A stretch of 64,000 nt of DNA from an uncultured Spirochaetota bacterium (GTDB lineage: Bacteria; Spirochaetota; Spirochaetia; SZUA-6; Fen-1364), in contig CAVWBF010000020.1 of assembly GCA_963753085.1 (NCBI GenBank), forward strand, positions 365-64,364, written 5' to 3'. Shown here one piece after another: positions 1 through 64,000 of this stretch; within the stretch, counting starts at the first letter, position 1, and each line of letters opens with the position of its first letter. The position numbers were made by a program, and so were the translations under genes. The notes under the pieces were generated by a model. It was not told where the DNA came from. It ran no database searches and saw only the letters and a list, made by a program, of their open reading frames with translations.

Positions 1-25
1 ACGCGAGCCCCGGCCGAAGCGTCGC

Positions 26-736
26 TAGTGATATGTTACAGAAATAGCTTTACAATAAGGGGATTTCGTGCTATCTCACCGGCTGGAGAACTTCAAGTTC
101 TCGAAGGACCAGAAGTTCGTGGAGAAGCTGCGGGACGTGGTGGGGCTGTACCTGGACCCTCCGGACAAAGCGTTGGTGCTGTCGGTGGATGAGAAGAGCC
201 AGATCCAGGCGTTGGACCGCACCGGCCGCTGCTGCCGCTGCGGCCGGGGATTCCGGCGCGACAGACGCACGACTACAAGCGGCATGGGACCACGACGTTG
301 TTCGCGGCGTTGAGCATGCTGGACGGGAAAGTGATCGGGGAGTGTCTGCCGCGACACCGGGCAAAGGAGTTCATTCGTTTCTGGGTCGGACACCGGGAGG
401 CCGCGGCGATCTGGACGCTGCACCTGATCGTGGACAACTCCAGCACCCACAAGAGCCCGGCGGTGAAGCGGTGGCTGGCGAAGCACAAGCGATTCCACCT
501 GCACTTCATCCCCACAAGCAGTTCGTGGCTGAACATGGTGGAGAGGTGTTTCGGCGAGATCAGCGCAGACGGATTCGCCGTGGATCGTTCAAAAGCGTCC
601 AGCAGTTGATCGCCGCGATCAAGGAGTACCTGGGAAAATAGAACCAGGCGCCCAAGAGATTCGTCTGGACCAAGGACGCCGACATGATCCTGGCCAAAAT
701 CGCCCGTTGTAAAGAAGCGTTAGGGACGGCACACTA
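26..736 (+). mobile_element. Internally deleted IS630-family element retaining both ends
   Basis: Left end CTAGTG-N17-CTTTACAA (25-55) mirrors right end TTGTAAAG-N17-CACTAG (707-737). TA dinucleotides at 26-27 and 735-736 fit the IS630 TA target. Transposase remnants lie inside. Confidence 0.85.
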
Positions 737-737
737 G
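68..737 (+). pseudogene. IS630 transposase remnant (DDE domain only; frameshifts and an in-frame stop)
   Basis: Motifs [58 protein letters not shown] and PKRFVWTK are spread over three frames. There is a TAG at 639-641, and the N-terminal HTH half is absent. Confidence 0.9.
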
Positions 738-910
738 CACGAAAACTGAGCCAAACCTGTCCAAGAGTAAAAGTCCTTTATATCTCGGGGTACACAGCAA
801 ATGCCATTTCGCGTGACGGCATCCTTGAAGCAAATACGGACTACCTGCAGAAGCCCTTCGGTTCTACTGAGCTGCTCACGAAAGTGAGGGAGGCATTGGA
901 CAGACCATAA
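738..910 (+). pseudogene. C-terminal fragment of a receiver (REC) domain, hybrid-kinase type
   Basis: Reads ARKLSQTCPRVKVLYISGYTANAISRDGILEANTDYLQKPFGSTELLTKVREALDRP*, with SGY and KPF receiver motifs. It starts right at the IS end and has no start codon. Confidence 0.75.
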
Positions 911-929
911 GGAAGGAGATGATAGGAAG

Positions 930-1360
930 CCGACCCGGAAACGGAGCCAATCTCGTGGTGGAGGGCAGCCGAAAGCTGTCGCTTCTCTTCCTCCCGAACC
1001 GACAAAAGCTCGCGAGAAAAGGCTTGGGCGCGATGTTCTGCCCGTTTCATCTTCGAGATGTCTATAATCAACGTGCATGTCTGCGATCCATCCACGGTCT
1101 TGAAAATGAACAAGAGAAAGAGCGCGGGAAAGCGCGTCCCGTCTGCCCGGACAAATGTCATCTTTTCCAGCGCCTCCTCCGTTCTTCCAAAAAGACGGCA
1201 GGCGGCGGGGCTGGCGACAAGCAAGCGCCCGTCGGATGTCCCGAAGAGCGTTGCGACCACGCCGCTCTCCCAAAGCTCGAAAAGCCTGATATTCTACAGC
1301 CCAATTGTACGCCCGAAATCGCAATCACTCAACGATGTCAGCGCCGTGGAACTCCCTTGC
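930..1360 (-). pseudogene. Degraded PAS / HisKA_3-type sensor kinase fragment
   Basis: ORF 841..1260 contains PAS-like GRLLVASPAACRLFG...FVRADGTRFP and REEEKRQLSAALHHEIG (NarX-type H-box), then loses similarity. No ATPase domain is present. Confidence 0.55.
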
Positions 1361-1456
1361 ATGGTCAGGTTTTTCTGATAGAATCCAGTTAAAGTCGGGA
1401 GAGATGTTCACCAGGAAGCTTGACAGCAGAAGCTCCCGCAGGAGGGGAGGCGCTCT

Positions 1457-1999
1457 ATGTTAGAGATACTAACTCGCTACTGGTGGGCTTTTATCGTACG
1501 AGGGATCCTTGCCATCGTGCTCGGTGTCGTGGCCTTCGTCTGGCCAGGGATCACGATCACTGCACTTATCATCGTCTTTGGCATCTACGCCTTTATCGAC
1601 GGAGTTTTCCTCCTGGTCAAAGCCATCGCAGGCTGGAAAGCTCGTGATGATCGATGGCTGCTGTTGTTCGAGGGGCTCCTGGGGATTGGTATAGGGGTCA
1701 TCACCTTCTTCGCGCCTGGGGTGACAGCGATCGTTCTTCTCTTTTACATCGCGGCATGGAGCCTCACAACTGGCATCCTGGAGATTGTCGGTGCTATCCG
1801 CCTTCGCAAGGAGATCAAGGGGGAGGTATGGTGGATTCTTTCCGGCATCGTCTCAATCCTGTTCGCCTTGCTCCTCATGATTTTCCCGGGCACGGGGATC
1901 CTGGGCCTAGTTTGGCTGTTGGGAGTCTACGCCATCGTGTTCGGCGTCCTCCTGATCGCGCTAGGAATCAGGATTCGCGCGCATCGTCCTGTGAAGTAG
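1457..1999 (+). CDS. HdeD/DUF308 family membrane protein
   Basis: 180-aa hydrophobic protein starting with WWAFIVRGILAIVLGVVAFVWPG, with about 6 TM segments and GGAGGGGAGG upstream. Confidence 0.85.
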   Translation: MLEILTRYWWAFIVRGILAIVLGVVAFVWPGITITALIIVFGIYAFIDGVFLLVKAIAGWKARDDRWLLLFEGLLGIGIGVITFFAPGVTAIVLLFYIAAWSLTTGILEIVGAIRLRKEIKGEVWWILSGIVSILFALLLMIFPGTGILGLVWLLGVYAIVFGVLLIALGIRIRAHRPVK

Positions 2000-2102
2000 C
2001 GCGACGTTCGCATCGAGAAGCCGGGAGCGGCAGTTTGCTGCTCCCGGCCTCATGAAGGCGCTCCCGAAATTGTTGCAAAAGAGACCCCTCTGATAGCAGA
2101 TT

Positions 2103-2459
2103 GTGCCTGTCATGCGGAGGAGCGGCCTTCTTATTCCTGTTTTCTTTCTCTTGACGCCGGCGATCCACGCTCAGTCTCTCGTTGGCACCTCGGAATCCAA
2201 TCACCCCCTGCTGAGAATGGTGCATTTCACAATAACTTTTGGCTCCGACATGACGTATAAGATCGACTGCACTCTGGGTCACACGACGGGAACCTACACT
2301 GTCACTGAAAACATTATCCATTTTCGTCCCACGAAGAGCACCATCAGCGCCGGAAGTGCCGGCAGCATACAAGTTTATCCGTATGCCTTTACGAGCGAGA
2401 ATACGTTTTACATGGATGAAAACGGAACCAGAGTGGACCTGTCCCGACTCAAGACATGA
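2103..2459 (+). CDS. Hypothetical exported protein
   Basis: 118 aa with a signal-peptide-like N-terminus (RRSGLLIPVFFLLTPAIHA) and a beta-rich mature part. The start is uncertain. Confidence 0.55.
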   Translation: MPVMRRSGLLIPVFFLLTPAIHAQSLVGTSESNHPLLRMVHFTITFGSDMTYKIDCTLGHTTGTYTVTENIIHFRPTKSTISAGSAGSIQVYPYAFTSENTFYMDENGTRVDLSRLKT

Positions 2460-2586
2460 TCCTCAGCGCGTCGTCTCACCAAGCCACGAAGCCTGATTGG
2501 ATCTGATTATCAGGAGGGGTCGATCCGCGCTCACTCCCCTGACGCAAAAGACCGCCTTGAAAGGAATCGTGTCAAAGAACCGGTGA

Positions 2587-3528
2587 TTACCTGTTCACCC
2601 TGTCGAGCAGATCTCGTACCGCTTGCACCACAGTATCTGGACAGTCCGTATGGATGGTAGTGTGTCCGGCGTTTTCGACCTCACGGTATTCCCCACGTGA
2701 AACCGATTCGGCAAGTGCCGTGTAGACGACACGCTTGCCGTCGTTCATCTTGCGCAGGTACGACTCTGAGATCATCAGCTCCATGGACGGATCGATACCT
2801 AAAGCAGTGAGAACAATCAAGGGCACGTCGGGCATGTTCCCGCCATTGCGGAGTTCATTTAAGAGTCCGCTTCTCTGCTCGTCCGTTCTTTCTGACAGTG
2901 GCCATTCCTGAAAGGTCTTCCTCAAGTTCCCGAGGTGATATTCGATGAGTGGTTCACGGATCGATTCAGGCCACTGGGCGAACATCCGTTGAAACAGGCC
3001 GCGAAAAACCCTTCTGTAATGCAGGGATAGGCGAAGAGTAGAGACGACTCCCCGAAGCTTTTCAGGCGTTGTTTGCTTCGGCATGTGGGCGTTGAAATTC
3101 TCGACAGTGGGCTCCAGTAGCAAAAGGCCAGCCACCTCGTCCGGAAATCGCTGTGCATACCGACGTGCGTAAGCCCCGCCTAGAGAGTGGCCAACGAGCA
3201 GATACGGAGCTGGCACTTCGGCGACGTGCAGAAGGCTTCGAAGCTCATCGGTGACCTCGGCGGCACTGCGAGGCAGTACGACCTGATCGCTCCAGCCCGT
3301 TCCCGCACGGTCGTAAAGCACGGACGTTGTCAACCGGGAGACCTGATTGTGGATGTTTAAGAAATCCAAGCCGATCATGCCACCTCCGGGTGCGAATACC
3401 ACGGCAGGGCTCCCGGAGCCAGAGTGGTGGAGCAGCAAGCGCCGTCCCCCGACGTCATAAAGACGTCCGACCGGCGGTGTGCCAATGACGGACCTCTCGC
3501 CTCGGCGCGCGCTGACTTGACGATTCAT
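2587..3528 (-). CDS. Alpha/beta-fold hydrolase
   Basis: Motifs YDRAGTGWS, nucleophile LVGHSLGG and C-terminal AGHTTIH. The start is placed at ATG 3528, behind AGGAGG. Confidence 0.85.
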   Translation of the reverse strand: MNRQVSARRGERSVIGTPPVGRLYDVGGRRLLLHHSGSGSPAVVFAPGGGMIGLDFLNIHNQVSRLTTSVLYDRAGTGWSDQVVLPRSAAEVTDELRSLLHVAEVPAPYLLVGHSLGGAYARRYAQRFPDEVAGLLLLEPTVENFNAHMPKQTTPEKLRGVVSTLRLSLHYRRVFRGLFQRMFAQWPESIREPLIEYHLGNLRKTFQEWPLSERTDEQRSGLLNELRNGGNMPDVPLIVLTALGIDPSMELMISESYLRKMNDGKRVVYTALAESVSRGEYREVENAGHTTIHTDCPDTVVQAVRDLLDRVNR

Positions 3529-3541
3529 TCGAAACCTCCTC

Positions 3542-3603
3542 ATATTGACCAGCAGTCGGTCATTAGCATTACCATACATTATTGACCGCCGGTCGGTCAA
3601 TAA
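3542..3603. promoter_or_regulatory. Two TetR-type palindromic operators in the divergent intergenic region
   Basis: Perfect TTATTGACCG-ccggt-CGGTCAATAA (3579-3603) and imperfect ATATTGACCAGCAGTCGGTCATTA (3542-3565) lie between the hydrolase and TetR. Confidence 0.75.
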
Positions 3604-3617
3604 AAAGGAAAGAAGAG

Positions 3618-4322
3618 ATGGGTAGGATTGTCAAAAAACCTGAGATACGCAAGGCGGAGCTGGTCAGAACGGCTCGTGTCCTTTTTGAGACTCGTGGTTA
3701 TGACAAGACCACCATGCAGGATGTGATGGACAACCTTGGGATCGCAAAGGGGACCATATACCACTACTTCAAATCCAAAGACGAGCTGCTTGTTGCCGTG
3801 ATCGAGAGTATCGTCGATGAAGGAGTGGAACAAATGGAAAGAATGATCGACCAATCGAGTGGAAATGCTCTTGAGAAGATCCGTATGCTTGTCGCCGCTG
3901 GCAATAAAGTTGAGCGCAACAGAGAGATGATAGAACAGATGTATCGCCCTGGCAGTCTAGGAATGTATACCCGGATTATCATCGGAACTTTGTATAAGCA
4001 AGCACGCCTATTTGCGAGATTAGTCCAACAAGGATGCGCGGAAGGCACGTTCAAGACGGACGCCCCTTTGGAGACAACCGAATTTGTTCTCACGGCAATC
4101 CAATTCCTAATGGATAAGGCGTTTTACCCTTGGGAAGAGAAGGAGCTACTGAGAAGAGCAAAAGTCTTCCCCAGCTTGGTTGAGGCGCTGCTTGAAGCGC
4201 AGCCTGGTACTTTTCGCTTCCTGTTCCCACAGATTTCGGCTGCATGGATAGACAATCGCAACGCACGCGCGGTTGATCTGGAACAAGAGTCTTCAAAGAA
4301 ACGAAACGATCCTTCGCACTAA
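3618..4322 (+). CDS. TetR/AcrR family transcriptional regulator
   Basis: HTH GYDKTTMQDVMDNLGIAKGTIYHYFKSKDELL; AAGGAAAGAAGAG precedes ATG 3618. Confidence 0.92.
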   Translation: MGRIVKKPEIRKAELVRTARVLFETRGYDKTTMQDVMDNLGIAKGTIYHYFKSKDELLVAVIESIVDEGVEQMERMIDQSSGNALEKIRMLVAAGNKVERNREMIEQMYRPGSLGMYTRIIIGTLYKQARLFARLVQQGCAEGTFKTDAPLETTEFVLTAIQFLMDKAFYPWEEKELLRRAKVFPSLVEALLEAQPGTFRFLFPQISAAWIDNRNARAVDLEQESSKKRNDPSH

Positions 4323-4323
4323 T

Positions 4324-4440
4324 AGAGTCTCTCGACAATCGCGGGATTGAGCCCGACGACCTGATGAAGCAATTCAAGGTTGTTTCCAGCCAGGAAATGG
4401 CCGGTTTTGTTGCGAGTTGCCCGAGAGTGCTTCTCTTCCA
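4324..4440 (+). pseudogene. C-terminal stub resembling DsrF/TusC
   Basis: Reads ESLDNRGIEPDDLMKQFKVVSSQEMAGFVASCPRVLLF with no start codon, directly upstream of a DsrH-like gene. Confidence 0.45.
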
Positions 4441-4454
4441 GAAGGAGATCCAGC

Positions 4455-4778
4455 GTGAAACCGATTCTCATGATTATCTCGAGCTCTCCTGACACGCCGG
4501 AAGCCCAGCAGGCACTGGAGTTGGCGCAAAGCTTGTTGGAGGCAGGAAACGAGTTGGGCATCTTCTACCTTCAGGATGGCGTGTACCACGCCGTGGATCC
4601 GCGCGGCTCTCGCGAGATTCTCTCAAACAGGAAGGTCGTCGATTATTGCTTGCGGGAGGATCTGGAAATGAGAGGGTTCACGACGGAGGACGTGGCTCAT
4701 CCCGTCACGCTGTCGGACTATGACGGTCTTGTGGACCTCATGATGGAGAGATCCGGGCAGACCCTTGGAGCTTTCTAA
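4455..4778 (+). CDS. DsrH/TusB-like (DsrE superfamily) sulfur-relay protein
   Basis: GTG start after AAGGAG; motifs FYLQDGVYHA and YCLREDLEMRG. Confidence 0.7.
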   Translation: MKPILMIISSSPDTPEAQQALELAQSLLEAGNELGIFYLQDGVYHAVDPRGSREILSNRKVVDYCLREDLEMRGFTTEDVAHPVTLSDYDGLVDLMMERSGQTLGAF

Positions 4779-4795
4779 GGGTCCTCGCGGAATCC

Positions 4796-5767
4796 TCAGC
4801 GCTGGAAAAGCTTCGACCTGGCCCAGGCCGTGGACGCGATCGGGTCCCCCGAGGCGATGACGGCGCGTAACTGGTCCATGGAGCCGTCGAGCATGGTCTC
4901 GAGCCCGCGCAGGAACTCGACGCTCGAGCGGATGGCGGCCTGTCCGTCCTCGCGGTACGGGTATTGGTCCATGGAGTACCAGCCGTCGTAGCCAACCTCC
5001 CGCAGCCAGAAGAGCAACTCGAGGAACTCCACGAAGTGCACCGAGCCCACGATCATGTCGTCGTCCCACGAACGGTAATTGTCATTGAAGTGCAAGTGGA
5101 AGAGCTTGCGGCCGTAGTCCGACAGGATGACGGCTGCCTCGGCAATGTTCTCGCCCCCGGCGAGTGAGTGGCCCGTGTCGATGGTGACCCCCACGTTGGG
5201 GAGGTCCGTCTCCCTCGCTACGAGGAGGGTGTCTGCGGCACGCGCCCACGTGGAGTGCGTGCGGGGCTCCTTCGACTTGTACTCGAGGGAGAAGCGGATG
5301 TCGGGATAGGCCTTCGCCGCCGTCTTCACCGCCTCGATGGTCCAGCGGCGCTCCGCGCGGTAGTCGGACTGGAAAACATAGTCGTAGCCATCCTGGCCTG
5401 GCCAGAGGTTGACGAGGGGGCATTTCAGCTTCCGGGCAAGCTCGGCGGCGGCCAAGGTCTCCTCGAGCGCCTGGGCGCGGATCGTGGGGTCCTTCGAGAC
5501 GAAGGCGCCTCTGCCCCAGCGCTTCTGCGAGAAGTGGTCGGGGATGATCGAGACGCACTGGAGCCCGTGCTTGGCGAGGAGCCCGCCGATCTCGTCGACG
5601 TTCTCGCGCGTCACGTCCCAGGTGCCGACCAGCTCGACGCCCTTCACGCCTTCGATGGCCGCGGCCTGCCGGATCATCTCCGCCTTGGGGAGCTGTTCCT
5701 TGTAGCCCGAGGACAGGAACCTGTCGCAGGTGTTGCCCAGGTTGCCGAGGATGACGGAATACTTCAT
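4796..5767 (-). CDS. Xylose-isomerase-like TIM-barrel sugar isomerase/epimerase
   Basis: Motifs NLWPGQDGYDY, LEYKSKEPR, IDTGH and HFNDNYRSWDDDM give a xylose/rhamnose-isomerase-type metal-ligand pattern. Confidence 0.85.
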   Translation of the reverse strand: MKYSVILGNLGNTCDRFLSSGYKEQLPKAEMIRQAAAIEGVKGVELVGTWDVTRENVDEIGGLLAKHGLQCVSIIPDHFSQKRWGRGAFVSKDPTIRAQALEETLAAAELARKLKCPLVNLWPGQDGYDYVFQSDYRAERRWTIEAVKTAAKAYPDIRFSLEYKSKEPRTHSTWARAADTLLVARETDLPNVGVTIDTGHSLAGGENIAEAAVILSDYGRKLFHLHFNDNYRSWDDDMIVGSVHFVEFLELLFWLREVGYDGWYSMDQYPYREDGQAAIRSSVEFLRGLETMLDGSMDQLRAVIASGDPIASTAWARSKLFQR

Positions 5768-5783
5768 TGACGCTGCCTCCTGT

Positions 5784-6806
5784 TCACGCTGGATCGCCGA
5801 TCCTCCTCACACTGCGCCGTTCTACGAGCTTGCCGCCGATGAGCACCTTCACCGAGGGCATGCTGGCGTCGCACCGAAGGCGCGTGACGAGGAGCTGGAC
5901 GGCCATCCGGCCGATCTGGGCCTTCGAGACCTGCACTGTGGTGAGCGGCGGGTCGACGACCGCCGAGAGGGGGAGGTTATCGAAGCCGACTATGGACAGG
6001 TCATCGGGGACCCTGATCCTGGTGTCTGAGCAAGCCTTCAGGCAGCCGCTCGCAATGATGTCGTTGCCGCAGACGAGGGCCGTCGGGAGCCGCAGCCCCC
6101 CGCCGGCGAGGATGGCCTTCATGTCGTGGCAAGCACCGTGATAGGTCTGGTCCACGGAGAAGACGAAGGCCCGATCCACGTCGAGGCCGAGCCTGCCAAG
6201 CCCCGCGTAGAATCCCTCCTCGCGCAGGTGGATGTTTCGCGTCTCGACGGCCGCGCGGACGAAGCCGATCTTGCGGTGGCCCATGGCGTGGAGGTGGGAC
6301 AGGATGAGGAAGACGGAGTCCTCGTTGTTCATGTCGACGAAGTCGAAGTCCAGGAACTCGTGGTAGGTGTCGAGGAAGACGAGGGGCTTGCGCAGCCGGT
6401 GGAAGCACTCGACCTCCTCGCGGCTCAGCTCGGTCCCGAGGACGACGAAGCCGTCCGAGGCCTTGCCAAGGGCGACGTCGAGAACCTGTTCCATCGGCGC
6501 CGGCGTGAAGGTGACGATCTCCAGAGCATAGCCCACCTGCTTCGCCTCGTGGCTGAGCCCCTCTATGTAGTCCGCGATGAAAACGTCATGATCGCGATTG
6601 ACCGTGTGGCCATGTCGAGCGATGTGGAGGAGGCAGAGCGAGCCGGCCCTGGCGCCCTTCGGGGCCGCATACCCGAGATCCTTCGCCGTGCGCAGAATCC
6701 GCTCGCGCAGCTTTTCCCCGGCGCCCGGCTTGTTGTTGAGGACGAGCGACACCGTGGTCGGCGAGACGCCGACGGCCACGGCGATGTCCTTCACACGAAC
6801 GCTCAT
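5784..6806 (-). CDS. LacI family regulator
   Basis: HTH MSVRVKDIAVAVGVSPTTVSLVLN and C-terminal VPDDLSIVGFDN...PPLTTV. Confidence 0.92.
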   Translation of the reverse strand: MSVRVKDIAVAVGVSPTTVSLVLNNKPGAGEKLRERILRTAKDLGYAAPKGARAGSLCLLHIARHGHTVNRDHDVFIADYIEGLSHEAKQVGYALEIVTFTPAPMEQVLDVALGKASDGFVVLGTELSREEVECFHRLRKPLVFLDTYHEFLDFDFVDMNNEDSVFLILSHLHAMGHRKIGFVRAAVETRNIHLREEGFYAGLGRLGLDVDRAFVFSVDQTYHGACHDMKAILAGGGLRLPTALVCGNDIIASGCLKACSDTRIRVPDDLSIVGFDNLPLSAVVDPPLTTVQVSKAQIGRMAVQLLVTRLRCDASMPSVKVLIGGKLVERRSVRRIGDPA

Positions 6807-6839
6807 CCCATTACCGACCTTTCTTTGCGTATAGCGCAC

Positions 6840-6968
6840 AGAGTAGGGTCGAAAAGGCTATTTGTCAAGAAAAACTGAATGTTTAGTAAATGTCTCCGCG
6901 CTTCAAGACCTTTTTCTGCTTATGCATTACTAAATTCAGCTTGACAGGATGGATACCAATGATAGACT
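6840..6968. promoter_or_regulatory. Divergent sigma70-like promoters with a candidate inverted operator pair
   Basis: Plus strand: TTGACA(6941)-N16-TAGACT. Minus strand: TTGACA(6868-6863)-N17-TACTCT. Inverted elements CTGAATGTTTAGTAAATG and CATTACTAAATTCAG lie between them. Confidence 0.55.
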
Positions 6969-7002
6969 TCTCCCATCTTTGATTCAAAGGAGGAGGACAA
7001 AG

Positions 7003-8037
7003 ATGAAACGAACACTGCTTATCGTCGTATCGCTCGCGCTCGTCTTCATGCTCGCCGTGCCGCTCTTTGCTCAGAACTATGATCCCATGAAGTTCAAGTC
7101 TTCCAAGCCGCAATCGGCCTGGAAGATCGCCCTTGTGCCCAAGGACGCCACGAACGCCTGGTTCGTCCGGATGGAGGTCGGCGTCAAGCAGTTCGCCAAG
7201 GACACCGGCATCAACACCTTCCAGAAGGGCCCCGCCAAGACCGACGCTGCCATGCAGGCCCAGGTCATCGAGGACCTCATCGCGCAGGGCGTGGACGCCA
7301 TCTGCGTCGTGCCGGTCGATCCCTCGGCCCTTGAGCCCGTCCTCGGCGAGGCGCTGTCGAAGGGCATCGTGGTCATCGACCACGAGGGCGCTACCCAGCA
7401 GAACTGCCTCTACGACATCGAGGCCTTCTCCAATGAGGGCCTGGGCCAGACGATCATGCAGGAGCTGGCCAAGATGATGGGGAGCAAGGGTGTCTACACG
7501 ACGATGGTCGGCAACGTCACCAACGCCTCCCACAACGAGTGGGCCGACGCCGGCGTCGCCTACCAGAAGGCGCACTACCCCAACATGACCCTCCTCGCCG
7601 CCGAGCCCAGGGTCGAGATCATGGACAACCTCGACACCGCCTATCAGCGGGCCAAGGAGCTGTTCAAGAAGTATCCCAACCTCAAGGGCATCCTCGGTAC
7701 CTCGTCGCTCTCGGTACCGGGCACAGCACGTGCCATCGAAGAGCTCGGCCTGAAGGGCAAGGCTTTCGTGACCGCCGTAGGCCTGCCCAACGAGTGTGCG
7801 CCCTTTATCAAGGACGGGACCGTCGACGGCGTTCTCCTTTGGGATCCGAGGGACGCCGGTTACGCGCAGCTCGCCATGGCTGTCGCCGTCCTCAAGGGAG
7901 AGAAGGTCGCCAACGGCCTCAACCTGAAGGCTCCGGGCTGGACCAAAATGAAGTTCGCCCCCGGCTCCACCAAGATTCTCCAGGGCCAGGGGTGGATCAC
8001 GATCAACAAGAAGAACGTTGACACATTCGGGTTCTAA
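7003..8037 (+). CDS. Sugar ABC transporter substrate-binding protein (LsrB/RhaS-like, CUT2)
   Basis: Signal peptide, IALVPK...WFVRMEVG, QAQVIEDLIAQGVDAICVVPVD and LWDPRDAGY; AGGAGGAGG RBS. Confidence 0.88.
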   Translation: MKRTLLIVVSLALVFMLAVPLFAQNYDPMKFKSSKPQSAWKIALVPKDATNAWFVRMEVGVKQFAKDTGINTFQKGPAKTDAAMQAQVIEDLIAQGVDAICVVPVDPSALEPVLGEALSKGIVVIDHEGATQQNCLYDIEAFSNEGLGQTIMQELAKMMGSKGVYTTMVGNVTNASHNEWADAGVAYQKAHYPNMTLLAAEPRVEIMDNLDTAYQRAKELFKKYPNLKGILGTSSLSVPGTARAIEELGLKGKAFVTAVGLPNECAPFIKDGTVDGVLLWDPRDAGYAQLAMAVAVLKGEKVANGLNLKAPGWTKMKFAPGSTKILQGQGWITINKKNVDTFGF

Positions 8038-8058
8038 GTCTCCTGTCGTCACATCAGT

Positions 8059-8095
8059 GCGCGGGCGGGGCGTGATGCTCCCGCCCGCGCTTTTT
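8059..8095 (+). terminator. Stem-loop with U-tract after the binding-protein gene
   Basis: GCGCGGGCGGG...CCCGCCCGCGC followed by TTTTT. Confidence 0.7.
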
Positions 8096-8196
8096 CTAAG
8101 GAATGCCACGCAGAGCGTGGCCGCGAATGCCACGCAAACTCCGCGGGGTACCGCGGAAGGCGTGGCCGCCATGTCCGGCAGTCGGGGAGGCTCCAG

Positions 8197-9690
8197 ATGT
8201 CGGATCCGGTCCTGAAGGTCCAGGGGATCGTCAAGTCATTCGGAGGGGTGCAGGCGCTCAAGGGGGTGAGCCTGGAGATCGGAGCGGCGGAGATCCATTG
8301 CCTCGCCGGCGAGAACGGCTCGGGCAAGTCCACCCTCATCAAGGTGATCTCCGGCGTCCACGAGCCCGATGCGGGCAGCATCGAGATCGGCGGACGTTCC
8401 TTCTCCCGGCTCAGCCCGATGGACGCCATCGGCCTCGGCGTCCAGGTCATCTACCAGGACTTCTCCGTCTTCCCCAACCTGACCGTGATGGAGAACCTCG
8501 CCTTGAACATGGAGCTCATGGACAGCCGCAAGCTGATGAACTACCGCAGGGCACGGTCCATCGCCGCCCACGCCGTCTCCCTCATCGGCTTCGCCATCGA
8601 CCTCGACGAGCGCGTGGAGAACCTCTCGGTCGCGGACCGCCAGCTCATTGCGATCTGCCGCGCCCTTCTGCAGAACTCGAAGCTCATCATCATGGACGAG
8701 CCCACCTCCGCCCTGACCAAGAAGGAGGTGAAAGCCCTCTTCGCCGTGATCAAGAGCCTCCAGTCCCGGGGGATCTCGATCCTCTTCGTCTCCCACAAGC
8801 TCGACGAGGTCTTCGAGATATCCGAGCGCTACACGATCCTCAGGAGCGGGGAGAACGCCGCCTCCGGCAGCACGCGGGACCTCGATCGGAAGACCTTCGC
8901 CTTCCACATGACCGGCCGGGAGTTCACGGAAGAGTCGTATCGTCTCGCGGGCCCGGTCGGGAAGCCCGTGCTGTCCGTGAAGGGCCTCACGCTGCGTGGC
9001 TGCTACTCCGACGTTTCCTTCGACCTCGCGGCGGGCGAGATCCTCGGCATCACCGGCCTCCTTGGCTCGGGGCGCACGGAGCTCGTCGAGACCCTTTTCG
9101 GCATCTCGAAGCCCGACAGGGGCACGATCGAGATCGGGGGCCGGCGGGCGCGCATCAGAAGCGTCAAGGCCGCGATCCGCCGGGGCATCGGCTACGTGCC
9201 CTCCGACCGCCTCACCGAAGGTCTCTTTCAGCCCCAGACCATCGAGCGCAACATCGTGGTCGCGGTGCTCGCGCGGCTCTCCTCCCGGCTGGGCTTCCTC
9301 AGGAGAAAGGCCGTCGCGGAGACCACGGCGCGCTGGATCTCCGAGCTTGCCATTGCGACCCGGGATCCCTCCCTGCCGGTGCGGACGCTCTCAGGCGGGA
9401 ACCAGCAGAAGGTCGTCCTGGCCCGCTGGCTGGCCAACGACCTCAAGGTGCTTATCCTGAACGGGCCAACAATGGGCGTCGACATCGGCTCGAAGTACGA
9501 TATCCACGCCCTGATGCGCAAGCTCGCCGCCTCGGGGCTGGCCATCATCGTCGTCTCGGACGATCTGCCGGAGGTGCTCGCCTGCACGAGCCGGATTCTC
9601 GTGATGCGCGACGGCGCCTTCGTCCAGGAACTGGACCCGGCCTCGACGACGGAATCGAGGCTCGGCGAGCTGTCCACCGGCATCGCGTAG
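8197..9690 (+). CDS. Sugar ABC transporter ATP-binding protein (RbsA-like, two NBDs)
   Basis: GENGSGKS, IIMDEPT, LSGGNQQKV; the second Walker B reads ILNGPT. Confidence 0.92.
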   Translation: MSDPVLKVQGIVKSFGGVQALKGVSLEIGAAEIHCLAGENGSGKSTLIKVISGVHEPDAGSIEIGGRSFSRLSPMDAIGLGVQVIYQDFSVFPNLTVMENLALNMELMDSRKLMNYRRARSIAAHAVSLIGFAIDLDERVENLSVADRQLIAICRALLQNSKLIIMDEPTSALTKKEVKALFAVIKSLQSRGISILFVSHKLDEVFEISERYTILRSGENAASGSTRDLDRKTFAFHMTGREFTEESYRLAGPVGKPVLSVKGLTLRGCYSDVSFDLAAGEILGITGLLGSGRTELVETLFGISKPDRGTIEIGGRRARIRSVKAAIRRGIGYVPSDRLTEGLFQPQTIERNIVVAVLARLSSRLGFLRRKAVAETTARWISELAIATRDPSLPVRTLSGGNQQKVVLARWLANDLKVLILNGPTMGVDIGSKYDIHALMRKLAASGLAIIVVSDDLPEVLACTSRILVMRDGAFVQELDPASTTESRLGELSTGIA

Positions 9691-9707
9691 GAAGGGAGGT
9701 CTCGAAG

Positions 9708-10731
9708 GTGATCAATCCGCGCCGACTGCTGGGAAGGTCGGAACCCTGGGTCCTGGCGGCCTTCATCGTCCTTGCCCTCCTGATCCAGGCCAGGTCGGGA
9801 CAGTTCTTCACCGGGAACAACCTCGTGGACCTGGTACGGGCCATGATCATACCCGGCCTGCTCTCCGTCGGATGCATGATGGTCATCGTGTCGGGAGGCA
9901 TCGACGTCTCCTTCACGGCCGTCGCCGCCCTCGCCATGTACGTGACCGACCGCATCCTCCTCTCGTCGCAGTACGCGGGAAACGTCCTTCTCCCCTACGC
10001 CATGGCGGCCGGCCTCGGTCTGCTCATGGGGGCGCTCAACGGGTTCCTGATCGCCTTCCTTCGCCTGCCGACGCTCGTGGTGACCCTCGGCACGGCGAGT
10101 CTCTACACGGGGCTCATGTTCGGCGCCTTCTCGGCGAGCGCGTCCGACGTGCCCCCGTCGATCGTGGCTCATGGCAAGGAGACGCTCTTCACCGCCGTGA
10201 ACACGCAGCTCGGCCTCTCCTCCAACATGCCATCTCAGGTCCTCATCCTGGTCGGCGTCTTCGTCCTCGGGTTCCTCCTCCTGCGCTACACGATGATCGG
10301 CCGCGGCATCTACGCCATCGGCGGCGACGAGGCGGCAGCGGAGCGGGCGGGCTTCAACGTGCGCGCCACTCAAGATGTTCCTCTACTGCCTGGTCGGCGT
10401 CCTGGCAGGGATCACGGGCATCTCGCGGATCTCGATGATGGCCTACGCCGATCCCTCGACCTTCCTCGGGATGGAGCTTACGGTCATCGCGGCGGTCGTG
10501 CTCGGCGGGACCCGGGTCACCGGCGGGGTCGGCACGCTCACCGGCACCGCGCTCGGCATCGCGCTGATGATCGTACTTGCGAACAGCCTCATCCTGATGG
10601 GCATACCGACCTACTGGGCGCGCTTCTTCACCGGCGCGGTCATCATCATCGGCACGGGGGTCACCGCCCGCCAGATCGGCACGAAGAGACGGCGCGAGCG
10701 CGCCGCCGCCGCAACCTCGGAGGCGCCATGA
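9708..10731 (+). pseudogene. Sugar ABC permease with one frameshift near 10370
   Basis: The N-part (GGIDVSF...IYAIGGDEAAAERAGFNVRA) is in the 8103 frame. The C-part (MFLYCLVG...MELTVIAAVVLGGT) is ORF 10375..10731. Confidence 0.8.
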
Positions 10732-11771
10732 AGAGCACCGACGCGGCGGTCCCCGCCCTCAAGGCCCGCGGGAGCCGCGACCAGAACCTCGTGCGCCTGT
10801 TCGTCATGCTCCTCGTCGTCTTCGCGCTGATGACGGCCCTGCGGCCGGCGGAGTTCCCCACCCTCGCCAATTTCGGCTCGATGATGCGCCAGTTCCCCGA
10901 GTACGGCATCATGGCCATCGGCATCAGCCTGACGATGATCACCGGGGGCATCGATCTCGGGGTTGTCGGCACGGCCAATCTCTCGGCCATCCTCGCGGCG
11001 AAGTTCCTCATCGGCTACGTGCCCCCGGGCGCGCCGCCCCAGGTGGTCCTGCCCTACATCATCATCGCCGTCCTCATCGCGCTGGCCACAGGGCTGGCCT
11101 GCGGCTACGTCGCGGGGATCCTGATCTCCCGGTTCAACATCCCCGCAATACTGGCCACCCTGGGGACCCAGCAGCTGTACACCGGCATCGCGGTCGGCAT
11201 CACGAGCGGCCGGCCCCAGAGCCGGCTGCCCCTCCTGTACTCGAAGATCGGCAACACGGAGCTCTTCGACCTCTTTCCCCTCTCCTTCATCCTCTTCGTC
11301 GTGATCGCCCTCGGCGTCGGCCTCATGCTCTCCCGCGCCCGCTTCGGCACCTCCATGTACCTCTACGGGACCAATCCCAAGGCCGCCCGGTACGCGGGGC
11401 TCAACACCGGCTCGATCCTGCGGCGCACCTACCTGTTCTCGGGGCTGCTTTCCTCCGTCGCTGGCCTCATCATGATGGCGCGCGCCAACTCGGCCAAGGC
11501 GGAGTACGGCGCCCCCTACACGCTGCAGTGCGTGCTCATCGCCGTGCTCGGGGGCATCGATCCCAACGGCGGCTTCGGCAAGATCGCAGGCGTCACCCTC
11601 GCCATCCTGATCCTCCAGTTCCTCTCCTCGGGCCTCAACATGTTCAACCAGGTATCCAATTTCTACCGGGACGTGATCTGGGGCGGTGTGCTGATCATCG
11701 TGCTCGTGGTCAACCGCCTGATCTCCACGCGCGCTGAGCGCAGGGCGTTGAGGAAACGCGCAATCGCCTGA
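10728..11771 (+). CDS. Sugar ABC permease
   Basis: ATGA overlap with the previous gene; GGIDLGVVG, YLYGTNPKAARYAG and LIAVLGGIDPNGG. Confidence 0.9.
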   Translation: MKSTDAAVPALKARGSRDQNLVRLFVMLLVVFALMTALRPAEFPTLANFGSMMRQFPEYGIMAIGISLTMITGGIDLGVVGTANLSAILAAKFLIGYVPPGAPPQVVLPYIIIAVLIALATGLACGYVAGILISRFNIPAILATLGTQQLYTGIAVGITSGRPQSRLPLLYSKIGNTELFDLFPLSFILFVVIALGVGLMLSRARFGTSMYLYGTNPKAARYAGLNTGSILRRTYLFSGLLSSVAGLIMMARANSAKAEYGAPYTLQCVLIAVLGGIDPNGGFGKIAGVTLAILILQFLSSGLNMFNQVSNFYRDVIWGGVLIIVLVVNRLISTRAERRALRKRAIA

Positions 11772-11800
11772 AGTCGCGAATGCCGGGAGTGCCAGCCAGG

Positions 11801-11829
11801 TTGACGCCGCCATGAATAGGCTCGATAAT
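11801..11829 (+). promoter_or_regulatory. Candidate sigma70 promoter of the C69 peptidase
   Basis: TTGACG-N17-GATAAT. Confidence 0.5.
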
Positions 11830-11867
11830 GCCACCGTCCCTGGAGCGCCTTGCTTCCCCGGAGGACC

Positions 11868-13517
11868 ATGATGAGTAACGCACCCCATCCCCTTTCCTGC
11901 TCAACGATCCTGGTTGGCAAGAAGGCAACCGTGGACGGCTCTGTCATCGCCGCCAGCTCCTGTGATGGTGACATCATGGGGGTGATCGATGTCATGCCCG
12001 CGCGCGAATACCTCGCGGGAACAAAGCAGCCGATGTACGTGAACTATCCGCGCCCGCAGACCTACCAGGAGTTCGTCGACCAGGCAAAGGGCGGCTATGA
12101 TCTCGTGGGGTCTCTCTCGGTGGAGCGAACCTATCGCAGCTTCATCTACTCCGGGTACCTGACCTCCATCGTCACCGGCGGATTGAACGAGTTCGGTGTG
12201 TCGATGGGAATCGAGTTCATGCCCATGAGACCTGAGCTGGCCAACACCCGGGGAGTGACCAGCTCGTGCAACAACCACTGGACGACATCCCTGATCGCAA
12301 ACGGCCTGATGCGTGCCCAGAGCGCGCGTGAGGCCATCCGCGTCATCGGCGCCGTGGTGGAAGAGCATGGTTTTCGGTACTACTACTCTCCGAGCGCCGG
12401 GACCATGATCCCCATCGCGGACAAGAACGAGGCCTGGATGATGGAGATCTTCGGCCCGGGTGCCGGCTGGGCTCCCGGTTGCGGAAAGCCGGGAGCGGTG
12501 TGGTGCGCGCAGAGGATCCCCGACGATGAGGTGGGATTCAATACGAACCGCAGCCGCATCGGCCGAGTGGACCTGTCGAACAGCGACTTCTTCATGGCTT
12601 CCTCGAATATCTACTCCCTGGCTCAGGAGCTCGGGTTGTGGAAAAAGGGGCAGCCATTCGTCTGGCACGATGTCTACGGCGTCCCCTTTGACAGGTGGAG
12701 CTGCCTGCGGGAGTGGGCTTTCGCGAACCGTCTGGCTCCCTCCCTCAACCTGAAAGCTACCGGCAAGGGGGAGATGGACCGCTATCCATTCTCGGTGAAA
12801 CCGGAGAAGAAGCTGGGCGTTCCCGATGTCATGGAGATCATGCGCGACTACTACCAGGGCACGGAGTTCGACGTGACGATGCATCCTGCCTTCAACCCCG
12901 GCGGAAAAAGAAGCCCCCTGGCGCGCCCATGGGGATCGGGGGAGCTTTTCGATCTGCTGGGGATCAAGGTGGAGCGCTGCATCGGCACGGAGAGCAGCGA
13001 CTACGTGTTCATCAACCAGATGCGCGGATGGCTTCCCGATCCCCTGGTCGGCTGCTCGTGGTTCACCTATGGCCCGGCCTACACCGGATGCTTTACCCCT
13101 CTCTACTCGGGAGTCACGGACCTGCCCGGTTCATGGAATCGTCCCGCCGATTTCTCACGGATCGACAGGAGCCAGGCACAGTGGAACTTCCGCCTGGTTC
13201 ACAACCTTGTGAATATCAGGTACCAGGATGCCATCAAGGACGTCGAACAAGTGGCCAAGCCTGCCGAATGCGCGTTCCTCGCGGCCCAGGCAGGGCTGGA
13301 AGAGGAATCGCTTCGCATCTTCAAGGCCGAAGGCCCTGACGGCGTCGAAAAGTTCCTCAACGAGTATGCCACCCAGTGCCTGAAGCAGGTCGGGTATGCA
13401 TACGGAGAGCTTGTCGATTACCTGATGCTGAAATACCTGTGCATGTATCCCGAGGCAGCGCCGCATCGATTGCCCAGGATAGCGCCTCCCGTCATCCCCT
13501 CAGTCCGGGGCGCGTAG
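11868..13517 (+). CDS. Peptidase family C69 (dipeptidase/secernin-like Ntn hydrolase)
   Basis: N-terminal CSTILVGKKATVDGSVI, VWCAQRIPDD...NRSRI and YPFSVKPEKKL. Confidence 0.85.
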   Translation: MMSNAPHPLSCSTILVGKKATVDGSVIAASSCDGDIMGVIDVMPAREYLAGTKQPMYVNYPRPQTYQEFVDQAKGGYDLVGSLSVERTYRSFIYSGYLTSIVTGGLNEFGVSMGIEFMPMRPELANTRGVTSSCNNHWTTSLIANGLMRAQSAREAIRVIGAVVEEHGFRYYYSPSAGTMIPIADKNEAWMMEIFGPGAGWAPGCGKPGAVWCAQRIPDDEVGFNTNRSRIGRVDLSNSDFFMASSNIYSLAQELGLWKKGQPFVWHDVYGVPFDRWSCLREWAFANRLAPSLNLKATGKGEMDRYPFSVKPEKKLGVPDVMEIMRDYYQGTEFDVTMHPAFNPGGKRSPLARPWGSGELFDLLGIKVERCIGTESSDYVFINQMRGWLPDPLVGCSWFTYGPAYTGCFTPLYSGVTDLPGSWNRPADFSRIDRSQAQWNFRLVHNLVNIRYQDAIKDVEQVAKPAECAFLAAQAGLEEESLRIFKAEGPDGVEKFLNEYATQCLKQVGYAYGELVDYLMLKYLCMYPEAAPHRLPRIAPPVIPSVRGA

Positions 13518-13537
13518 GCGTAGGAGTTGTTCCCGAT

Positions 13538-13568
13538 GCGCAGAGCCGGGCGGGCGCCGGCTCTGCGC
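13538..13568. terminator. GC-rich hairpin between convergent genes
   Basis: GCGCAGAGCCGG-gcgggcg-CCGGCTCTGCGC, a 12-bp stem. Confidence 0.65.
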
Positions 13569-13576
13569 TTGCAACC

Positions 13577-13890
13577 TCAGGGAGTTGTAGATCCCATCGG
13601 AATGGAGTCGTCGAATGTCTCGTGGCCCTTGCGGAAGTAGACCATCATGTTGAGATCCGTGACCAGTCCCTCGGGCGTATTGTAGACCTTTCTCTTTCCG
13701 ACGTTCGGGACGTCCACCACGGAGTAGGACTTGTCCGGGTCATCCTGCATGTAGAGAGTGTCGATGACCTGGAGGGACTTGTACCGGGGATCTGTTGCAA
13801 TCAGGCTTGTCGATGGCTTTTTTGACCTCGTTGAAGGTAGTGATGTTCGGCGAAGGGGCCAGCCATATCACCTTTCCGCCGTCGGGATTT
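13577..13890 (-). pseudogene. Remnant of a sugar-binding periplasmic protein
   Basis: Reads PDGGKVIWLAPSPNITTFNEVKKAIDK, then after a frameshift LIATDPRYKSLQVIDTLYMQDDPDKSY...FRKGHETFDDSIPMGSTTP*. It resembles the mid-region of an RbsB-like protein and has no start. Confidence 0.5.
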
Positions 13891-13928
13891 GGTGGTCGCG
13901 CTGCTCCTCTCCCGAATTTTCAAAAAAT

Positions 13929-13990
13929 TTGACAAAGACATACCTGTCTGATAAGGTGAGGTTTATCCGTGTAGACAACACGCGTAGAAT
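13929..13990 (+). promoter_or_regulatory. Sigma70 promoter and palindrome, copy 1
   Basis: TTGACA-N17-(TGa)TAAGGT followed by CGTGT-AGACA-ACACG; near-identical to 16543-16600. Confidence 0.65.
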
Positions 13991-14042
13991 AAGAGATTTC
14001 ATCAATCCTTAGGTTTACTTAGACCTTAGGGAAGTCGGATTA

Positions 14043-14338
14043 ATGGATCGCCCAAAAAGAAACGATGTTGCAAAAGTTGCGGAAGTCTCCGCCGCAATTG
14101 TTTCCTACGTCATTAACAACGGGCCGCAACCGGTGGCGAAGGAAACGCGTGCCCGAGTACAGGCGGCAAGACCCAAACGGTTGGCTACCTGGCCCCCAGC
14201 TTGGTCTCGGCCTTCATGAGCTACCTGGTGGATGCCGTCGAAGAGAATCCGGCGCGCCGCGGGTATGGCTTGCTTTTCGCCAGTAGCCACGCGGACTCGG
14301 CTCACGAGATCCAAATGCTGAATATACTGGCCAACCAA
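14043..14338 (+). pseudogene. Truncated, internally deleted copy of the LacI gene at 16655
   Basis: Starts [16 protein letters not shown]... It aligns by eye with 16655-17005 except for a deletion of about 55 bp, and ends just before the next RBS. Confidence 0.85.
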
Positions 14339-14349
14339 GGGAGAGCGAC

Positions 14350-15484
14350 ATGAACTCACGTCAGCGTGTCATCAAAGCTCTGAACCATGAGGAACCGGAT
14401 ATGGTCCCTATTGACATGGGTTCGACAGAGAATACGACACTTACCCGGATTGCCTACATCAATCTGCGAAAACATCTGGGAATGCCAGAAGATCCGAAGC
14501 CCTTTGTCGTCAACCGCATGATGGATGCCGTCTACCCGGCGGACGACATGCTGCGTCATTACCTGGTCGATTTCAAGCCCGTGAGGCCTTCTTCGACCTA
14601 TCGGGCGGGGATCCGTGAAATGCCGGATGACAGCTTCTACGATGAGATGGATATCCGTTGGAAGAAGGCCGGACACTACTACGATATGGTTGAGAATCCC
14701 TTGCGCCAGCTTTCCCTCCAGGAGTCGCTGAGAGCCAAGATGCCCGACCCGAATGCTGCTGGCAGGTCGGAAGGGTTGCGCGAGCAGGCTAGGTGGCTCT
14801 CCGAAGGCACCGATTACGCGATTGTTGTCGGGCACATCATGTGGGGACCATTTGAATTGGGTTGCGCGCTGCGAGGGTATGACCAGTTCCTCATGGATCT
14901 TTCCCTGGATACTAAATACGCCGAGGCCGTACTTAGACAGAAATCTGGAGTTGGCGATTGGGTTCTGGGATGCTTACCTGAACGAAGTTGGGGATTATGT
15001 GCAGGTGTGCGCACAGGGCGATGATCTCGGCATGCAGACCAGTTCGATTATCTCTCCCGACATGTACCGTCGGTTCATCAAACCTCGCCACAAGAAGTTG
15101 TTTGGCTTTATCAGATCCAAAACGAAGGCCAAAATTTTCCTCCATAGCTGCGGCTCGGTGTATGATTTGATCCCGGACCTGATTGAAGTCGGCGTGGAAA
15201 TCCTGAGCCCGGTCCAGTTTACCGCGGCGAAGATGGATCTGGCCTCGTTGAAAAGGGATTTCGGTAGGGACCTCACTTTCTGGGGCGGTGGCACGGATAC
15301 TCAGCATTTCCTGCCGCGGGCCAGTGTTGGGGAGATCAGGGATCAGGTCAAAATGATCTTCGATATTATGGCGCCAGGGGGCGGGTTCGTCTTTGTCCCG
15401 GTCCATAACATCCAAGCTGACATCCCCCCTGAGCGGGTGGATGCTATTTACCAGACCGCGCTGGAAACACGGAAATACGGTTAA
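14350..15484 (+). pseudogene. Uroporphyrinogen decarboxylase / MtaA-CmuA methyltransferase family protein, frameshifted near 14940
   Basis: MNSRQRVIKALNHEEPDMVPID in one frame; GDDLGMQ, FLHSCG, FWGGG.DTQ and HNIQADIPPE in the next. Confidence 0.85.
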
Positions 15485-15488
15485 GAGG

Positions 15489-16475
15489 ATGGTGTTATCC
15501 AACCGCGGGGGGCAGTTCCGCCTTCGCCACGTCTTGCGATACGGCAGTTTCATTATTTTTGGAGCGCTGATCCTTTTTTTCGGCCTGAGCAGCAAGAGCT
15601 TTTTTTCATCGTCAAATGCTTTGCTCATCTTGCAGCAGGCTGCCCCCCTCGGCATCGTGGCAATCGGGATGACCTTTGTGCTGGTGGTCGCCGGAATCGA
15701 CATCTCCATTGGTCAGGGCATGTTTCTGGTCGCAGTGTTGGTCGGCACCGCCATTGAGATCATGAAGGGTGCGGGTGCGCTGGGGTCATTTGGCAGTTTT
15801 TTAATCGTTTATGTCGCTGCGGTCTTCATTGGTGCACTGATTGGCTCGCTTAACGGACTGTTCATTGCCCGTTTCAGCGTCACTCCCTTTCTTGTCACGC
15901 TGGCCACAATGGGCATCATGCGCGGGCTTGCCTTGATGGTTGAAAAATCCCGTCCCCTGTATGTTTCTGAGCTCGGCCTCGTTTCCAACGGCGAACTGTA
16001 CGGGATTCCGTACGTTGTAGTCATCTTCCTGGCTCTCGTGCTCCTTGGCGACCACGTGCTGCGCCGTACCCCCTATGGCCGGGAGTTGATGGCGATCGGG
16101 AATGATCCGCTAAGCGCCCAGCGCGTAGGCATAAATGTCACGCGAAACGTGTTCGTCGCCTACCTGATTTGCGGCACGATGACTGGAATTGGCTCTGTTC
16201 TCGAGGCAGGACAGATCCAGTCGATTGCCATGAACTTTGCCAGTGGGCATGAGTTCGTGGTTATTTCAGCCGTGGTGCTCGGGGGCACAAGTCTTTTTGG
16301 TGGCAAGGGCAGCGTATTCCCAGGAGCGATTATCGGCATTTGCCTGGTTACGACTGTTTTCAACGGAATGACGATGATGAACGCCTCGCCTTATGCATAC
16401 ACGATCGTGAGGGGGGCGATTATCTTTCTGGCTGTAATGGCAGACAGCGTCAATTACAAGGGGGATCTGCGATAG
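15489..16475 (+). CDS. Sugar ABC permease (paralog of 21446..22444)
   Basis: AGIDISIG, MAIGND...AQRVGIN and ISAVVLGGTSLFGGKGS; the frame is intact. Confidence 0.9.
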   Translation: MVLSNRGGQFRLRHVLRYGSFIIFGALILFFGLSSKSFFSSSNALLILQQAAPLGIVAIGMTFVLVVAGIDISIGQGMFLVAVLVGTAIEIMKGAGALGSFGSFLIVYVAAVFIGALIGSLNGLFIARFSVTPFLVTLATMGIMRGLALMVEKSRPLYVSELGLVSNGELYGIPYVVVIFLALVLLGDHVLRRTPYGRELMAIGNDPLSAQRVGINVTRNVFVAYLICGTMTGIGSVLEAGQIQSIAMNFASGHEFVVISAVVLGGTSLFGGKGSVFPGAIIGICLVTTVFNGMTMMNASPYAYTIVRGAIIFLAVMADSVNYKGDLR

Positions 16476-16542
16476 CCGACCGGGGCGGCTGACCTCGCCC
16501 GAACCCCTGAAATCAGAGGCAGAAATAAAATTCTAAGAAAAT

Positions 16543-16600
16543 TTGACAAAGACGTCCGTGTCTGATAGGGTAGGTTTATCCGTGTAGACAACACGCGTAG
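16543..16600 (+). promoter_or_regulatory. Sigma70 promoter and palindrome, copy 2
   Basis: TTGACA-N17-(TGa)TAGGGT followed by CGTGTAGACAACACG. Confidence 0.65.
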
Positions 16601-16654
16601 AATAGAGATTTTTTCAATCCTTAGGTTTACTGCGCCGTAGGGGAAGTCGGATTA

Positions 16655-17654
16655 ATGGATCGCCCAAAAAGAAGCGATGTTGCAAAGCTTGCGGGAGTCT
16701 CCACCGCAACTGTCTCCTACGTCATTAACAACGGGCCGCGGCCAGTGGCGAAGGAAACCCGTGCCCGGGTACAGGCCGCCATCATGGAGCTTAAATACCA
16801 CCCTCACGCCATTGCTCGAAGCCTGAGTAAAGGTAAGACCCAAACGGTTGGCTTCCTGGCCCCCAGCCTGGTCTCGGCCTTCATGAGCTACCTGGTGGAT
16901 GCCGTCGAAGAGAGCCTGGCGCGTCGCGGCTATGGCCTGCTTGTCGCGAGCAGCCACGAGGACTCGGCTCACGAGACCCAGATGCTGAATACACTGGCCA
17001 GCCAATCCATCGATGGGCTACTCCTTGTACCCACCTCTTCAGGCAACGGTGGCAAGGTAATAGAACTTATTGCCCGAGGGTTGCCGGTAGTGTTCGTCGA
17101 TAGGTATATCGACGGGGTTGCCGCGGATGTGGTTGCGACCGACAACGTTGAAGCGGCGCGTCATGCCACCGAGTACCTTGTTCGAAAAGGCTGCAAGCGC
17201 TGCATCTGCGTCTCTTTCAGTGATGAAGCTTCGTCAGCCTGCGATCGGGTGAAAGGTTTCCGGAAGGCTCTTGCTGAGAATGGTTTGTCTGTCGACGAGC
17301 ATCCTGTCCTGGTCGTCAAATATGCGGCAGGAGATACAGTAAGCGCGCACCTCGCTGACTATCTCTCGAAGTCTGGTGTACCTGATGGCATCCTGTGCAC
17401 CACGGACTGGTTCTTTATTGAAACGGTCAAGTTCCTTGTTCACGCGGTTTCAAGGTTCCTGGACAGATCGCGGTGACCGGGAGCTTTTTCTTTTCTCCGT
17501 GGAACGAGATTCTGGAGCCGCCCCTGCCGATAGTTGCGAGGACTACGACTTGATTGCCAACCGCGCGGTACATTACTTGATCGAGCGAATGGAGGGCGCT
17601 TCTCCGGAGCCGAGGTTGGATCTGATCCCCGCGAACTACTTGCATGAGGAGTAA
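16655..17654 (+). pseudogene. LacI family regulator with two frameshifts in the C-terminus
   Basis: HTH DVAKLAGVSTATVSYVIN. The C-terminus can be rebuilt across frames as GFKVPGQIAVTG...PPLPIVA/DYDLIANRAVHYLIERMEG. Confidence 0.85.
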
Positions 17655-17811
17655 GAAATGATTGATCGACGCAATATTCTGCAAAGAGATACCACGGAAG
17701 GAGGTGCCAGGGGAGGGTGTTGTGTTCCTGGTTTAGCGTGAATTACGTCCCCGGATTCAGTTTTTGTTTTTGACTCTTTCGAAACGACGCGACGAAAACG
17801 GAGGTGAGATC

Positions 17812-18802
17812 GTGAAAAGAATCAGTTTCATTCTAGTGATGCTTGCGCTGGTGGGAGCTTTGATCTGCTGGGCGCCGAGTGCGGCAAGGCTGCGGGCAAG
17901 CAGATGAAGATAGGTGTGTCGATGGATTCCCTGGAGGCGGCGTTCTGGGTAGCCAAAGAGAAGGCAATGAAGGCGGAGGCTGCGAAGATGGGAGTGGATT
18001 ACGTCCTGGTGATCGCAGAGGGCGACGCGAACAAGCAGAACCAGCAGGTCGAGAACCTGATCGCGCAGGGAGCAAAAGCCATGGTCATAGCGCCGAAAGA
18101 CGGTGCGGCTATCGAAGCAGCCGTCGGTAAATGTAAAGACGCTGGCATCCAGTTGTGATGAACAATCGCCCTGTGCAGGGAGACGTCATGCCCGATCTGC
18201 AGATTCTCTCAGACAACTACGTGATGGCGAAGCAGGCGCCAGTGGTTCGTAGACAAGGCCAAGGCTCAGAAAGAGACCTACAACGCGCTCCTCTTGATCG
18301 GCAGCCTCGCTGACGAGAATGCGATTGAACGCAAAAAGGGGCACGACGAGATCATTGACGCGAACAAGAACGTGATCAAGGTGGTTGCGGAGGTGCTCTC
18401 GGAGTGGAAGCATGAAGTGGCGCTTGCAGGGATGCAGAATGCTTTCCAGGCTCATCCTGAGATAAACCTGATCATCACTCCGTCGGACTTCCTCTTTCCC
18501 CCGATCAAGAGCGTGCTGACTCAGTTGGGGCGTTGGAAGAAAATAGGTGAGAAGGGACATGTGGCCATTGTGTCCTTCGACGGCGACGAAAATGGGATGC
18601 AGTACATGAAAGATGGCTACGACTGGGTAGACGCCGCTCAGGCCGCGGACAAGACGGTGTGCTCTGCATCGACTGGGCGGTCAAAATGGCGCAGGGTCAG
18701 CAACCACCGATGGCTATCATGAAAGATCCTGGTGTTATCGTCAACACAGACAACTTGAAGAAGGTCGGCTCTACCATCTGGGGATGGGCGGGGGTAAAGT
18801 AA
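17812..18802 (+). pseudogene. Sugar ABC substrate-binding protein, multiply frameshifted
   Basis: Signal peptide from GTG 17812; segments KIGVSMDSLE, DANKQNQQVENLIAQG and AIVSFDGDENG lie in different frames. Confidence 0.85.
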
Positions 18803-18904
18803 GTTCTGCTCTAGAATGGATACGGGTGACGTAAGAGCTTGCAATCGGAGGGAGTACAGGCGGAGTGCGTCTGTGCTCCTTCCTTCTCAATCAGGCGAGG
18901 CGTG

Positions 18905-19860
18905 ATGGAAACGAGAATGGCCAAAACTGCTGTTTGCAGGGATCAAGAGTTTTGTGCTGAGCAATTCCATTCTCCTGCTGCTGCTTCTGATGTTTGCGGC
19001 ATCGGCGCTCTTCGTGCCGAACTTTCTCAGCCCTTCAACATGAAGAATCTTCTCCTGCAGTCTGTCGACATCATGATCATTTCCGTGGGTGTCACATTCG
19101 TGCTCCTCAACGGCGGGATCGATTTCTCCTGCGTCGCGGTACTGGCTCTTGGCAGCGTTCTCGGAGCTTACATCATGGCGAAGTCTCCGCTCGCTCATAC
19201 CCCTACGCGATTCCAGTAGGTATCTTGGCGATGATATCGATCGGTCTGCTCGTCGGCGCAGTGAACGGGTTCTCTGTGGTCATACTCAAGATGCTCTCTT
19301 CATTGCGACGCTCGCTACGATGATGGTAGGGAGTGGAGTCGCGGTCTGGTTTACAAGCATCGTTTCGGACAAGGCCTCGATCATCGGTCTACCTCAGAAA
19401 TTCTTCATTCTCGGCGGAACACGAGGGCACACATTTCTGCCTATTTATATCGCGCTTGTGCTCATCCTGCTTGCACACTGGCTTCTTTCCACAACTGTAT
19501 TCGGCGCAGGGTATTTGCCATTGGGACGAATCCGAAAGCGGCATTCATTTCCGGTATGCTGGTGAAGCGCACGGTGTTCCTGCTGCTCCTCGTAAGCGGC
19601 GTGTGCGCTGGGATACAAAGCGTGATCGCCACGGCACGAAACCAGGCGGGCATCCCTTCTCTCGGCGATCGTGTGTTCATTGACATCGTCGCTGCCATCA
19701 TTATCGGCGGGACGAGTGTTTTTGGCGGCTCCGGGGGAGTTATCAAGACAGTCTACGGGGTGTTGTTCATTTCCCTGCTGAACAATGATGTCAACATGCT
19801 GGGGATAGAGTGGTACGTGATAAGCCTGATCAAAGGTTTGCTGTGCTGATCGCAGCATTC
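18905..19860 (+). pseudogene. Sugar ABC permease, multiply frameshifted
   Basis: GGIDFS, FIATLATM, AIGTNPKAA and DIVAAIIIGGTSVFGGSG are split across frames. Confidence 0.8.
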
Positions 19861-19933
19861 ATTGACGTGTTCTCCAAACGTATCGATCTCATCAGGCGCT
19901 GACGCGACGCGCGCGGAGAGGAGCTTGGAACCG

Positions 19934-21442
19934 ATGCCCGCAGAAAAGATTCTGGCATTGCGAAAAATCACGAAAAGCTTTTTCGGCGCCGAAGTGCTGC
20001 ATGGAATCGATCTCGAAGTCTTCCGTGGCGAAGTGTTAGGCCTTGTGGGGGAGAACGGCGCGGGGAAGTCGACACTGATGAATATACTGGGAGGCGTTTG
20101 GACGCGCGACGGCGGCAGTATGGAGTTCAATGGCCACCCGTTCGAGCCGGCGAATCCAAAGGATGCGCAGCGAGCGGGGATAGCCTTCATCCACCAGGAG
20201 CTGAGCCTTTTCTCCAACCTGACGGTCGCGGAGAACATCTTCATCGACGAGCTGCCCACCGGCCCTCTGTGGTCAGTGCAATACTCAGCGATGCGATCGA
20301 AGGCTCAGGAGTACATCGACACCTTCGGAGTCCAAACGACGCCGGGGACGAAGATCGCGTCGGTGCCGATGGGGGTTCGCCAGACGGTGGAGGTAACGAA
20401 AGCGCTCATTAAAAAAGCGCAGGTTATCATTTTCGACGAACCGACGACCTCGTTGTCTCAAAAAGAGAAGGAAAATCTCTTCAAGATCATCGACCACCTC
20501 CATCACGAGCAGGGAATTACGGTCATCTATATATCCCATATCCTGGAGGACGTTTTTTCCCTCTGCGAGAGGATCGCCGTGCTTCGCGACGGGACTCTTG
20601 TGGGCGTTGAAGAAACGGCGAAGCTTACGAAGCCTCAAGTGATAAAAATGATGGTCGGCCGTGATCTCGAGCAGATTTATCCGCAGGTAGAAAAAAAGAT
20701 AGGCGAGGTGATTTACCAGGCCCGTGGCATCACCCAGGGCAAGGCGGTGCAGGGTGTGTCGCTTGAACTTCGCGCGGGGGAGGTGGCAGGCTTGTTCGGG
20801 CTCATGGGAGCCGGCAGAACAGAGCTCGTTCGGTGCCTGTTCGGCGTTGACAAGATGGACGCCGGGGAGGTCATCTTTCGCGGCCGGAAAATGAAGTCGA
20901 TCAATCCAGACACCTGCATTCGAAGCGGGATGGCGTTTGTCACGGAGGACCGCAGGCAGGAAGGCTTGCTCATGCCGAAGCCGGTCAAAGACAACCTTGT
21001 GGCGGTGATCCTCGACCGGTTGACGCAGCTGCTCGGGATGGTGAGCCGGAGCAGGGAATCTCAGGAGTCGGAGAAGGCGATACGGGAACTGAATATACGG
21101 GTGTACGACATGAACCGCCAGGAGGTGAAGAGCCTTTCCGGAGGCAATCAACAGAAGGTGGTGATCGGAAAGTGGATCATGAGAAAGCCTTCCATGTTCA
21201 TTCTCGACGAACCGACCCGCGGAGTTGATGTGGGAGCGAAGCACGAAATCTACGTGATCATCAACGACATGGCTCGCAACGGCGCCACAGTGTTGTTTGT
21301 CTCGTCAGAGATGGAAGAGCTCATGGGCGTATGTGATCGAATCATGGTCATCCACGGCGGGAAGATCGTCGCCGACTTCAGCAAAGGTGAGTACGACCAG
21401 GAACGGATCATGAGCTTTGCGCTCGGCGGGGATGGGAGCTAG
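19934..21442 (+). CDS. Sugar ABC ATP-binding protein (RbsA-like)
   Basis: GENGAGKS, IFDEPT, LSGGNQQKV and ILDEPTRGVDVG; the frame is intact. The start may be TTG 19925. Confidence 0.92.
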   Translation: MPAEKILALRKITKSFFGAEVLHGIDLEVFRGEVLGLVGENGAGKSTLMNILGGVWTRDGGSMEFNGHPFEPANPKDAQRAGIAFIHQELSLFSNLTVAENIFIDELPTGPLWSVQYSAMRSKAQEYIDTFGVQTTPGTKIASVPMGVRQTVEVTKALIKKAQVIIFDEPTTSLSQKEKENLFKIIDHLHHEQGITVIYISHILEDVFSLCERIAVLRDGTLVGVEETAKLTKPQVIKMMVGRDLEQIYPQVEKKIGEVIYQARGITQGKAVQGVSLELRAGEVAGLFGLMGAGRTELVRCLFGVDKMDAGEVIFRGRKMKSINPDTCIRSGMAFVTEDRRQEGLLMPKPVKDNLVAVILDRLTQLLGMVSRSRESQESEKAIRELNIRVYDMNRQEVKSLSGGNQQKVVIGKWIMRKPSMFILDEPTRGVDVGAKHEIYVIINDMARNGATVLFVSSEMEELMGVCDRIMVIHGGKIVADFSKGEYDQERIMSFALGGDGS

Positions 21443-21445
21443 GGA

Positions 21446-22444
21446 ATGTCAGCGGAAACAACCTTGATTCAATTGAACTCCCGGAGACTCTACAGCATCC
21501 TCTATCGCTACGGCATCTACGTTGTTCTTGGAATCATGATCATTTTCTTCAGCACGACGAACAAGAACTTCCTCACGCTGGAGAACGCGATGATCATCCT
21601 GCAGCAGGCGGCGCCTCTGGGAATCGCGGCAATCGGGATGACCTTCGTCCTGGTCGTGGCGGGGATCGACATCTCGGTTGGACAGAACATGTACCTCTCG
21701 GCGATCCTTGTTGGAATCGCTATGGAAGCAATGAAGCCATCGGGTTTTCTCGGCTCGTTCTGGAGCTATGTGGTCATTTATACGATCGCCTTGTTCGTCG
21801 GCGCGTCGGTGGGCGCCCTGAACGGGCTGGTGATCTCGCGCTTCAAGTTTGTGCCGTTCATTGCCTCGCTTGCGACAATGGGAATCGCTCGCGGAGTCGG
21901 TCTTATCTCTTCCAACTCGAAGGTCTATTACGTGGAAAAGTTGAGCCCTATCTCCAATGGGGGAATCGGCGGCGTCCCCTACGTCGTCATTATCCTCGTC
22001 GTGCTGGCGGTCGTCTTCCAATATGTCCTCCGTCGAACGCCGTTCGGGAGGCATCTCATGGCGATTGGCAACGATCCAATCGCCGCACAGAAGGTGGGAA
22101 TCAATGTGGCGATTCTTGTCTTCTTCGCCTACCTCATCTGCGGCACGCTGGCAGGCCTGGCCGGAACGCTTTCCGCGGGGCAGGTAGGCAATGTCGCCGT
22201 CTTTTTTGCGGATGGAAACGAGTTCCTTGTCATTTCAGCGGCGGTGCTGGGCGGAACCAGCCTTTTCGGTGGCAAGGGAAGCGTTCTCCCCGGTGCGCTG
22301 ATAGGCATCATACTGGTAACCACGATCGTCAATGGAATGACGATGATGAACGCCTCCCCTTACGCATACAAGATTGTGCGTGGCGCGATCATTTTTCTCG
22401 CGGTCATGGTGGACAGCCTCAATTACAAGGGTGAGCTCCGTTGA
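21446..22444 (+). CDS. Sugar ABC permease
   Basis: AGIDISVG and ISAAVLGGTSLFGGKGS; the frame is intact. Confidence 0.9.
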   Translation: MSAETTLIQLNSRRLYSILYRYGIYVVLGIMIIFFSTTNKNFLTLENAMIILQQAAPLGIAAIGMTFVLVVAGIDISVGQNMYLSAILVGIAMEAMKPSGFLGSFWSYVVIYTIALFVGASVGALNGLVISRFKFVPFIASLATMGIARGVGLISSNSKVYYVEKLSPISNGGIGGVPYVVIILVVLAVVFQYVLRRTPFGRHLMAIGNDPIAAQKVGINVAILVFFAYLICGTLAGLAGTLSAGQVGNVAVFFADGNEFLVISAAVLGGTSLFGGKGSVLPGALIGIILVTTIVNGMTMMNASPYAYKIVRGAIIFLAVMVDSLNYKGELR

Positions 22445-22474
22445 AGGGCGAGCAGGAAAGAGAGATAGGGTGAG

Positions 22475-23621
22475 ATGAAAATCGACACAGGAGCAGTGAA
22501 AGCCAGGCTCAGAGAGCAGAAAATCGGCACCCCGACGTGGGGCTATGGAGATTCGGGAACGAGGTTCCACGTACTCCACCGCGCAAGCCGGCCGAGAACC
22601 CTGGAGGAGAAGCTCGATGACGCGGCCGTCGTCCAGAAGCTCACCGGGGTTTGCCCGTACGTCGACCTTCACACGGCGTGGGATACGAGCGATGATTGGG
22701 GCGGCATCAGGCGATACGCTTCCGACCTTGGGCTCCGCATTGGGGCCATCAACCCGCACCTTTTCGAGGAAGACGATTACGTCCTGGGTTCTCTGTGCAA
22801 CCCGAGCGAGCGAGTGAGGGAGAAATCGGTCGGCAAGCTCCTCGATGCGGTGCAGATTGCGAAAGCAGTCGGTGCCTCTGTGATCAGCCTCTGGTTTGCC
22901 GACGGCACTGATTACCCGGGACAGGACAGCTTCCGCGGAAGGAAAAAGCGCCTTTTGGACGGCCTCCTCCGCGTGTATAAGGCGATGTCGGCTGACATGA
23001 AGATGGTCATCGAATACAAGTTCTTCGAGCCGGGCTTCTACCATATGGATCTTGCGGACTGGGGCGGCGCCTACATGCTCGCACGCGCCTTGGGGGAGAA
23101 GGCGAAAGTTCTCGTCGATCTGGGGCATCACGCGCAGGGAGCAAACATTGAGCACATCGTGGCCCTGCTCCTGAGCGAGGACAAGTTGGGCGGCTTCCAT
23201 TTCAACGACAAGAAGTACGGCGATGACGATCTCACCGTCGGGGCCATCAACCCGTACCAGCTTTTCCTCGTCTTCTGCGAACTGGTGTCGGCGGAGGCCG
23301 ACCCGCAGACCCGTACGTACGCGCGACAGGTAGCCCTGATGATCGACGAGAACCACAACTTCAAGAATCCCATAGAGGGCACCATTCAGTCCTTCATGGG
23401 GCTTCAGATACATTCGCAAGGGAGCTCCTGCGTACTACGTCTGGGACGCGGCCGACGGTGAGGTGATCAGGGCGGAGGAGTGCCTGAAGGATGCCTACCT
23501 CACGGACGTCAGACCGCTGCTGCGGGATGTCAGGACGGAGATGGGCAGGGACCCCGATCCGCTGGAAAGCTTTCGTGGAAGTGGCTACATGGGCAAGATC
23601 ACGCGCGAGCGGGGATCCTGA
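22475..23621 (+). pseudogene. rhaI: L-rhamnose isomerase (RhaI type), frameshifted near 23410
   Basis: TPTWGYGDSGTRF, LWFADGTDYPGQ, IEYKFFEP, DLGHH and HFNDKKYGDDDL. The C-terminal helix continues in another frame to TGA 23621. Confidence 0.8.
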
Positions 23622-23636
23622 GCAAAGGGAGGAAGA

Positions 23637-24616
23637 ATGGCATTTGAGTTGAAGTTCGGTGTCATCACGGTGTGCGTAGGAAACGTGGGCGACCGTTTCC
23701 TGACATCGGGATACAAGGAGCGCGTGGGCTTAGAGGAGCGGCTGAGGAGGATCGCGAGCATCGAGGCATCACGGGGGTTGAGCTCTGCTACGATCCGCGC
23801 GGCGAAGAGGGAGACGCCGCGCTGGTTCGGAAGCTGCTCGCTGCCCATCGGCTGCACGCCCCTGTTGTGAACGCGCCCCTGGTCGGCGATAAGCGTTGGA
23901 TGTTCGGCACGTTCTCGGCGGCTGACCGCGAGGTTCGCCGCGAAGCCATAGAGGTGACCAGACAAACAATTGACTTCGCGGAGGCGACAGGCGCGGAGAT
24001 CGTCAACCTCTGGCTGGGGCAGGACGGCTTCGATTATCCGTTCCAAGCCGACTACGGGGAACAGTGGCAGAACATGGTGAATGGTGTGCGCACCTGCGCT
24101 GAATACAAGCCTAAGATCCGCCTCGCGCTGGAGTTCAAGCCTCGGGAGCCGAGAAACCGGGCGCTGATCGACTCCGCATCAACTTCGATCCTGCTGGCGC
24201 GGGAGATCGACCGGCCGAATGTCGGTGTCACAATCGATAACGGACACGTGCTGCAGGTCGGGGCGAATATGTCGCAGGCCGTTGAACTGTGCTCGCGGGC
24301 GGGGCGACTTTTCAATATGCATCTGAACGACAACTACGCGGGATGGGACGACGACATGATCGCGGGGTCTGTCCACCTCGTGGAGTACCTGGAGCTCCTC
24401 TATACCCTTAGGAAGATCCGCTACGGTGGCTGGTGTTCAATCGACATTTTCCCCTACCGCGAGAACGCGGAGCGTGCAACGGAAGAAAGCGTGGCCTTCC
24501 TTGCCGCGTGTGATCGGTGGGTGGGAAAAGTCGGAATGGAGAAGATACGTTCGCTCATTCTCGGCGGCGACGTCACGGAAATGCTCCGGACGATTCGCTT
24601 GAGCCTGCTCAGCTGA
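23637..24616 (+). pseudogene. Xylose-isomerase-like TIM-barrel protein (paralog of 4796..5767), frameshifted near 23765
   Basis: NLWLGQDGFDY, LEFKPREPR, IDNGH and HLNDNYAGWDDDM. Confidence 0.85.
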
Positions 24617-24633
24617 GAGAAGTGAGGGGCGAA

Positions 24634-25577
24634 ATGCCGGAAATATGGACCATGGGAGAGATGCTGGTGGAGATCATGCGGCCCCGCGCGGGCATGCAGC
24701 TCTCCGAAGCGGGCGAGTTTCTCGGCCCCTTTCCTAGCGGAGCCGCGATCTTTATAGACACCGTGGCGCGGCTCGGTCACTCCGCGGGTATCATCGGGGG
24801 AGTTGGAAGGGATGATTTCGGGGCGTGTATCACGAACCGCCTGCGAAGCCACGGTGTCGATCTCCGCTTCGTACAAGTCGTTCCAGACCGCTCCACGGCG
24901 GTAGCCTTCGTCGTGTATTTCGTGGATGGTTCGCGAAAGTCATCTACCACATCGACGGAACCCCTGCGGCTGCCTCGGCCTTTCCCCGTGACTCGCTGCC
25001 TGAAGTGCCTCGCTTCTTTCATGTGATGGGCTGCTCCCTCATGGTAAACAATCGGTTCCGCGAATCGATTTTCGAGGCCACGAAACTTTTCCACGAGCAG
25101 GGAGCCAAGATATCCTTAGACCCGAACATCCGCTCGGAGCTACTGGCCGGAGAAGACATCCACAAGGTGGTTGGGCCAGTGCTGGAGCGGTGTTCGGTGC
25201 TCCTCCCAGGGGTGGCTGAGCTCGAGCTACTCGCCGGGGTCTCGGGTGTGGAGTCGTCGGCCCGCGCACTTTTCAAGAGCAGAACTCTCGAGGTGATTGT
25301 GTTGAAGCGAGGAAAAGGCGGCGCGACGCTGCTCGAGCGGCGGAGGAAGATTGATGTTCCTGCCTACGCGGTGAAAGAGGTGGACCAGACCGGCGACGGG
25401 GACAGCTTCGATGCTGGTTTACTCTGCGGGCTTTAGGAGAATAGTCCGATAGAAGAGTGCGGCAGGAACGCCGCGGCTGCGGACTACGACAACGCCTCTG
25501 CCTTCGGGCCGATGGAAGGTGACATCAGCACGAATGCGGTCCGAGGCTTGATGGAAAAGAGCGCTTCTGTGAGCTAA
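24634..25577 (+). pseudogene. PfkB family sugar kinase, disrupted
   Basis: MGEMLVE, GGVGRDDFG, SLDPNIR and VDQTGDGDSFDAG; frameshifts near 24940-25020 and an in-frame TAG at about 25434. Confidence 0.85.
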
Positions 25578-25631
25578 CAGAAGGACTCGTAAAGGTCGGG
25601 ATCAGTCGCGAATGCAGAAAAGGAGAGAAAA

Positions 25632-26833
25632 GTGACGTCGTTAGAACTGTCTCGTTTACCGCCGCCCCCGATGACCAGCAGGCAAGAGATAACAGAGAAG
25701 ATAGGACGATTGCGGAGAGTTCTAGAACACGGCGGCCACGACACGATCCTTCTCAGCAGCGAGGGGGCAGTGAGATGGCTAACGGGCATCCGTCACCAGG
25801 TCATCGATGTAGCCCCCGATGCACAGAGATCCGTCCAGGTTCTGATCAGAATGCGGACGTCCTCGGCGGAAATGATCTTCCTCACAGCGAGAACAGAGAT
25901 GCCGCGGGTACTGGATCAGATCAGAAGGTCTTTAGCCAGGTGCCTGGCACGGAGCTGGACTTCCGTGAATCGCTGCTGCCGCTGCGAGATGGCGCGCTGC
26001 TACTGGGGAGCACCGGGTACGACGAGGCGCTCGGCGCCATCGTGCGGCCCCTTCTAGAAGGAATGAACGGACTCCAGAAGGGGAAGCTGGAGTGGCTCCA
26101 TGCGATGACCACCGCCGTGCTCGCCGAAACAGCGCTCCAGCTCCAGCCGGGTACGACCGGGGCCGCGGTCAAGGGCCTGGTGTTACAGTCCCTGGCCGCC
26201 CGTGATGTGGAATGCAACCTTATCCTCGTCGCGCTCGCGGGCCAGGAAAAACACCTGCATCCTCTTTACAGCTCGGACTATCGCGTCGATCAAGGTTGTT
26301 GGGTAAAACTTGTGGCCGGTGGCAGATATGCCGAGCTCATCGCTTCCGTCACGGTCATGGCGAAGATTGGCAGCCGCTTGTCTGCCGAGGAGAAAGGCAT
26401 CTATAACGCGCTCCAGCAGGGCGCGGTGGAATACGCCGACCTGTACAGGCGCGGAGCGGTTGAATCGGATATTTACCGGGAGGTCGGCGCGCGGTTTGCG
26501 GAGGTAGAGAAGAAACACGGGCTGCAGGGTTTCCAAGCCTCCGCGTATCATCATCACCTGGGAGGGCCGATCAGCCCCCTCGGTAACAGGGATTACCTAC
26601 TTGAAGAAGGCGGAACGCGCAGCATGTTCCCCTGGATGCAGTTCGCCATCAACCCCTGCGAGGTGCTCAGGAACACCAAGGTCGAGCTCCAGGGGATTGT
26701 CATGCCTGACGGGGCTCCGCTCGTGTTGGACGGGTCACGTTTTGTGCCCAGAAACCTGGGTTTCTTTTCCGAGTTCCGAGCCAGTGGGGGCACCGTGGCC
26801 TCAGTGTCCAATGACGTTGAAGTTCTCGCATGA
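25632..26833 (+). pseudogene. M24/creatinase-fold-like protein, frameshifted near 25925
   Basis: Creatinase-N-like start (ILLSSEGAVRWLTG) followed by KHLHP...GGRYAELIASVT...HHLGG...FAINP. Confidence 0.6.
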
Positions 26834-26884
26834 GTATCCAGCGAGCGGGCACGAAGGGGTCCAGGCATCACCAGGAGAAGGGCG

Positions 26885-27947
26885 ATGAATCTCTATCAAA
26901 GCGAAAAGAACGACCTTGACATCTGGAAAGCTCAACACTTGGAGCCCGTAGATCGCGTACCAGTTCATTTCAGCGACCAGCTTGATTTTCTCGGAGGGTG
27001 GCTGGGGCTCGACAGGCAGAGGTACCATCTCGATCCTGGGGTTACCCTTGATGCGCAGGTCAGGTTCAATCAGAGCTTCGGTGGAACAGGAATTTGGACC
27101 GAACTACGGTGTCGCGCTGGAGACGTCCGCCTTTGGCGCAAGGATCATTTTCACGAAGGAAAACCCTCCGTGGGTGGCAACGGCGTGCGCCGACTACGAG
27201 AACCTGAAAGACTACGTTGCGAACCTCGGAGAACCTGACCCATTGTTGAGCGGATACCTGCCTCTGATGTATCAGTCCTATTTCGTGATGCGAAAAGCGA
27301 CGGGTGGCGCAATTGCACCTCCGCTTGGAGTCATTGCATCGATTGATGTCGCGACGCTGCTTGTCGGAATGGAGAATCTCTGCCTTGGAATCAAGCTCAT
27401 TCCGGATACCGTACATGAATTGCTAACGAAGATTAACCGCTTCCTGATCAATTTCGTAGAAACGAAGGCCCGGCTATTCGACGTCACTACGGTTGGAGTG
27501 CTGGACCTGTATGGAGATAATGCAGCATATCTTTCAAGAAACGATTTTATGGAGTTTGTGGCCCCCTACAACAAGGCAGTGTACGACTATTTCAGGGACG
27601 ACCGGACGGTGTGCCTGTACCATTCTGATGGCAATCTGAGTCACCTTATAGATGCGATTCCGGAAATGGGAGCAAACTGCCTGTACAGTTTTGACCCACA
27701 CACCGACTTACAGAAGTTCGTTGAGGTGATTGGAGACAGGGTTTGTCTTATGGGAAACATAGACCCCGTTCGCGTCATGCGAAATGGCACGGCGGAAGAC
27801 GTGAAGAATTCTGTACGAGGTATTTTGGAAGTGGGGAAAAAGGCAAAGGGTTTTGTGCTGTCAACTGGCGGTGAGCTTGCCAACGGCACGCCCCCAGGGA
27901 ACATACGCGCAGCTCTTGAGGCGGCTGAACTCCATGGAGAATACTAG
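26885..27947 (+). pseudogene. Second UroD/MtaA-CmuA family protein, frameshifted near 27090
   Basis: FMEFVAPY, LYHSDGN, LMGNIDPV and LSTGGELANGTPPGNI. Confidence 0.8.
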
Positions 27948-28106
27948 TGCGCGGTGACAGAAGCCGCGAGCACGAGGGAAGTGGGGCACGTTTGTTTTGC
28001 CAATGCGGAAATTTCACTGTCACCAGGGAAGAGTTTGCCTTTCATGATTGAATGGTAATGAGTGTTTTGGTAGATTGGTGCGAATAATCGAGACGGGAGG
28101 TTCAAG

Positions 28107-28968
28107 ATGAAGTTCGGAACGCTGTTCGCCTACTGGGTGCGGGAATGGAAAGGGGATTATTCCCTGTTCGCCAAGAAGGTTGCAAAGATAGGGTTCGACA
28201 TTCTGGAGGTTTCCGCGGGGCAACTCCTCACATGTCAACAAAGAACTGGATGAACTCGGGAAGTTGACGAAAGATCTTGGGATCGCCATCACTTCATATC
28301 GGTCCGGGGAAAAACAAAGACGTGTCATCGAAGAACCCCGCCATCAGAAAAGCAGGGATCAAGCATCTGACCGCGATCATGCATGCGATGGATCGTCTGG
28401 ATTGCGGGTGTTGGCGGGAGTCTTGTATTCATACTGGCCCTGCGAGTTTGATAAAGTTGACAAGAAGGCTGCCTGGGAATTGGGCATCGTCAGCGTTAGA
28501 GAGTTGGCAAAGACCGCTGAATCTCTCGGAATCGACCTATGCCTCGAGGTAGTAAATCGATTCGAAACATATATCCTCAATACCAGCGAAGAGGCGGTGC
28601 GCTACTGTAAAGCCATTGGAAGCAAGAGGGCCAAGATTCTCCTGGACACCTTTCACATGAACATTGAAGAAGACAATATCGGGGACGCAATACGTCTTGC
28701 CGGTCGACATCTCGGGCATCTGCACGTCGGTGAAGGCAACCGAAAAGTCCCTGGAAAAGGCCACCTCCCGTGGAATGAAATCGGCAAGGCCTTGAGGGAT
28801 ATTCATTATGACAAGGGAGTCGTAATGGAGCCATTCGTTCTGGAGGGCGGCCAGGTCGGAAACGACATAAAGGTATGGCGAGACCTCAGCGGAAACGCAA
28901 CCGCGGTAAAAATGGACCGGGAGATCAAGAATTCCTTGAAGTTCCTCAAACAGGCCTTCTTGAGGTAA
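28107..28968 (+). pseudogene. D-psicose/D-tagatose 3-epimerase family, disrupted in the N-half
   Basis: MKFGTLFAYWVREW, LEVVNRFE, LDTFHMNIEE, HVGEGNRKVPGKG and MEPFV...IKVWRDL; several indels between 28230 and 28420. Confidence 0.85.
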
Positions 28969-29211
28969 GGTCCGTGTATACGTGAGACGGGGCATCCACT
29001 TCGACAACCCTATAATAAGAACGACGCTTGGTCCGTGGAACCACTTCCCTTCTGTTCAAGCCGACAGACTGAATACCCTTCGCGGCTTCGCCAGTGACTG
29101 CAAAGGGACTGGGCAGCGACCGTTTTTCGTCGTTCGACAAGCGCCGCGGAGGCCGCAAGACCAGGACCGGCATCCGCAACGCGGAATTTTCGCCTTGAAA
29201 AAGAAAAATGA

Positions 29212-29239
29212 TTGACAAACCGCGGGCAACGGGTAAACT
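29212..29239 (+). promoter_or_regulatory. Candidate sigma70 promoter
   Basis: TTGACA-N16-TAAACT upstream of the lipoprotein gene. Confidence 0.45.
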
Positions 29240-29320
29240 GCGTCCAATCACAAAAGCGGAATAGGTAAAGTCCGAGCATCTATCCGCAAAAAGACTTTTC
29301 AAAATTTAAAGGAATGGGAA

Positions 29321-29794
29321 ATGAAAAAGCTTCTGGGTCTTCTGGTCGTTGCCGTGCTGCTCAGCGGATGCGGCACCCTTTTCAGCGGTACAGACGCGAA
29401 CATGAAGGTCACCGCAAGTCCGGCTCGTGCAACCGTTATGATCAAGTCCCAGTCAGGACAGGTCTTTTACAACGGATTGGCTCCCGTCGAGGTGAGGCTT
29501 CCCAAGAAAGAGACGTATACCGTGGAGATCTCTCTGGCCGGTTACAAGACCCAGACAGTCGCCATTACCCAGAGCGTGACGGGTTGGTTCTGGGGGAACT
29601 TCTGCTTTGGCGACGTGATCGGCATGGTGATCGACTTCGTCACCGGCGGCATGTGGGACCTTCACCCCACGGAGATCGATGCCAAGCTCACAGTGGCAAT
29701 GACAAACGGCGCTTCCGGTCCCGCGGTGGTCTTCTACACCCGCGACGATGAGGGACAGCTTCGCTACGTCATTGTTCCGCTGCTGAGGGCCTGA
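29321..29794 (+). CDS. Lipoprotein with PEGA-like domain
   Basis: Lipobox LSG-C, a beta-rich segment (VEISLAGYK) and a hydrophobic WFWGNFCFG...IGMVIDFVTG hairpin. Confidence 0.75.
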   Translation: MKKLLGLLVVAVLLSGCGTLFSGTDANMKVTASPARATVMIKSQSGQVFYNGLAPVEVRLPKKETYTVEISLAGYKTQTVAITQSVTGWFWGNFCFGDVIGMVIDFVTGGMWDLHPTEIDAKLTVAMTNGASGPAVVFYTRDDEGQLRYVIVPLLRA

Positions 29795-29800
29795 ACGCCC

Positions 29801-30196
29801 GTGTCTCTGGGAAAATGGAGCCTCGGCTCCATTTTTCTCCTGGCCTTTACGCTCGGGAGTCCTTTCCCAGCTCCGGCTGAGGATCCTTATGAGCCGGGGG
29901 AGAGGACTCCCGTCCTTCTGTCCTCAGTCAGGTCAGGGCCATCCGCGATGGACTGGCTCTTCGGCTTCTACCAGGATGTCCTGGAATACAATACGATTCA
30001 CCGCTGCCCCTTCTATACAACCTGCTCCTATTTCGCCAAAGAACAAATTGAAAAACGCGGACTCATACTCGGAACCCTTTTCTTTATCGATCGATATATC
30101 TACCGGGAAAACATGGCCGCGTTTTTCCTGTATCCCCTGAAACAGAACAAGGACGGGATTTACAAGCTCGATGATGACTACTTCCTCGAAAACTAG
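29801..30196 (+). CDS. YidD-like (haemolytic-domain) protein with an N-terminal signal/anchor
   Basis: FYQ...RCPFYTTCSYFAKEQIEKRG motif, matching the YidD CxFxPTCS pattern. Confidence 0.7.
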   Translation: MSLGKWSLGSIFLLAFTLGSPFPAPAEDPYEPGERTPVLLSSVRSGPSAMDWLFGFYQDVLEYNTIHRCPFYTTCSYFAKEQIEKRGLILGTLFFIDRYIYRENMAAFFLYPLKQNKDGIYKLDDDYFLEN

Positions 30197-31049
30197 GCTC
30201 CTGGCCCTCGGGTTGCTTCTGTTCCTGGCCCTGCAGGGATTCACTCAGGACCTGTCGGCTTTTGCGGCGTACCTGTTGAGAAGCGAAGATTATTTCCGGG
30301 CCGTGACGGTGTACAAGGAGCTTGGTTTTTTCGCCTCAGACCCCCAGACTTTATCCAGGGCCCGGATAGGGGAGGGCCTGGCCTATCTCTTATCAGGCAA
30401 ATCGGACCTGGCTTTGGAACCACTGTCCGCTGAAGCGCAAAACGATCCCGAGGGGACGGCCCGGCTCCTCATGGGGCTTTGCTACCTCCGGCAGAGGAAC
30501 CTGTCTCAAGCCGACACCGTGTGGGGGCAGGAACCCCTGCCCAGGCCGACCCCGGAAGCCGCCCGACAGACTTTTCGGGCGTTGTTCCTATTGTCGCTGG
30601 ACAGGACAGCGACTGCCCGAGACATCCTGGCGGCAATTCCACCGGGCACTCTATGGGACGATGCAGTCGTGCAAGGAAAGGTGGTTGTGGGGCAACTGGA
30701 AACCCGGCCCAGGTTCAGCCCGTGGGTGGCAGGCGCTGCCAGCCTCCTGATCCCCGGGCTGGGTCAGATCACCACCGGGCATTATGTCGACGGCGCGCAG
30801 GCTTTCGCCACTGTCGGCCTTCTGGGGGCGGCGACCTATGGGGTTTACCTCTACGATTCCAAGTGCTCATCCAGCTATCTCTACACGGGCATAGGCCTGG
30901 TAATAACCGCTTCTTTCCATGTGGCAAATATTGTTGGCGCCGCAAAAACCGCGGGCTATGCCAACCAGGCCGCCACGGACCGGATCCTGGTCCCCTGGGA
31001 GAAAGAGCTCTGGTCTCACCTGGTCCTGGAGATCCTCGGCGCGCCCTGA
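30171..31049 (+). CDS. TPR-containing membrane-associated protein
   Basis: Signal-like start, TPR-like helices (EDYFRAVTVYKE, ARLLMGLCY) and a C-terminal SLLIPGLGQ hydrophobic region. Confidence 0.7.
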   Translation: MMTTSSKTRLLALGLLLFLALQGFTQDLSAFAAYLLRSEDYFRAVTVYKELGFFASDPQTLSRARIGEGLAYLLSGKSDLALEPLSAEAQNDPEGTARLLMGLCYLRQRNLSQADTVWGQEPLPRPTPEAARQTFRALFLLSLDRTATARDILAAIPPGTLWDDAVVQGKVVVGQLETRPRFSPWVAGAASLLIPGLGQITTGHYVDGAQAFATVGLLGAATYGVYLYDSKCSSSYLYTGIGLVITASFHVANIVGAAKTAGYANQAATDRILVPWEKELWSHLVLEILGAP

Positions 31050-31082
31050 CAAAGGCCAGCCCGCGCCACTCAGAGACAAAAC

Positions 31083-31808
31083 ATGAAGAGGGTATCGCAG
31101 GTGAAGAAGAAAACAGTCGTCCTCCAGGACCCATCCTGGAAGCTTCTCTACGGGGCCGGGAGCCTGTCATCGCTTCTCTACGTTCTTCTCATAGCGGTGC
31201 CGCTTGTGCTCGTCTTCTCGGTGCCCCAGCCGCCGACTTCGGGCGGCGCCGCTGTCCTCAATTACATCGCCTCGCACAAGGCGGCCTACGTCATCGAGCT
31301 GGTTTGCTTCGTGGGACTGAGCCTCCCCGTCCTAGTGGTTTTTCTCGCTCTCTTTGCGGCTTTGAGGCCCCTCGACAAGAACCTTGCGGCGATAGGCGCA
31401 CTGATTGGAATTGCCTCGGAAGTTGTTGCGCTTGCCCTCGGCAGCAGTCCTCCATCCCTCCACGGCGGCCTGGTGTATCTCAGCGACCAGTATGCTGCCT
31501 CAACCGCGGTGGTGGACCGGGCTGCTCTTGCATCCGCGGCGGACGCCCTCATTGCCGCGGCCAACGCCGTCTCCGCCGCCGGGATACTGACAGCCGCCGG
31601 CATCCTGATCCTGTCGCTTGTCATGAGGAAAGGCATTTTCAGCAGATGGGTCGCCTGCGTGGGCATCGCAACAGGCGCGGTCGGAATCATCAGCGAAGCA
31701 TTCCGGCCCATGATAGGCTTTGCCTACAGCCTGTACGGGCTTCTCCTTCTTGCCTGGTTTATCCTTGTGGGACTGGGGCTCCTCAAGCTCTCAAGGGAAA
31801 AGTCGTGA
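31083..31808 (+). CDS. DUF4386-like multi-pass membrane protein
   Basis: 241 aa with about 5 TM segments and a C-terminal LLLAWFILVG. Confidence 0.6.
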   Translation: MKRVSQVKKKTVVLQDPSWKLLYGAGSLSSLLYVLLIAVPLVLVFSVPQPPTSGGAAVLNYIASHKAAYVIELVCFVGLSLPVLVVFLALFAALRPLDKNLAAIGALIGIASEVVALALGSSPPSLHGGLVYLSDQYAASTAVVDRAALASAADALIAAANAVSAAGILTAAGILILSLVMRKGIFSRWVACVGIATGAVGIISEAFRPMIGFAYSLYGLLLLAWFILVGLGLLKLSREKS

Positions 31809-31843
31809 CGTCCGGGCTCGGATTCAAAAATCGGGAGGTGTGT

Positions 31844-32329
31844 ATGCGTCAGAACTTTCTAACGGCCATGCTTGCAGTGGTCCTGCTGGCTGCCGGGCCG
31901 GCTGCGGTAGCGGGCGCGGATTCCACGGAAGCGGCCGTCGCGGCCATCAGGCAGGTCTGGGCTAATTACGCCAGCTTCGTCGAGACGGGGGACTCGGCGG
32001 AGTGGTTGTCCCAGTACGATGCGGAGGGCATTCAAATGCGGCCGGAGAGTCCCGCCCGCGGGAGACCTGAGCTCGATGCCTTTGTCCTCAAGTCATGGAA
32101 ATCGCGGATGGACGCTTTTGACACGAGGATGAGCATCACGCCTCTCGAAATCGTGGTTACGGGACCGTGGGCTTTCTCCCGGGGAGTGTTCACGCAGGAC
32201 TTGATTGCGAAGGACACGCAGAAAACGGTTCATGTCGACGGCAAGTTCCTGACCATCCTCCGGCAGCAAAGCGATGGTTCCTGGAAGATCTACCGGGACT
32301 GCTTCAACTCGAACGTGCCCGCGAAATAG
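31844..32329 (+). CDS. Exported SnoaL/NTF2-like (DUF4440/YybH) protein
   Basis: GGAGG RBS, signal peptide, EIVVTGPWAFSRG and GKFLTILRQQSDGSWKIYRD. Confidence 0.8.
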   Translation: MRQNFLTAMLAVVLLAAGPAAVAGADSTEAAVAAIRQVWANYASFVETGDSAEWLSQYDAEGIQMRPESPARGRPELDAFVLKSWKSRMDAFDTRMSITPLEIVVTGPWAFSRGVFTQDLIAKDTQKTVHVDGKFLTILRQQSDGSWKIYRDCFNSNVPAK

Positions 32330-32340
32330 GGGACCGGCTT

Positions 32341-33294
32341 TCATTTCTTCCGCCGTGAAAGAACCGCCGCCAGGATGATGAGGCCCTTGATGATCTGCTG
32401 GTAGTAGGACTGGACATTGTACTGGTTGAGCAGGTTGTCGATGACTCCCAGGATGAGCACGCCCCAGAAGGTCCCGATGGCTCCGCCGCCGCCGCCGCCG
32501 AGGATGCCCCCTCCAATGACCACGGCAGCAATTGCGTCGAGCTCGAAACCCGCGCCGAAGCTGGGTTGCGCTATTCCCAGCCGGGAGGAGAGGAGCACTC
32601 CCGCCATCGCGGCGAAGAACCCGCAGAGTATGTAGGCCAGGAGCAGGTGTCCCTTGACGTTGATGCCGGCAAGGCGCACCGCTTCCTCGTTGCCGCCTAT
32701 GGCCACCACGGCGCGGCCCGGGATGGTCCGGTTGAGGAAGACCCAGATGACGGCAAAGCAGGCCACCATGATGACAGAGGCCGTGGGCACCGGGCCGATG
32801 AAACCCCCGCCGAGCAGGGCGCGGAAAGCCGGGTTGACCGGTGTCTGGGGTGTCTCTGAGAATACGTAGGTCACTCCTCGAACCACTCCCATGGTGGCGA
32901 GGGTCACGATGAAGGGCTGCAGCTTGAACCGGGCAATGAAGAAGCCGTTTGCTCCTCCCACGGCAATCCCGACGGCAAGCGCAACGAGAATAGCCGCGGG
33001 CATCGGCATCTGTTTCTGGAGACCGGTGGCCATGATCCCGCACAGGGCGACGGTTGATCCCACCGACAGGTCGACACCCCCCGTCAGGATAACGACGAGC
33101 ATGCCGATGCTGATGAGGCCGTTGGTGACGATCTGTCGGGATATGTTGATGAGGTTCCGCGACGTGAAGAACGTCTCCGAAACCACGGAGCTGATCATGA
33201 TCAGCACCACGAAGATCCCGACGAAAGCGAAGTCCGACCACCGGATCCTCGCCGTTTCTCTCATCCTCACCATGAACGGAGCCGCCGCTTTCAT
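32341..33294 (-). CDS. Sugar ABC permease (RbsC-like)
   Basis: GGVDLSVGS, AIGGNEEAVRLAG and ELDAIAAVVIGG. Confidence 0.92.
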   Translation of the reverse strand: MKAAAPFMVRMRETARIRWSDFAFVGIFVVLIMISSVVSETFFTSRNLINISRQIVTNGLISIGMLVVILTGGVDLSVGSTVALCGIMATGLQKQMPMPAAILVALAVGIAVGGANGFFIARFKLQPFIVTLATMGVVRGVTYVFSETPQTPVNPAFRALLGGGFIGPVPTASVIMVACFAVIWVFLNRTIPGRAVVAIGGNEEAVRLAGINVKGHLLLAYILCGFFAAMAGVLLSSRLGIAQPSFGAGFELDAIAAVVIGGGILGGGGGGAIGTFWGVLILGVIDNLLNQYNVQSYYQQIIKGLIILAAVLSRRKK

Positions 33295-34805
33295 GTTTGT
33301 CCCTCGCCTTTGGTGACCCCCGCAGCGCGCTGGAGGAGCGCCTCTTCGCTCGCCTCGGCCCTCATCAGGTTTGCCACGAGCTTTCCTTCCCGCATGACGA
33401 GGATCCGGTCGCTCATGCCCAGCACCTCCGGCATCTCGGAGGAAATGAAGAGAACCCCCACTCCCTCGTCGGCCAGGTTGTTGATAAGATGGTAGATCTC
33501 GACCTTCGCCCCAATGTCCACCCCGCGTGTCGGCTCGTCAAGGAGCAGCACTTTCGGCCGGGACAGGAGCCACTTGGCAAGGACAACTTTCTGCTGATTG
33601 CCGCCGCTCAGGGTCCGCACGGGCTTCCCGATGACCGGCGGCCGCACCCCGAGGGCCTCTACCTTCTCCTGGACCAGCCGCCGCTGCTCTGCGCGATCCA
33701 GGAACCCGCCCCGGCTCATGCGGGGGAGAGCGGCGAGGCTCACGTTGTCGCGGACCGTCTCGCTCATCACCAGGCCGTCGCGCTTTCGGTCTTCCGTGAC
33801 CAGGGATATCCCCGCATTCACCGCGTCGCGAGGGGAGCGCAGGCGCACCTGTTTTCCCTCGATGCGGACGCTTCCCGCGGTGGCCGGCTCTGCGCCGAAG
33901 ATGCCGCGTGCCACAGCGGTCCTCCCGCTGCCGACAAGGCCGAACATCCCCACGATCTCGCCGCGGCGCAGGGAGAACGTGACGTTTCGGTACTCACCCT
34001 CCCGGCAGAGGTCCTCCACGCGCAGGATCTCCGCGCCCGGGGGCGTCGATCGCCGGGGGTAGATTTCCTCCATTGAACGTCCCACCATCATGCGGATCAG
34101 TTCGTTCTGATCCACGGACCTCCTGGGCACGGTGTCCACCAGCTCGCCGTCGCGGAGCACCGTGATGCGGTCCGCAATCTCGAAGACCTCTTCCAGGCGG
34201 TGAGAGATGTAGAGCACCAGCGTGTTGTCGGCTTTGAGCCGTCGGATCAGGGAGAAAAGCGTGGCCAGCTCGTCCTTGGAGAGCACCGCCGAAGGCTCGT
34301 CCAGGATCAGGATCTTCGGTTTTTCCGCAAGAGCCTTGGCGATTTCCACGATCTGCTGGTGAGAGACGCTGAGCCGTGAAACCCGCGATCGGGCGTCCAG
34401 CGCCATGAACCCCAGCTCTGTGAGGATATTTCGAGCCCTGACGTGGGCTTCCGGCCAGTCGATCCAGAAGCCCTGGCGGTTGGGCAGCTTCCCTATCAGG
34501 ATGTTTTCGGCAACGCTCAGGTGCGGAACAAGGCTGAACTCCTGGTGCACCGCGCGGATGCCGAGCCGGTTGGCCTGCTGAGGAGTGTTCATGGTCACGG
34601 GTGCGCCGTTGATCGTGATCTTTCCGGAGTCCGGCATGATTGCTCCGGAAAGGACATTCATCAGCGTGGACTTGCCCGCGCCATTCTCTCCAACCAGAGC
34701 GTGGATCTCGCCGAGCCCGGCGGACATGCTCACGTTCCTCAGCGCGACGGTGCCCCCGAACCTCTTGTGGATTCCTTCCATTGACAGGAAGCAGCCTCCG
34801 TTCAT
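33291..34805 (-). CDS. Sugar ABC ATP-binding protein (RbsA-like)
   Basis: GENGAGKS, ILDEPS, LSGGNQQKV and LDEPTRGVDIG. Confidence 0.93.
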   Translation of the reverse strand: MNGGCFLSMEGIHKRFGGTVALRNVSMSAGLGEIHALVGENGAGKSTLMNVLSGAIMPDSGKITINGAPVTMNTPQQANRLGIRAVHQEFSLVPHLSVAENILIGKLPNRQGFWIDWPEAHVRARNILTELGFMALDARSRVSRLSVSHQQIVEIAKALAEKPKILILDEPSAVLSKDELATLFSLIRRLKADNTLVLYISHRLEEVFEIADRITVLRDGELVDTVPRRSVDQNELIRMMVGRSMEEIYPRRSTPPGAEILRVEDLCREGEYRNVTFSLRRGEIVGMFGLVGSGRTAVARGIFGAEPATAGSVRIEGKQVRLRSPRDAVNAGISLVTEDRKRDGLVMSETVRDNVSLAALPRMSRGGFLDRAEQRRLVQEKVEALGVRPPVIGKPVRTLSGGNQQKVVLAKWLLSRPKVLLLDEPTRGVDIGAKVEIYHLINNLADEGVGVLFISSEMPEVLGMSDRILVMREGKLVANLMRAEASEEALLQRAAGVTKGEGQT

Positions 34806-36250
34806 GTGTCTGCCCCGGGAAACGCGTTGTGAAAGAGAACGACTTTCTGTTCGGTCATCTCCTCCAGCGTGTCATGAATCCCCTCGCGGCCGTACCCGCT
34901 CATCTTCGTGCCTCCAAAGGGGAGATTTTCCGACCGCAGAGCTGAAGACCAGTTCACAATGACTCCCCCCACCTCGAGCCTGCGGGCCATGCTGAGGGCC
35001 CGGGAGATGTCGTTTGTGAACACGGCTGCCTGCAGCCCGAAGGAGCTGTCATTCGCCATTGCCACCGCCTCGTCGTCCCCTGAAAACGAAACGACAGGCG
35101 CAACCGGACCGAATGTTTCCTCCCGGAACAGCGGAACCTCGGGCGGCACATCGACAAGCACCGTCGGAGTGATAAATGATCCGCGGCGTTCCCCGCCACA
35201 GGCGAGGCGCGCGCCGGCCTTCACAGCCTCCGCGATTGCATCCTCCACCTTTCGTGCCGCTTGCTCGCTGATCAGGGGGCCGACGTCCGTCTCCTCGCAG
35301 AGCTGGTCTCCCACGCGGAGCGCCTTCGCTTTTTCGCAAAGGCGCGCGCAAAAATCGCCATATACCCTGCGATCCACGAAGACTCTCTTCACGGCGCAGC
35401 AGATCTGGCCGTTTCCCCGGGCCAGGCGGCCCAGGACTACTGCCTCCGCGGCCTTTTCCAGGTCGGCGTCTGCGCAGACGATCGTGGCGTCGTTGCCGCC
35501 GAGCTCCAGGTGGATCTTCTTGAGTGTTTCCGCTCCGATGGTCGCTATCCTGATCCCCACCGCCGTGCTCCCCGTGATGGAAACAAGCCGTACGATCGGG
35601 CTTCGGGCCAAGAGCTCTCCGACCAGCTGACCCGGCCCCGTCACCATCTGGTGCGCGGCGCGGGGGAGGCCCGCCTCCTCCAGGATGGCCGCTATACGCA
35701 GGAGGGTCAGGGGGCAGGCGCTGGGCGGTTTCGCAACGACGGCGTTGCCCGCCGCCAGCGCGGGAGCTGCCTTGTGGGCGTACAGCTCCACGGGATAGTT
35801 GAACGGAACAATCGCTGCCACGACGCCCAGGGGCTGGCGGACGGTCATGGCAAAATGCCTCTCGTTGCCGGGCACGGCATCCATGGGAAAGGTCCTGCCG
35901 AAGATCCTGCGCCCTTCCTCGGCGAAGCCCCGGAATATCCGGGACGTCACTTCCACCTCGTCCCTTGTCTGTCGGATGGGCTTGCCGTTTTCGCGTGCCA
36001 GGAGCGTAGCGAGCTCCTCCCTGCGCTCGTGGATTGCCTCCGCGGCTGCTGTCAGGACAGCGGAGCGCGCGTGCGCCGGCATGGCGCGCATGCGGCGGCT
36101 GCCCTGGGCGGCTGCGCGCAACGCGCGCTCCACGTCTGACGGGGTTGCCACGGGAACGGTCTCGATCTGCTCTCCTGTCCCGGGATTCCGCACGTTCAGG
36201 ACCTTGCCGTCGCCTGAATCCACCCACTGGCCGTCGATGAGCATTTCCAT
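34802..36250 (-). CDS. NAD(P)-dependent aldehyde dehydrogenase
   Basis: IVPFNYP, ITGSTAVG, LELGGND, catalytic GQICCA and EETFGPV. Confidence 0.92.
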   Translation of the reverse strand: MEMLIDGQWVDSGDGKVLNVRNPGTGEQIETVPVATPSDVERALRAAAQGSRRMRAMPAHARSAVLTAAAEAIHERREELATLLARENGKPIRQTRDEVEVTSRIFRGFAEEGRRIFGRTFPMDAVPGNERHFAMTVRQPLGVVAAIVPFNYPVELYAHKAAPALAAGNAVVAKPPSACPLTLLRIAAILEEAGLPRAAHQMVTGPGQLVGELLARSPIVRLVSITGSTAVGIRIATIGAETLKKIHLELGGNDATIVCADADLEKAAEAVVLGRLARGNGQICCAVKRVFVDRRVYGDFCARLCEKAKALRVGDQLCEETDVGPLISEQAARKVEDAIAEAVKAGARLACGGERRGSFITPTVLVDVPPEVPLFREETFGPVAPVVSFSGDDEAVAMANDSSFGLQAAVFTNDISRALSMARRLEVGGVIVNWSSALRSENLPFGGTKMSGYGREGIHDTLEEMTEQKVVLFHNAFPGADT

Positions 36251-36270
36251 GTTGATCTCCAGAGAAAGAA

Positions 36271-36299
36271 TCCCGGCCCCCCGCGAAGGGAGGCCGGGG
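36271..36299 (-). terminator. Hairpin after the binding-protein gene
   Basis: On the minus strand CCCGGCCTCCC-ttcgc-GGGGGGCCGGG, followed by ATTCTTTCT. Confidence 0.55.
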
Positions 36300-36306
36300 A
36301 AAGATC

Positions 36307-37260
36307 CTAGAACACGCTCTCGGGAATGTAGAACCTGGCCACGTTGTCGATCGTGATCAGGGGTGAAGGCAGAACCGTGTCCTTCTCCGCCTGCGCACCG
36401 GCCAGGAGCGACATGAGGCGCGTGAACCCAGCGCGGCCGATCTGGTCGGAGCTGTTCAGCCCTGTGCAGGCATAGTTGGTCTTGTTCATGATCTGCTCAA
36501 GGGCGGCTTTCTCGCCGTCCACGCCGGCGATGAAGATCTGTTTCGTGCGGCCGGCATCGCCAATGGCCTTCTGGGCGCCGAGCGCCATGGAGTCATTCTC
36601 AGCAAAGACGGCGTCGATCTGCTTGTACTTGGCGAGCAAGTCCTCCATGAGCTTGAATCCGCCGTCGGAGCTCCATCCGCCGAAGTTGGGCGCCATGACG
36701 ACGTCGATCTTGCTCTTCTTCACCTCGGAGAGCATGCCGTTCGTGCGGTCCAGACCGATGGAGTTGTCAGCCGGTCCTCCGCGCAGCACTACCAGCCGGC
36801 CTTTGCCGCCGAGGCGCTTCACGATGTACTGGCCGTCCTGCTTTCCGATTGTCAGGTTGTCGGGGCCGACCCAGCTGGTGTAGTCCCCGCCCTTGAGCTT
36901 GCGGTCGACAAGGACCACCGGAACGCCCGCCCGCTGGATGGCGTCCAGGGCCTCGGGGGCGGCTTCGAGCCATGCCGCGCTGATGATGAGGCCGCTCACG
37001 TTCTGGGCGAGGACATCTTCAACGTCCGAGGTGAGCTTTTGCGCGTCTCCCTTGGCGTCGGTGGTGATCACCTTGATGTTGGCGAAATGGTCTGCTTCCT
37101 GCTTCACTGCCTGGGACATGCCGATGAAGTACGGGCTGGTGAGCGCGAGGTTCACCATCCCGATCTTGATCTGGCCCTTTCCCTGCGCCGCCGCGGAAGT
37201 GGCGGAGAATGCCAGCGCAACCGCGCAGGCGATGAATACGAGGAACCCGAGCTTTTTCAT
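36307..37260 (-). CDS. Sugar ABC substrate-binding protein (RbsB-like)
   Basis: Signal MKKLGFLVFIA, VVLVDRKL, VFAENDSMALGA and IAGVDG. Confidence 0.9.
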   Translation of the reverse strand: MKKLGFLVFIACAVALAFSATSAAAQGKGQIKIGMVNLALTSPYFIGMSQAVKQEADHFANIKVITTDAKGDAQKLTSDVEDVLAQNVSGLIISAAWLEAAPEALDAIQRAGVPVVLVDRKLKGGDYTSWVGPDNLTIGKQDGQYIVKRLGGKGRLVVLRGGPADNSIGLDRTNGMLSEVKKSKIDVVMAPNFGGWSSDGGFKLMEDLLAKYKQIDAVFAENDSMALGAQKAIGDAGRTKQIFIAGVDGEKAALEQIMNKTNYACTGLNSSDQIGRAGFTRLMSLLAGAQAEKDTVLPSPLITIDNVARFYIPESVF

Positions 37261-37318
37261 AAGTCTCCCCTTTCGATTGGAATAGCCGGAAAACTTCCGG
37301 CCGTGGCTCTCAGGAGAC

Positions 37319-37335
37319 TGCAGGTACTGTGCCAA
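37319..37335 (-). promoter_or_regulatory. Sigma54 (-24/-12) promoter of the ABC/ALDH operon
   Basis: Minus-strand TTGGCACAGTACCTGCA has GG and GC separated by exactly 10 nt, 59 nt upstream of the binding-protein ATG. Confidence 0.75.
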
Positions 37336-37418
37336 GGCGGACCGGCCGAAAGAGAATTACAGGAGAGTGATGTAATTTACTGTATCACAGCATCTTATGA
37401 GACAGGAAAGAAAAAGCG

Positions 37419-37448
37419 TTGACAGCCGGGAGAGGCCGAAGGTATAGT
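37419..37448 (+). promoter_or_regulatory. Sigma70 promoter of the regulator pair
   Basis: TTGACA-N18-TATAGT. If it is real, the regulator starts downstream of 37451. Confidence 0.55.
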
Positions 37449-37450
37449 GC

Positions 37451-38854
37451 TTGTGTAGAAATTACTCACCTTGCGGAGCCGCCTTGGGTAATATCGACGA
37501 GCAGCGCGCCAGGTCCAATCTCCTCATCATCGACGACAAGGTGAAGCTGTGCAGAAGCCTTGCGCGCAACTTCGAGCACGTGGGGTTCACCACATCGATC
37601 GCCACCTCGGGTCAGGAAGCCCTGTCCCGTTTTTCGGCAACGAGGATGGACGCCGTCCTGCTGGACATCATGCTGGGAGAGGAAAGCGGCATCGATGTTC
37701 TCAAGAAGCTCCTTGCCGTGGACAAGAACGTGCCCGTCATCATGATCACGGCCTACGCCTCTGTGGACAGCGCCGTTCAGTCTCTCAAGCTTGGCGCTTT
37801 CGATTACGTGAAAAAGCCGCTGGACTTCGACGAACTTTTGAAAACGGTTGAGAGGGCATGTGAGTTCTCCCGGCTCCGCGACGAGAATGTGCGGCTGAGA
37901 AACCGCCTCAAGGAGCTGTCCGCGACCATCGTGACGGGAGATTCGCGAATGGGCGCCCTCGTGCGCAAAGTGGAAAAGCTGGCCGCCACGGATCTTCCCG
38001 TGCTGATCTGCGGGGAAAGCGGGACGGGGAAAGAAGTGCTTGCCGACTATGTCCACGCCGCCTCGGCCCGAAGCGCCATGCAGATGGTGAAGATCAACTG
38101 CGTCGCGTTTCCAGAGACTCTCCTCGACAATGAGCTTTTCGGTCATGAGAAAGGCGCATACACGGGGGCGGATTCCGTCTTCAAGGGATTGTTCGAGAAG
38201 GCGGATCGAAGCACCCTTTTCCTCGACGAGATCGGGGACATGCCGCTCAGCATCCAGGCCAAGATCCTCAGGACGCTTCAGAACAACGAGATCAGGCGCC
38301 TGGGCGGAAACGAGACCATCCGAGTGAACGTTCGGTTCATCGCCGCGACGAACAAGGACCTGGGAGACCTGATAGGAAAAGGCCAGTTTCGGGAGGACCT
38401 TTACTACCGGCTGAACGCCGCGGTGCTTTCCATCCCCGCCCTGAGGGAGCGCCGCGACGACATCCCGCTTCTCGTGGAGCACTTCCTTGCAGAGCGGTCG
38501 CCCGGCGAGCCGGCCCCGGGCGGCCCCTCCCCGCGAAAGGAAATGACGGCCGAGGTCATGGCTCGGTTCCTCCAGTATGACTGGCCGGGGAATGTCCGCG
38601 AGCTGAAGAATGTCGTCAATTATGCCGCGGCGATGTCATCGGGAGACAGGATCGGCCTCGAGGACCTGCCTGTCCACTTCCTGGGGGGCGCGCGCATCGC
38701 GGGCAGCGGAAATATCCGCGAGGACATGGAGAGGGCGCTTATCCTCAAGATCCTCCAGGGCACCAAGTACAACCGCTCGAAGGCCGCCGATCTCCTGAAC
38801 ATGAGCCGAAAGACCCTGTACACCAAGATGGTGAAGTATGGTCTCAATTCCTGA
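37451..38854 (+). CDS. Sigma54-dependent response regulator (NtrC/AtoC type)
   Basis: REC (LLIIDD, LLDIML), AAA+ (GESGTGKE, GAYTGA, LFLDEIGD, WPGNVRELKN) and a Fis-type HTH. The true start is uncertain and may be a little downstream. Confidence 0.93.
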   Translation: MCRNYSPCGAALGNIDEQRARSNLLIIDDKVKLCRSLARNFEHVGFTTSIATSGQEALSRFSATRMDAVLLDIMLGEESGIDVLKKLLAVDKNVPVIMITAYASVDSAVQSLKLGAFDYVKKPLDFDELLKTVERACEFSRLRDENVRLRNRLKELSATIVTGDSRMGALVRKVEKLAATDLPVLICGESGTGKEVLADYVHAASARSAMQMVKINCVAFPETLLDNELFGHEKGAYTGADSVFKGLFEKADRSTLFLDEIGDMPLSIQAKILRTLQNNEIRRLGGNETIRVNVRFIAATNKDLGDLIGKGQFREDLYYRLNAAVLSIPALRERRDDIPLLVEHFLAERSPGEPAPGGPSPRKEMTAEVMARFLQYDWPGNVRELKNVVNYAAAMSSGDRIGLEDLPVHFLGGARIAGSGNIREDMERALILKILQGTKYNRSKAADLLNMSRKTLYTKMVKYGLNS

Positions 38855-40757
38855 CGCTGTTTCGGGGGGAAGCGAGCTGCTGCGGCTGGAGCACGTGTCC
38901 CTGGAGTACGGCCAGGTCGAAGCGCTCAAGGACGTCAGCCTTACCCTCCATCCCTCCACTGTCCATGCCGTTGTCGGCGAACACGGGGCCGGAAAATCCT
39001 CCCTCGGCATGGTGATAAGCGGAAACGTGAGGCCGCGAACGGGTTCCCTGTGGTACGCCAACCGGCGGTTCGACGCGCTCAGCACCCGTTCCGCTCACCG
39101 CCTGGGCATCGAGATGGTGTACCAGCAGGTGCAGCTCAACGATTTCTTTTCCGTCGCGGAAAACATTTTCTTTCTGAACAGGCAACTTGCGCGGCACGGG
39201 CTTCTCAGCCAGAGGCAGATCGTCCGGGAGGCGCACGCTTTTCTCGAGGCGGGCGGATTCACCCTGGATCCGCTGGCCACCGTGAAGAACCTCAACCTCC
39301 CCGACCGGGTGCTCATCTCCATTCTCTCGGCCCTTCAAAAGCGCCCCCGGCTTCTCATCCTGGACGAAGCGCTGGAGAAGCTGTCCTCCACGGATTTCCC
39401 TCGAGTGCTCCGCGCGGTGAACCGGATGAAATCCGAGGGGATGGCCGTCCTCTTCATCACACATCGCATCGACGACGTCTATGACATCGCCGACCGCGTG
39501 AGCATTGTGAAAAACGGCGAGGTGCTCGTGACCGACGACGTCGGGCATATCGACAAGATGAACCTCCTGCGGCTGACGTACACGCAGGTGTATTCCCTGG
39601 AGGAGTCGGGAAACCGCAAGCGTGAGTTCAACCAGTTCCTCAAATACAATGAGGCTGTCCTTCTCAATCTTCCCGTCAACCTCATCGTGGTGGACGGAGA
39701 AGAGCGGGTGAAGATCGTCAACGAGCGGTGCAAGGAGTATTTCCACCTGGGAGACGCGGCAATTGCCAATCAGCCCCTGGAGCGGCTCCTGGGCCCGGCG
39801 AACGGGGAAACCCTGGCTCTTATTCGGGAAGCCTTCCGATCCGAGGAGGGCAACGCTTTCTACCACGTCCCGCTGGTCATCGCGGGCGACGACACGGTGA
39901 ACAACGTGCGAACCCTCCCGATCTACGATGAGGAGCATCTCATCGGGAACATCATCATCATCGAAGACGTAACCGAGTTCGACAAGCTGCAGAAGCAGGT
40001 CATCCTGTCGGAGAAGCTCGCCTCCGTTGGGCTCCTTGCGGCCGGGGTGGCGCACGAGATCAACAACCCCCTTGAAATCGTCTACAACTACCTCAAGTAC
40101 ATCAAGTTCTCCTTCGACGATGCCCGGCTTCATGAGACGGTGGACGAGCTGCACGAGGAGATCACGTACATCGCGGGGATCGTCCGCGATCTCCTCTCCC
40201 TCTCCGGGACGGCCCAGGTGGAACGGGAAGAGATCGACATCAACGATATGATCAAGAGCACCATGAGCCTCCTCCGCCACAGCGCGCGGGACAAGGGCAT
40301 CAGGATCGATTTCAGCTCTTCCGAGCAGATGCTCACGCTGAAGGTCAACCGCAATGAGATCAAGCAGGTGATCCTCAACCTCGTAAAGAACAGCTTCGAG
40401 GCGATGCCCGCCGGCGGTGAGATCCGCATCGAAACGCTCCTGGGGACGGACCAGCGCGGGATTCCCTGCGCGTCCATCGTTTTCACGGATACCGGCACGG
40501 GGATCCCGGAGGCGAACCTCGGCAATGTTTTTGTTCCTTTCTACTCGACCAGAAAGGGAACAGGTGACCATGTCGGTCTGGGATTGTCGATCTGTTACGG
40601 GATTGTCAGGCGCCACGACGGGAGCATGACCGTGAAGAACCTCGAGCGGGCGGGATGTCAGTTCACGATTCGGCTGCCTCTCACGGAGGCGCCGGCCCGG
40701 GAGGGGGCATCGAGGATGGAAAAAAGAGGCGAGGGGAGAGCCGTAGATCAAAGGTAA
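38838..40757 (+). CDS. Fusion of sugar-ABC ATPase domain, PAS and histidine kinase
   Basis: The N-terminus has GEHGAGKS, VYQQ, LLILDE and FITHRID. A PAS-like LPVNLIVVD...IVN follows, then H-box AHEINNPL, N-box NLVKNSFEAM, DTGTGI and GLGLSICYGIV. It is one continuous 639-aa frame. Confidence 0.88.
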   Translation: MVSIPDAVSGGSELLRLEHVSLEYGQVEALKDVSLTLHPSTVHAVVGEHGAGKSSLGMVISGNVRPRTGSLWYANRRFDALSTRSAHRLGIEMVYQQVQLNDFFSVAENIFFLNRQLARHGLLSQRQIVREAHAFLEAGGFTLDPLATVKNLNLPDRVLISILSALQKRPRLLILDEALEKLSSTDFPRVLRAVNRMKSEGMAVLFITHRIDDVYDIADRVSIVKNGEVLVTDDVGHIDKMNLLRLTYTQVYSLEESGNRKREFNQFLKYNEAVLLNLPVNLIVVDGEERVKIVNERCKEYFHLGDAAIANQPLERLLGPANGETLALIREAFRSEEGNAFYHVPLVIAGDDTVNNVRTLPIYDEEHLIGNIIIIEDVTEFDKLQKQVILSEKLASVGLLAAGVAHEINNPLEIVYNYLKYIKFSFDDARLHETVDELHEEITYIAGIVRDLLSLSGTAQVEREEIDINDMIKSTMSLLRHSARDKGIRIDFSSSEQMLTLKVNRNEIKQVILNLVKNSFEAMPAGGEIRIETLLGTDQRGIPCASIVFTDTGTGIPEANLGNVFVPFYSTRKGTGDHVGLGLSICYGIVRRHDGSMTVKNLERAGCQFTIRLPLTEAPAREGASRMEKRGEGRAVDQR

Positions 40758-40796
40758 GCGTTCCCGCTCCCCCCGCCCCTGGTTATTCTATCGATC

Positions 40797-41669
40797 CTAC
40801 CTGAACAGCTGCAGGACCGTCTGCGGCTTCGTGTTGGCCTGGGCCAGCATGGCGGTGGAGGACTGCACGAGGATGCGGTCCTTCACGAACTCCACCATCT
40901 GCGCCGCCATGTCGGTGTCCCTGATGAGGCTCTCCGCGGCCTGGAGGTTCTCCGCTCCTACCGCCAGCCCCTTCATGGCGTACTCCAGCCTGTTCTGGTA
41001 GGCCCCCAGGTCGGCGCGCTGCTTGTTGACGATCTTCAGCGCGTGGTCCAGCACCCCGATAGCCGCGTTGGCGTGATCCGGGGAGGACAGGGAGATGAAG
41101 GTGGCGTTGGCCGGCAGGCCGTTGGCCCCCTGGATTCCCAGCCCCTGGGCGGTCATGGTGCCGATGAACACGCGGGTGCGCTGGTCCATGTTGGCCCCGA
41201 TCTGCAGCCACATGCTGCCGGTGATGGCGTTCTCTCCCGTGGAGCGGGCAAAACGGCCGGTGAGCATGTTCATGCCGTTGAACTGGGCGTGGCTGGCGAT
41301 GCGGTTGACCTCGGCCACCAGGGCGGAGACCTCCACCTGGATCTGCATGCGGTCCTCGTCGGAGTAGATGCCGTTGGCCGCCTGCACGGAGAGCTCGCGC
41401 AGCCTCTGCATGATGTCCTGGCTCTCCTGGAGGTAGCCTTCTGCGGTCTGGATGAAGGAGATGCCGTTCTGGGCGTTGTTCTCCGCCTGGCGCAGGCCGC
41501 GGATCTGGCTGCGCATCTTCTCGGAGACCGCCAGCCCGGATGCGTCATCCCCCGCGCGGTTGATGCGCATGCCCGATGAGAGCTTCTCCATGTCCTTGTC
41601 CGCCTGGATGCCGTTGAAGAACAGCTGGCGGTCGGTGAAGAGAGCGCTCATGTTGTGATTGATGATCAT
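40797..41669 (-). CDS. flaB: Periplasmic flagellar filament core protein (flagellin)
   Basis: [40 protein letters not shown] and [12 protein letters not shown]; AAGGAGG RBS. Confidence 0.95.
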
Positions 41670-41692
41670 CGAATCCTCCTTGAACGTATCAG

Positions 41693-41712
41693 CCCGGACG
41701 TCCCTGTCCGGG
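41693..41712 (-). promoter_or_regulatory. Hairpin with a GGA loop in the flaB leader (candidate CsrA site)
   Basis: Minus-strand CCCGGAC-AGGGAC-GTCCGGG lies just upstream of the SD, which contains a second GGA. Confidence 0.55.
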
Positions 41713-41991
41713 TATGCCTTCTCTTCAATGGTCGGAAGTTTCTGAAGATGTATGAGCCCGACCTGGCCCCGCCTCCCAGGGCCCGCGGAGATTGCTTTTT
41801 TTATTCCCTTTTCGCCGGGAATACTGTACTATTTCGCCGCGGAAAGACCTGACGGAACGCCGTGGATGCACGTGCGGCAGGTCTGGAAGGAGGTGGCTGC
41901 AAGGCATGATTCTTCAACATCTTTTATGATCCCTTACGATGCCTGTTCTCGGATTTCTCAAAAACTTCGATGAACGATCAAGGAGGACCAG

Positions 41992-43743
41992 ATGAAAGGT
42001 AAACTGATCAGGATCCTGGGCGTGACGATCTTTGTGTTTGCGGCGCTCATCCTCGTGGCGGGCGTGTCCGCGCAGACTCTGAAGGACGTCCCGCGCAACA
42101 GAACCCTGATTCTCGGCTGGAGCATTTCTTCTCCCATCGGGGTTACGAACCCCTGGGCTGTCCCCGGCTATACTCACCAGGAAGGCAACGCCTTCATGTG
42201 GGAGCCGCTGTACTATTTTGCCATCTTCGCAGACAAGGAAGTTCCCTGGCTTGCGCAGAGCATGAAGTACAACAAGGACTTCACACAGCTGACGATCAAA
42301 ATGAACCCCAGGGCCATGTGGAGCGACGGAGTCCCCGTGACATCCCGGGACGTGATCTTCACCTTCGAAGGCCAGATGAAAAACGACAAGCTCCCGTACC
42401 ATGCATATTTCAACGAGTTCGTAAAGAGCGTGCGGGCTCCCGACAAGTCCACAGCCATCGTGACATTCAAGCAGCCGTCTCCACGGTTCATGTTCGAGGC
42501 GCTGGAGCTGAAGTTCGATACCGGGATCCCTATCGTTCCGGCACACGTGCTGTCAAAGCAGGCTGACTGGAACGCTTTCCCCGGCGGTCTCAACATGCCG
42601 CACTCCGGACCGTACAACCTTGTGAGCTGGGACAAGAACCAGAAGATCTTCGACCTGCGGACTGACTGGTGGGCGGTGAAGGCCGGCCTGATCAAGACTC
42701 CCGAGGTCAAGAGGATCGTCATGGTCGGCCTTGGAGGCCAGATCGGCCAGAACATGGACCTCGTCGCCCAGCGGATCGTGAACAATGAGTTTGACTGCGC
42801 CCTCGACATGAGAAGCTCACTGATCAAGAGCATCGTGCAGCGCAACCCGAAAGTGACCACGTACACGGGAGATCAGCCGCCGTATGGATACCTGGACTGG
42901 TGGCCCAACTCGCTGTGGATGAACGACCAGCTTCCTCCGTACAACGATCCGAACATCCGGAAGGCCATGGCGCTGACGATAGACCGTGACACGATCAACA
43001 GCGTGATCTATGAGGGCGCGGAGATCGCCAACATCTATCCCTTCCCGCTGTATCCCGGGCTCGTGAAGTTCGCGAACAGCCCGGCGGTAAAGGCGATGGA
43101 AGACAAGTATCAGCCTCGCGCGTTCGACCTCGATGCGAGCGCAAAGCTTATGCAGGACGCCGGCTATACGCTGAACAATGACAAGCTGTGGGAGAAGGAC
43201 GGGCAGACGATATCAGCGGTTATCAACGGTTTCGAAGGGATCCACAGCGATATCGCCCCCGTGCTCGTGGAGATGCTCAGGAAAGGCGGATTCGACGCCT
43301 CCGTGAACTTCGGCAACGACGCGATCCAGAACATGTTGGACGGCAAGGCCGGCCTGTACATGTGGGGCCACGGCGCAAGCCTCCGGGACCCGTACGCGGC
43401 CCTGGAGCTTTTCCACGGCAAGTACAGCGCGACCATCGGGACCACGGCAGGGTCCAACAGGTGGTCCCGTTACAAGAATCCCGAATATGACGCGCTGCTG
43501 GACCAGATGGCTCCCCTCTCCTCGGACGATCCAAAGTTCCAGGAGCTCGCGGCGCAGGCTATGGGCATCTATTGGAGGGACACCATCGACATCCCCATCA
43601 TCCAGTGGCTGCACAGGATTCCCTACAACCAGACCTACTGGACCAACTGGCCGACAAAGGACAACCTTGCTGCCGGCACCAACGGGGCTTTCTGGGCACA
43701 GACGGGCATGCTCGTCGTGACGAACCTCAAGGCCGCTCAGTAA
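41992..43743 (+). CDS. Family 5 ABC substrate-binding protein (peptide/oligosaccharide)
   Basis: Signal peptide, PWLAQSMKYN, WSDGVPVTSRDVIFTF and IRKAMALTIDR. Confidence 0.9.
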   Translation: MKGKLIRILGVTIFVFAALILVAGVSAQTLKDVPRNRTLILGWSISSPIGVTNPWAVPGYTHQEGNAFMWEPLYYFAIFADKEVPWLAQSMKYNKDFTQLTIKMNPRAMWSDGVPVTSRDVIFTFEGQMKNDKLPYHAYFNEFVKSVRAPDKSTAIVTFKQPSPRFMFEALELKFDTGIPIVPAHVLSKQADWNAFPGGLNMPHSGPYNLVSWDKNQKIFDLRTDWWAVKAGLIKTPEVKRIVMVGLGGQIGQNMDLVAQRIVNNEFDCALDMRSSLIKSIVQRNPKVTTYTGDQPPYGYLDWWPNSLWMNDQLPPYNDPNIRKAMALTIDRDTINSVIYEGAEIANIYPFPLYPGLVKFANSPAVKAMEDKYQPRAFDLDASAKLMQDAGYTLNNDKLWEKDGQTISAVINGFEGIHSDIAPVLVEMLRKGGFDASVNFGNDAIQNMLDGKAGLYMWGHGASLRDPYAALELFHGKYSATIGTTAGSNRWSRYKNPEYDALLDQMAPLSSDDPKFQELAAQAMGIYWRDTIDIPIIQWLHRIPYNQTYWTNWPTKDNLAAGTNGAFWAQTGMLVVTNLKAAQ

Positions 43744-43761
43744 CTGGCTGACGTTTTCGTT

Positions 43762-43799
43762 CAGTTGCCGGCGCCTTCGCCGGCAACTGTCTTTCTTTT
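43762..43799 (+). terminator. Hairpin with U-rich tail after the binding-protein gene
   Basis: CAGTTGCCGGCG-cctt-CGCCGGCAACTG followed by TCTTTCTTTT. Confidence 0.7.
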
Positions 43800-43820
43800 G
43801 ACGCGGGAGGCAGGAGCACG

Positions 43821-44825
43821 GTGAGGATCACGACAATTGTCCGGCGCATCGGATTTCTCATCCTGGTGATCTGGGCCGCTTCGACAATTACATTTCTCAT
43901 TCCGCGCATTTCGCCGCGGAATCCCGTTCGGGAGCGGTTCATGGAGTTGGCGAGGATGGGAGGCTTTACCCCGACGGATCTGGACAAGATTGTCGCCTCG
44001 TACAGCGCAAAGTTCGGGCTGAACAAGCCCCTGTGGCAGCAGTACATCGACTACATCACGTCCGTCGCCCGGTTGGACCTGGGCGTTTCCATGAACAAGT
44101 TTCCCAAGACCGTCTGGCAGCTGCTCTTGGAGTCTCTTCCCTGGACCGTAGGGCTCCTGTTCGTCGCCACGGTTTTCTCCTTTGTCATCGGGAACCTCCT
44201 GGGCGCTCTGGCCGCGTGGCCGCGTTCTCCTCGATGGGTGAGGGGTCTTGCAACCCCCTTCGTCCTGCTCATGGGCGTGCCGCCTGTGCTCATGGCCGTC
44301 TTTCTCATGTTCTTTGTAGCGTTCAGCCTCAAGCTCCTTCCCATGGGAAACGCCTACTCCATCGGCGTAATCCCCAACTGGCATTCCATCGGCTTCATTC
44401 TCGATGTGCTGAAACACCAGATCCTTCCCGCCCTCTCCCTCATCCTCGGGACGGTCGGCAGCTGGGTGCTGTCCATGCGCGGCATGGGAGTGACGATCCA
44501 GGGTGAAGACTACGTGCTGTTCGCCGAGCACAAGGGTCTGGGCGGTGCCACGATTTTCCGTGACTACTACCTGCGCAATGCCCTCCTTCCCCAGGTCACG
44601 GGCCTTGCCCTTGCGGTCGGGACCATGGTGACATCCGGAATTGTCATCGAGCAGTTCTTCGGGCTGCCCGGCATCGGGTCGATGCTGTACGATGCGATCA
44701 AGGTGAACGACTTCCTCGTGATCTACGGCGTCGTGCTGTTCATTGTCATCGCCATTGCCGTTCTCATGGTGGTGGTGGAAATGCTCTATCCGCTCCTGGA
44801 TCCCCGGGTCCGCACACAGAAATGA
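43821..44825 (+). CDS. ABC permease (DppB/OppB-like)
   Basis: FGLNKPLWQQY, DLGVS, EAA-like EDYVLFAEHKGL and IEQFFGLPGIG. Confidence 0.9.
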   Translation: MRITTIVRRIGFLILVIWAASTITFLIPRISPRNPVRERFMELARMGGFTPTDLDKIVASYSAKFGLNKPLWQQYIDYITSVARLDLGVSMNKFPKTVWQLLLESLPWTVGLLFVATVFSFVIGNLLGALAAWPRSPRWVRGLATPFVLLMGVPPVLMAVFLMFFVAFSLKLLPMGNAYSIGVIPNWHSIGFILDVLKHQILPALSLILGTVGSWVLSMRGMGVTIQGEDYVLFAEHKGLGGATIFRDYYLRNALLPQVTGLALAVGTMVTSGIVIEQFFGLPGIGSMLYDAIKVNDFLVIYGVVLFIVIAIAVLMVVVEMLYPLLDPRVRTQK

Positions 44826-44832
44826 GGGGGAA

Positions 44833-45732
44833 ATGTCGACTGTCCTCACAACGGAAGACCTGATTCAGGCCCCCGGTGGCTTCGCGCTCACTCTCCGCTA
44901 CCTGCGGCGCAACAGGAGCCTTGCCATTGGACTGCTCGTCGTTCTGCTTCTCACCGCGTTCACGGTGATCGGCATGCTCACCATCGATGTGAGCCACGCG
45001 TATCCCCTGGCCGTCAAGCCTAAGCAGCCGCCAGGGGCAAAATATCTCCTGGGCACGGATTTTTTCGGTCGGGACCTGCTCTCGGAAATGGTCGTCGGCA
45101 TGTGGCAGACCGCCCTCATCGGCGTCCTTGCCGGTGCCCTGGGGACGCTGATCGGTGTGTTCCTGGGGTTTGTTTCCGCCTACTTCGGCGGGTTCGTGGA
45201 CGTGATCATAAAGGGCACCTGCCAGATCCTCACGCCCATCCCGGTGTTCCTGATCCAGGTGGTAATCGCCGGGTCGCTGGACAAGCGGGACGTCACGATC
45301 TACACGATGGCTTTTATCGTGCTTCTCCTCGGCTGGATGTGGCCCACTCTCGTCATCAGATCCCAGGTCCTTACGATGAAAGAAAGGCAATTCGTGTCCG
45401 TGGCAAAGCTCTCCGGGCGCAATGACCTGGGGATCATATTCGCGGAGATCATGCCAAACCTGCTTCCGTTTATCGCGGCGTCGTTCGTCTCACAGGTCTT
45501 CTCGGCGGTGTTCGCCTCGTTCTATCTCGCGGTGGTCGGACTGGGGCCCCTGCGCGAGCCGCTCCTGGGCAACATCATCTGGTCCGCGCAGGGGCAGGGG
45601 GCGTTCTTCAACGGCTGGTGGTGGTGGCCTATCTGGCCCGCCATTGCCATGGTCCTGATCCTTGGCTCTCTTGCCCTTATCAACATGGGACTGGACGAGC
45701 TTTCAAACCCCCGCATTCGAAAAACGGAGTGA
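44833..45732 (+). CDS. ABC permease (DppC/OppC-like)
   Basis: LLGTDFFGRD, ERQFVSVAKLSG and EIMPNLLP. Confidence 0.9.
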   Translation: MSTVLTTEDLIQAPGGFALTLRYLRRNRSLAIGLLVVLLLTAFTVIGMLTIDVSHAYPLAVKPKQPPGAKYLLGTDFFGRDLLSEMVVGMWQTALIGVLAGALGTLIGVFLGFVSAYFGGFVDVIIKGTCQILTPIPVFLIQVVIAGSLDKRDVTIYTMAFIVLLLGWMWPTLVIRSQVLTMKERQFVSVAKLSGRNDLGIIFAEIMPNLLPFIAASFVSQVFSAVFASFYLAVVGLGPLREPLLGNIIWSAQGQGAFFNGWWWWPIWPAIAMVLILGSLALINMGLDELSNPRIRKTE

Positions 45733-45735
45733 CCT

Positions 45736-46707
45736 GTGGCTGATCCTGTGCTGGAAGTCTCCAACCTTCGGGTCTCCTACTACACGGACTCAGGAAGGGC
45801 GATAGCCCTTGACGGGGCAAACCTGACGCTCAACGCCGGTGAAAAGCTGGGGCTTGTGGGGGAGTCGGGCTCTGGGAAAAGCACCATGGCCTTGGCGATG
45901 ATGCGCATGATCAAGCCTCCCGGGCGTATCGAGAGCGGGCGGGTTGTCGTAGCCGGGACGGATCTCACCGCCCTGGACGAACAGCAGATGCTCAAGGCGC
46001 GGCTCAGCAGGATCGCCTACATCCCCCAGGGAGCCATGAACTCCCTCAATCCCGTCACGCGGATCGGCGCCCAGATGGTGGACGCCATCAAGGCGCATGA
46101 GCCCCGGTCATCCCGGGCGGACATGGAGGAGCGTTCCCGCCAGACCCTGGAGTCGGTGGACCTCAAGCGGGAGGTCTTTGAAATGTACGCCCACGAGCTG
46201 AGCGGCGGCATGAAGCAGCGGGTCTGCATTGCCATCGACATACTCCTGAAGCCGCAGCTCATCATCGCGGACGAGCCCACGAGCGCCCTCGACGTGGTGA
46301 CCCAGAGGCAGGTCATGGAGACCATCAACCGCGTCCAGAAGCGAATCGGGGCCGCGGTCATCCTGATCGGGCATGACATGGGCCTCATGGCGCAGTTCGT
46401 GGACAAGGTTGCCGTCATGTACACCGGCAGGATCGTGGAGCTCAGCAGCGTCCGGGAAATGTTCACCAACCCGCTGCACCCGTATGCCCAGGCCCTCATA
46501 TCGAGCCTTCCCCGACTGGAGAACAAGGGCATGTTCCAGGGAATCCCCGGGCTTGCTCCGTCCCTCCTGCGGCTTCCCGGCGGCTGCGCTTTCCATCCGC
46601 GCTGCGAGCGGGTCATGGACGTCTGCAGGACGGTGAGGCCGGACCTGGAGCCCCAGGCCGACGGCCGCAGAGTGGCCTGTCATCTGTACGCGAGGGGGGC
46701 CCGCTGA
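45736..46707 (+). CDS. ABC ATP-binding protein (DppD/OppD-like)
   Basis: GESGSGKS, LSGGMKQR, IADEPT and a C-terminal GCAFHPRC...VACH. Confidence 0.92.
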   Translation: MADPVLEVSNLRVSYYTDSGRAIALDGANLTLNAGEKLGLVGESGSGKSTMALAMMRMIKPPGRIESGRVVVAGTDLTALDEQQMLKARLSRIAYIPQGAMNSLNPVTRIGAQMVDAIKAHEPRSSRADMEERSRQTLESVDLKREVFEMYAHELSGGMKQRVCIAIDILLKPQLIIADEPTSALDVVTQRQVMETINRVQKRIGAAVILIGHDMGLMAQFVDKVAVMYTGRIVELSSVREMFTNPLHPYAQALISSLPRLENKGMFQGIPGLAPSLLRLPGGCAFHPRCERVMDVCRTVRPDLEPQADGRRVACHLYARGAR

Positions 46708-47717
46708 TGTCCGTCCTGATGGAGCTCAGGAACGTCACGAAGATCTACTCCCGCGGCCTCGTGGCGCGAAAAGGCACGACCGCACTGAGCGACATATCGC
46801 TTACCCTGCGGGCGGAGGAGCCCACTATCATGACGGTGGCCGGGGAGAGCGGGAGCGGCAAGACAACGCTCGCCATGCTCCTCCTCGGCTTCATTCCCGC
46901 CACGTCGGGCTCGATCTTCTACAAGGGACAGGATATCAGCGGGCTCCGGGGCGATGACAAGGTGACGTTCCGACGCGAGGTGCAGGCAGTCTTCCAGGAT
47001 CCCTTTGCCGTGTTCAACCCCTTCTATACGGTGGACCACCTGCTCTCCGTGCCCATCCGACGCTTCCACCTGGCAAAGACTCGAAGCCAGGCGCGTGACC
47101 GGATGGTGGAAGCTCTCACCGCGGTCGGGCTCCACCCTGACGAGGTCCTGGGCAGGTACCCTCACCAGCTCTCCGGCGGGCAACGGCAGCGGATCAACGT
47201 GGCGCGCGCGCTGGTCCTGAAGCCGCGGCTTCTCGTTGCGGATGAGCCTGTCTCCATGGTGGACGCCAGCCTGCGTGCCAGTATCCTGGAGACCCTCCGC
47301 GGCCTGCAGCGTGACCATGGCGTTTCCATCCTGTACATCACGCACGACCTGACAACGGCGTACCACATATCGAAGTCCATCATCGTTCTCTACCGGGGCT
47401 CCGTGATGGAAGCCGGAGACACGGACAGCGTTATCAAGACCCCCCAGCATCCATACACGCGCCTCCTGATTGACTCCATCCCGTGGCCGGATGTGAACCG
47501 GCGCTGGGGGGAGACGGAGATCAAGGCCCGCGAAGGTGAGGGCACTGACCACAGCCCCGGCTGCAAGTTCGCTTCACGCTGCCCGTTCGTCATGGACAAG
47601 TGCAGGGTCACGCCGCCCCTCTTCCGGCTTGCCGAGCACCATGCCGCTTCCTGCTACCTCATGGAGAAGAATCCCCGGGTGGAGTCCGCACGGCTGTCCG
47701 ACCTGCTGCCGATGTGA
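46707..47717 (+). CDS. ABC ATP-binding protein (DppF/OppF-like)
   Basis: GESGSGKT, LSGGQRQR, VADEPVS and GCKFASRCP. Confidence 0.92.
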   Translation: MSVLMELRNVTKIYSRGLVARKGTTALSDISLTLRAEEPTIMTVAGESGSGKTTLAMLLLGFIPATSGSIFYKGQDISGLRGDDKVTFRREVQAVFQDPFAVFNPFYTVDHLLSVPIRRFHLAKTRSQARDRMVEALTAVGLHPDEVLGRYPHQLSGGQRQRINVARALVLKPRLLVADEPVSMVDASLRASILETLRGLQRDHGVSILYITHDLTTAYHISKSIIVLYRGSVMEAGDTDSVIKTPQHPYTRLLIDSIPWPDVNRRWGETEIKAREGEGTDHSPGCKFASRCPFVMDKCRVTPPLFRLAEHHAASCYLMEKNPRVESARLSDLLPM

Positions 47718-47745
47718 CTATCTTTCCCCTCGAGAGGGGGACACG

Positions 47746-50700
47746 GTGGCGGAGCAGGGAGCGCAGGCGGGAAGCGCAAAGGACGAGGCGGCTGCGGTCT
47801 GGGAAGAGGATGTCGTCATCCCGACCTACCAGGCCGGAGAGCCGGATCCGAACCCGATGTTCCTGGAGAAGCGGGTGTACCAGGGCTCCTCGGGGGCGGT
47901 CTTTCCCCTGCCGGTCATCGACCGGCTGTCCGACGAAAAGACGGACAGGAAATACCGCGCGGTCTTTCTCGAGAATGAGTACCTGAAGATCATGATCCTG
48001 CCCGAGCTCGGCGGCAGGGTCCAGATGGCGTACGCCAAGGCACTCGATTACCACTTTGTCTACTACAACCGCGTCATCAAGCCCGCCCTCGTCGGCCTTG
48101 CGGGACCCTGGATTGCGGGGGGAATCGAGCTCAACTGGCCCCAGCACCACAGGCCCAGCACGTTCCTGCCCGTGGATTATGCAATCGAAAAAGCCGACGA
48201 CGGCAGGGCAACCGTGTGCCTGGGGGAGATCGACCGGATGCACGGCACGAAAAGCCTGGCCCGGCTCTCGTTGTACCCCGGCAAGGCGTTCCTGCAGATC
48301 TCCGTGCGCCTGTGGAACCCGACTCTCCTTCCCCAGACTTTTCTCTGGTGGGCCAATCCCGCGGTGCATGCAAACGATCAATACCAGTCGATCTTTCCGC
48401 CAGATGTGCACGCGGTCTTCGACCACGGAAAGCGCGAAGTCTCGCGGTTCCCCGTCGCGACAGGCACCTACTACAGGGTGGATTATTCGGCCGGCGTCGA
48501 CATCTCGTGGTACCGGAATATCCCGGTGCCGACCTCGTACATGGCGTATCACTCCGATTACGACTTTGTCGGCGGATACGATCACGGGAGAAAGGCCGGC
48601 ATCCTCCACGTGGCTGACCACCATGTGTCTCCGGGAAAAAAACTGTGGACATGGGGCAACGGTGATTTCGCAAAGGCCTGGGAGAGGAACCTCACCGACA
48701 ATGACGGGCCCTACATCGAGCTGATGACCGGGGTCTTCACGGACAACCAGCCCGATTTCTCCTGGCTCGAGCCGGGGGAGGAGAAAAGCTTTACGCAGAG
48801 CTTTCTTCCGTACTCCGGAATCGGGATGGTGAAGAACGCCTCCCGGGACGCCGCGATCGCTCTTGACAGGAGCGGCGGCGCGGCCACCGTCGGGGTGTAT
48901 TCCACATCCCGCCGTGCCTGGCGTGTGGTCCTGACGGCGATGCCCGAGGCTGCCGGGCCCAAGGCCGCCGGGCCCGTCACGGTCTGCCTCGACACGGTGG
49001 TCGAAATCAAGCCCGAAAGCCCGTTCATCACGAGCGTGCCTGTGCCGCCGAGCACGCCGCAGTCTGCGCTTTCCCTTTCAGTCCGGTCCGTGGATGGCGA
49101 GGTAGTGCTTTCCTACTCTCCGCGGGAAGAAACCGCAGAACAGATCCCCGAACCCGCCAGGCCGGCGCCCCTGCCATCTGAGGTGAAAAGCCAGGAAGAG
49201 CTCTACTTGATCGGGCTCCACCTCGAACAGTACAGGCACGCGACATTCCGGCCTGACGACTACTATGCGGAGGCGCTTGCGCGGGACCCGGGCGACTCGC
49301 GGTGCAACCTGGCGATGGGACTTCTGTTCCTGCGCCGCGGTGACTTTGCGGGAAGCGAGCAGTACTTCCGCACGTCCATCGAGCGCCTCTACATGAAGAA
49401 TCCCAATCCGCAAACCGGCGCGCCGCATCTCTACCTGGGATGCTCGCTCGAGCTGCGGGACAGGGCGGCGGAGGCGGAAGAGGCGTACTTCAAGTCGACA
49501 TGGAGCGCGGACTGCCGCGCAGCGGCTTTCGCCGGTCTGGCACGATGCGCAATGAGGCGTGGAGATTTTCCGGCCGCCCTTCAACGCGCGAACGCGTCCC
49601 TTGCCGCAAATCCCCGAAACCCCGGGGTCCGCTGCATCAGATCCATGGCTCTTCGGAAGCTCGGCATGTCAAGCGAGGCGCTTGAAGAAACAGAAGCCGT
49701 TCTCGCAGAGGATCCGCTGAGCTTCCTTGCCCGTCACGAGAAAGAGCTGGCAATTCGGAGCGTGCGGGGCGCCTCAGCCGCGCCGGGGGAAATCATCTCC
49801 GCCGCGCCCTGCCACATGGGTGACGCGGTCCTGACCAGCATCGCAATTGCCGGCGCGTACGTCGCCTGCGGGCTTTTCGAGGAAGCCGCCGCCGCGCTGA
49901 GGGCGGCCGTCCCCGAGAGCGCGGATGCGCGCGTCAACCCGCACCTGCTCTTCTGGCTGGGATACTGCCACGAGCGGATGGGCAATCGTGAGGAGGCCAT
50001 GCACTGGATCCGCCGGGCAGACTCTCTTCCGCAGGGCTCCTGGTTCGCCGCCGCCATCGAGGCCATCCCTGTGCTGGAGACCGCCGCGGAGCTGTTCCCC
50101 GCGGGGGCGCGCGCTTCCTACCACCTGGGCAACCTCTTCTACGCAAGCCGGCGCGTGGAGAAGGCGGTGGCCGAATGGGAGCGCGCAAAGGCGGTTGATC
50201 CGAGCTTCCCGACGGTCCGGCGAAACCTCGCCCTTGCCGCGTTCAACAAGCAGGGAGACCCTGAGCGCGCCCAGGCAGAGCTTGAACAGGCATTCCTCCT
50301 GGATCCCGCGGACGCCCGCCTGCTCATGGAGCTCGACCTGCTCCTGAAAAAGCGAGGCATGAGTCCGGACGAGCGGCACGCCCGGCTCGGCCGGCACCAG
50401 GACCTGGTCCGCCAGCGCGACGACCTTTCCGTTGAATGGGTTTCGCTTCTTAATCTCCGGGGGGACTACCGCGGCGCCCTTGATTTCATGGAGAAGCGGA
50501 TCTTTCATCCCTGGGAAGGGGGGGAGGGAAAGGTGACGCGCCAGTACACTTCGGCGCTGCTGGGCTTGAGCCGGGAGGCACTCGGCAGGGGGGAAGCAAC
50601 AGCTTCGGTCGGGCTGGCTCGACGGGCCCTCGAGTACCCAGTGAACCTGGGAGAAGGAAGGCTTCCAGGCGCGATTCCCAACGATGTCTACTATTATCTT

Positions 50701-51156
50701 GGCTGCGCCCAGGAAGCTGCCCGGGACATCGCCGGCTCGCGGGACTCCCTGGAGCGCGCCTCGAGCGGGGAGAAAGAGCCTGCCATCTCGATGTACTACA
50801 ACGACCAGCCCGCGGACATGATCTTTTTCCAGGGGCTTGCGTTTGCGCGCCTGGGCCAGGACCGCGAGGCGCGCGGGAGATTCGATTGCCTGATCGAGTA
50901 CGCTGAGGGTAACCGCAACCGAACGGTGACAATCGACTATTTTGCCGTCTCGCTTCCGGACATGCAGATCTTCGATGACGACCTGTCCCGGCGAAACCGG
51001 ATATTCTGCACGTACATCCAGGCGCTGGGCTGGCTCGGCAGGGAGGACCAGGAAAAAGCGGTCGGCTCCTTGGAGGAGGTCCTGAAGGAAGATCCCTCTC
51101 ACGCCGGGGCTGCCGATATTCTCCGGCTGATTCGAAGCGGCTGGCGTTTTTCGTGA
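47746..51156 (+). CDS. DUF5107-domain TPR protein
   Basis: N-terminal LENEYLKIMILPELGGR, GGIELNWPQHHRP and LWTWG followed by many TPR-like helices. GTG start behind GAGAGGGGG. Confidence 0.8.
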   Translation: MAEQGAQAGSAKDEAAAVWEEDVVIPTYQAGEPDPNPMFLEKRVYQGSSGAVFPLPVIDRLSDEKTDRKYRAVFLENEYLKIMILPELGGRVQMAYAKALDYHFVYYNRVIKPALVGLAGPWIAGGIELNWPQHHRPSTFLPVDYAIEKADDGRATVCLGEIDRMHGTKSLARLSLYPGKAFLQISVRLWNPTLLPQTFLWWANPAVHANDQYQSIFPPDVHAVFDHGKREVSRFPVATGTYYRVDYSAGVDISWYRNIPVPTSYMAYHSDYDFVGGYDHGRKAGILHVADHHVSPGKKLWTWGNGDFAKAWERNLTDNDGPYIELMTGVFTDNQPDFSWLEPGEEKSFTQSFLPYSGIGMVKNASRDAAIALDRSGGAATVGVYSTSRRAWRVVLTAMPEAAGPKAAGPVTVCLDTVVEIKPESPFITSVPVPPSTPQSALSLSVRSVDGEVVLSYSPREETAEQIPEPARPAPLPSEVKSQEELYLIGLHLEQYRHATFRPDDYYAEALARDPGDSRCNLAMGLLFLRRGDFAGSEQYFRTSIERLYMKNPNPQTGAPHLYLGCSLELRDRAAEAEEAYFKSTWSADCRAAAFAGLARCAMRRGDFPAALQRANASLAANPRNPGVRCIRSMALRKLGMSSEALEETEAVLAEDPLSFLARHEKELAIRSVRGASAAPGEIISAAPCHMGDAVLTSIAIAGAYVACGLFEEAAAALRAAVPESADARVNPHLLFWLGYCHERMGNREEAMHWIRRADSLPQGSWFAAAIEAIPVLETAAELFPAGARASYHLGNLFYASRRVEKAVAEWERAKAVDPSFPTVRRNLALAAFNKQGDPERAQAELEQAFLLDPADARLLMELDLLLKKRGMSPDERHARLGRHQDLVRQRDDLSVEWVSLLNLRGDYRGALDFMEKRIFHPWEGGEGKVTRQYTSALLGLSREALGRGEATASVGLARRALEYPVNLGEGRLPGAIPNDVYYYLGCAQEAARDIAGSRDSLERASSGEKEPAISMYYNDQPADMIFFQGLAFARLGQDREARGRFDCLIEYAEGNRNRTVTIDYFAVSLPDMQIFDDDLSRRNRIFCTYIQALGWLGREDQEKAVGSLEEVLKEDPSHAGAADILRLIRSGWRFS

Positions 51157-51250
51157 AGAAGCCGTACAATCGCGAAATTGCGCGTACGGCCCGCTGGGTC
51201 ATGAGCAACGGGGGACCGCCCGCGCTCTCGCAATCGACGGGAGGAAAAGG

Positions 51251-51460
51251 ATGAACGGAGTTGGCGCAAGGGTCGCAGGGGTGATAGCGCTGGTGCTGTC
51301 AGCGGGCTCGATCGCCGCTGGTTTCCTGAATCGTGCCCATCATCCGCGCCGTTTCATCGGCTTCATTGTTCTTTTCGCTGTCTTCCTGATTGCCGGGATC
51401 ATCCTGCTCGTCATGAGCGGGAGGCGCGGCGCCGGGAGCGCCCCACCAGCTTCCCGATGA
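51251..51460 (+). CDS. Small two-TM membrane protein
   Basis: 69 aa with two hydrophobic helices and a GGAGG RBS. Confidence 0.55.
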   Translation: MNGVGARVAGVIALVLSAGSIAAGFLNRAHHPRRFIGFIVLFAVFLIAGIILLVMSGRRGAGSAPPASR

Positions 51461-51657
51461 CCGCCTGGCTGGGAGCCTGGGTCGGCTGGGGCTGGGGGAT
51501 CGCATTCATCGTCTGGCTTCTCGGCAGCGCCTTCGTGCTCGTTTTCGTCGACAAGCTTTTTCGCAGCCGAATGTCCACGGCAGTGGTCATGGTGGTGTGG
51601 ACGGTCCTTCTCCTGGCAGCCACGACGCGCCTGGTTGGTTTGAAGCCGCCCGGGTAA
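51457..51657 (+). CDS. Small two-TM membrane protein
   Basis: 66 aa, Trp-rich and hydrophobic; ATGA overlap with the previous ORF. Confidence 0.5.
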   Translation: MTAWLGAWVGWGWGIAFIVWLLGSAFVLVFVDKLFRSRMSTAVVMVVWTVLLLAATTRLVGLKPPG

Positions 51658-51674
51658 GGCCGCTGGGCGCCCCC

Positions 51675-53252
51675 CTAAGCGTTTCCGTTGGCGAAGTTGT
51701 TGTAGTAGTACTCCAGGCCGTCGATGAGAGCCTGCCAGGATGCCTCGATGATGTTCTCATCCACGCCTACGGTGTCCCATGACTGCTCGCCGTCGGAGGT
51801 CGTGATGAAGACCCGCACGCGTGCCGCGGTGGCTTTCTCCGGGTTCAGCACCCGCACGCGGTAGTCGGTGAGCTTCAGCTTCTTCAGGAACGGGTGCAGC
51901 GGAAGAAGGGCGTCCCGCAGGGCCGCGCTCAGGGTGTCCACAGGACCGTCACCGACGCCCGCCCCCATCAGGAGATTGCCGTTCACTCGCACGAAAATCC
52001 TTCCCACGCTCTTGGGCGGCGTCCCGGCCGCCTTGTAGTTCTCCAGGTGGTAGTTGCTCAGATCCAGGAGCGGCGTGTACGTCTTCAGGACCTTCCTCAT
52101 GACGAGGTCAAACGACGCTTCGGCGGCCTCGTACTCGTAGCCTTTCTCCTCGAGGTGCTTCAGCTCCTCCAGGAGCCTTGTCACCTCGGCAGAGCCCTTG
52201 TCGAAGTCCCCGTAGCGGGAAAGCTTCTTGATGATCGTCGACTTGCCGGCCAGCTCCGAAAGGAGCACCCGCCTCTCGTTGCCAACGAGGGCGCCGTCGA
52301 TGTGCTCCATGAGATGCGGCGCCTTGCTGATGACATCCGCGTGCTGGCCTGCCTTGTGGGAAAAAGCCGCCTCCCCGACGTACGGCCATCGCTTCTCGGG
52401 AATGATGTTCGCCTTCTCCGCGACGAACCGGGAGAGCGTGGTGAGATGTTTCAGGTTGGCGCATGCCGTGGCATCGCGCCCTGCCTTGAGGCAAAGGGTG
52501 GGGATCAGGATGCAGAGGTTCAGGTTGCCGCACCGCTCGCCCCAGCCGTTGATCGTTCCCTGGACGTGGATGGCCCCGCGGTCCACGGCGGCAAGCGCGT
52601 TTGCCACGGCGTTTCCCGTGTCGTCGTGGAAATGCACGCCGATGGGCCCGAGCTCCGCGCGAGGCAGCTCGTCCATGATCCGCGCAACCTCGGCGGGCAG
52701 CGTACCCCCGTTGGTGTCGCACAGGACCAGGCAGTCCGCCCCTGACTCGCGGCCCGCCCTCAGGACCCGCAGGGCATACGCAGGGTCGTCCTTGTACCCG
52801 TCGAAGAAGTGCTCCAGGTCGAAGAAGACCTCCCGCCCTTCCTTCTTCAAGGTGCACAGCGAGTCGGAGATCATGGCAATGTTTTCCTCGTCCGTGGTGC
52901 CGAGCACGTGCTTCACATGCGCCCGCCATGTCTTGCCCACCACGATGACCGTCGGTGTCTCAGCGTTCAGAAGCGCCGCTATCTGCGGATCGGAGGCCGC
53001 CTTCCCGCCGGCCTTCCGCGTGGAGCCGAACGCCACGACCCGGGCGTGGCGCAGTTTCTCCTTTTTCATTCTCTGGAAGAACTCGGCTTCCTTGCGGTTG
53101 GAAAGCGGGAACCCACCTTCGATATAATCGATGCCGAACTCGTCCATGGTCAGCGCGATCTGGATCTTGTCCTGCAGGGTGTAGTTGATCCCCTGGCCCT
53201 GCATGCCGTCGCGGAGAGTCGTATCGTAGATCTGGACCCTGTCGTGTGCCAT
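51675..53252 (-). CDS. cimA: Citramalate synthase
   Basis: IYDTTLRDGMQGQG, GIDYIEGGFP, LCDTNGG and GTINGWGERCGN; C-terminal WDTVGVDENIIEASW. Confidence 0.82.
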   Translation of the reverse strand: MAHDRVQIYDTTLRDGMQGQGINYTLQDKIQIALTMDEFGIDYIEGGFPLSNRKEAEFFQRMKKEKLRHARVVAFGSTRKAGGKAASDPQIAALLNAETPTVIVVGKTWRAHVKHVLGTTDEENIAMISDSLCTLKKEGREVFFDLEHFFDGYKDDPAYALRVLRAGRESGADCLVLCDTNGGTLPAEVARIMDELPRAELGPIGVHFHDDTGNAVANALAAVDRGAIHVQGTINGWGERCGNLNLCILIPTLCLKAGRDATACANLKHLTTLSRFVAEKANIIPEKRWPYVGEAAFSHKAGQHADVISKAPHLMEHIDGALVGNERRVLLSELAGKSTIIKKLSRYGDFDKGSAEVTRLLEELKHLEEKGYEYEAAEASFDLVMRKVLKTYTPLLDLSNYHLENYKAAGTPPKSVGRIFVRVNGNLLMGAGVGDGPVDTLSAALRDALLPLHPFLKKLKLTDYRVRVLNPEKATAARVRVFITTSDGEQSWDTVGVDENIIEASWQALIDGLEYYYNNFANGNA

Positions 53253-53336
53253 CACGCATGTCTCCCCTGGTGCGCCAAAAGATAGTGAATCCACCCTCCG
53301 TGTTCCACATTTTCTTTACGCGCCGGGTCCTGGATT

Positions 53337-54884
53337 TCAGACAACCTCATTTCCGTCACAGCTCCCCTTCCTGGCCGCCAGGTACGCTTTCCACCGGTTC
53401 AGCGCGTTCACGTACGCCCGGGCGCTTGCCTCCAGGATGTCCGTGGAGGCTCCGCGTCCCACGAACTTCCTTCCGTCGATCTCCACGGAGGTGCTTACTT
53501 CCCCGATTGCCTGCTTGCCGGGAGTGACGGCCTGGACCACGTACTCCAGGAGCTTTGTCGACACCCCGAGTGACCTGTCGATGGCGTTGAAAATGGCGTC
53601 CACCGGCCCATCGCCCGTTGCCGCCTCCTCGAAGCGCTCGCTTCCGGCGATGATCCTCACCGTCGCGGTTGGAACGGCGAGGTTCCCCGACTGGATGTTG
53701 AAGTAATCCAGGCTGTAGGTTTCCGTCTCGTGGCCCAGCTCATCCGCCACGATGACGTACAGGTCGTCGTCGTAGACTTCCTTCTTGCGGTCCGCGATGA
53801 CAAGGAACCTCTCGTACGCCTTCTTCAGCTCGTCCTCGCTCAAGGCGATGCCAAGCTCAGCCAGGCGGTTTCGAAACCCGTGGAGGCCGGAGTGACGGCC
53901 CAGCACGAGCTGGCTGGCGTCACGGCCCACCGATTCGGGAGTCATGATCTCATAGGTCTCCCTCTTTTTCAGAACGCCGTCCTGGTGGATCCCCGATTCG
54001 TGCGCGAACGCGTTCTCCCCGGTGATGGGCTTGTTCCGCGGGATGGGGAACCCGATGGTGTTTGCCAGCAGGCGCGAGGAGTTGTAGATCTGCTTCGTGT
54101 TGACGCCGGTGGTGAAGGGCAGTCGGTCCCTGCGAACCGTGAGGGCCATGACGAACTCCTCCAGGGAGGCGTTGCCCGCCCGCTCGCCGATGCCGTTGAT
54201 CGTCACCTCCACCTGCCGGGCCCCGGCCAGGACGGCGGCAACGGAGTTGGCAACGGCGAGGCCGAGGTCGTTGTGGCAGTGGACGGACACCACCGCTTTC
54301 CCGATATTCGGCGTCCCCGCAAAGATCTTTTTCAGGAAATCCGAGAACTCGTCCGGCACCGCGTACCCCACGGTGTCCGGGATATTGATGACCCGCGCCC
54401 CGGCGTCGATCACCTTCTCAATGATCCTGCAGAGAAAGGGGATCTCGCTTCGCGTCGCGTCCTCGGGAGAAAACTCCACTTCCGCCACCTTGTTTCGCGC
54501 GTAGCGAACGGCGCTCACCGCCATTGCCAGCACGTCGTCCGGCTCCTTGCGGAGCTTGAACTGCATGTGGATGGGAGAGGTCGCGATGAAAGTATGCACG
54601 CGCGGGTGCTCCGCGTCATGCACGGATTCCGCGGCGGTGTCGATGTCCTTCTCCAGGGCTCTTGCCAGGGCCGCGATGGTGCATCCCTTCACCTGCCGGG
54701 CTATCAGCTTGCACCCTTCGAACTGGTGCGGAGAAGAGACGGGGAAGCCCGCCTCTATCACGTCGACTCCGAGGCGCCCGAGCTGCAGGGCCATCTCCAG
54801 CTTCTGCTCCACGCTCATGGAGGCGCCCGGCGACTGTTCTCCGTCACGCAGCGTCGTATCGAAAATTTGAATCCGCTCCATCAC
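53337..54884 (-). CDS. leuA: 2-isopropylmalate synthase
   Basis: IFDTTLRDGEQSPG, HCHNDLG, GIGERAGNA, HESGIHQDG and GDGPVDA. Confidence 0.93.
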   Translation of the reverse strand: MMERIQIFDTTLRDGEQSPGASMSVEQKLEMALQLGRLGVDVIEAGFPVSSPHQFEGCKLIARQVKGCTIAALARALEKDIDTAAESVHDAEHPRVHTFIATSPIHMQFKLRKEPDDVLAMAVSAVRYARNKVAEVEFSPEDATRSEIPFLCRIIEKVIDAGARVINIPDTVGYAVPDEFSDFLKKIFAGTPNIGKAVVSVHCHNDLGLAVANSVAAVLAGARQVEVTINGIGERAGNASLEEFVMALTVRRDRLPFTTGVNTKQIYNSSRLLANTIGFPIPRNKPITGENAFAHESGIHQDGVLKKRETYEIMTPESVGRDASQLVLGRHSGLHGFRNRLAELGIALSEDELKKAYERFLVIADRKKEVYDDDLYVIVADELGHETETYSLDYFNIQSGNLAVPTATVRIIAGSERFEEAATGDGPVDAIFNAIDRSLGVSTKLLEYVVQAVTPGKQAIGEVSTSVEIDGRKFVGRGASTDILEASARAYVNALNRWKAYLAARKGSCDGNEVV

Positions 54885-55435
54885 ACTCTCTCCTTTCCTT
54901 CCCGGCTCCGACCGCCTCGTGCCGCCCGGCGGACGGGCGCGGTGCCCGGTGCGGGAGCCTTCCTGCTTCGCTCCAGCGAGACGAGCCCGCTTCGCGCCAT
55001 TTCCACCAGGCCGTAGGGCATGAGAAGGGCTGTGAAATCGTCGATTTTCTCCGTTGCGCCGGTGAGCTCCAGGGACATCGTGTCGTAACCGACATCCATG
55101 ACCTGCGCCTTGAACACGTCTGCCACCTGGAAGATCTCTCCCCGCTGTGAGGGCCGGGCGGTCACCTTGATCAGGAGAAGCTCGCGGTGGAGCGCGGGCA
55201 GCCCCGTGAGATCAGTCACGCGGATGACGTCGATCAGCCTGTTGAGCTGTTTCTTGATCTGCTCCACGACGAGGTCGTCTCCCTGGCAGGCCAGGGTGAT
55301 CCTTGTCACCGTGGGATCCGCGGTGGTCCCGGCAGTGATGCTCTCCAGGTTGTAGCCGCGGCCCGAGAAGAGTCCCGCGATCCGCGCCAGGACGCCCTGC
55401 TTGTTTTCAACCAGCATCGTCATGATGTGTTTCAC
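54881..55435 (-). CDS. ilvN: Acetolactate synthase small subunit
   Basis: LVENKQGVLARIAGLFSGRGYNLES and QIKKQLNRLIDV. Confidence 0.93.
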   Translation of the reverse strand: MKHIMTMLVENKQGVLARIAGLFSGRGYNLESITAGTTADPTVTRITLACQGDDLVVEQIKKQLNRLIDVIRVTDLTGLPALHRELLLIKVTARPSQRGEIFQVADVFKAQVMDVGYDTMSLELTGATEKIDDFTALLMPYGLVEMARSGLVSLERSRKAPAPGTAPVRRAARGGRSREGKERV

Positions 55436-55564
55436 TGCCTTGCCCCTCGCAATCCATGTCTAACGGGCTCGCTTTCGGCCATCCAACCCCACGGGGTACC
55501 GCGTTCGCGCGGAACGCGTACTCGCGTACCGTGGGAGGGCCTCGCTCGCCCTCGCCATCCATGG

Positions 55565-57289
55565 CTACGCATTCATCATCTCATCAATTCCCGCGCCGGC
55601 GGGGACCATGGGCCACACGTTTGCCTCCCGGGAAATCCTGAAGTCCAGGAAGACGGGACGGTCAGTGATCCTGGCAGCCTCCGCGAGGGCCGGCTCGATC
55701 TCGGACGGCTGCAGGATCCGCATGCCGGCGGCCCCGTATGCCTGCGCGAGCTTCACGAAATCCGGCGAGTAGGGCGGACAGGCTCCCCCGGGCGAGGCGC
55801 AATCCGGGGGGCAGTCGACAGCGCGATTGAGGCAGACTCCCGAATAGCGTCGGGCGTGAAAAGACTCCTGCCACTGGCGGACCATTCCCAGGTAACCGTT
55901 GTTGAGGATGGCAACGATGACCGGCACTTTCTCCGCCACCGCGGTGCCGAGCTCCTGGATGTTCATCTGGATGGAGCCGTCCCCCGCGATATCGATGACG
56001 CGTCTGTCCGGGTTGCCGAGCTGCGCGCCAATTGCCGCCGGGAATCCGTACCCCATTGTGCCCAGGCCTCCGGAGGTGAGGAACGTCCGAGGCTCGTGGA
56101 AATCGTAGTACTGCGCCGTCCACATCTGGTTCTGCCCCACTTCGGTGGTGACGATGGCGCTGGGGAATGCCTTCGCAATGGCACGGATGACCTGGCTGGG
56201 CGAAAGTCCGCCGTTGCCAGGGACATCCGCGAGAGGATGCGTGCGCATCCAGTCCTCTGTCTGCGCCTGCCATGCCGCAATTTCCGGCGCTCGTGCGATA
56301 GGCAGGAAATCCTCCAGGAACAGCCGCGCGTCCGCGACGATGGGCACCTCCACCTGCACATTCCGAGCGATGGAGGCCGGATCGATATCCACGTGCACCA
56401 CGGCGGCATGGGGAGCAAAAGTCTTGAGGTTGCCAGTGGCGCGGTCATCGAAACGCGAGCCGATGGCGAACAGGAGGTCGCAGTTCTGCACGGCCATGTT
56501 TGCGGCGTACGTCCCGTGCATGCCCAGCATGCCGAGGAATCTCGGGTTGTCGCTGGGCAGGGCACTGATGCCCATGAGGGAGGCGACCACCGGCACCCCC
56601 GTTCGGGCCACGAGCTCACGGAAGAGCATGGCGCCGCCGGAGATCGTGAGTCCGCCGCCCGCGTAGAAAAGCGGCTTCTTCGAGGCCGCCAGCACCTCGG
56701 CTGCTTTGCGGATCTGCAGGGGATGGCCGCGATAGACGGGGTTGTACCCGCGGATGGACACGGTCTCCGGGAGAGGCTCATCAGAGGCTTCCGTGAGGAC
56801 GTCCTTAGGCACGTCCACGAGGACCGGTCCCGGACGACCCGTCCTGGCAATGTGAAACGCCTCCCTCAGGATGCGCCCGAGGTCCTTCCTGTCCGTCACG
56901 AGGTAGTTGTGCTTCGTGACGGAACGGGAGATGCCGACGATATCCGCTTCCTGGAACGCATCGTTTCCGATCATGTTGCGCGACACCTGGCCGCTGATGA
57001 CGACAAGGGGAACGGAATCGAAGTTCGCCGTGGCAAGGCCGGTGACGGTGTTCGTGGCCCCCGGGCCGCTCGTCACGAGGCACACGCCGACGCGCCCGGT
57101 GGACCGCGCGTAGCCGTCGGCCGCGTGGACGGCGCCCTGCTCGTGCCGGGCCAGGACAAGCCGTATGGCCCTCTCCCCGTACAGGGCGTCGAACGCCGGT
57201 ATGACCACTCCGCCGGGAAAACCGAAGAGGATCTCGACCTTTTCCGCTTTCAGGGCCTCAATGAGAAGAGCGGACCCCGTGCGCTTCAT
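55565..57289 (-). CDS. ilvB: Acetolactate synthase large subunit
   Basis: FGFPGG, RHEQGA, TSGPGATN, GRPGPV, TSGGLGTMG and GDGSIQMN. Confidence 0.94.
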   Translation of the reverse strand: MKRTGSALLIEALKAEKVEILFGFPGGVVIPAFDALYGERAIRLVLARHEQGAVHAADGYARSTGRVGVCLVTSGPGATNTVTGLATANFDSVPLVVISGQVSRNMIGNDAFQEADIVGISRSVTKHNYLVTDRKDLGRILREAFHIARTGRPGPVLVDVPKDVLTEASDEPLPETVSIRGYNPVYRGHPLQIRKAAEVLAASKKPLFYAGGGLTISGGAMLFRELVARTGVPVVASLMGISALPSDNPRFLGMLGMHGTYAANMAVQNCDLLFAIGSRFDDRATGNLKTFAPHAAVVHVDIDPASIARNVQVEVPIVADARLFLEDFLPIARAPEIAAWQAQTEDWMRTHPLADVPGNGGLSPSQVIRAIAKAFPSAIVTTEVGQNQMWTAQYYDFHEPRTFLTSGGLGTMGYGFPAAIGAQLGNPDRRVIDIAGDGSIQMNIQELGTAVAEKVPVIVAILNNGYLGMVRQWQESFHARRYSGVCLNRAVDCPPDCASPGGACPPYSPDFVKLAQAYGAAGMRILQPSEIEPALAEAARITDRPVFLDFRISREANVWPMVPAGAGIDEMMNA

Positions 57290-58965
57290 GGCCTGCCTCG
57301 AATCGCGCCCCGCGACGCCGGACCCACGCTTTCCGCGTAGGCATCCAGGAAGGCGCTCCCGGTGGGCCTGGCGGCCGGGTGGAACTCCGCCATTCTCTTT
57401 TTCCACTCCTCCGCATTTATCAGGAGGTCAAGGGTTTTTCCGGGGATGTCAACACGGATCCTGTCTCCTTCCCGCACGATCCCGATGGGGCCTCCGACAG
57501 CGGCCTCCGGAGCCACGTGGCCAATGGATGCTCCGCGGCTCGCCCCCGAGAACCTGCCGTCCGTTATCAGCGCCACCTCCCGGTCCAGGCCGATCCCGGC
57601 GATTGCCGAGGTGGGGGAGAGCATCTCGCGCATCCCGGGGCCGCCTCGCGGACCCTCGTAGCGGATGACCACGATGTCCCCCCGCTTTATCTTCCGTCCG
57701 AGGATCGCGCTCTGCGCATCCTCTTCGCAGTCGAAGACGCGAGCCGGCCCCTCGTGCACGAGCATGGACGGATCCACGGCCGCCTTCTTGACCACGCAGC
57801 CCTCGGGCGCCAGGTTTCCCTTCAGAACGGCCAGCCCGCCTTCGGCGTGGTACGGTTTTTCAGGCTTCGCGATCCAGGTGCCATCGGGCTCCGCTGCGTT
57901 CTGAAACGTCATCGAAAGGGGATGGCCGGAGATTGTAACGGCTCTGCCGTCCACGTGGCCCAGCCGGGCCAGCGTCTTCAGGACAGCGGGAATGCCGCCC
58001 GCCGCGTGGAGGTGCTCCATGTAGTAGGGGCCGGAGGGAGCGATCGAGCAGAGGTGCGGAACCGCCGAGCTGATCCTGTCGAAGTCTTCCAGCGAGAGCT
58101 CCACCCCCGCGCTTGCGGCGATTGCGGGGAGGTGAAGCGCCGTGTTGGTGGATCCGCCGAGCGCCATGTCGAGGGCAACGGCGTTGAGGAACGCCGCCCT
58201 CGTAAGCACACGGGACGTCCGCAGGTCTTCCCGAACGGCACGGACCGCGGCGCGCCCGCTGTCGCGCGCCAGTCGGCAACGGTCCGCGTGGACCGCGGGT
58301 ATTGTGCCGTTTCCCGCAAGGGCTATCCCGAGCGCTTCCGCCAGGCAGTTCATGGAGTTGGCCGTGAAAAGCCCGGCGCACGAGCCGGTCCCCGGGCAGG
58401 CATCGCATTCGAGCCGGCCGAGATCTTCATCGCTCATTTTCCCCATGCCATGACGGCCGACTGCCTCGAAAACCGCGCCGAGACCCACCTGCCGTCCGCC
58501 CGAGCTTCCCGCAAGCATGGGTCCCCCGGCCACGAGCACCGCGGGGATGTCCAGCCGGGCTGCCGCCATCAGCATCCCGGGGACGATCTTGTCGCAGCTG
58601 GCCAGGAGCACCAGCCCGTCCAGCCCATGGGCCTGGGCAACGATCTCGACGGAGTCCGCGATGAGGTCCCTGCTGGGAAGCGAATACCGCATTCCCCCGT
58701 GCCCCATCGCAAGGCCGTCGCACACGCCGATGGTGCCGAACTCGCAGGCAATCCCGCCCTCCGACCAGATGCCTTCCTTCACGTACTCCGCGAGCCGGCG
58801 CAGGTCCTTGTGTCCCGGGATCAGCTCGCTGAATGAGTTCGCGATCCCGATCATCGGCCGTCCCTCGGAGGCGCGGTCCCATCCCAGCGCATGGAGCAGG
58901 CTCCGGTGTGGAGCGCGCGAGGCTCCCTCCCGCACGGTTCGGCTTCTCAGATCGATTCTTTTCAT
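57286..58965 (-). CDS. ilvD: Dihydroxy-acid dehydratase
   Basis: VCDGLAMGH, CDKIVPG, GGSTN, RYEGPRGGPGMREM and TDGRFSG. Confidence 0.95.
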   Translation of the reverse strand: MKRIDLRSRTVREGASRAPHRSLLHALGWDRASEGRPMIGIANSFSELIPGHKDLRRLAEYVKEGIWSEGGIACEFGTIGVCDGLAMGHGGMRYSLPSRDLIADSVEIVAQAHGLDGLVLLASCDKIVPGMLMAAARLDIPAVLVAGGPMLAGSSGGRQVGLGAVFEAVGRHGMGKMSDEDLGRLECDACPGTGSCAGLFTANSMNCLAEALGIALAGNGTIPAVHADRCRLARDSGRAAVRAVREDLRTSRVLTRAAFLNAVALDMALGGSTNTALHLPAIAASAGVELSLEDFDRISSAVPHLCSIAPSGPYYMEHLHAAGGIPAVLKTLARLGHVDGRAVTISGHPLSMTFQNAAEPDGTWIAKPEKPYHAEGGLAVLKGNLAPEGCVVKKAAVDPSMLVHEGPARVFDCEEDAQSAILGRKIKRGDIVVIRYEGPRGGPGMREMLSPTSAIAGIGLDREVALITDGRFSGASRGASIGHVAPEAAVGGPIGIVREGDRIRVDIPGKTLDLLINAEEWKKRMAEFHPAARPTGSAFLDAYAESVGPASRGAIRGRP

Positions 58966-59016
58966 GACCCCGGTTCCCTCTTTCTTCGCGGCAGCCCGTG
59001 AAGGCGCCGTGGAAAT

Positions 59017-59046
59017 AAAAAAGCCGTTCCCCCGAGGGAGAACGGC
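59017..59046 (-). terminator. Attenuator terminator upstream of ilvD
   Basis: Minus-strand GCCGTTCTCCCTCGGGGGAACGGC followed by TTTTTT. Confidence 0.85.
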
Positions 59047-59079
59047 CCGCTGAATACGCCGTTAGCGGCGCCAGCCGAT

Positions 59080-59205
59080 TTACCCCTCCGGGTGTCGGAC
59101 GCTCCTTGCAAGGAGGCCGATAATAAGGATGAGTCCAAGGATGGAGAGGAGCGAAGATCCACGGGATTCGATGCGCCCGTGCTCTGGCTGACTGCCGCCG
59201 ATCAT
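59080..59205 (-). CDS. Leu/Ile-rich leader (attenuator) peptide, 41 aa
   Basis: MIGGSQPEHGRIESRGSSLLSILGLILIIGLLARSVRHPEG*. It lies between the promoter and the terminator and is below the ORF-track length cutoff. Confidence 0.8.
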   Translation of the reverse strand: MIGGSQPEHGRIESRGSSLLSILGLILIIGLLARSVRHPEG

Positions 59206-59213
59206 GGTAGTCC

Positions 59214-59243
59214 TTTATAACTCTGCGCGGCGACTGCTGTCAA
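59214..59243 (-). promoter_or_regulatory. Sigma70 promoter of the ilv-leu-cim operon
   Basis: Minus-strand TTGACA-N18-TATAAA. Confidence 0.65.
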
Positions 59244-59280
59244 GTGGCCGTTGGCAAGGGCATCGCGGGGACCGCGAAGA

Positions 59281-60768
59281 TCAGAAGACGGTCCTGCGCT
59301 GTTCGAACGACTTCTGGAGGCGCTCGAGAATCCGCTCGCATTTCTCCCGGCTTGTGATGCCGAACTCGCTGAGGACTGGCCCTTCCATCTGCTCGTACGT
59401 CACGTAGGAACGCTCCAGGTCGCAGAAAGCGTTTGCCAGGTAAACGCAGAAGACCACCTCCTTGTACGCCACGGGAGCGCTGAGAGGATCATGGTGGTGC
59501 TTGATTCCGTAGATGAGCTGATCGGGGAAGTTCCATTTCTTTGCCATGAGGGCCCCGATCTCCGCATGGTTCAGCCCGAAGGAGAATCGCTCCAGGATCC
59601 TCGGGGTGATGTCCTTCTCCTTGCAGAATCTCGTCATCTGCTCCATGGCCTCGGGGTGGAGCCATGTGACGATGATCTGGCCCAGGTCGTGGAGGATGCC
59701 GGAGACGTACACGTCATCCAGGATTTCCCCTCGGGGCTTGAAGCTCCGCGCCAGGAGAAAGGCGTAGTACGCCACCTTGTAGGAATGATCCCACAGGGGC
59801 TTCATCTCCGTGTACTGCTGGCCGAGGATCTTGCGGGCGCCGTAGGAGTACAGGAGGTTGCGCAGTCCCTTCATTCCGACGATCTTCACTCCCTGGAGGA
59901 TGTTGTTGACCCTGCGGGGAAGCACGTAGAACGCGGAGTTCACGAGCTTCAGCAGGTCGGCCGTGAGAACAGGATCCATCGCGATGCGCGCGGAGATCCT
60001 TGCCACGGTGGCCCTGGGGTCTTCCGTGAGCCGGATCAGCTCGAGAATGATCTCGGGGAAGTGGGGCAGGGAGTCCACATCGCGGACGATGGCCTGGGTG
60101 AGCACGTTGATCTTCTCCAGGTGCACCCTGTTCATCGGAATCAGGAGTGAGGCCACCGTCTCCCCGTTTCGCCCCTCGATGGAGAAAGCCTCTTCACCGA
60201 GTCCCAGCCTCTTGAGGAATTGCAGGAGGATGAGGATGCCCAGGCCGGCGCCCTCCTGGGCATCGATCGGGGCGCCGAGGACTTCCATGAAGGAATGGTG
60301 CGCCCGGGAGCGCGCAATGCGGTCGTAGATGCGCGCCTGCTCCCGGGGGGTGAGCTGCGCCGAGTTCCGCACGAGGATTGCAAGGTTTCCGCCGGTCGTG
60401 TGGAAGGTGACGTTGATGAGGAACTGCCGGACGCGAAGGAGGTCCAGCCAGTGCTCCAGGCGCTCCGAGATCTCCCGGCGAAACTCCCGCATGCCTTTCT
60501 CGTAGTCTTCCTCCCGCCAGATATCCAGGCCCTTCTCCTCGAAGTACACGCGCTTGGCGTTTGCTTTCTGGGCGTTGATGATGAGCTCCTTGAGGCAGTA
60601 GGAGAGGGGCTCCATGATTCGCTCCTGTCCAAGCTCGACAAGGTAGGTCTCGAGGATCCTGTCCAGGAGGGCGTGGGAATCGTGCGGAAGGCTGGTGAGC
60701 TTGAAGGTAAGGGGAATGGACCTGAGCGCCGCCCTCTGAATCTGCGCGAGGTCTATCCGGGGAGCCAT
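59281..60768 (-). CDS. HATPase-like + HDOD domain protein
   Basis: The N-half has LKELIINAQKAN and EGAGLG. The C-half has SLPHFP, DPVLTADLLKLVNSAFY, LWDHS and GILHDLG. Its ATG overlaps the upstream stop (TAATG). Confidence 0.85.
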   Translation of the reverse strand: MAPRIDLAQIQRAALRSIPLTFKLTSLPHDSHALLDRILETYLVELGQERIMEPLSYCLKELIINAQKANAKRVYFEEKGLDIWREEDYEKGMREFRREISERLEHWLDLLRVRQFLINVTFHTTGGNLAILVRNSAQLTPREQARIYDRIARSRAHHSFMEVLGAPIDAQEGAGLGILILLQFLKRLGLGEEAFSIEGRNGETVASLLIPMNRVHLEKINVLTQAIVRDVDSLPHFPEIILELIRLTEDPRATVARISARIAMDPVLTADLLKLVNSAFYVLPRRVNNILQGVKIVGMKGLRNLLYSYGARKILGQQYTEMKPLWDHSYKVAYYAFLLARSFKPRGEILDDVYVSGILHDLGQIIVTWLHPEAMEQMTRFCKEKDITPRILERFSFGLNHAEIGALMAKKWNFPDQLIYGIKHHHDPLSAPVAYKEVVFCVYLANAFCDLERSYVTYEQMEGPVLSEFGITSREKCERILERLQKSFEQRRTVF

Positions 60769-62567
60769 TATCTGCCGGCAACCCGGGCGCGTTCGCGGTG
60801 AGCCGGTTTCAGCAGATCGCTCCGCGACTGATCGAGAAAGGTCTCCAGGGCCTGGATTCTCTTGAACGTGTCGCGGCTCCTGAGGAAGACGTCCACGACG
60901 TCGGGGTCGAAGTGGGTTCCCCTCTCGGAAACGATTATCCGTGCTGCCTCTTCGTGCGTGAGAGCGTCCTTGTAGCTGCGCCGGGTGGTGAGCGCGTCGT
61001 AGACGTCCGCCAGGGCGACGATGCGCGCGGAAAGCGGGATCTTCTCCCCGGCAATGCCGTCGGGATACCCGGTTCCGTCCCAGCGCTCGTGGTGGGAGTA
61101 CGCAATCTCTTTCCCGAGGGTGAGAAAGGATTCCCTCTTGAGCTCCCTGTCCACGGCCCTGAGCGCTTCCCCTCCCAGGCGGGCGTGCTCCTTGATCTTC
61201 TCGAACTCCAGGGCGGTCAGCCGGCCCGGTTTTCTGAGGACTGCATCCTCGATGCCCACCTTGCCCACGTCGTGCAGCACGGAGGAAAGGCAGAGGTCTT
61301 CGATGTACTCGGGGGTGATGTAGTCCGCGTACCTGGGCAGCCCGGCCAGCCCGGCCGCCAGGACCCGTGTGTATTCGCGTATCCTCTCCAGGTGCTTCCC
61401 CGTGTCCACATCGCGGTACTCGGTGAGTCGCGCGAAACCAAGGATTGCTCCCGACTGGGTTTCGCGGATCTGCTCGAAGGACTCCTGCAGCTTCTTCTCC
61501 AGGCGCACCCGCTCGGTGAGGTCCCGCTCCATGATGGCATAGGCGATGGTCTCCCCGGTCGTACTCGTGAGCGCGGAATAGGCCGCATAGGTGAACTTGA
61601 CGGTGCCGTCGCTGCACAGACGAGGGACGTCCGTTTCAACCGAGTGTCCCCCGTTCCTGTCCACCACGGCGATGACCTCGGCGATGGACGGAGAGCGGTT
61701 CTGGACCTGGAAGATATCGCTGAAGTTCCTGCCGACGAGGTCCATCCACGTGTAGCCGTACAGCTTCTCCGCGTAGTAGTTGCAGTTGAGGATCTGGCCC
61801 GAGGGATCGACGATGATGATCGAGGACAGGATGGTGTCGAAGAGCACGATGTAGTTGCGCTCCGAGATTCGAAGGCGAGCCTCCAGGTTCTTCACGCGCG
61901 TCACGTCCTTGAAGTGGGTCGTGTACCCGGTGGCCACGCCGCGCTCATCCCTCACGATCCACGAGGTGTCCAGGACGCGAAGAGGCCTGTGCGAGCGAGT
62001 CAGCAGGTGGGTCTCCAGGTTGGAGACGGAGCTGGCCTCCGCGAGCCGCAGGATCTTGTCCTCCAGCTCCGCCGCCTGGGTATACAGCGAGGCGATGTTC
62101 GGGAGAGGCTCATCGGCGCCCCATTCCATCATTTCGTAGAATGCGCGGTTCGCGCAGGTGATGGTCCCCCCGAGGTCCGCCGTGAACAGAGGATCATGGA
62201 TGTTGTGGAACATCTGGTGCAGGGCTCGGGAATCCCGTTCCCGCGACGGGTCCAGGCGGTCCGGGAGAGCCTTCAGGCGCACCAGGATGTAGTGCCCGCG
62301 GGCGCTCTCCACGGCAAGGGAGGAAACGATGAAGCGGTGCTCCGCCCCGTTCCTGTCCGTGATGCGGGTCTCCCCTTCGGTCCCCGGACCGCGCTCGGCG
62401 AGCTTCAGGTCCATGATGAACTCTTTTTCGCGGACGAGGATGTCGTTGGCGTGCAGCCCGGTGGTCCTCAGGAAGACTTCATTGAAAAAAACGATCTTCC
62501 CCTCATCGTTGATGATGAGAAAGCCGTCGGCGAACTCTTCGATAATGCGCAGGATAACTTCTGTCAC
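60768..62567 (-). CDS. Multi-PAS HD-GYP protein (putative c-di-GMP phosphodiesterase)
   Basis: Three PAS-like segments followed by EYRDVDTGKHLER, LHDVGKVGI, HHERWDGTGYPDG and DVYDALT. Confidence 0.9.
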   Translation of the reverse strand: MTEVILRIIEEFADGFLIINDEGKIVFFNEVFLRTTGLHANDILVREKEFIMDLKLAERGPGTEGETRITDRNGAEHRFIVSSLAVESARGHYILVRLKALPDRLDPSRERDSRALHQMFHNIHDPLFTADLGGTITCANRAFYEMMEWGADEPLPNIASLYTQAAELEDKILRLAEASSVSNLETHLLTRSHRPLRVLDTSWIVRDERGVATGYTTHFKDVTRVKNLEARLRISERNYIVLFDTILSSIIIVDPSGQILNCNYYAEKLYGYTWMDLVGRNFSDIFQVQNRSPSIAEVIAVVDRNGGHSVETDVPRLCSDGTVKFTYAAYSALTSTTGETIAYAIMERDLTERVRLEKKLQESFEQIRETQSGAILGFARLTEYRDVDTGKHLERIREYTRVLAAGLAGLPRYADYITPEYIEDLCLSSVLHDVGKVGIEDAVLRKPGRLTALEFEKIKEHARLGGEALRAVDRELKRESFLTLGKEIAYSHHERWDGTGYPDGIAGEKIPLSARIVALADVYDALTTRRSYKDALTHEEAARIIVSERGTHFDPDVVDVFLRSRDTFKRIQALETFLDQSRSDLLKPAHRERARVAGR

Positions 62568-62694
62568 TGGTCAGCCCTTTCCAGGGGACGCCTTCCACGG
62601 TACCACCCCCACCCCCTGGTGTCAACGTTGAGGGGCTCGCGTGCGATTTACACCGAACGCGGTTTGTCTCTATACTGGCGCTTCAGGAGAGCGG

Positions 62695-64000
62695 ATGAAG
62701 AAACTTGTGCTGTTCGTCCTGGTGGTCTTTGCTCCGCTTGCATCTCTTGCAGCGCAGAACCTGGGGGCCTCCTGGATCAGCGGGGTGGACACGCGCGACA
62801 ATCCGTGGTTTGAGAGCATCGGCCCGCTCCCTCCTGGTGCCAGCGCGCTTCTTGTCGGCCCCGTCACGGAGCCGGCAGCCGTGCAACTGGATGGGCAGAC
62901 CGTTCTTTCCGGGCCCGCGCCGCAGGCAGACGTACCGCGCGGTCCGGCCAGCTTCCATGGGTATGCTCTCCCGCCGGCCGCTCCCGGCACGCACATCCTC
63001 CGCGTGAGCCTCCTGCGCCAGGACGAGCCGTCCCTGCCGCCGCTTGTAGCCGTTGTCTCCGCGCGCGGGCTCGCCGCGCGGGTGGCGTTCCTCAACCTCC
63101 CGCGCGGGCCGCTGCCCTTTTTCGTCGGGCTCCTGTCGCTTCTCCTCACCACGCAGTTCCTGGTCCTCGGCATCCGCCAGAGGTCGCGGGAGCTCCTGTT
63201 TCTGGCCGCGGCGCTCCTTGCAAACACGGCGTACGGGCTTTTCCCCGGGTTTTTCGCTTCCTTTGTTGACCAGGCCGTTGAGCGAAAGATCGAGCTGTTC
63301 TCCCTCTTTGCCGCGGCGTGCTTCCTCATCCTCGCGTTCCTCGAGCTCCTGAAGTCCTTCCGACTGCGCCTCTTTCTCCCCCTCGCCATCCCGCCCCTCC
63401 TGGCCGTCTTCGTGGTCGGGGCGGCGGCAACAACGGGGCTGGCATTCTATGCGGGCCTCGCGGAGCGCGCCCTGCTTGCCGCTTCCTTCGCGGTCCTGGC
63501 GGTCCTGAGCCTCCGCAGCCTCGTGCGGGCCGGCTTCCGCAGGGCGGTCTTCCCGCTTGCGCTCGCGCTCTCCCTGGTCGCTGCCTGCGCCGGCAGCGCC
63601 CTGGCGGATCTTTTCTTCCCCGGCTGGGGCTTCCTCGGGTTCCTCCCCGGCCTCGTCATCGCGCTGTTCGAGGGAAACCTCCTGGTGGCGGAGCTTGCGC
63701 GGACGCAGGATATGTACGGGCAGGCCAGCACGGAGCTCATCGACAGGATCGAGAGCGACTGGGAGATGATCGAGCGGATCCGCGAAGGCAAGGAGCTCCT
63801 GGAAAAGCGCAACATCGATATCAGGCGCCTGGCGGTGAAGCTCCTGGAAAGCGCGCAGAAACAGTCTTTCACGATCGGCGGGCTCATCGTGTCCCTGGAG
63901 GATGCGGGCTCGGGAGAAGCCCAGGTTGTCGCAAAGGAAAAGGAGATCCTCGGCCACACCGAGCAGGTGGACGGTCTCATCACGAGCTTCAACGCGCAGA
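62695..64000 (+). CDS. Signal peptide + multi-TM (7TM-DISM-like) receptor with cytoplasmic coiled coil; truncated by the window edge
   Basis: AGGAG RBS, then MKKLVLFVLVVFAPLASLAAQ, an open frame to the edge, about 7 hydrophobic segments and a helical/coiled-coil region. It is absent from the ORF track because it has no stop. Confidence 0.75.
   Translation, partial: MKKLVLFVLVVFAPLASLAAQNLGASWISGVDTRDNPWFESIGPLPPGASALLVGPVTEPAAVQLDGQTVLSGPAPQADVPRGPASFHGYALPPAAPGTHILRVSLLRQDEPSLPPLVAVVSARGLAARVAFLNLPRGPLPFFVGLLSLLLTTQFLVLGIRQRSRELLFLAAALLANTAYGLFPGFFASFVDQAVERKIELFSLFAAACFLILAFLELLKSFRLRLFLPLAIPPLLAVFVVGAAATTGLAFYAGLAERALLAASFAVLAVLSLRSLVRAGFRRAVFPLALALSLVAACAGSALADLFFPGWGFLGFLPGLVIALFEGNLLVAELARTQDMYGQASTELIDRIESDWEMIERIREGKELLEKRNIDIRRLAVKLLESAQKQSFTIGGLIVSLEDAGSGEAQVVAKEKEILGHTEQVDGLITSFNAQ

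Follow-up and report, generated by a model that had tools for sequence, protein, structure and literature searches.

Can an ABC NBD serve as the input domain of a histidine kinase, and what would such a kinase sense? The question is raised by a 64,000-nt stretch of DNA (the window) from an uncultured Spirochaetota bacterium (GCA_963753085.1, contig CAVWBF010000020.1). The original prediction had described a soluble kinase bearing a sugar-ABC NBD, a sigma-54 activator and a divergent sugar ABC operon, and all of its open reading frames were found again in the sequence (coordinates refer to the window):

32341..33294, minus strand: CUT2 permease (BPD_transp_2, RbsC/AraH-like), from family matches
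33291..34805, minus strand: tandem CUT2 transport ATPase, NBD1-NBD2 (AraG/XylG/RbsA-like), NBD2 with LSGGNQQK
34802..36250, minus strand: aldehyde dehydrogenase; the best model is lactaldehyde dehydrogenase, with a score under the cut-off
36307..37260, minus strand: periplasmic sugar-binding protein (Peripla_BP_4, RbsB-like), 317 aa from ATG 37260
37319..37334, minus strand: sigma-54 promoter of the ABC operon, TGGCACAGTACCTGCA, TGGCAC-AGTAC-CTGCA, with -24 GG and -12 GC
37419..37448, plus strand: sigma-70-type promoter of the regulator-kinase operon, TTGACA-18-TATAGT
37484..38854, plus strand: sigma-54-dependent response regulator (REC, AAA+ with GAYTGA, HTH_8)
38838..40757, plus strand: NBD-PAS histidine kinase, 639 aa, soluble (Pfam matches, AF2, Foldseek)

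The divergent operon runs in the order binding protein, aldehyde dehydrogenase, tandem ATPase and permease. The properly spaced -24/-12 promoter predicted for it was located ∼60 nt ahead of the ATG of the binding-protein gene and was unchanged across five orthologous intergenic regions; the TTGACAG of the sigma-70-type promoter was invariant among orthologues, and the host genome contains rpoN. The regulator most likely starts at TTG 37484, as this start fits the orthologue alignment, and its end was shown to overlap the kinase ATG, as predicted, by 17 nt (38838 against 38854). Co-transcription of the regulator and the kinase from the sigma-70-type promoter is strongly supported, as is the identity of the kinase partner as an NtrC-type enhancer-binding protein facing the sigma-54 promoter that drives the adjacent four-gene operon. 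Given this pairing, phosphotransfer from the kinase to the regulator most likely induces the transporter operon. Together, the six genes make up a self-contained regulatory module, the wiring of which is well supported.

The kinase is a single uninterrupted frame, as predicted, in which the following parts were distinguished (all on the plus strand):

38871..39566: ABC NBD, residues 12-243, by its phylogeny derived from NBD1 of CUT2 tandem ATPases
38976-38999: Walker A of the NBD
39123-39125: Q-loop Gln of the NBD
39291-39314: degenerate signature of the NBD
39351-39368: Walker B of the NBD
39462-39464: H-loop His of the NBD
39567..39662: family-specific conserved linker, residues 244-275, NLLRLTYTQ ... 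EFNQFLKYNEAVLLNL
39663..39977: PAS domain, residues 276-380 (Pfam PAS_4; AF2)
39978..40685: transmitter, DHp/HisKA and HATPase_c, with N, G1, F and G2 boxes
40053-40055: phospho-acceptor H406 in DHp/HisKA

The Pfam matches (ABC_tran at residues 30-179, E 3.9e-20; PAS_4 at 277-381; HisKA at 398-456; HATPase_c at 505-616) agreed with the motifs read from the sequence, namely A-loop Y24, Walker A GEHGAGKS (47-54), Q96, LNLPDRVL in place of the signature (152-159), Walker B LLILDE (172-177), FITHRID with H209, and the H-box AHEINNP with H406. In the AF2 monomer model, the NBD had a pLDDT of ∼90 and the linker (244-271) a low pLDDT; linker helix 1 is the counterpart of the NBD1-NBD2 linker ELIRMMVGR of the tandem ATPases. 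Foldseek matched the NBD to LptB, MJ1267, MetN and MalK. For the C-terminal half it returned YF1 and ThkA, the latter (3a0r) being the closest solved relative of the transmitter. No transmembrane helix was detected in the kinase, in keeping with the prediction, as the highest 19-residue Kyte-Doolittle mean was 1.39 compared to 2.45 for the permease. The assignment as a complete class-I histidine kinase is strongly supported. AtoS/AtoC, ZraS/ZraR and NtrB/NtrC contain homologues of its transmitter (PAS-HisKA-HATPase_c) and of the REC-AAA+-HTH_8 activator; their input domains and targets are unrelated to those of the present module. The top NCBIfam matches, AtoS for the kinase (216 bits) and AtoC for the activator (429 bits), scored far under the equivalog cut-offs of 646 and 714, respectively.

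A misassembled fusion was considered and rejected, as the identical NBD-PAS-HisKA-HATPase_c architecture recurs in over 100 homologues from independent assemblies. The family-specific linker and PAS were matched by ∼114 clusters at 50% identity. Uncharacterised homologues, suspected from the outset, are therefore numerous in the databases, and the literature searched yielded no characterised NBD-kinase or description of one, again as anticipated. The family is conserved and apparently unstudied.

The gene neighbourhood was analysed for 29 kinase copies from 28 loci, covering four Spirochaetota families, KSB3/Vecturithrix and other phyla. The sigma-54 activator was directly upstream of the kinase in all copies (29/29), and a CUT2 ATPase and permease were located within ∼6 kb in 28 of 29, against a background in the own genome of 49 CUT2 ATPases in 3.64 Mb, or ∼1 per 74 kb. 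A sigma-54 -24/-12 element preceded the neighbouring operon at 29/29 loci, where a chance rate of ∼0.02 per intergenic region is expected from the overall match density. The predicted tie between the kinase/activator pair and a sigma-54-promoted CUT2 operon is thus borne out. The six-gene unit was kept across loci while the flanking genes varied; each linked operon included its own complete transport ATPase, and the enzymes differed between operons (ALDH; Gfo/Idh/MocA with AP_endonuc_2; FGGY kinases; SGL lactonase). One exceptional locus had the kinase-activator pair and the sigma-54 promoter with no CUT2 operon nearby. As the family is nearly always found beside a CUT2 transporter and its sigma-54 activator, the kinase probably reads the transporter itself to turn on the uptake operon.

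The best NCBIfam matches of the kinase NBD spanned model positions 1-245 of CUT2 tandem ATPases. In the tree, the kinase NBDs were monophyletic (SH-like 99, SH-aLRT 98) and nested within the CUT2 NBD1 clade, as expected from the NBD1 type originally assigned, and they were not sister to NBD1 of the adjacent transport ATPases. This single clade reflects one ancient capture of NBD1 from a CUT2 tandem ATPase, and the input domain thus descends from NBD1 of the CUT2 group (TC 3.A.1.2; RbsA, AraG, XylG, MglA, YtfR). The two have in common the GE(N/H)GAGKS P-loop, the Q-loop, DE, the H-loop and a signature that is not canonical. In the kinase, however, no NBD2 follows, Asn49 is replaced by His, DEPT..L(T/S) has become DEALEKLS, and the C-terminal linker runs into PAS instead of NBD2. 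The signature, predicted to be degenerate as in RbsA-type NBD1, is degraded even further.

Among the 29 copies, the Walker A Lys (28/28), Q-loop Gln (29/29) and Walker B Asp (29/29) were fully retained, the Walker B Glu was found in 26/29 and the H-loop His in 23/29, and LSGGQ occurred in none. The 87 representatives obtained by 50% clustering gave Lys 94%, Asp 97%, Glu 90% and His 81%, with the catalytic Glu or His absent in some kinase lineages. By this pattern, the property conserved in the NBD is ATP binding and not hydrolysis. Across 119 sequences with identities as low as 47%, VGEHGAGKS, Q96 and LLILDE were invariant or nearly so, and H43, H49 and ALEKLS were invariant residues specific to the family. 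The kinase NBD retained the Q-loop/SVAEN segment, which is the NBD-permease coupling region in ABC importers generally. Positions facing NBD2 were altered in the kinase clade, including the signature third Gln (93% to variable), P178A, T179L, the D-loop, and the loss of E186/L190. All NBD2 sequences (100%) of the tandem ATPases carried LSGGNQQK, and their Walker A was degenerate.

BceS spans the membrane with two TM segments, is unfused to transporter domains and contacts the FtsX-type permease BceB in the membrane; its transporter is of the resistance/export type, and its OmpR-type regulator acts on a sigma-70 promoter. BceRS-BceAB of the Firmicutes would resemble the present module in that a kinase without its own sensory domain relies on an ABC transporter and the regulator induces the same transporter operon, whereas the present kinase is soluble, bears an importer NBD and acts via sigma-54. 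Bce modules are treated in PMC9169098 and PMC7438565. MalK2 (MalK-MalT, EIIAGlc) and the trans-inhibition domains of MetN/ModC share with the kinase a sugar-importer NBD with a C-terminal regulatory module and, in the reading proposed below, a symmetric NBD dimer and the coupling of transporter state to gene expression. MalK, however, is a true motor with an intact LSGGQ and signals by MalT sequestration, not phosphotransfer, whereas the present NBD is supernumerary and signature-less and its appended module is a full PAS-histidine kinase. In PhoR-PhoU-PstB of the Pst phosphate importer, a PAS-containing kinase senses the importer state at the NBD level, as is proposed here; there the proteins are separate, the adaptor PhoU is required, PhoR is membrane-anchored and the regulator is OmpR-type. 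CbrA/CrbS (SLC5 domain-STAC-kinase) combines a transporter-derived domain and a histidine kinase in one polypeptide, controlling uptake/catabolic genes partly through sigma-54 activators (CbrB); its fused part is the membrane permease of a secondary transporter, whereas the present kinase bears the soluble ATPase domain of a primary ABC importer. CrbS is described in PMC5715377.

As the kinase lacks any membrane or periplasmic portion, the signal would enter via the NBD. The reading that we favour, with a probability of roughly 0.45, is docking of the kinase dimer on the permease through its two NBDs. Dimerisation by the DHp helices would present two identical NBD1-like domains, resembling MalK2, which in the ATP-bound state would sit on the cytoplasmic coupling helices of some CUT2 permease dimers, where the transport ATPase would otherwise sit. 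Periplasmic docking of the sugar-loaded binding protein would then shift the permease conformation and hence the inter-NBD distance, and the conserved linker helices would relay this spacing to the PAS/DHp dimer, switching the kinase/phosphatase balance. The NBD may work as an ATP-binding switch rather than a motor, given the absent LSGGQ and the loss of Glu or His in some lineages. By analogy to MalK2 and its C-terminal regulatory domains, the two-fold axis of the NBD dimer may coincide with that of the kinase dimer. The Foldseek matches to MalK and MetN, the retained Q-loop/SVAEN segment and the altered NBD2-facing positions argue for docking; a sequence search returned no CUT2 permease structure. 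Against docking, the kinase NBD must compete with the complete ATPase of each operon, one locus lacks a nearby CUT2 operon, and ATP-driven closure of the homodimer is doubtful without a signature motif.

A further point against docking is the retention of Glu (90%) and His (81%), which a partner supplying LSGGQ would explain more readily. Such a partner is offered by the heterodimer idea of the original prediction. The kinase NBD would pair with the NBD2 half of the transport ATPase, its Walker A and the LSGGNQQK would rebuild the sole consensus CUT2 ATP site, and the kinase would thereby read or modulate the ATPase cycle. The exact NBD1 half-site (A-loop, Walker A, Q, Walker B D-E, H) is present in the kinase, the NBD of which is signature-less like NBD1 and would complement NBD2 with its universal signature and degenerate Walker A. 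However, NBD1 and NBD2 form one polypeptide, so an outside NBD would face a tethered competitor; the expected interface is changed at the positions listed above, from the third Gln to E186/L190; a symmetric kinase dimer fits an asymmetric 1:1 heterodimer poorly; and Glu or His is missing in some lineages. We consider this pairing improbable and, because of the covalent tandem and the changed NBD2-facing positions, less likely than permease docking.

The kinase could also sense in the cytoplasm without transporter contact, with PAS or NBD binding the imported sugar or a catabolite, or the NBD homodimer reporting ATP/ADP or acting as a dimerisation/timer module; the CUT2 linkage would then reflect the regulation target only. 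A soluble kinase with PAS, the common cytoplasmic ligand sensor, fits this, as do the universal Walker A with hydrolytic residues dispensable in some lineages (a nucleotide-sensor pattern), the locus without an adjoining transporter, and the precedent of KdpD, a kinase with a P-loop ATP-binding input domain. PMC8214093 mentions the KdpD P-loop. An energy sensor, however, confers no sugar specificity, PAS is well conserved (46-53% identity) despite operons with different enzymes, and induction of a high-affinity importer by an internal substrate pool is a weak design, although some systems do so. The CUT2 NBD1 identity, the kept Q-loop/helical subdomain and the 28/29 linkage to CUT2 rather than to any other transporter type would be left unexplained. 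This is an unlikely account, although it ranks first among the alternatives. A decayed NBD with no sensing role, in a kinase that is constitutive or controlled by expression level or PAS alone, would agree with the degenerate signature and the catalytic residues missing in some lineages. It is very improbable, as the NBD is tightly constrained across the 119 sequences, the Walker A Lys is kept in 94% of the family, and the invariant H43, H49 and ALEKLS speak for a new function under selection.

Variation within the family was greatest in the Q-loop and helical subdomain, with 36% between-group identity compared to 46-64% in the other domains. As evidence for docking, this variability is weak, since ABC NBDs vary most there in general. 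The extra likeness of the kinase NBD to the cognate ATPase NBD1 in the helical subdomain was a weak signal and not segment-specific. PAS was not hypervariable across modules.

The NBD-kinase joins an ABC nucleotide-binding domain (NBD) to a histidine kinase in one protein. Pfam placed ABC_tran at residues 30–179 (E 3.9e-20), PAS_4 at 277–381, HisKA at 398–456 and HATPase_c at 505–616, with HisKA and HATPase_c both scoring above their cut-offs. In NCBIfam, residues 14–259 matched positions 1–245 of the YtfR, AraG and XylG models, which correspond to the first NBD (NBD1) of the tandem ATPases of CUT2 sugar importers, and residues 268–617 matched AtoS; no NCBIfam model spanned the whole architecture. 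The NBD displayed the features of an ABC ATPase (GEHGAGKS, LLILDE, Q96, H209 and the A-loop tyrosine Y24). In place of the signature motif the window has LNLPDRVL and the family L(N/S)LSDR, with ALEKLS in the D-loop region, and LSGGQ was absent from the kinase NBD in all 29 copies studied at their loci and in all 87 family representatives. As both LSGGQ and a SALD-type D-loop are missing, the domain is an ABC-fold ATP binder and not a canonical motor subunit. The protein also differs from a CUT2 tandem ATPase in having a single NBD, followed by PAS and kinase domains, with no second NBD carrying LSGGNQQK. The remainder has the motifs of a class I (HisKA) histidine kinase, namely AHEINNP (with H406), NLVKNSFEA, DTGTGI, FVPFYST and GLGLS.

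No transmembrane-like window of 19 residues was observed in the kinase, whose maximum hydropathy was 1.39 compared with 2.45 for the permease. An AlphaFold2 model built with 119 homologues gave a confident NBD at residues 12–243 (pLDDT ∼90) and a low-confidence stretch at 244–271, followed by the PAS domain, a long DHp hairpin and the catalytic domain. Foldseek matched the N-terminal part to LptB (TM 0.86), MJ1267, MetN and MalK, and the C-terminal part to YF1 and ThkA, and the structure search found no solved structure combining an NBD with a kinase half.

The kinase gene belongs to a module of six genes arranged in two divergent units, listed here with their predicted promoters.

32341–33294, minus strand: permease (BPD_transp_2)
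33291–34805, minus strand: tandem two-NBD ATPase of CUT2 type (AraG, XylG and RbsA models, 532–553 bits)
34802–36250, minus strand: aldehyde dehydrogenase
36307–37260, minus strand: sugar-binding protein (Peripla_BP_4), counted from the ATG preceded by GGGGAG
37319–37334, minus strand: predicted sigma-54 promoter, TGGCAC-AGTAC-CTGCA, ∼60 nt upstream of the binding-protein ATG
37419–37448, plus strand: sigma-70-type promoter, TTGACAG...TATAGT, facing the regulator, 11/12 consensus matches
ORF from 37451, plus strand: regulator (REC, Sigma54_activat, AAA_lid_14, HTH_8), likely start TTG at 37484
38838–40757, plus strand: NBD-kinase, 639 aa, its ATG overlapping the last codons of the regulator by 17 nt

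ATGA overlaps join the genes for the aldehyde dehydrogenase, the ATPase and the permease. The AraG, XylG and RbsA models were the best for the tandem ATPase, each match lying below the model's own equivalog cut-off. The start of the regulator was chosen by alignment with its orthologues. From its domains (Sigma54_activat at E 5e-65) and its motifs GESGTGKE, GAYTGA (a variant of the GAFTGA loop) and LFLDEIGD, it is predicted to be an NtrC-family protein. The putative sigma-54 element, TGGCACAGTACCTGCA, matches the TGGCAC-N5-TTGCW consensus (GG-N10-GC) at 10/11 positions, and sigma-54 is encoded in the same genome (rpoN, C2:6794–7270). When the intergenic region was aligned with those of four orthologous modules (kinases 68–84% identical; mean column identity 67%), the TGGCA and TGC of this element were invariant across the five, as was the sigma-70-type promoter. 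Visual inspection of the orthologue alignment revealed no enhancer (UAS) motif shared by the loci. The original prediction, which had described an unbroken frame with these domains and motifs, a degenerate signature, no obvious transmembrane helix, a start overlapping the regulator gene and a -24/-12 promoter before the divergent operon, was borne out in every testable detail.

The kinase had more than 4000 matches among 5.8 billion proteins searched. Among the best 120, identity ranged from 84% down to 47%, and all full-length proteins (595–637 aa) shared the order ABC_tran(+PAS)+HisKA+HATPase_c, the two shorter ones being fragments. The matches came from Spirochaetia MAGs, KSB3, Vecturithrix, Moduliflexus and Desulfomarina; since the architecture recurs in many independent assemblies, misassembly of the fusion is excluded. 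A second search, with the linker and PAS domain (residues 235–399) against 1.84 billion representatives at 50% identity, gave 114 clusters at E<=1e-10 and 319 at E<=1e-3. Nearly all of its full-length matches were 600–625 aa long and aligned at about residues 230–395, and an NBD was present in 87 of 90 full-length representatives. The distribution in Spirochaetota was patchy (11/401 genomes, 9/153 genera), and three NBD-kinase paralogues were found in the genome of the window, two of them outside it. The family is compact, soluble and conserved, amounts to roughly 100–300 clusters at 50% identity and comes as a self-contained six-gene module; the orthologues of the window module kept the six genes with different flanks on both sides.

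The gene neighbourhood was compared for 29 kinase copies at 28 loci, comprising the window, the two paralogues, look-ups of distant homologues, six loci from a genome scan and twelve from a Spirochaetota survey. The genome-contig scan was keyed on the generic H-box AGVAHEIN; ordinary kinases accounted for 74 of its 80 loci, and L001–L005 and L047 were kept. Each locus was analysed by tblastn with the proteins of the window and by a -24/-12 scan. A sigma-54 response regulator lay directly upstream of the kinase in 29/29 cases, and a GG-N10-GC element agreeing with the consensus at 9 or more of 11 positions preceded the neighbouring operon, again in 29/29, at a chance rate of ∼0.02 per intergenic region as estimated from the overall hit density. 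A CUT2 tandem ATPase and a BPD_transp_2 permease were located within ∼6 kb in 28/29, an adjacency far beyond chance given that CUT2 ATPases occur only about once per 74 kb in the genome of the window (49 in 3.64 Mb). The linkage of homologues to sugar ABC operons and sigma-54 activators, which had been proposed as a test, was therefore observed, and the homologues that had been suspected to exist in databases are there, named only "histidine kinase" or "ATP-binding cassette domain-containing protein".

The arrangement was mostly divergent and sometimes tandem or convergent (L005, L047 and the paralogue on contig C10). The accompanying enzymes varied between aldehyde dehydrogenase, Gfo/Idh/MocA with AP_endonuc_2, FGGY kinases and SGL lactonase, which indicates that the modules serve different substrates. 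L125 (G143:C31, 6560–7320) was alone in having no CUT2 operon beside the module; there the sigma-54 promoter faces ∼700 nt of non-coding DNA and then a gene for a Big_5/Ice-binding-like secreted protein. We found no kinase locus with a permease and a binding protein that lacked a transport ATPase; where the ATPase seemed to be missing, it was frameshifted or matched only in part. A rule by which a symmetric kinase dimer is matched by a homodimeric permease from a single gene was rejected, as L117 and L124 have two permease genes. Most kinase-linked operons have one, against a background of 21 single and 25 double permease genes in the genome of the window.

The origin of the kinase NBD was examined in a tree of 227 NBDs, made up of every ABC NBD of the window's genome, the NBDs of the loci and the family alignment. 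All 40 kinase NBDs fell on one branch (SH-like 99), within a clade that also held all 59 NBD1 domains and 2 single NBDs (SH-like 94). IQ-TREE rooted on the second NBDs (NBD2) gave the same placement (kinase clade SH-aLRT 98). The kinase NBDs are monophyletic inside NBD1, which points to a single capture from a CUT2 NBD1 that has since been carried along with the kinase. The possibility that the domain is a recent copy of the neighbouring NBD1 was rejected because the NBD1 domains of the kinase-adjacent ATPases were scattered in the tree.

The kinase clade kept Y24, the P-loop (with Asn49 replaced by His), Q96 with the SVAEN segment, D176-E177 and H209, and the helix that follows the NBD, NLLRLTYTQ, is the counterpart of ELIRMMVGR, the linker between NBD1 and NBD2. 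The signature distinguishes the three types of domain, being LSGGNQQK in every NBD2, LS(V/I)(A/G)QQQ in NBD1 and L(N/S)LSDR in the kinases. The kinases have lost the conserved third Gln of the signature, and DEPT(S/A)(S/A)L(T/S) has become DEALEKLS. Judging from these residues, a canonical sandwich dimer of the kinase NBD with itself is unlikely. Across the 29 copies we observed the Walker A Lys in 28/28, the Q-loop Gln and the Walker B Asp in 29/29 each, the Walker B Glu in 26/29 (lost in L117, L124 and L125) and the H-loop His in 23/29; the corresponding values in the 87 representatives were 94% for Lys, 97% for Asp, 90% for Glu, 81% for His and 72% for Gln. In the genus of L124 and L125, the kinase NBD is missing the A-loop Tyr as well as the Walker B Glu and H-loop His. 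As Lys and Asp are retained while Glu and His are lost in some lineages, ATP binding is the conserved property, and hydrolysis is dispensable in some lineages.

The Q-loop with the helical subdomain was the most variable part of the kinase, with 36% identity between the two main groups compared with 46–64% elsewhere; the variability of the PAS domain was not unusual. Kinase NBDs resembled their cognate NBD1 somewhat more than non-cognate ones (mean percentile 0.71 overall and 0.66 in the helical subdomain, an identity excess of ∼2%), an effect that is not segment-specific and may reflect composition. The search of solved structures found no CUT2 permease onto which NBD contacts could be mapped.

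Control of the neighbouring sigma-54 promoter, and through it of the transporter operon, by the regulator and kinase is well supported, and we infer that the signal enters the kinase through the NBD. Our main reading, to which we give a probability of about 0.45, is that the two NBD1-like domains of a kinase dimer dock on the coupling helices of the permease. Docking of the binding protein on the periplasmic side would then change the spacing of the NBDs in the cytoplasm, and this change would pass via the conserved linker to the PAS domain and DHp. Docking is favoured because the kinase has no other access to the periplasm, because the captured domain is specifically the membrane-coupling subunit of the transporter, because the Q-loop region facing the transmembrane domains is kept and the positions facing NBD2 are changed, and because an NBD dimer and a kinase dimer have matching symmetry, a situation resembling that of MalK2 and its C-terminal regulatory domains. 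More tentatively, an ABC importer chassis might be reused as a transmembrane receptor. Some permease dimers would carry the signature-less NBDs of the kinase and not the transport ATPase, and docking of the sugar-loaded binding protein would be transmitted across the permease to NBD closure and then via the linker to the kinase, with ATP as a structural switch rather than as fuel. Through such a signalling-only ABC complex, a ligand in the periplasm would become accessible to sensing by a soluble kinase.

Purely cytoplasmic sensing, by the PAS domain or through the nucleotide state, is an unlikely source of the signal; if the NBD were a nucleotide sensor, it would represent a new class of kinase input domain. 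It is improbable that the kinase NBD mimics NBD1 and pairs with the NBD2 of the transport ATPase: such pairing would explain the retained catalytic residues, but the kinase NBD would face a tethered competitor, and the interface is altered. A functionless relic is very hard to reconcile with the strong constraint on the NBD. Whether the domain docks or senses nucleotide, the current annotations miss its likely role.

Transporter-dependent sensing is established for Bce, Pst/PhoU, MalK-MalT and DctA-DcuS. To our knowledge, in all of these characterised cases the sensor kinase and the transporter are separate proteins, and their contact is hard to define. In the NBD-kinase, the transporter's own coupling domain is fused to the kinase. 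The module would thus appear to be a variant of transporter-coupled two-component sensing, which is itself known. We found no description of the fusion in the literature searched. By descent, it is closest to the NBD1 domains of CUT2 ATPases and to transmitters and regulators of the AtoS/AtoC type. In function, the closest analogues are the Bce-type modules, MalK-MalT, PhoR-PhoU-PstB and the SLC5-domain kinases CbrA/CrbS (PMC5715377). By analogy the module may work like Bce modules, the likeness being transporter-dependent sensing in a general sense only. Bce kinases are intramembrane-sensing with two transmembrane helices, unlike the kinase described here, and the Bce permease is of BceAB type with an FtsX domain and a large extracellular domain, in contrast to the BPD_transp_2 permease of the window. 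As the defining features of both Bce modules and canonical ABC motors are absent, the module belongs to neither. New here are the tree with its single origin, the conservation of Walker A with loss of catalytic residues in certain lineages, the size of the family and its patchy occurrence, the loci with two permease genes and the one locus that has no transporter beside it. Should the NBD dock on the permease, this would be the first ABC importer used as a signal-transducing receptor and a direct, genetically simple system for the cytoplasmic readout of ABC transporter conformational changes; binding protein, permease and an NBD-kinase driving a sigma-54 promoter could then form a modular sugar biosensor.

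Several elements were observed within the module. An inverted repeat, GCCGGAAAACTTCCGGC, lies at 37285–37301 in the minus-strand mRNA leader of the binding-protein gene, between the -12 element and the ribosome-binding site. Its palindromic core, GGAAAACTTCC, was invariant across the five orthologues, and its outer stem covaried from CCGG/CCGG to CTGG/CCAG in L098 and TCGG/CCGA in L090. The repeat may form a hairpin that stabilises the 5' end, or may be the operator of another regulator; the Rfam search of the intergenic region gave no match. The block GTAGAAATTACTCAC at 37450–37470 (plus strand), immediately after the -10 box of the promoter for regulator and kinase, was nearly invariant across the five orthologues and may be either a leader element or an operator for autoregulation. 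A strong GC-rich hairpin (36272–36298, minus strand; 11 bp stem, 10 G-C pairs) with a T-rich tail behind it lies in the gap between the genes for the binding protein and the aldehyde dehydrogenase. It probably acts as a partial terminator or stabilises the mRNA, giving excess binding protein, as intergenic hairpins of this kind do in many ABC operons.

One flank of the module, 30479–32329 (plus strand), holds an ORF of 616 aa that has no Pfam match, overlaps further long ORFs and is possibly not a real gene; the opposite flank carries a gene for flagellin (Flagellin_N/C), in convergent orientation, at 40797–41669 (minus strand). The genome of the window (3.64 Mb, 77%-complete) has a very high sugar ABC load, with 49 tandem CUT2 ATPases and ∼119 BPD_transp_2-type permease ORFs. 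An ORF of 858 aa on its contig C14 (plus strand, offset 382676) has both NBDs and is long enough for an ATPase-permease fusion. Its two NBD-kinase paralogues, at C11:241747–243588 (48% identical) and C10:75467–77302 (31%), have their own sigma-54 regulators and each adjoin a CUT2 operon, one with an SGL lactonase and the other with FGGY kinases and a SorC-type regulator. The transport ATPase of the C11 module is in two ORFs (286 aa with NBD1 and 245 aa with NBD2), either a frameshift or a genuine split. At L047 (4947–11791), two divergent regulator-kinase modules stand back to back, each with its own sigma-54-promoted CUT2 operon, which indicates local duplication of the whole module. The non-coding stretch at L125 contains a 27-nt direct repeat, agtcatcttgcgaccagcacaggttgc, twice.

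Follow-up and report, generated by a model that had tools for sequence, protein, structure and literature searches.

The leader in front of ilvD on the minus strand of the window (the whole stretch of 64,000 nucleotides that was analysed) is, with a probability of roughly 80%, a classical ribosome-mediated attenuator of an ilvD-ilvB-ilvN-leuA-cimA operon which is carried by a leaderless or near-leaderless transcript. It very probably switches this branched-chain amino-acid operon on when Leu or Ile is short. A Leu/Ile attenuator of the ilv/leu design had been proposed at this position from the nucleotide sequence, and this reading is supported by the conservation of the leader in 37 genomes as well as by sister trp and ilv leaders. 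The architecture is more than a chance arrangement: it is kept in these 37 genomes, and a strict scan of 3.6 Mb gave only 4 matches.

The leader and the operon behind it

In a check of the sequence all elements of the leader that had been described (promoter, ORF, run of control codons, AACGGC and terminator) were found in place on the minus strand of the window. Their coordinates are given in Table 1 together with those of the structural genes.

Table 1. Features of the leader and of the downstream genes in the window, with the basis of each assignment or a short description.
Feature	Position	Strand	Basis or description
-35 hexamer TTGACA	59238..59243	-	sequence; invariant column in alignment A1
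-10 hexamer TATAAA	59214..59219	-	18-nt spacer from the -35 hexamer
Alternative -10 TTATAA	59215-59220	-	17-nt spacer
Gap of 8 nt between -10 and ATG, GGACTACC	ATG at 59205	-	sequence
Predicted transcription start	59205..59208	-	about 7 nt past the -10 box, 5' UTR of about 0-3 nt; from promoter geometry
Leader ORF, 41 codons plus TAA (59082-59080), MIGGSQPEHGRIESRGSSLLSILGLILIIGLLARSVRHPEG	59080..59205	-	in-frame ATG-to-stop
Control-codon run LLSILGLILIIGLL	59110..59151	-	7 Leu (CTC x4, CTT x3, no CTG) and 4 Ile
Segment 1, CUCCUCUCC, first Leu codons	59143..59151	-	MFE folds; predicted anti-antiterminator, pairs with segment 2 in untranslated RNA
Internal hairpin CUCCUU-GCA-AGGAG, Leu-Leu codons with AGGAG	59102..59115	-	RNAalifold consensus, columns 34-38 with 43-47
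AAGGAGCGUCC, 3' half of the internal hairpin	59107-59097	-	terminator 5' arm as alternative predicted partner
Segment 2, GGAGGGG-UAA-AUCGGCUG	59072..59089	-	G-rich ORF end, stop codon and 10 nt beyond; predicted 5' strand of the antiterminator
AACGGC, antiterminator arm of the original prediction	59058..59063	-	copy of the AACGGC in the terminator 3' arm (59028-59023)
GCCGTT in the terminator 5' arm	59046-59041	-	sequence; complementary to AACGGC
Intrinsic terminator GGGCCGUUCUCC / GGGGGAACGGCU(U), loop CUCG, then UUUUUUAUUU	59013..59048	-	stem 59048-59021
ilvD (dihydroxy-acid dehydratase), first structural gene	57286..58965	-	Pfam; NCBIfam TIGR00110, 726 bits
ilvB (acetolactate synthase large subunit)	57406..55565	-	NCBIfam TIGR00118, 756 bits, above cut-off
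ilvN (acetolactate synthase small subunit)	55435..54881	-	Pfam ALS_ss_C/ACT
leuA	54884..53337	-	NCBIfam TIGR00973, 739 bits (cut-off 599)
cimA (citramalate synthase)	53294..51675	-	NCBIfam TIGR00977, 598 bits (cut-off 450)

The stem of the terminator comprises 12 pairs, 7 of which are G-C, and the T-run TTTTTTATTT comes next. From this run it is 47 nt to the start of ilvD, which has its own Shine-Dalgarno (SD) sequence GAGGGAA, and no promoter-like site was found between the terminator and the ATG of ilvD. Because the strand changes after cimA, the operon is taken to be ilvD-ilvB-ilvN-leuA-cimA, with ilvB to cimA spanning 51675..57406; the true start of ilvB probably lies further downstream than 57406. 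The identities of leuA and cimA, as named in the original prediction, were borne out by NCBIfam scores above the cut-offs for both genes. As a side observation, the genome of the window is that of a spirochaete: the sheath protein family FlaA (PF04620) has four matches above cut-off in it and none in 14 control genomes.

Conservation of the leader among spirochaetes

IlvD orthologues were located in related genomes and their upstream regions were aligned. The 16 ilvD-linked orthologous leaders, which come from 16 species of four families, follow one common plan. An invariant TTGACA is followed 17 nt on by a TAnnnn box and, 6-10 nt after this box, by the ATG of an ORF of 25-43 codons with a Leu/Ile/Val-rich core and a Pro-(Glu/Gly/Arg)-Gly-stop end, behind which stands a strong terminator. 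At its N-terminal end the ORF varies in length and sequence across the 16 species, yet the ATG is in frame with the conserved stop throughout, as translation predicts and unlike what is expected of a purely structural RNA.

A covariance model (R1) was built from the 16 ilvD-linked leader sequences. Within the order it finds one match per genome in 60 of 92 genomes, representing 23 of 27 genera, and within the class it matches 62 of 301 sampled genomes (42 of 135 genera). Outside the class a sample of 401 genomes of the phylum gave two matches, both of them ordinary terminators that follow a ClpB-like gene in one case and a tRNA in the other. Conservation upstream of ilvD in related spirochaetes, which the original prediction had named as a check, was thus found, and pooling the loci resulted in 37 distinct leaders.

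All 37 leaders have a perfect TTGACA, a TAnnnn box 16-18 nt past it (with a 17-nt spacer in 30), an ORF of 24-44 codons that starts with ATG and, behind this ORF, a terminator. The distance from the -10 box to the ATG is 9 nt in 19 leaders, 10 nt in seven, 7 nt in five, 6 nt in four and 8 nt in two; the ORF ends with TAG in 27 cases and with TAA in 10. In every case a gene for branched-chain amino acids comes next, but which one it is (ilvD, ilvB, leuA or cimA) depends on the lineage, so the element travels with this group of genes and is not tied to a single member. On the other side, the gene in front of the promoter changes from family to family although the promoter itself is retained, and conservation starts at the -35 hexamer.

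RNA synthesis at sigma-70 promoters normally starts about 7 nt past the -10 hexamer. Because the -10 box sits 6-10 nt before the ATG in 37 of 37 leaders, a near-leaderless transcript would be expected: where the gap is 6 nt, as in four lineages, the predicted start coincides with the first base of the start codon, and in the others, including the window with its 8 nt, it precedes the ATG by 1-4 nt. From this promoter geometry we infer that the start codon of the leader peptide lies at the 5' end of the transcript or no more than about 3 nt from it. An AUG start without a conserved SD sequence is seen across the 37 leaders, and an SD-like tetramer within 20 nt upstream of the ATG occurs in just three of them. 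The AAAGGA of the window (59216-59211), which overlaps the -10 box, is therefore probably incidental. Leaderless mRNAs are documented to be frequent in spirochaetes: Leptospira interrogans has about 440 whose UTR is shorter than 10 nt (PMC5243855), and Borrelia burgdorferi has 85 (PMC5314773).

Taken over all 37 leaders, the 14-residue cores consist of 34% Leu, 28% Ile and 10% Val (72% Leu/Ile/Val), while Phe (0.4%), Met (0.2%), Trp (0%) and Ala (2.3%) are rare or absent and Asp, Glu or Arg are found inside several cores. This composition, together with the charged residues, speaks for a selection of codons for three amino-acid classes and not for a membrane helix. AT-rich lineages use AUU, CUA and UUA and GC-rich ones CUC, CUU, AUC and GUC, so that the codons differ in sequence but still encode amino acids of the same class. 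One position of the core is ATC, GTC or CTC within the genus and thus encodes only Ile, Val or Leu.

In the window 11 of the 14 codons of the run are Leu or Ile codons, and the only Val codon of the ORF lies outside the run. The expectation of little Val input therefore agrees with the window, but it does not extend to the relatives: sister species have 2-4 Val codons and the leader of one lineage is dominated by Val (VSVLVVVVVVA), so that Val input seems to be specific to the lineage. The Leu codons of the run are all CUC or CUU, whereas CUG makes up 39% of the Leu codons in the long ORFs of the genome. This restriction could reflect the sensing of a single isoacceptor or the mere need for CU-rich strands.

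A strict scan of the genome (3.6 Mb) asked for a -35 hexamer matching in no fewer than 5 of 6 positions, a -10 box of the TA type, an ATG 5-11 nt on, an ORF of 12-60 codons and a terminator. The four matches are all amino-acid attenuators, two of the ilv and two of the trp type. They comprise the window leader before the ilvD operon, MIQISLRQTRLALVLVVLLPESTPVCAP (containing LALVLVVLL) before a second gene for an acetolactate synthase large subunit, MTTKGGSFRTTSMNSINWWWFWG (a WWWFW leader) before trpE-trpGD-trpCF-trpB-trpA and MRYVLALSTSMNWWWWITGRKPRSA (a WWWW leader) before a trpB-like gene. This result is the strongest single argument for a coding control element. A relaxed scan for more attenuators (his, thr) in this 77%-complete genome gave 26 matches, among which only the original four were convincing. 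A Phe-rich leader of the same geometry precedes pheA in another family. Taken together, the evidence from the leader sequences points to a coding control element and not to a riboswitch or a membrane peptide.

Pairing of the terminator arm and the proposed switch

The terminator hairpin of the window has a folding energy of -21.3 kcal/mol, and in the relatives five of its pairs show compensatory changes (RNAalifold). The best RNAduplex partner of its 5' arm in the window is segment 2, GGAGGGG-UAA-AUCGGCUG, with -18.0 kcal/mol. In all lineages examined the best partner runs from the last codons through the stop codon to roughly 10 nt past it, with -13 to -19 kcal/mol in the other families. In 36 of the 37 leaders the best 30-nt partner stretch begins 42 to 6 nt ahead of the stop codon, and pairing energies of the antiterminator range from -10 to -26 kcal/mol compared with -16 to -32 for the terminators. 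The best predicted conserved partner of the terminator 5' arm is hence the G-rich end of the ORF around its stop codon.

In the alignment of 16 sequences from four families, GGAGGG:CCUUCC pairs in 96.6% of the cells, the ORF-internal AGGAGAA:UUCUCCU in 83% and AACGGC:GCCGUU in 78.8%. The last of these had originally been proposed as the antiterminator. The two strands are indeed complementary and form a 6-bp helix in folds of the window, but the central pair is broken in 8 of the 16 sequences, no compensatory change is seen and the pairing is not above that of shuffled sequences. We therefore rejected this helix as the antiterminator of the family and regard it as largely specific to the species of the window.

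Folding both conformations, as had been suggested, gave a divided picture. At equilibrium the full-length folds contain the terminator under every modelled position of the ribosome, which was represented by a mask. Folding of the full leader with a ribosome mask is therefore uninformative, and the switch would have to be kinetic. For this reason it was replaced by duplex scans and by folding of transcripts cut before the 3' arm. In such transcripts of five relatives (L002, L003, L007, L009, L011) the pairing of the 5' arm rises as expected, from 32-52% to 84-94%, when the A site is placed on the Leu/Ile codons. In the window, by contrast, it stays at 51% and does not depend on the position of the ribosome, because AACGGC:GCCGUU forms in every state. 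To mimic trailing ribosomes, the RNA on the 5' side of a ribosome stalled at codon 28 was taken away from the window RNA, and AAGGAGCGUCC then holds the 5' arm (-29.5 kcal/mol). With a modelled ribosome at the stop codon only the terminator is left in the window RNA, and in the MFE fold of the untranslated window RNA CUCCUCUCC pairs with GGAGGGG.

The pairing of upstream strands with the ORF end, the equivalent of a 1:2 pairing of segments, reaches z < -2 in 10 of 37 leaders, mainly in AT-rich ones. For the antiterminator the median z-score against shuffled sequences is -1.26, with P < 0.05 in 9 of 37 leaders. These modest scores are explained by the G-rich composition, which gives pairing by itself, and the alternative helices, whose sequences are conserved, consequently show hardly any covariation. 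Given both, the exact helices remain a model. A 5'-proximal helix in which the opening codons pair with RNA past the stop codon was considered as a general feature and rejected (median z of -0.5 overall). As it is strong in some lineages (L014, where it has 17 bp, L133 and L144) and not significant overall, we treat it as lineage-specific. A search of the leader against Rfam found no family above threshold; the only match, to BcKCsr2, scored 19.8 bits against a gathering threshold of 40 and was driven by the terminator.

The proposed mechanism would work as follows. The sigma-70-type promoter TTGACA-18-TATAAA would start the RNA 0-3 nt before the AUG, and a ribosome would load without an SD sequence and translate the ORF of 41 codons. 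When charged tRNA-Leu and tRNA-Ile are plentiful, the ribosome would reach the UAA and cover segment 2, so that the 12-bp hairpin with its U-run could form and transcription would end 47 nt before ilvD. When Leu or Ile is scarce, the ribosome would stall in LLSILGLILIIGLL and cover the CU-rich segment 1, which otherwise sequesters segment 2. The freed segment 2 (AAGGAG..., GGAGGGG-UAA-AUCGGCUG, aided here by AACGGC) could then pair with the emerging 5' arm of the terminator; with this arm held the terminator could not form, and RNA polymerase would read into ilvD. In the case of no translation, segments 1 and 2 would pair and the terminator would form. This scheme, in which we infer both the kinetic choice between the structures and the response to the amino acids, matches the classical four-segment logic with the stop codon placed inside segment 2.

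Alternative readings and relation to known attenuators

One could assume that the ribosome reads the ORF from a leadered mRNA of the usual kind, originating at an upstream transcription start or by read-through from the gene in front, with AAAGGA serving as SD sequence and an otherwise unchanged attenuation logic. AAAGGA does stand 5 nt before the ATG, and the upstream gene, which encodes a PAS/HDOD-HD protein, is co-oriented and ends at 59281, 38 nt before the -35 hexamer, with no terminator-like site found between this gene and the leader. In the species of the window, transcripts reading through from the HDOD gene would carry AAAGGA at this distance, and ribosomes could then start on them in the usual SD-dependent way. 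We nevertheless consider this reading unlikely, since the SD-like motif is present in only three of the 37 leaders whereas TTGACA-17-TAnnnn-(6-10 nt)-ATG is present in all, the promoter persists with changing upstream genes, and the three further attenuators in the genome of the window share the promoter-to-ATG geometry.

Much less probable is a structured RNA with a metabolite or a protein as its ligand, i.e. a riboswitch-like element or a protein-mediated attenuator with an incidental ORF. Among members of the genus even the third codon positions are highly conserved (CTC..CTT ATT, CTCCTTGnGAGGAG, CCCGGrAGGGTAG), and in MFE folds long-range helices enclose the ORF (z = -2.4 for the window). 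In addition, weak riboswitch candidates have been published upstream of ilvD in Veillonella and of ilvB in Leptospira, the latter being the 'ilvB motif' WRC-14-1, a conserved element of the phylum Spirochaetota in front of a branched-chain gene (PMC8632094). Across families, however, the nucleotides diverge while the distance of the ATG to the -10 box, the open frame and the Leu/Ile/Val enrichment are kept. The first-position changes at the variable core position and the AUU/CUA/UUA usage of AT-rich lineages preserve the amino-acid class, ORFs with Trp or Phe runs and the same geometry precede trp and pheA genes, and no Rfam family matches. The Leptospira motif was rejected as being the same element: in five Leptospira-like ilvB upstream regions a promoter and an SD sequence stand directly before ilvB, and neither a Leu/Ile/Val-rich ORF nor a leader terminator was found there. 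The least credible reading, to which we give almost no weight, is a small hydrophobic membrane peptide that has a separate promoter and terminator and no relation to ilv regulation. The run is long and hydrophobic enough for a membrane helix, but the cores nearly lack Phe, Met, Trp and Ala, some contain charged residues, and their sequence is not conserved beyond the Leu/Ile/Val content. Moreover, the element is always followed directly by an ilv, leu or cimA gene, and the space between them is too short for a second promoter (about 30 nt from the T-run to the start codon in some relatives).

In the leaders of enterobacterial ilvGMEDA, ilvBN and leu operons the position of the ribosome decides between termination and read-through. 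The attenuator proposed here resembles enterobacterial IlvL, IvbL and LeuL (Rfam Leu_leader RF00512) in having a short ORF with a run of Leu/Ile/Val codons, hairpins that are predicted to be mutually exclusive, a terminator and branched-chain genes downstream. The gene content of the operons is also similar (ilvD, ilvB/N, leuA), and the spirochaete operon adds cimA, and with it the citramalate route to Ile. In contrast to the enterobacterial leaders, which have a 5' UTR with an SD sequence, the spirochaete leaders have their ATG 6-10 nt from the -10 box and no conserved SD sequence, and the stop codon lies inside the predicted antiterminator strand. They show no sequence or covariance-model relation to the leader families of Rfam (Leu_leader, Thr_leader, His_leader, Trp_leader, Phe_leader and others).

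A closer parallel for the start of translation is known from Corynebacterium glutamicum, where the leader peptide IlvL of ilvBNC is made from a leaderless transcript. The model for this leader has three hairpins, the 5' one of which is an anti-antiterminator and can block leaderless initiation (PMC11857589). This 5' hairpin resembles the 5' strands of the spirochaete ORF that are predicted to sequester segment 2, and the same class of amino acids would be sensed. However, the actinobacterial leaders (Corynebacterium, Streptomyces, Mycobacterium) belong to another phylum and have no detectable homology to the spirochaete family. Unlike C. glutamicum, the latter has a conserved terminator of its own (GGCCGUUCUyCC...) and a G-rich ORF end, and its 5'-proximal helix is lineage-specific.

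No report of leader-peptide attenuators in spirochaetes was found in the papers searched, and there is no Rfam family, in line with the original view that such an element appeared not to have been described in these bacteria. The mechanism is textbook; the conserved class-wide spirochaete family appears to be undescribed. It has a single copy per genome, was found in 42 of the 135 genera sampled from the class and could be curated as a new Rfam family. Since the leader ORFs and terminators are unannotated, annotation would improve as well. For free-living spirochaetes, whose gene regulation is little studied, the leader offers a concrete and testable element for the synthesis of branched-chain amino acids. 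Seen alongside the trp and pheA leaders, it suggests that spirochaete attenuators use leaderless initiation as their standard, a design previously documented mainly in Actinobacteria.

A bolder generalisation, which we consider rather improbable, is that every amino-acid attenuator of the Spirochaetia (ilv, leu/cimA, trp, pheA) is carried by a leaderless transcript with tuned features. If so, the switch would read tRNA charging by way of stalling and, in addition, the capacity for SD-independent 70S initiation, and this second input would be gated in some lineages by the helix of first codons and post-stop region, as in L014. The Leu codons restricted to CUY, the exclusive use of TAG and TAA as stops and the Pro-(Glu/Gly)-Gly-stop end would then be the tuned features, serving the sensing of a single isoacceptor and a long dwell of the ribosome on the antiterminator.

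The leader would flag the ilvD operon as one that senses Leu and Ile, whereas the second acetolactate synthase gene in the genome of the window is preceded by a leader of the Leu/Val type.

Leaders of the same design before other biosynthetic genes

The leader design is not confined to the ilvD operon. A genome-wide scan of the window's own genome (G000) for a promoter, an ATG, a short ORF and a terminator returned three leaders besides that of the window, two of them Trp leaders. One, of leaderless geometry with the ATG 6 nt beyond its promoter TTGACG-17-TATTTT, has two terminators in tandem downstream, ahead of trpE, trpG-D, trpC-F, trpB and trpA. Behind the other (TTGACA-18-TATATA, ATG 9 nt on) come terminators and then a gene for a TrpB-like protein (type 2). 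The third, a Leu/Val-rich leader with a terminator, lies upstream of a second acetolactate synthase large-subunit gene, about 2 kb before the contig end, so that in this genome Val sensing may belong to this gene and not to the ilvD operon.

In another family of the class a Phe-rich leader has its ATG 7 nt after the -10 box and a terminator downstream. Since the following gene resembles, as judged by eye, a prephenate dehydratase, the design appears to be used for a putative pheA as well. An Ile-rich leader of 24 codons with a terminator was found upstream of a citramalate-synthase-like gene; its promoter has no clear -35/-10 spacing and is possibly an extended -10 promoter.

Locations of leaders and associated features (G, sampled genomes, G000 being that of the window; C, contigs; L, fetched loci)
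Feature	Location	Strand
Window leader ORF	window 59080-59205	-
Window helix	window 59200-59186 with 59076-59066	
Start of longest ilvB ORF (GTG)	window 57406	
Overlap of this ORF with ilvD end, 121 nt	window 57286-57406	
Trp leader MTTKGGSFRTTSMNSINWWWFWG	G000:C24:59455, outside window	+
Second Trp leader MRYVLALSTSMNWWWWITGRKPRSA	G000:C24, ATG at plus-strand coordinate 35084, outside window	-
Leu/Val-rich leader MIQISLRQTRLALVLVVLLPESTPVCAP	G000:C28:211427, outside window	+
Phe-rich leader MIFGITFFTFAFFSFFCLLLFWQ	L155, G660:C10:138200-140300	
Ile-rich leader MRMNIIASISIINLIIAIIGNGEK	L156, G153:C1:1513300-1515600	-
Leptospira-like ilvB loci	L157-L160 (G436, G427, G474, G480)	

ilvB start and Leptospira-like upstream regions

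Profile matches to ilvB begin no earlier than residue 36-43 of the longest ORF, so the true start is probably near the ilvD stop codon.

The four Leptospira-like loci share a conserved stretch upstream of ilvB, ending ggttcctcTTGACAgtagcctttycggtatctTTATGG and followed by an SD and the start codon. Presumably this is the region of the published 'ilvB motif', a weak riboswitch candidate. The stretch is unrelated to the attenuator family of the 37 related spirochaete leaders, and a leader ORF is absent from these upstream regions.

Constraints within the leader ORF

Of the 37 leaders, 27 stop at TAG and 10 at TAA; TGA is not used. Leader ORFs of the order close with Pro-(Glu/Gly/Arg)-Gly; outside the order the peptide ends diverge (…GEYA, …QGEA, …MRED) and the G/A-rich nucleotides are kept, for which reason the constraint looks to be one on the RNA, in which this end would mimic the 3' arm of the terminator. 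A constraint acting through termination speed is a conceivable alternative.

One leader (L014, genome G029) can form a perfect 17-bp helix (GUGACUGGUUACAGCGU / ACGCUGUAACCGGUUAU) between codons 4-9 and the 17 nt immediately past the stop codon. The window has a comparable, weaker helix, as do a few further lineages, and this pairing is not a general feature.

For Leu, the run of the window leader (59110-59151) uses CUC and CUU at all seven positions and lacks CUG, whereas CUG makes up 39% of Leu codons across the long ORFs of the genome.
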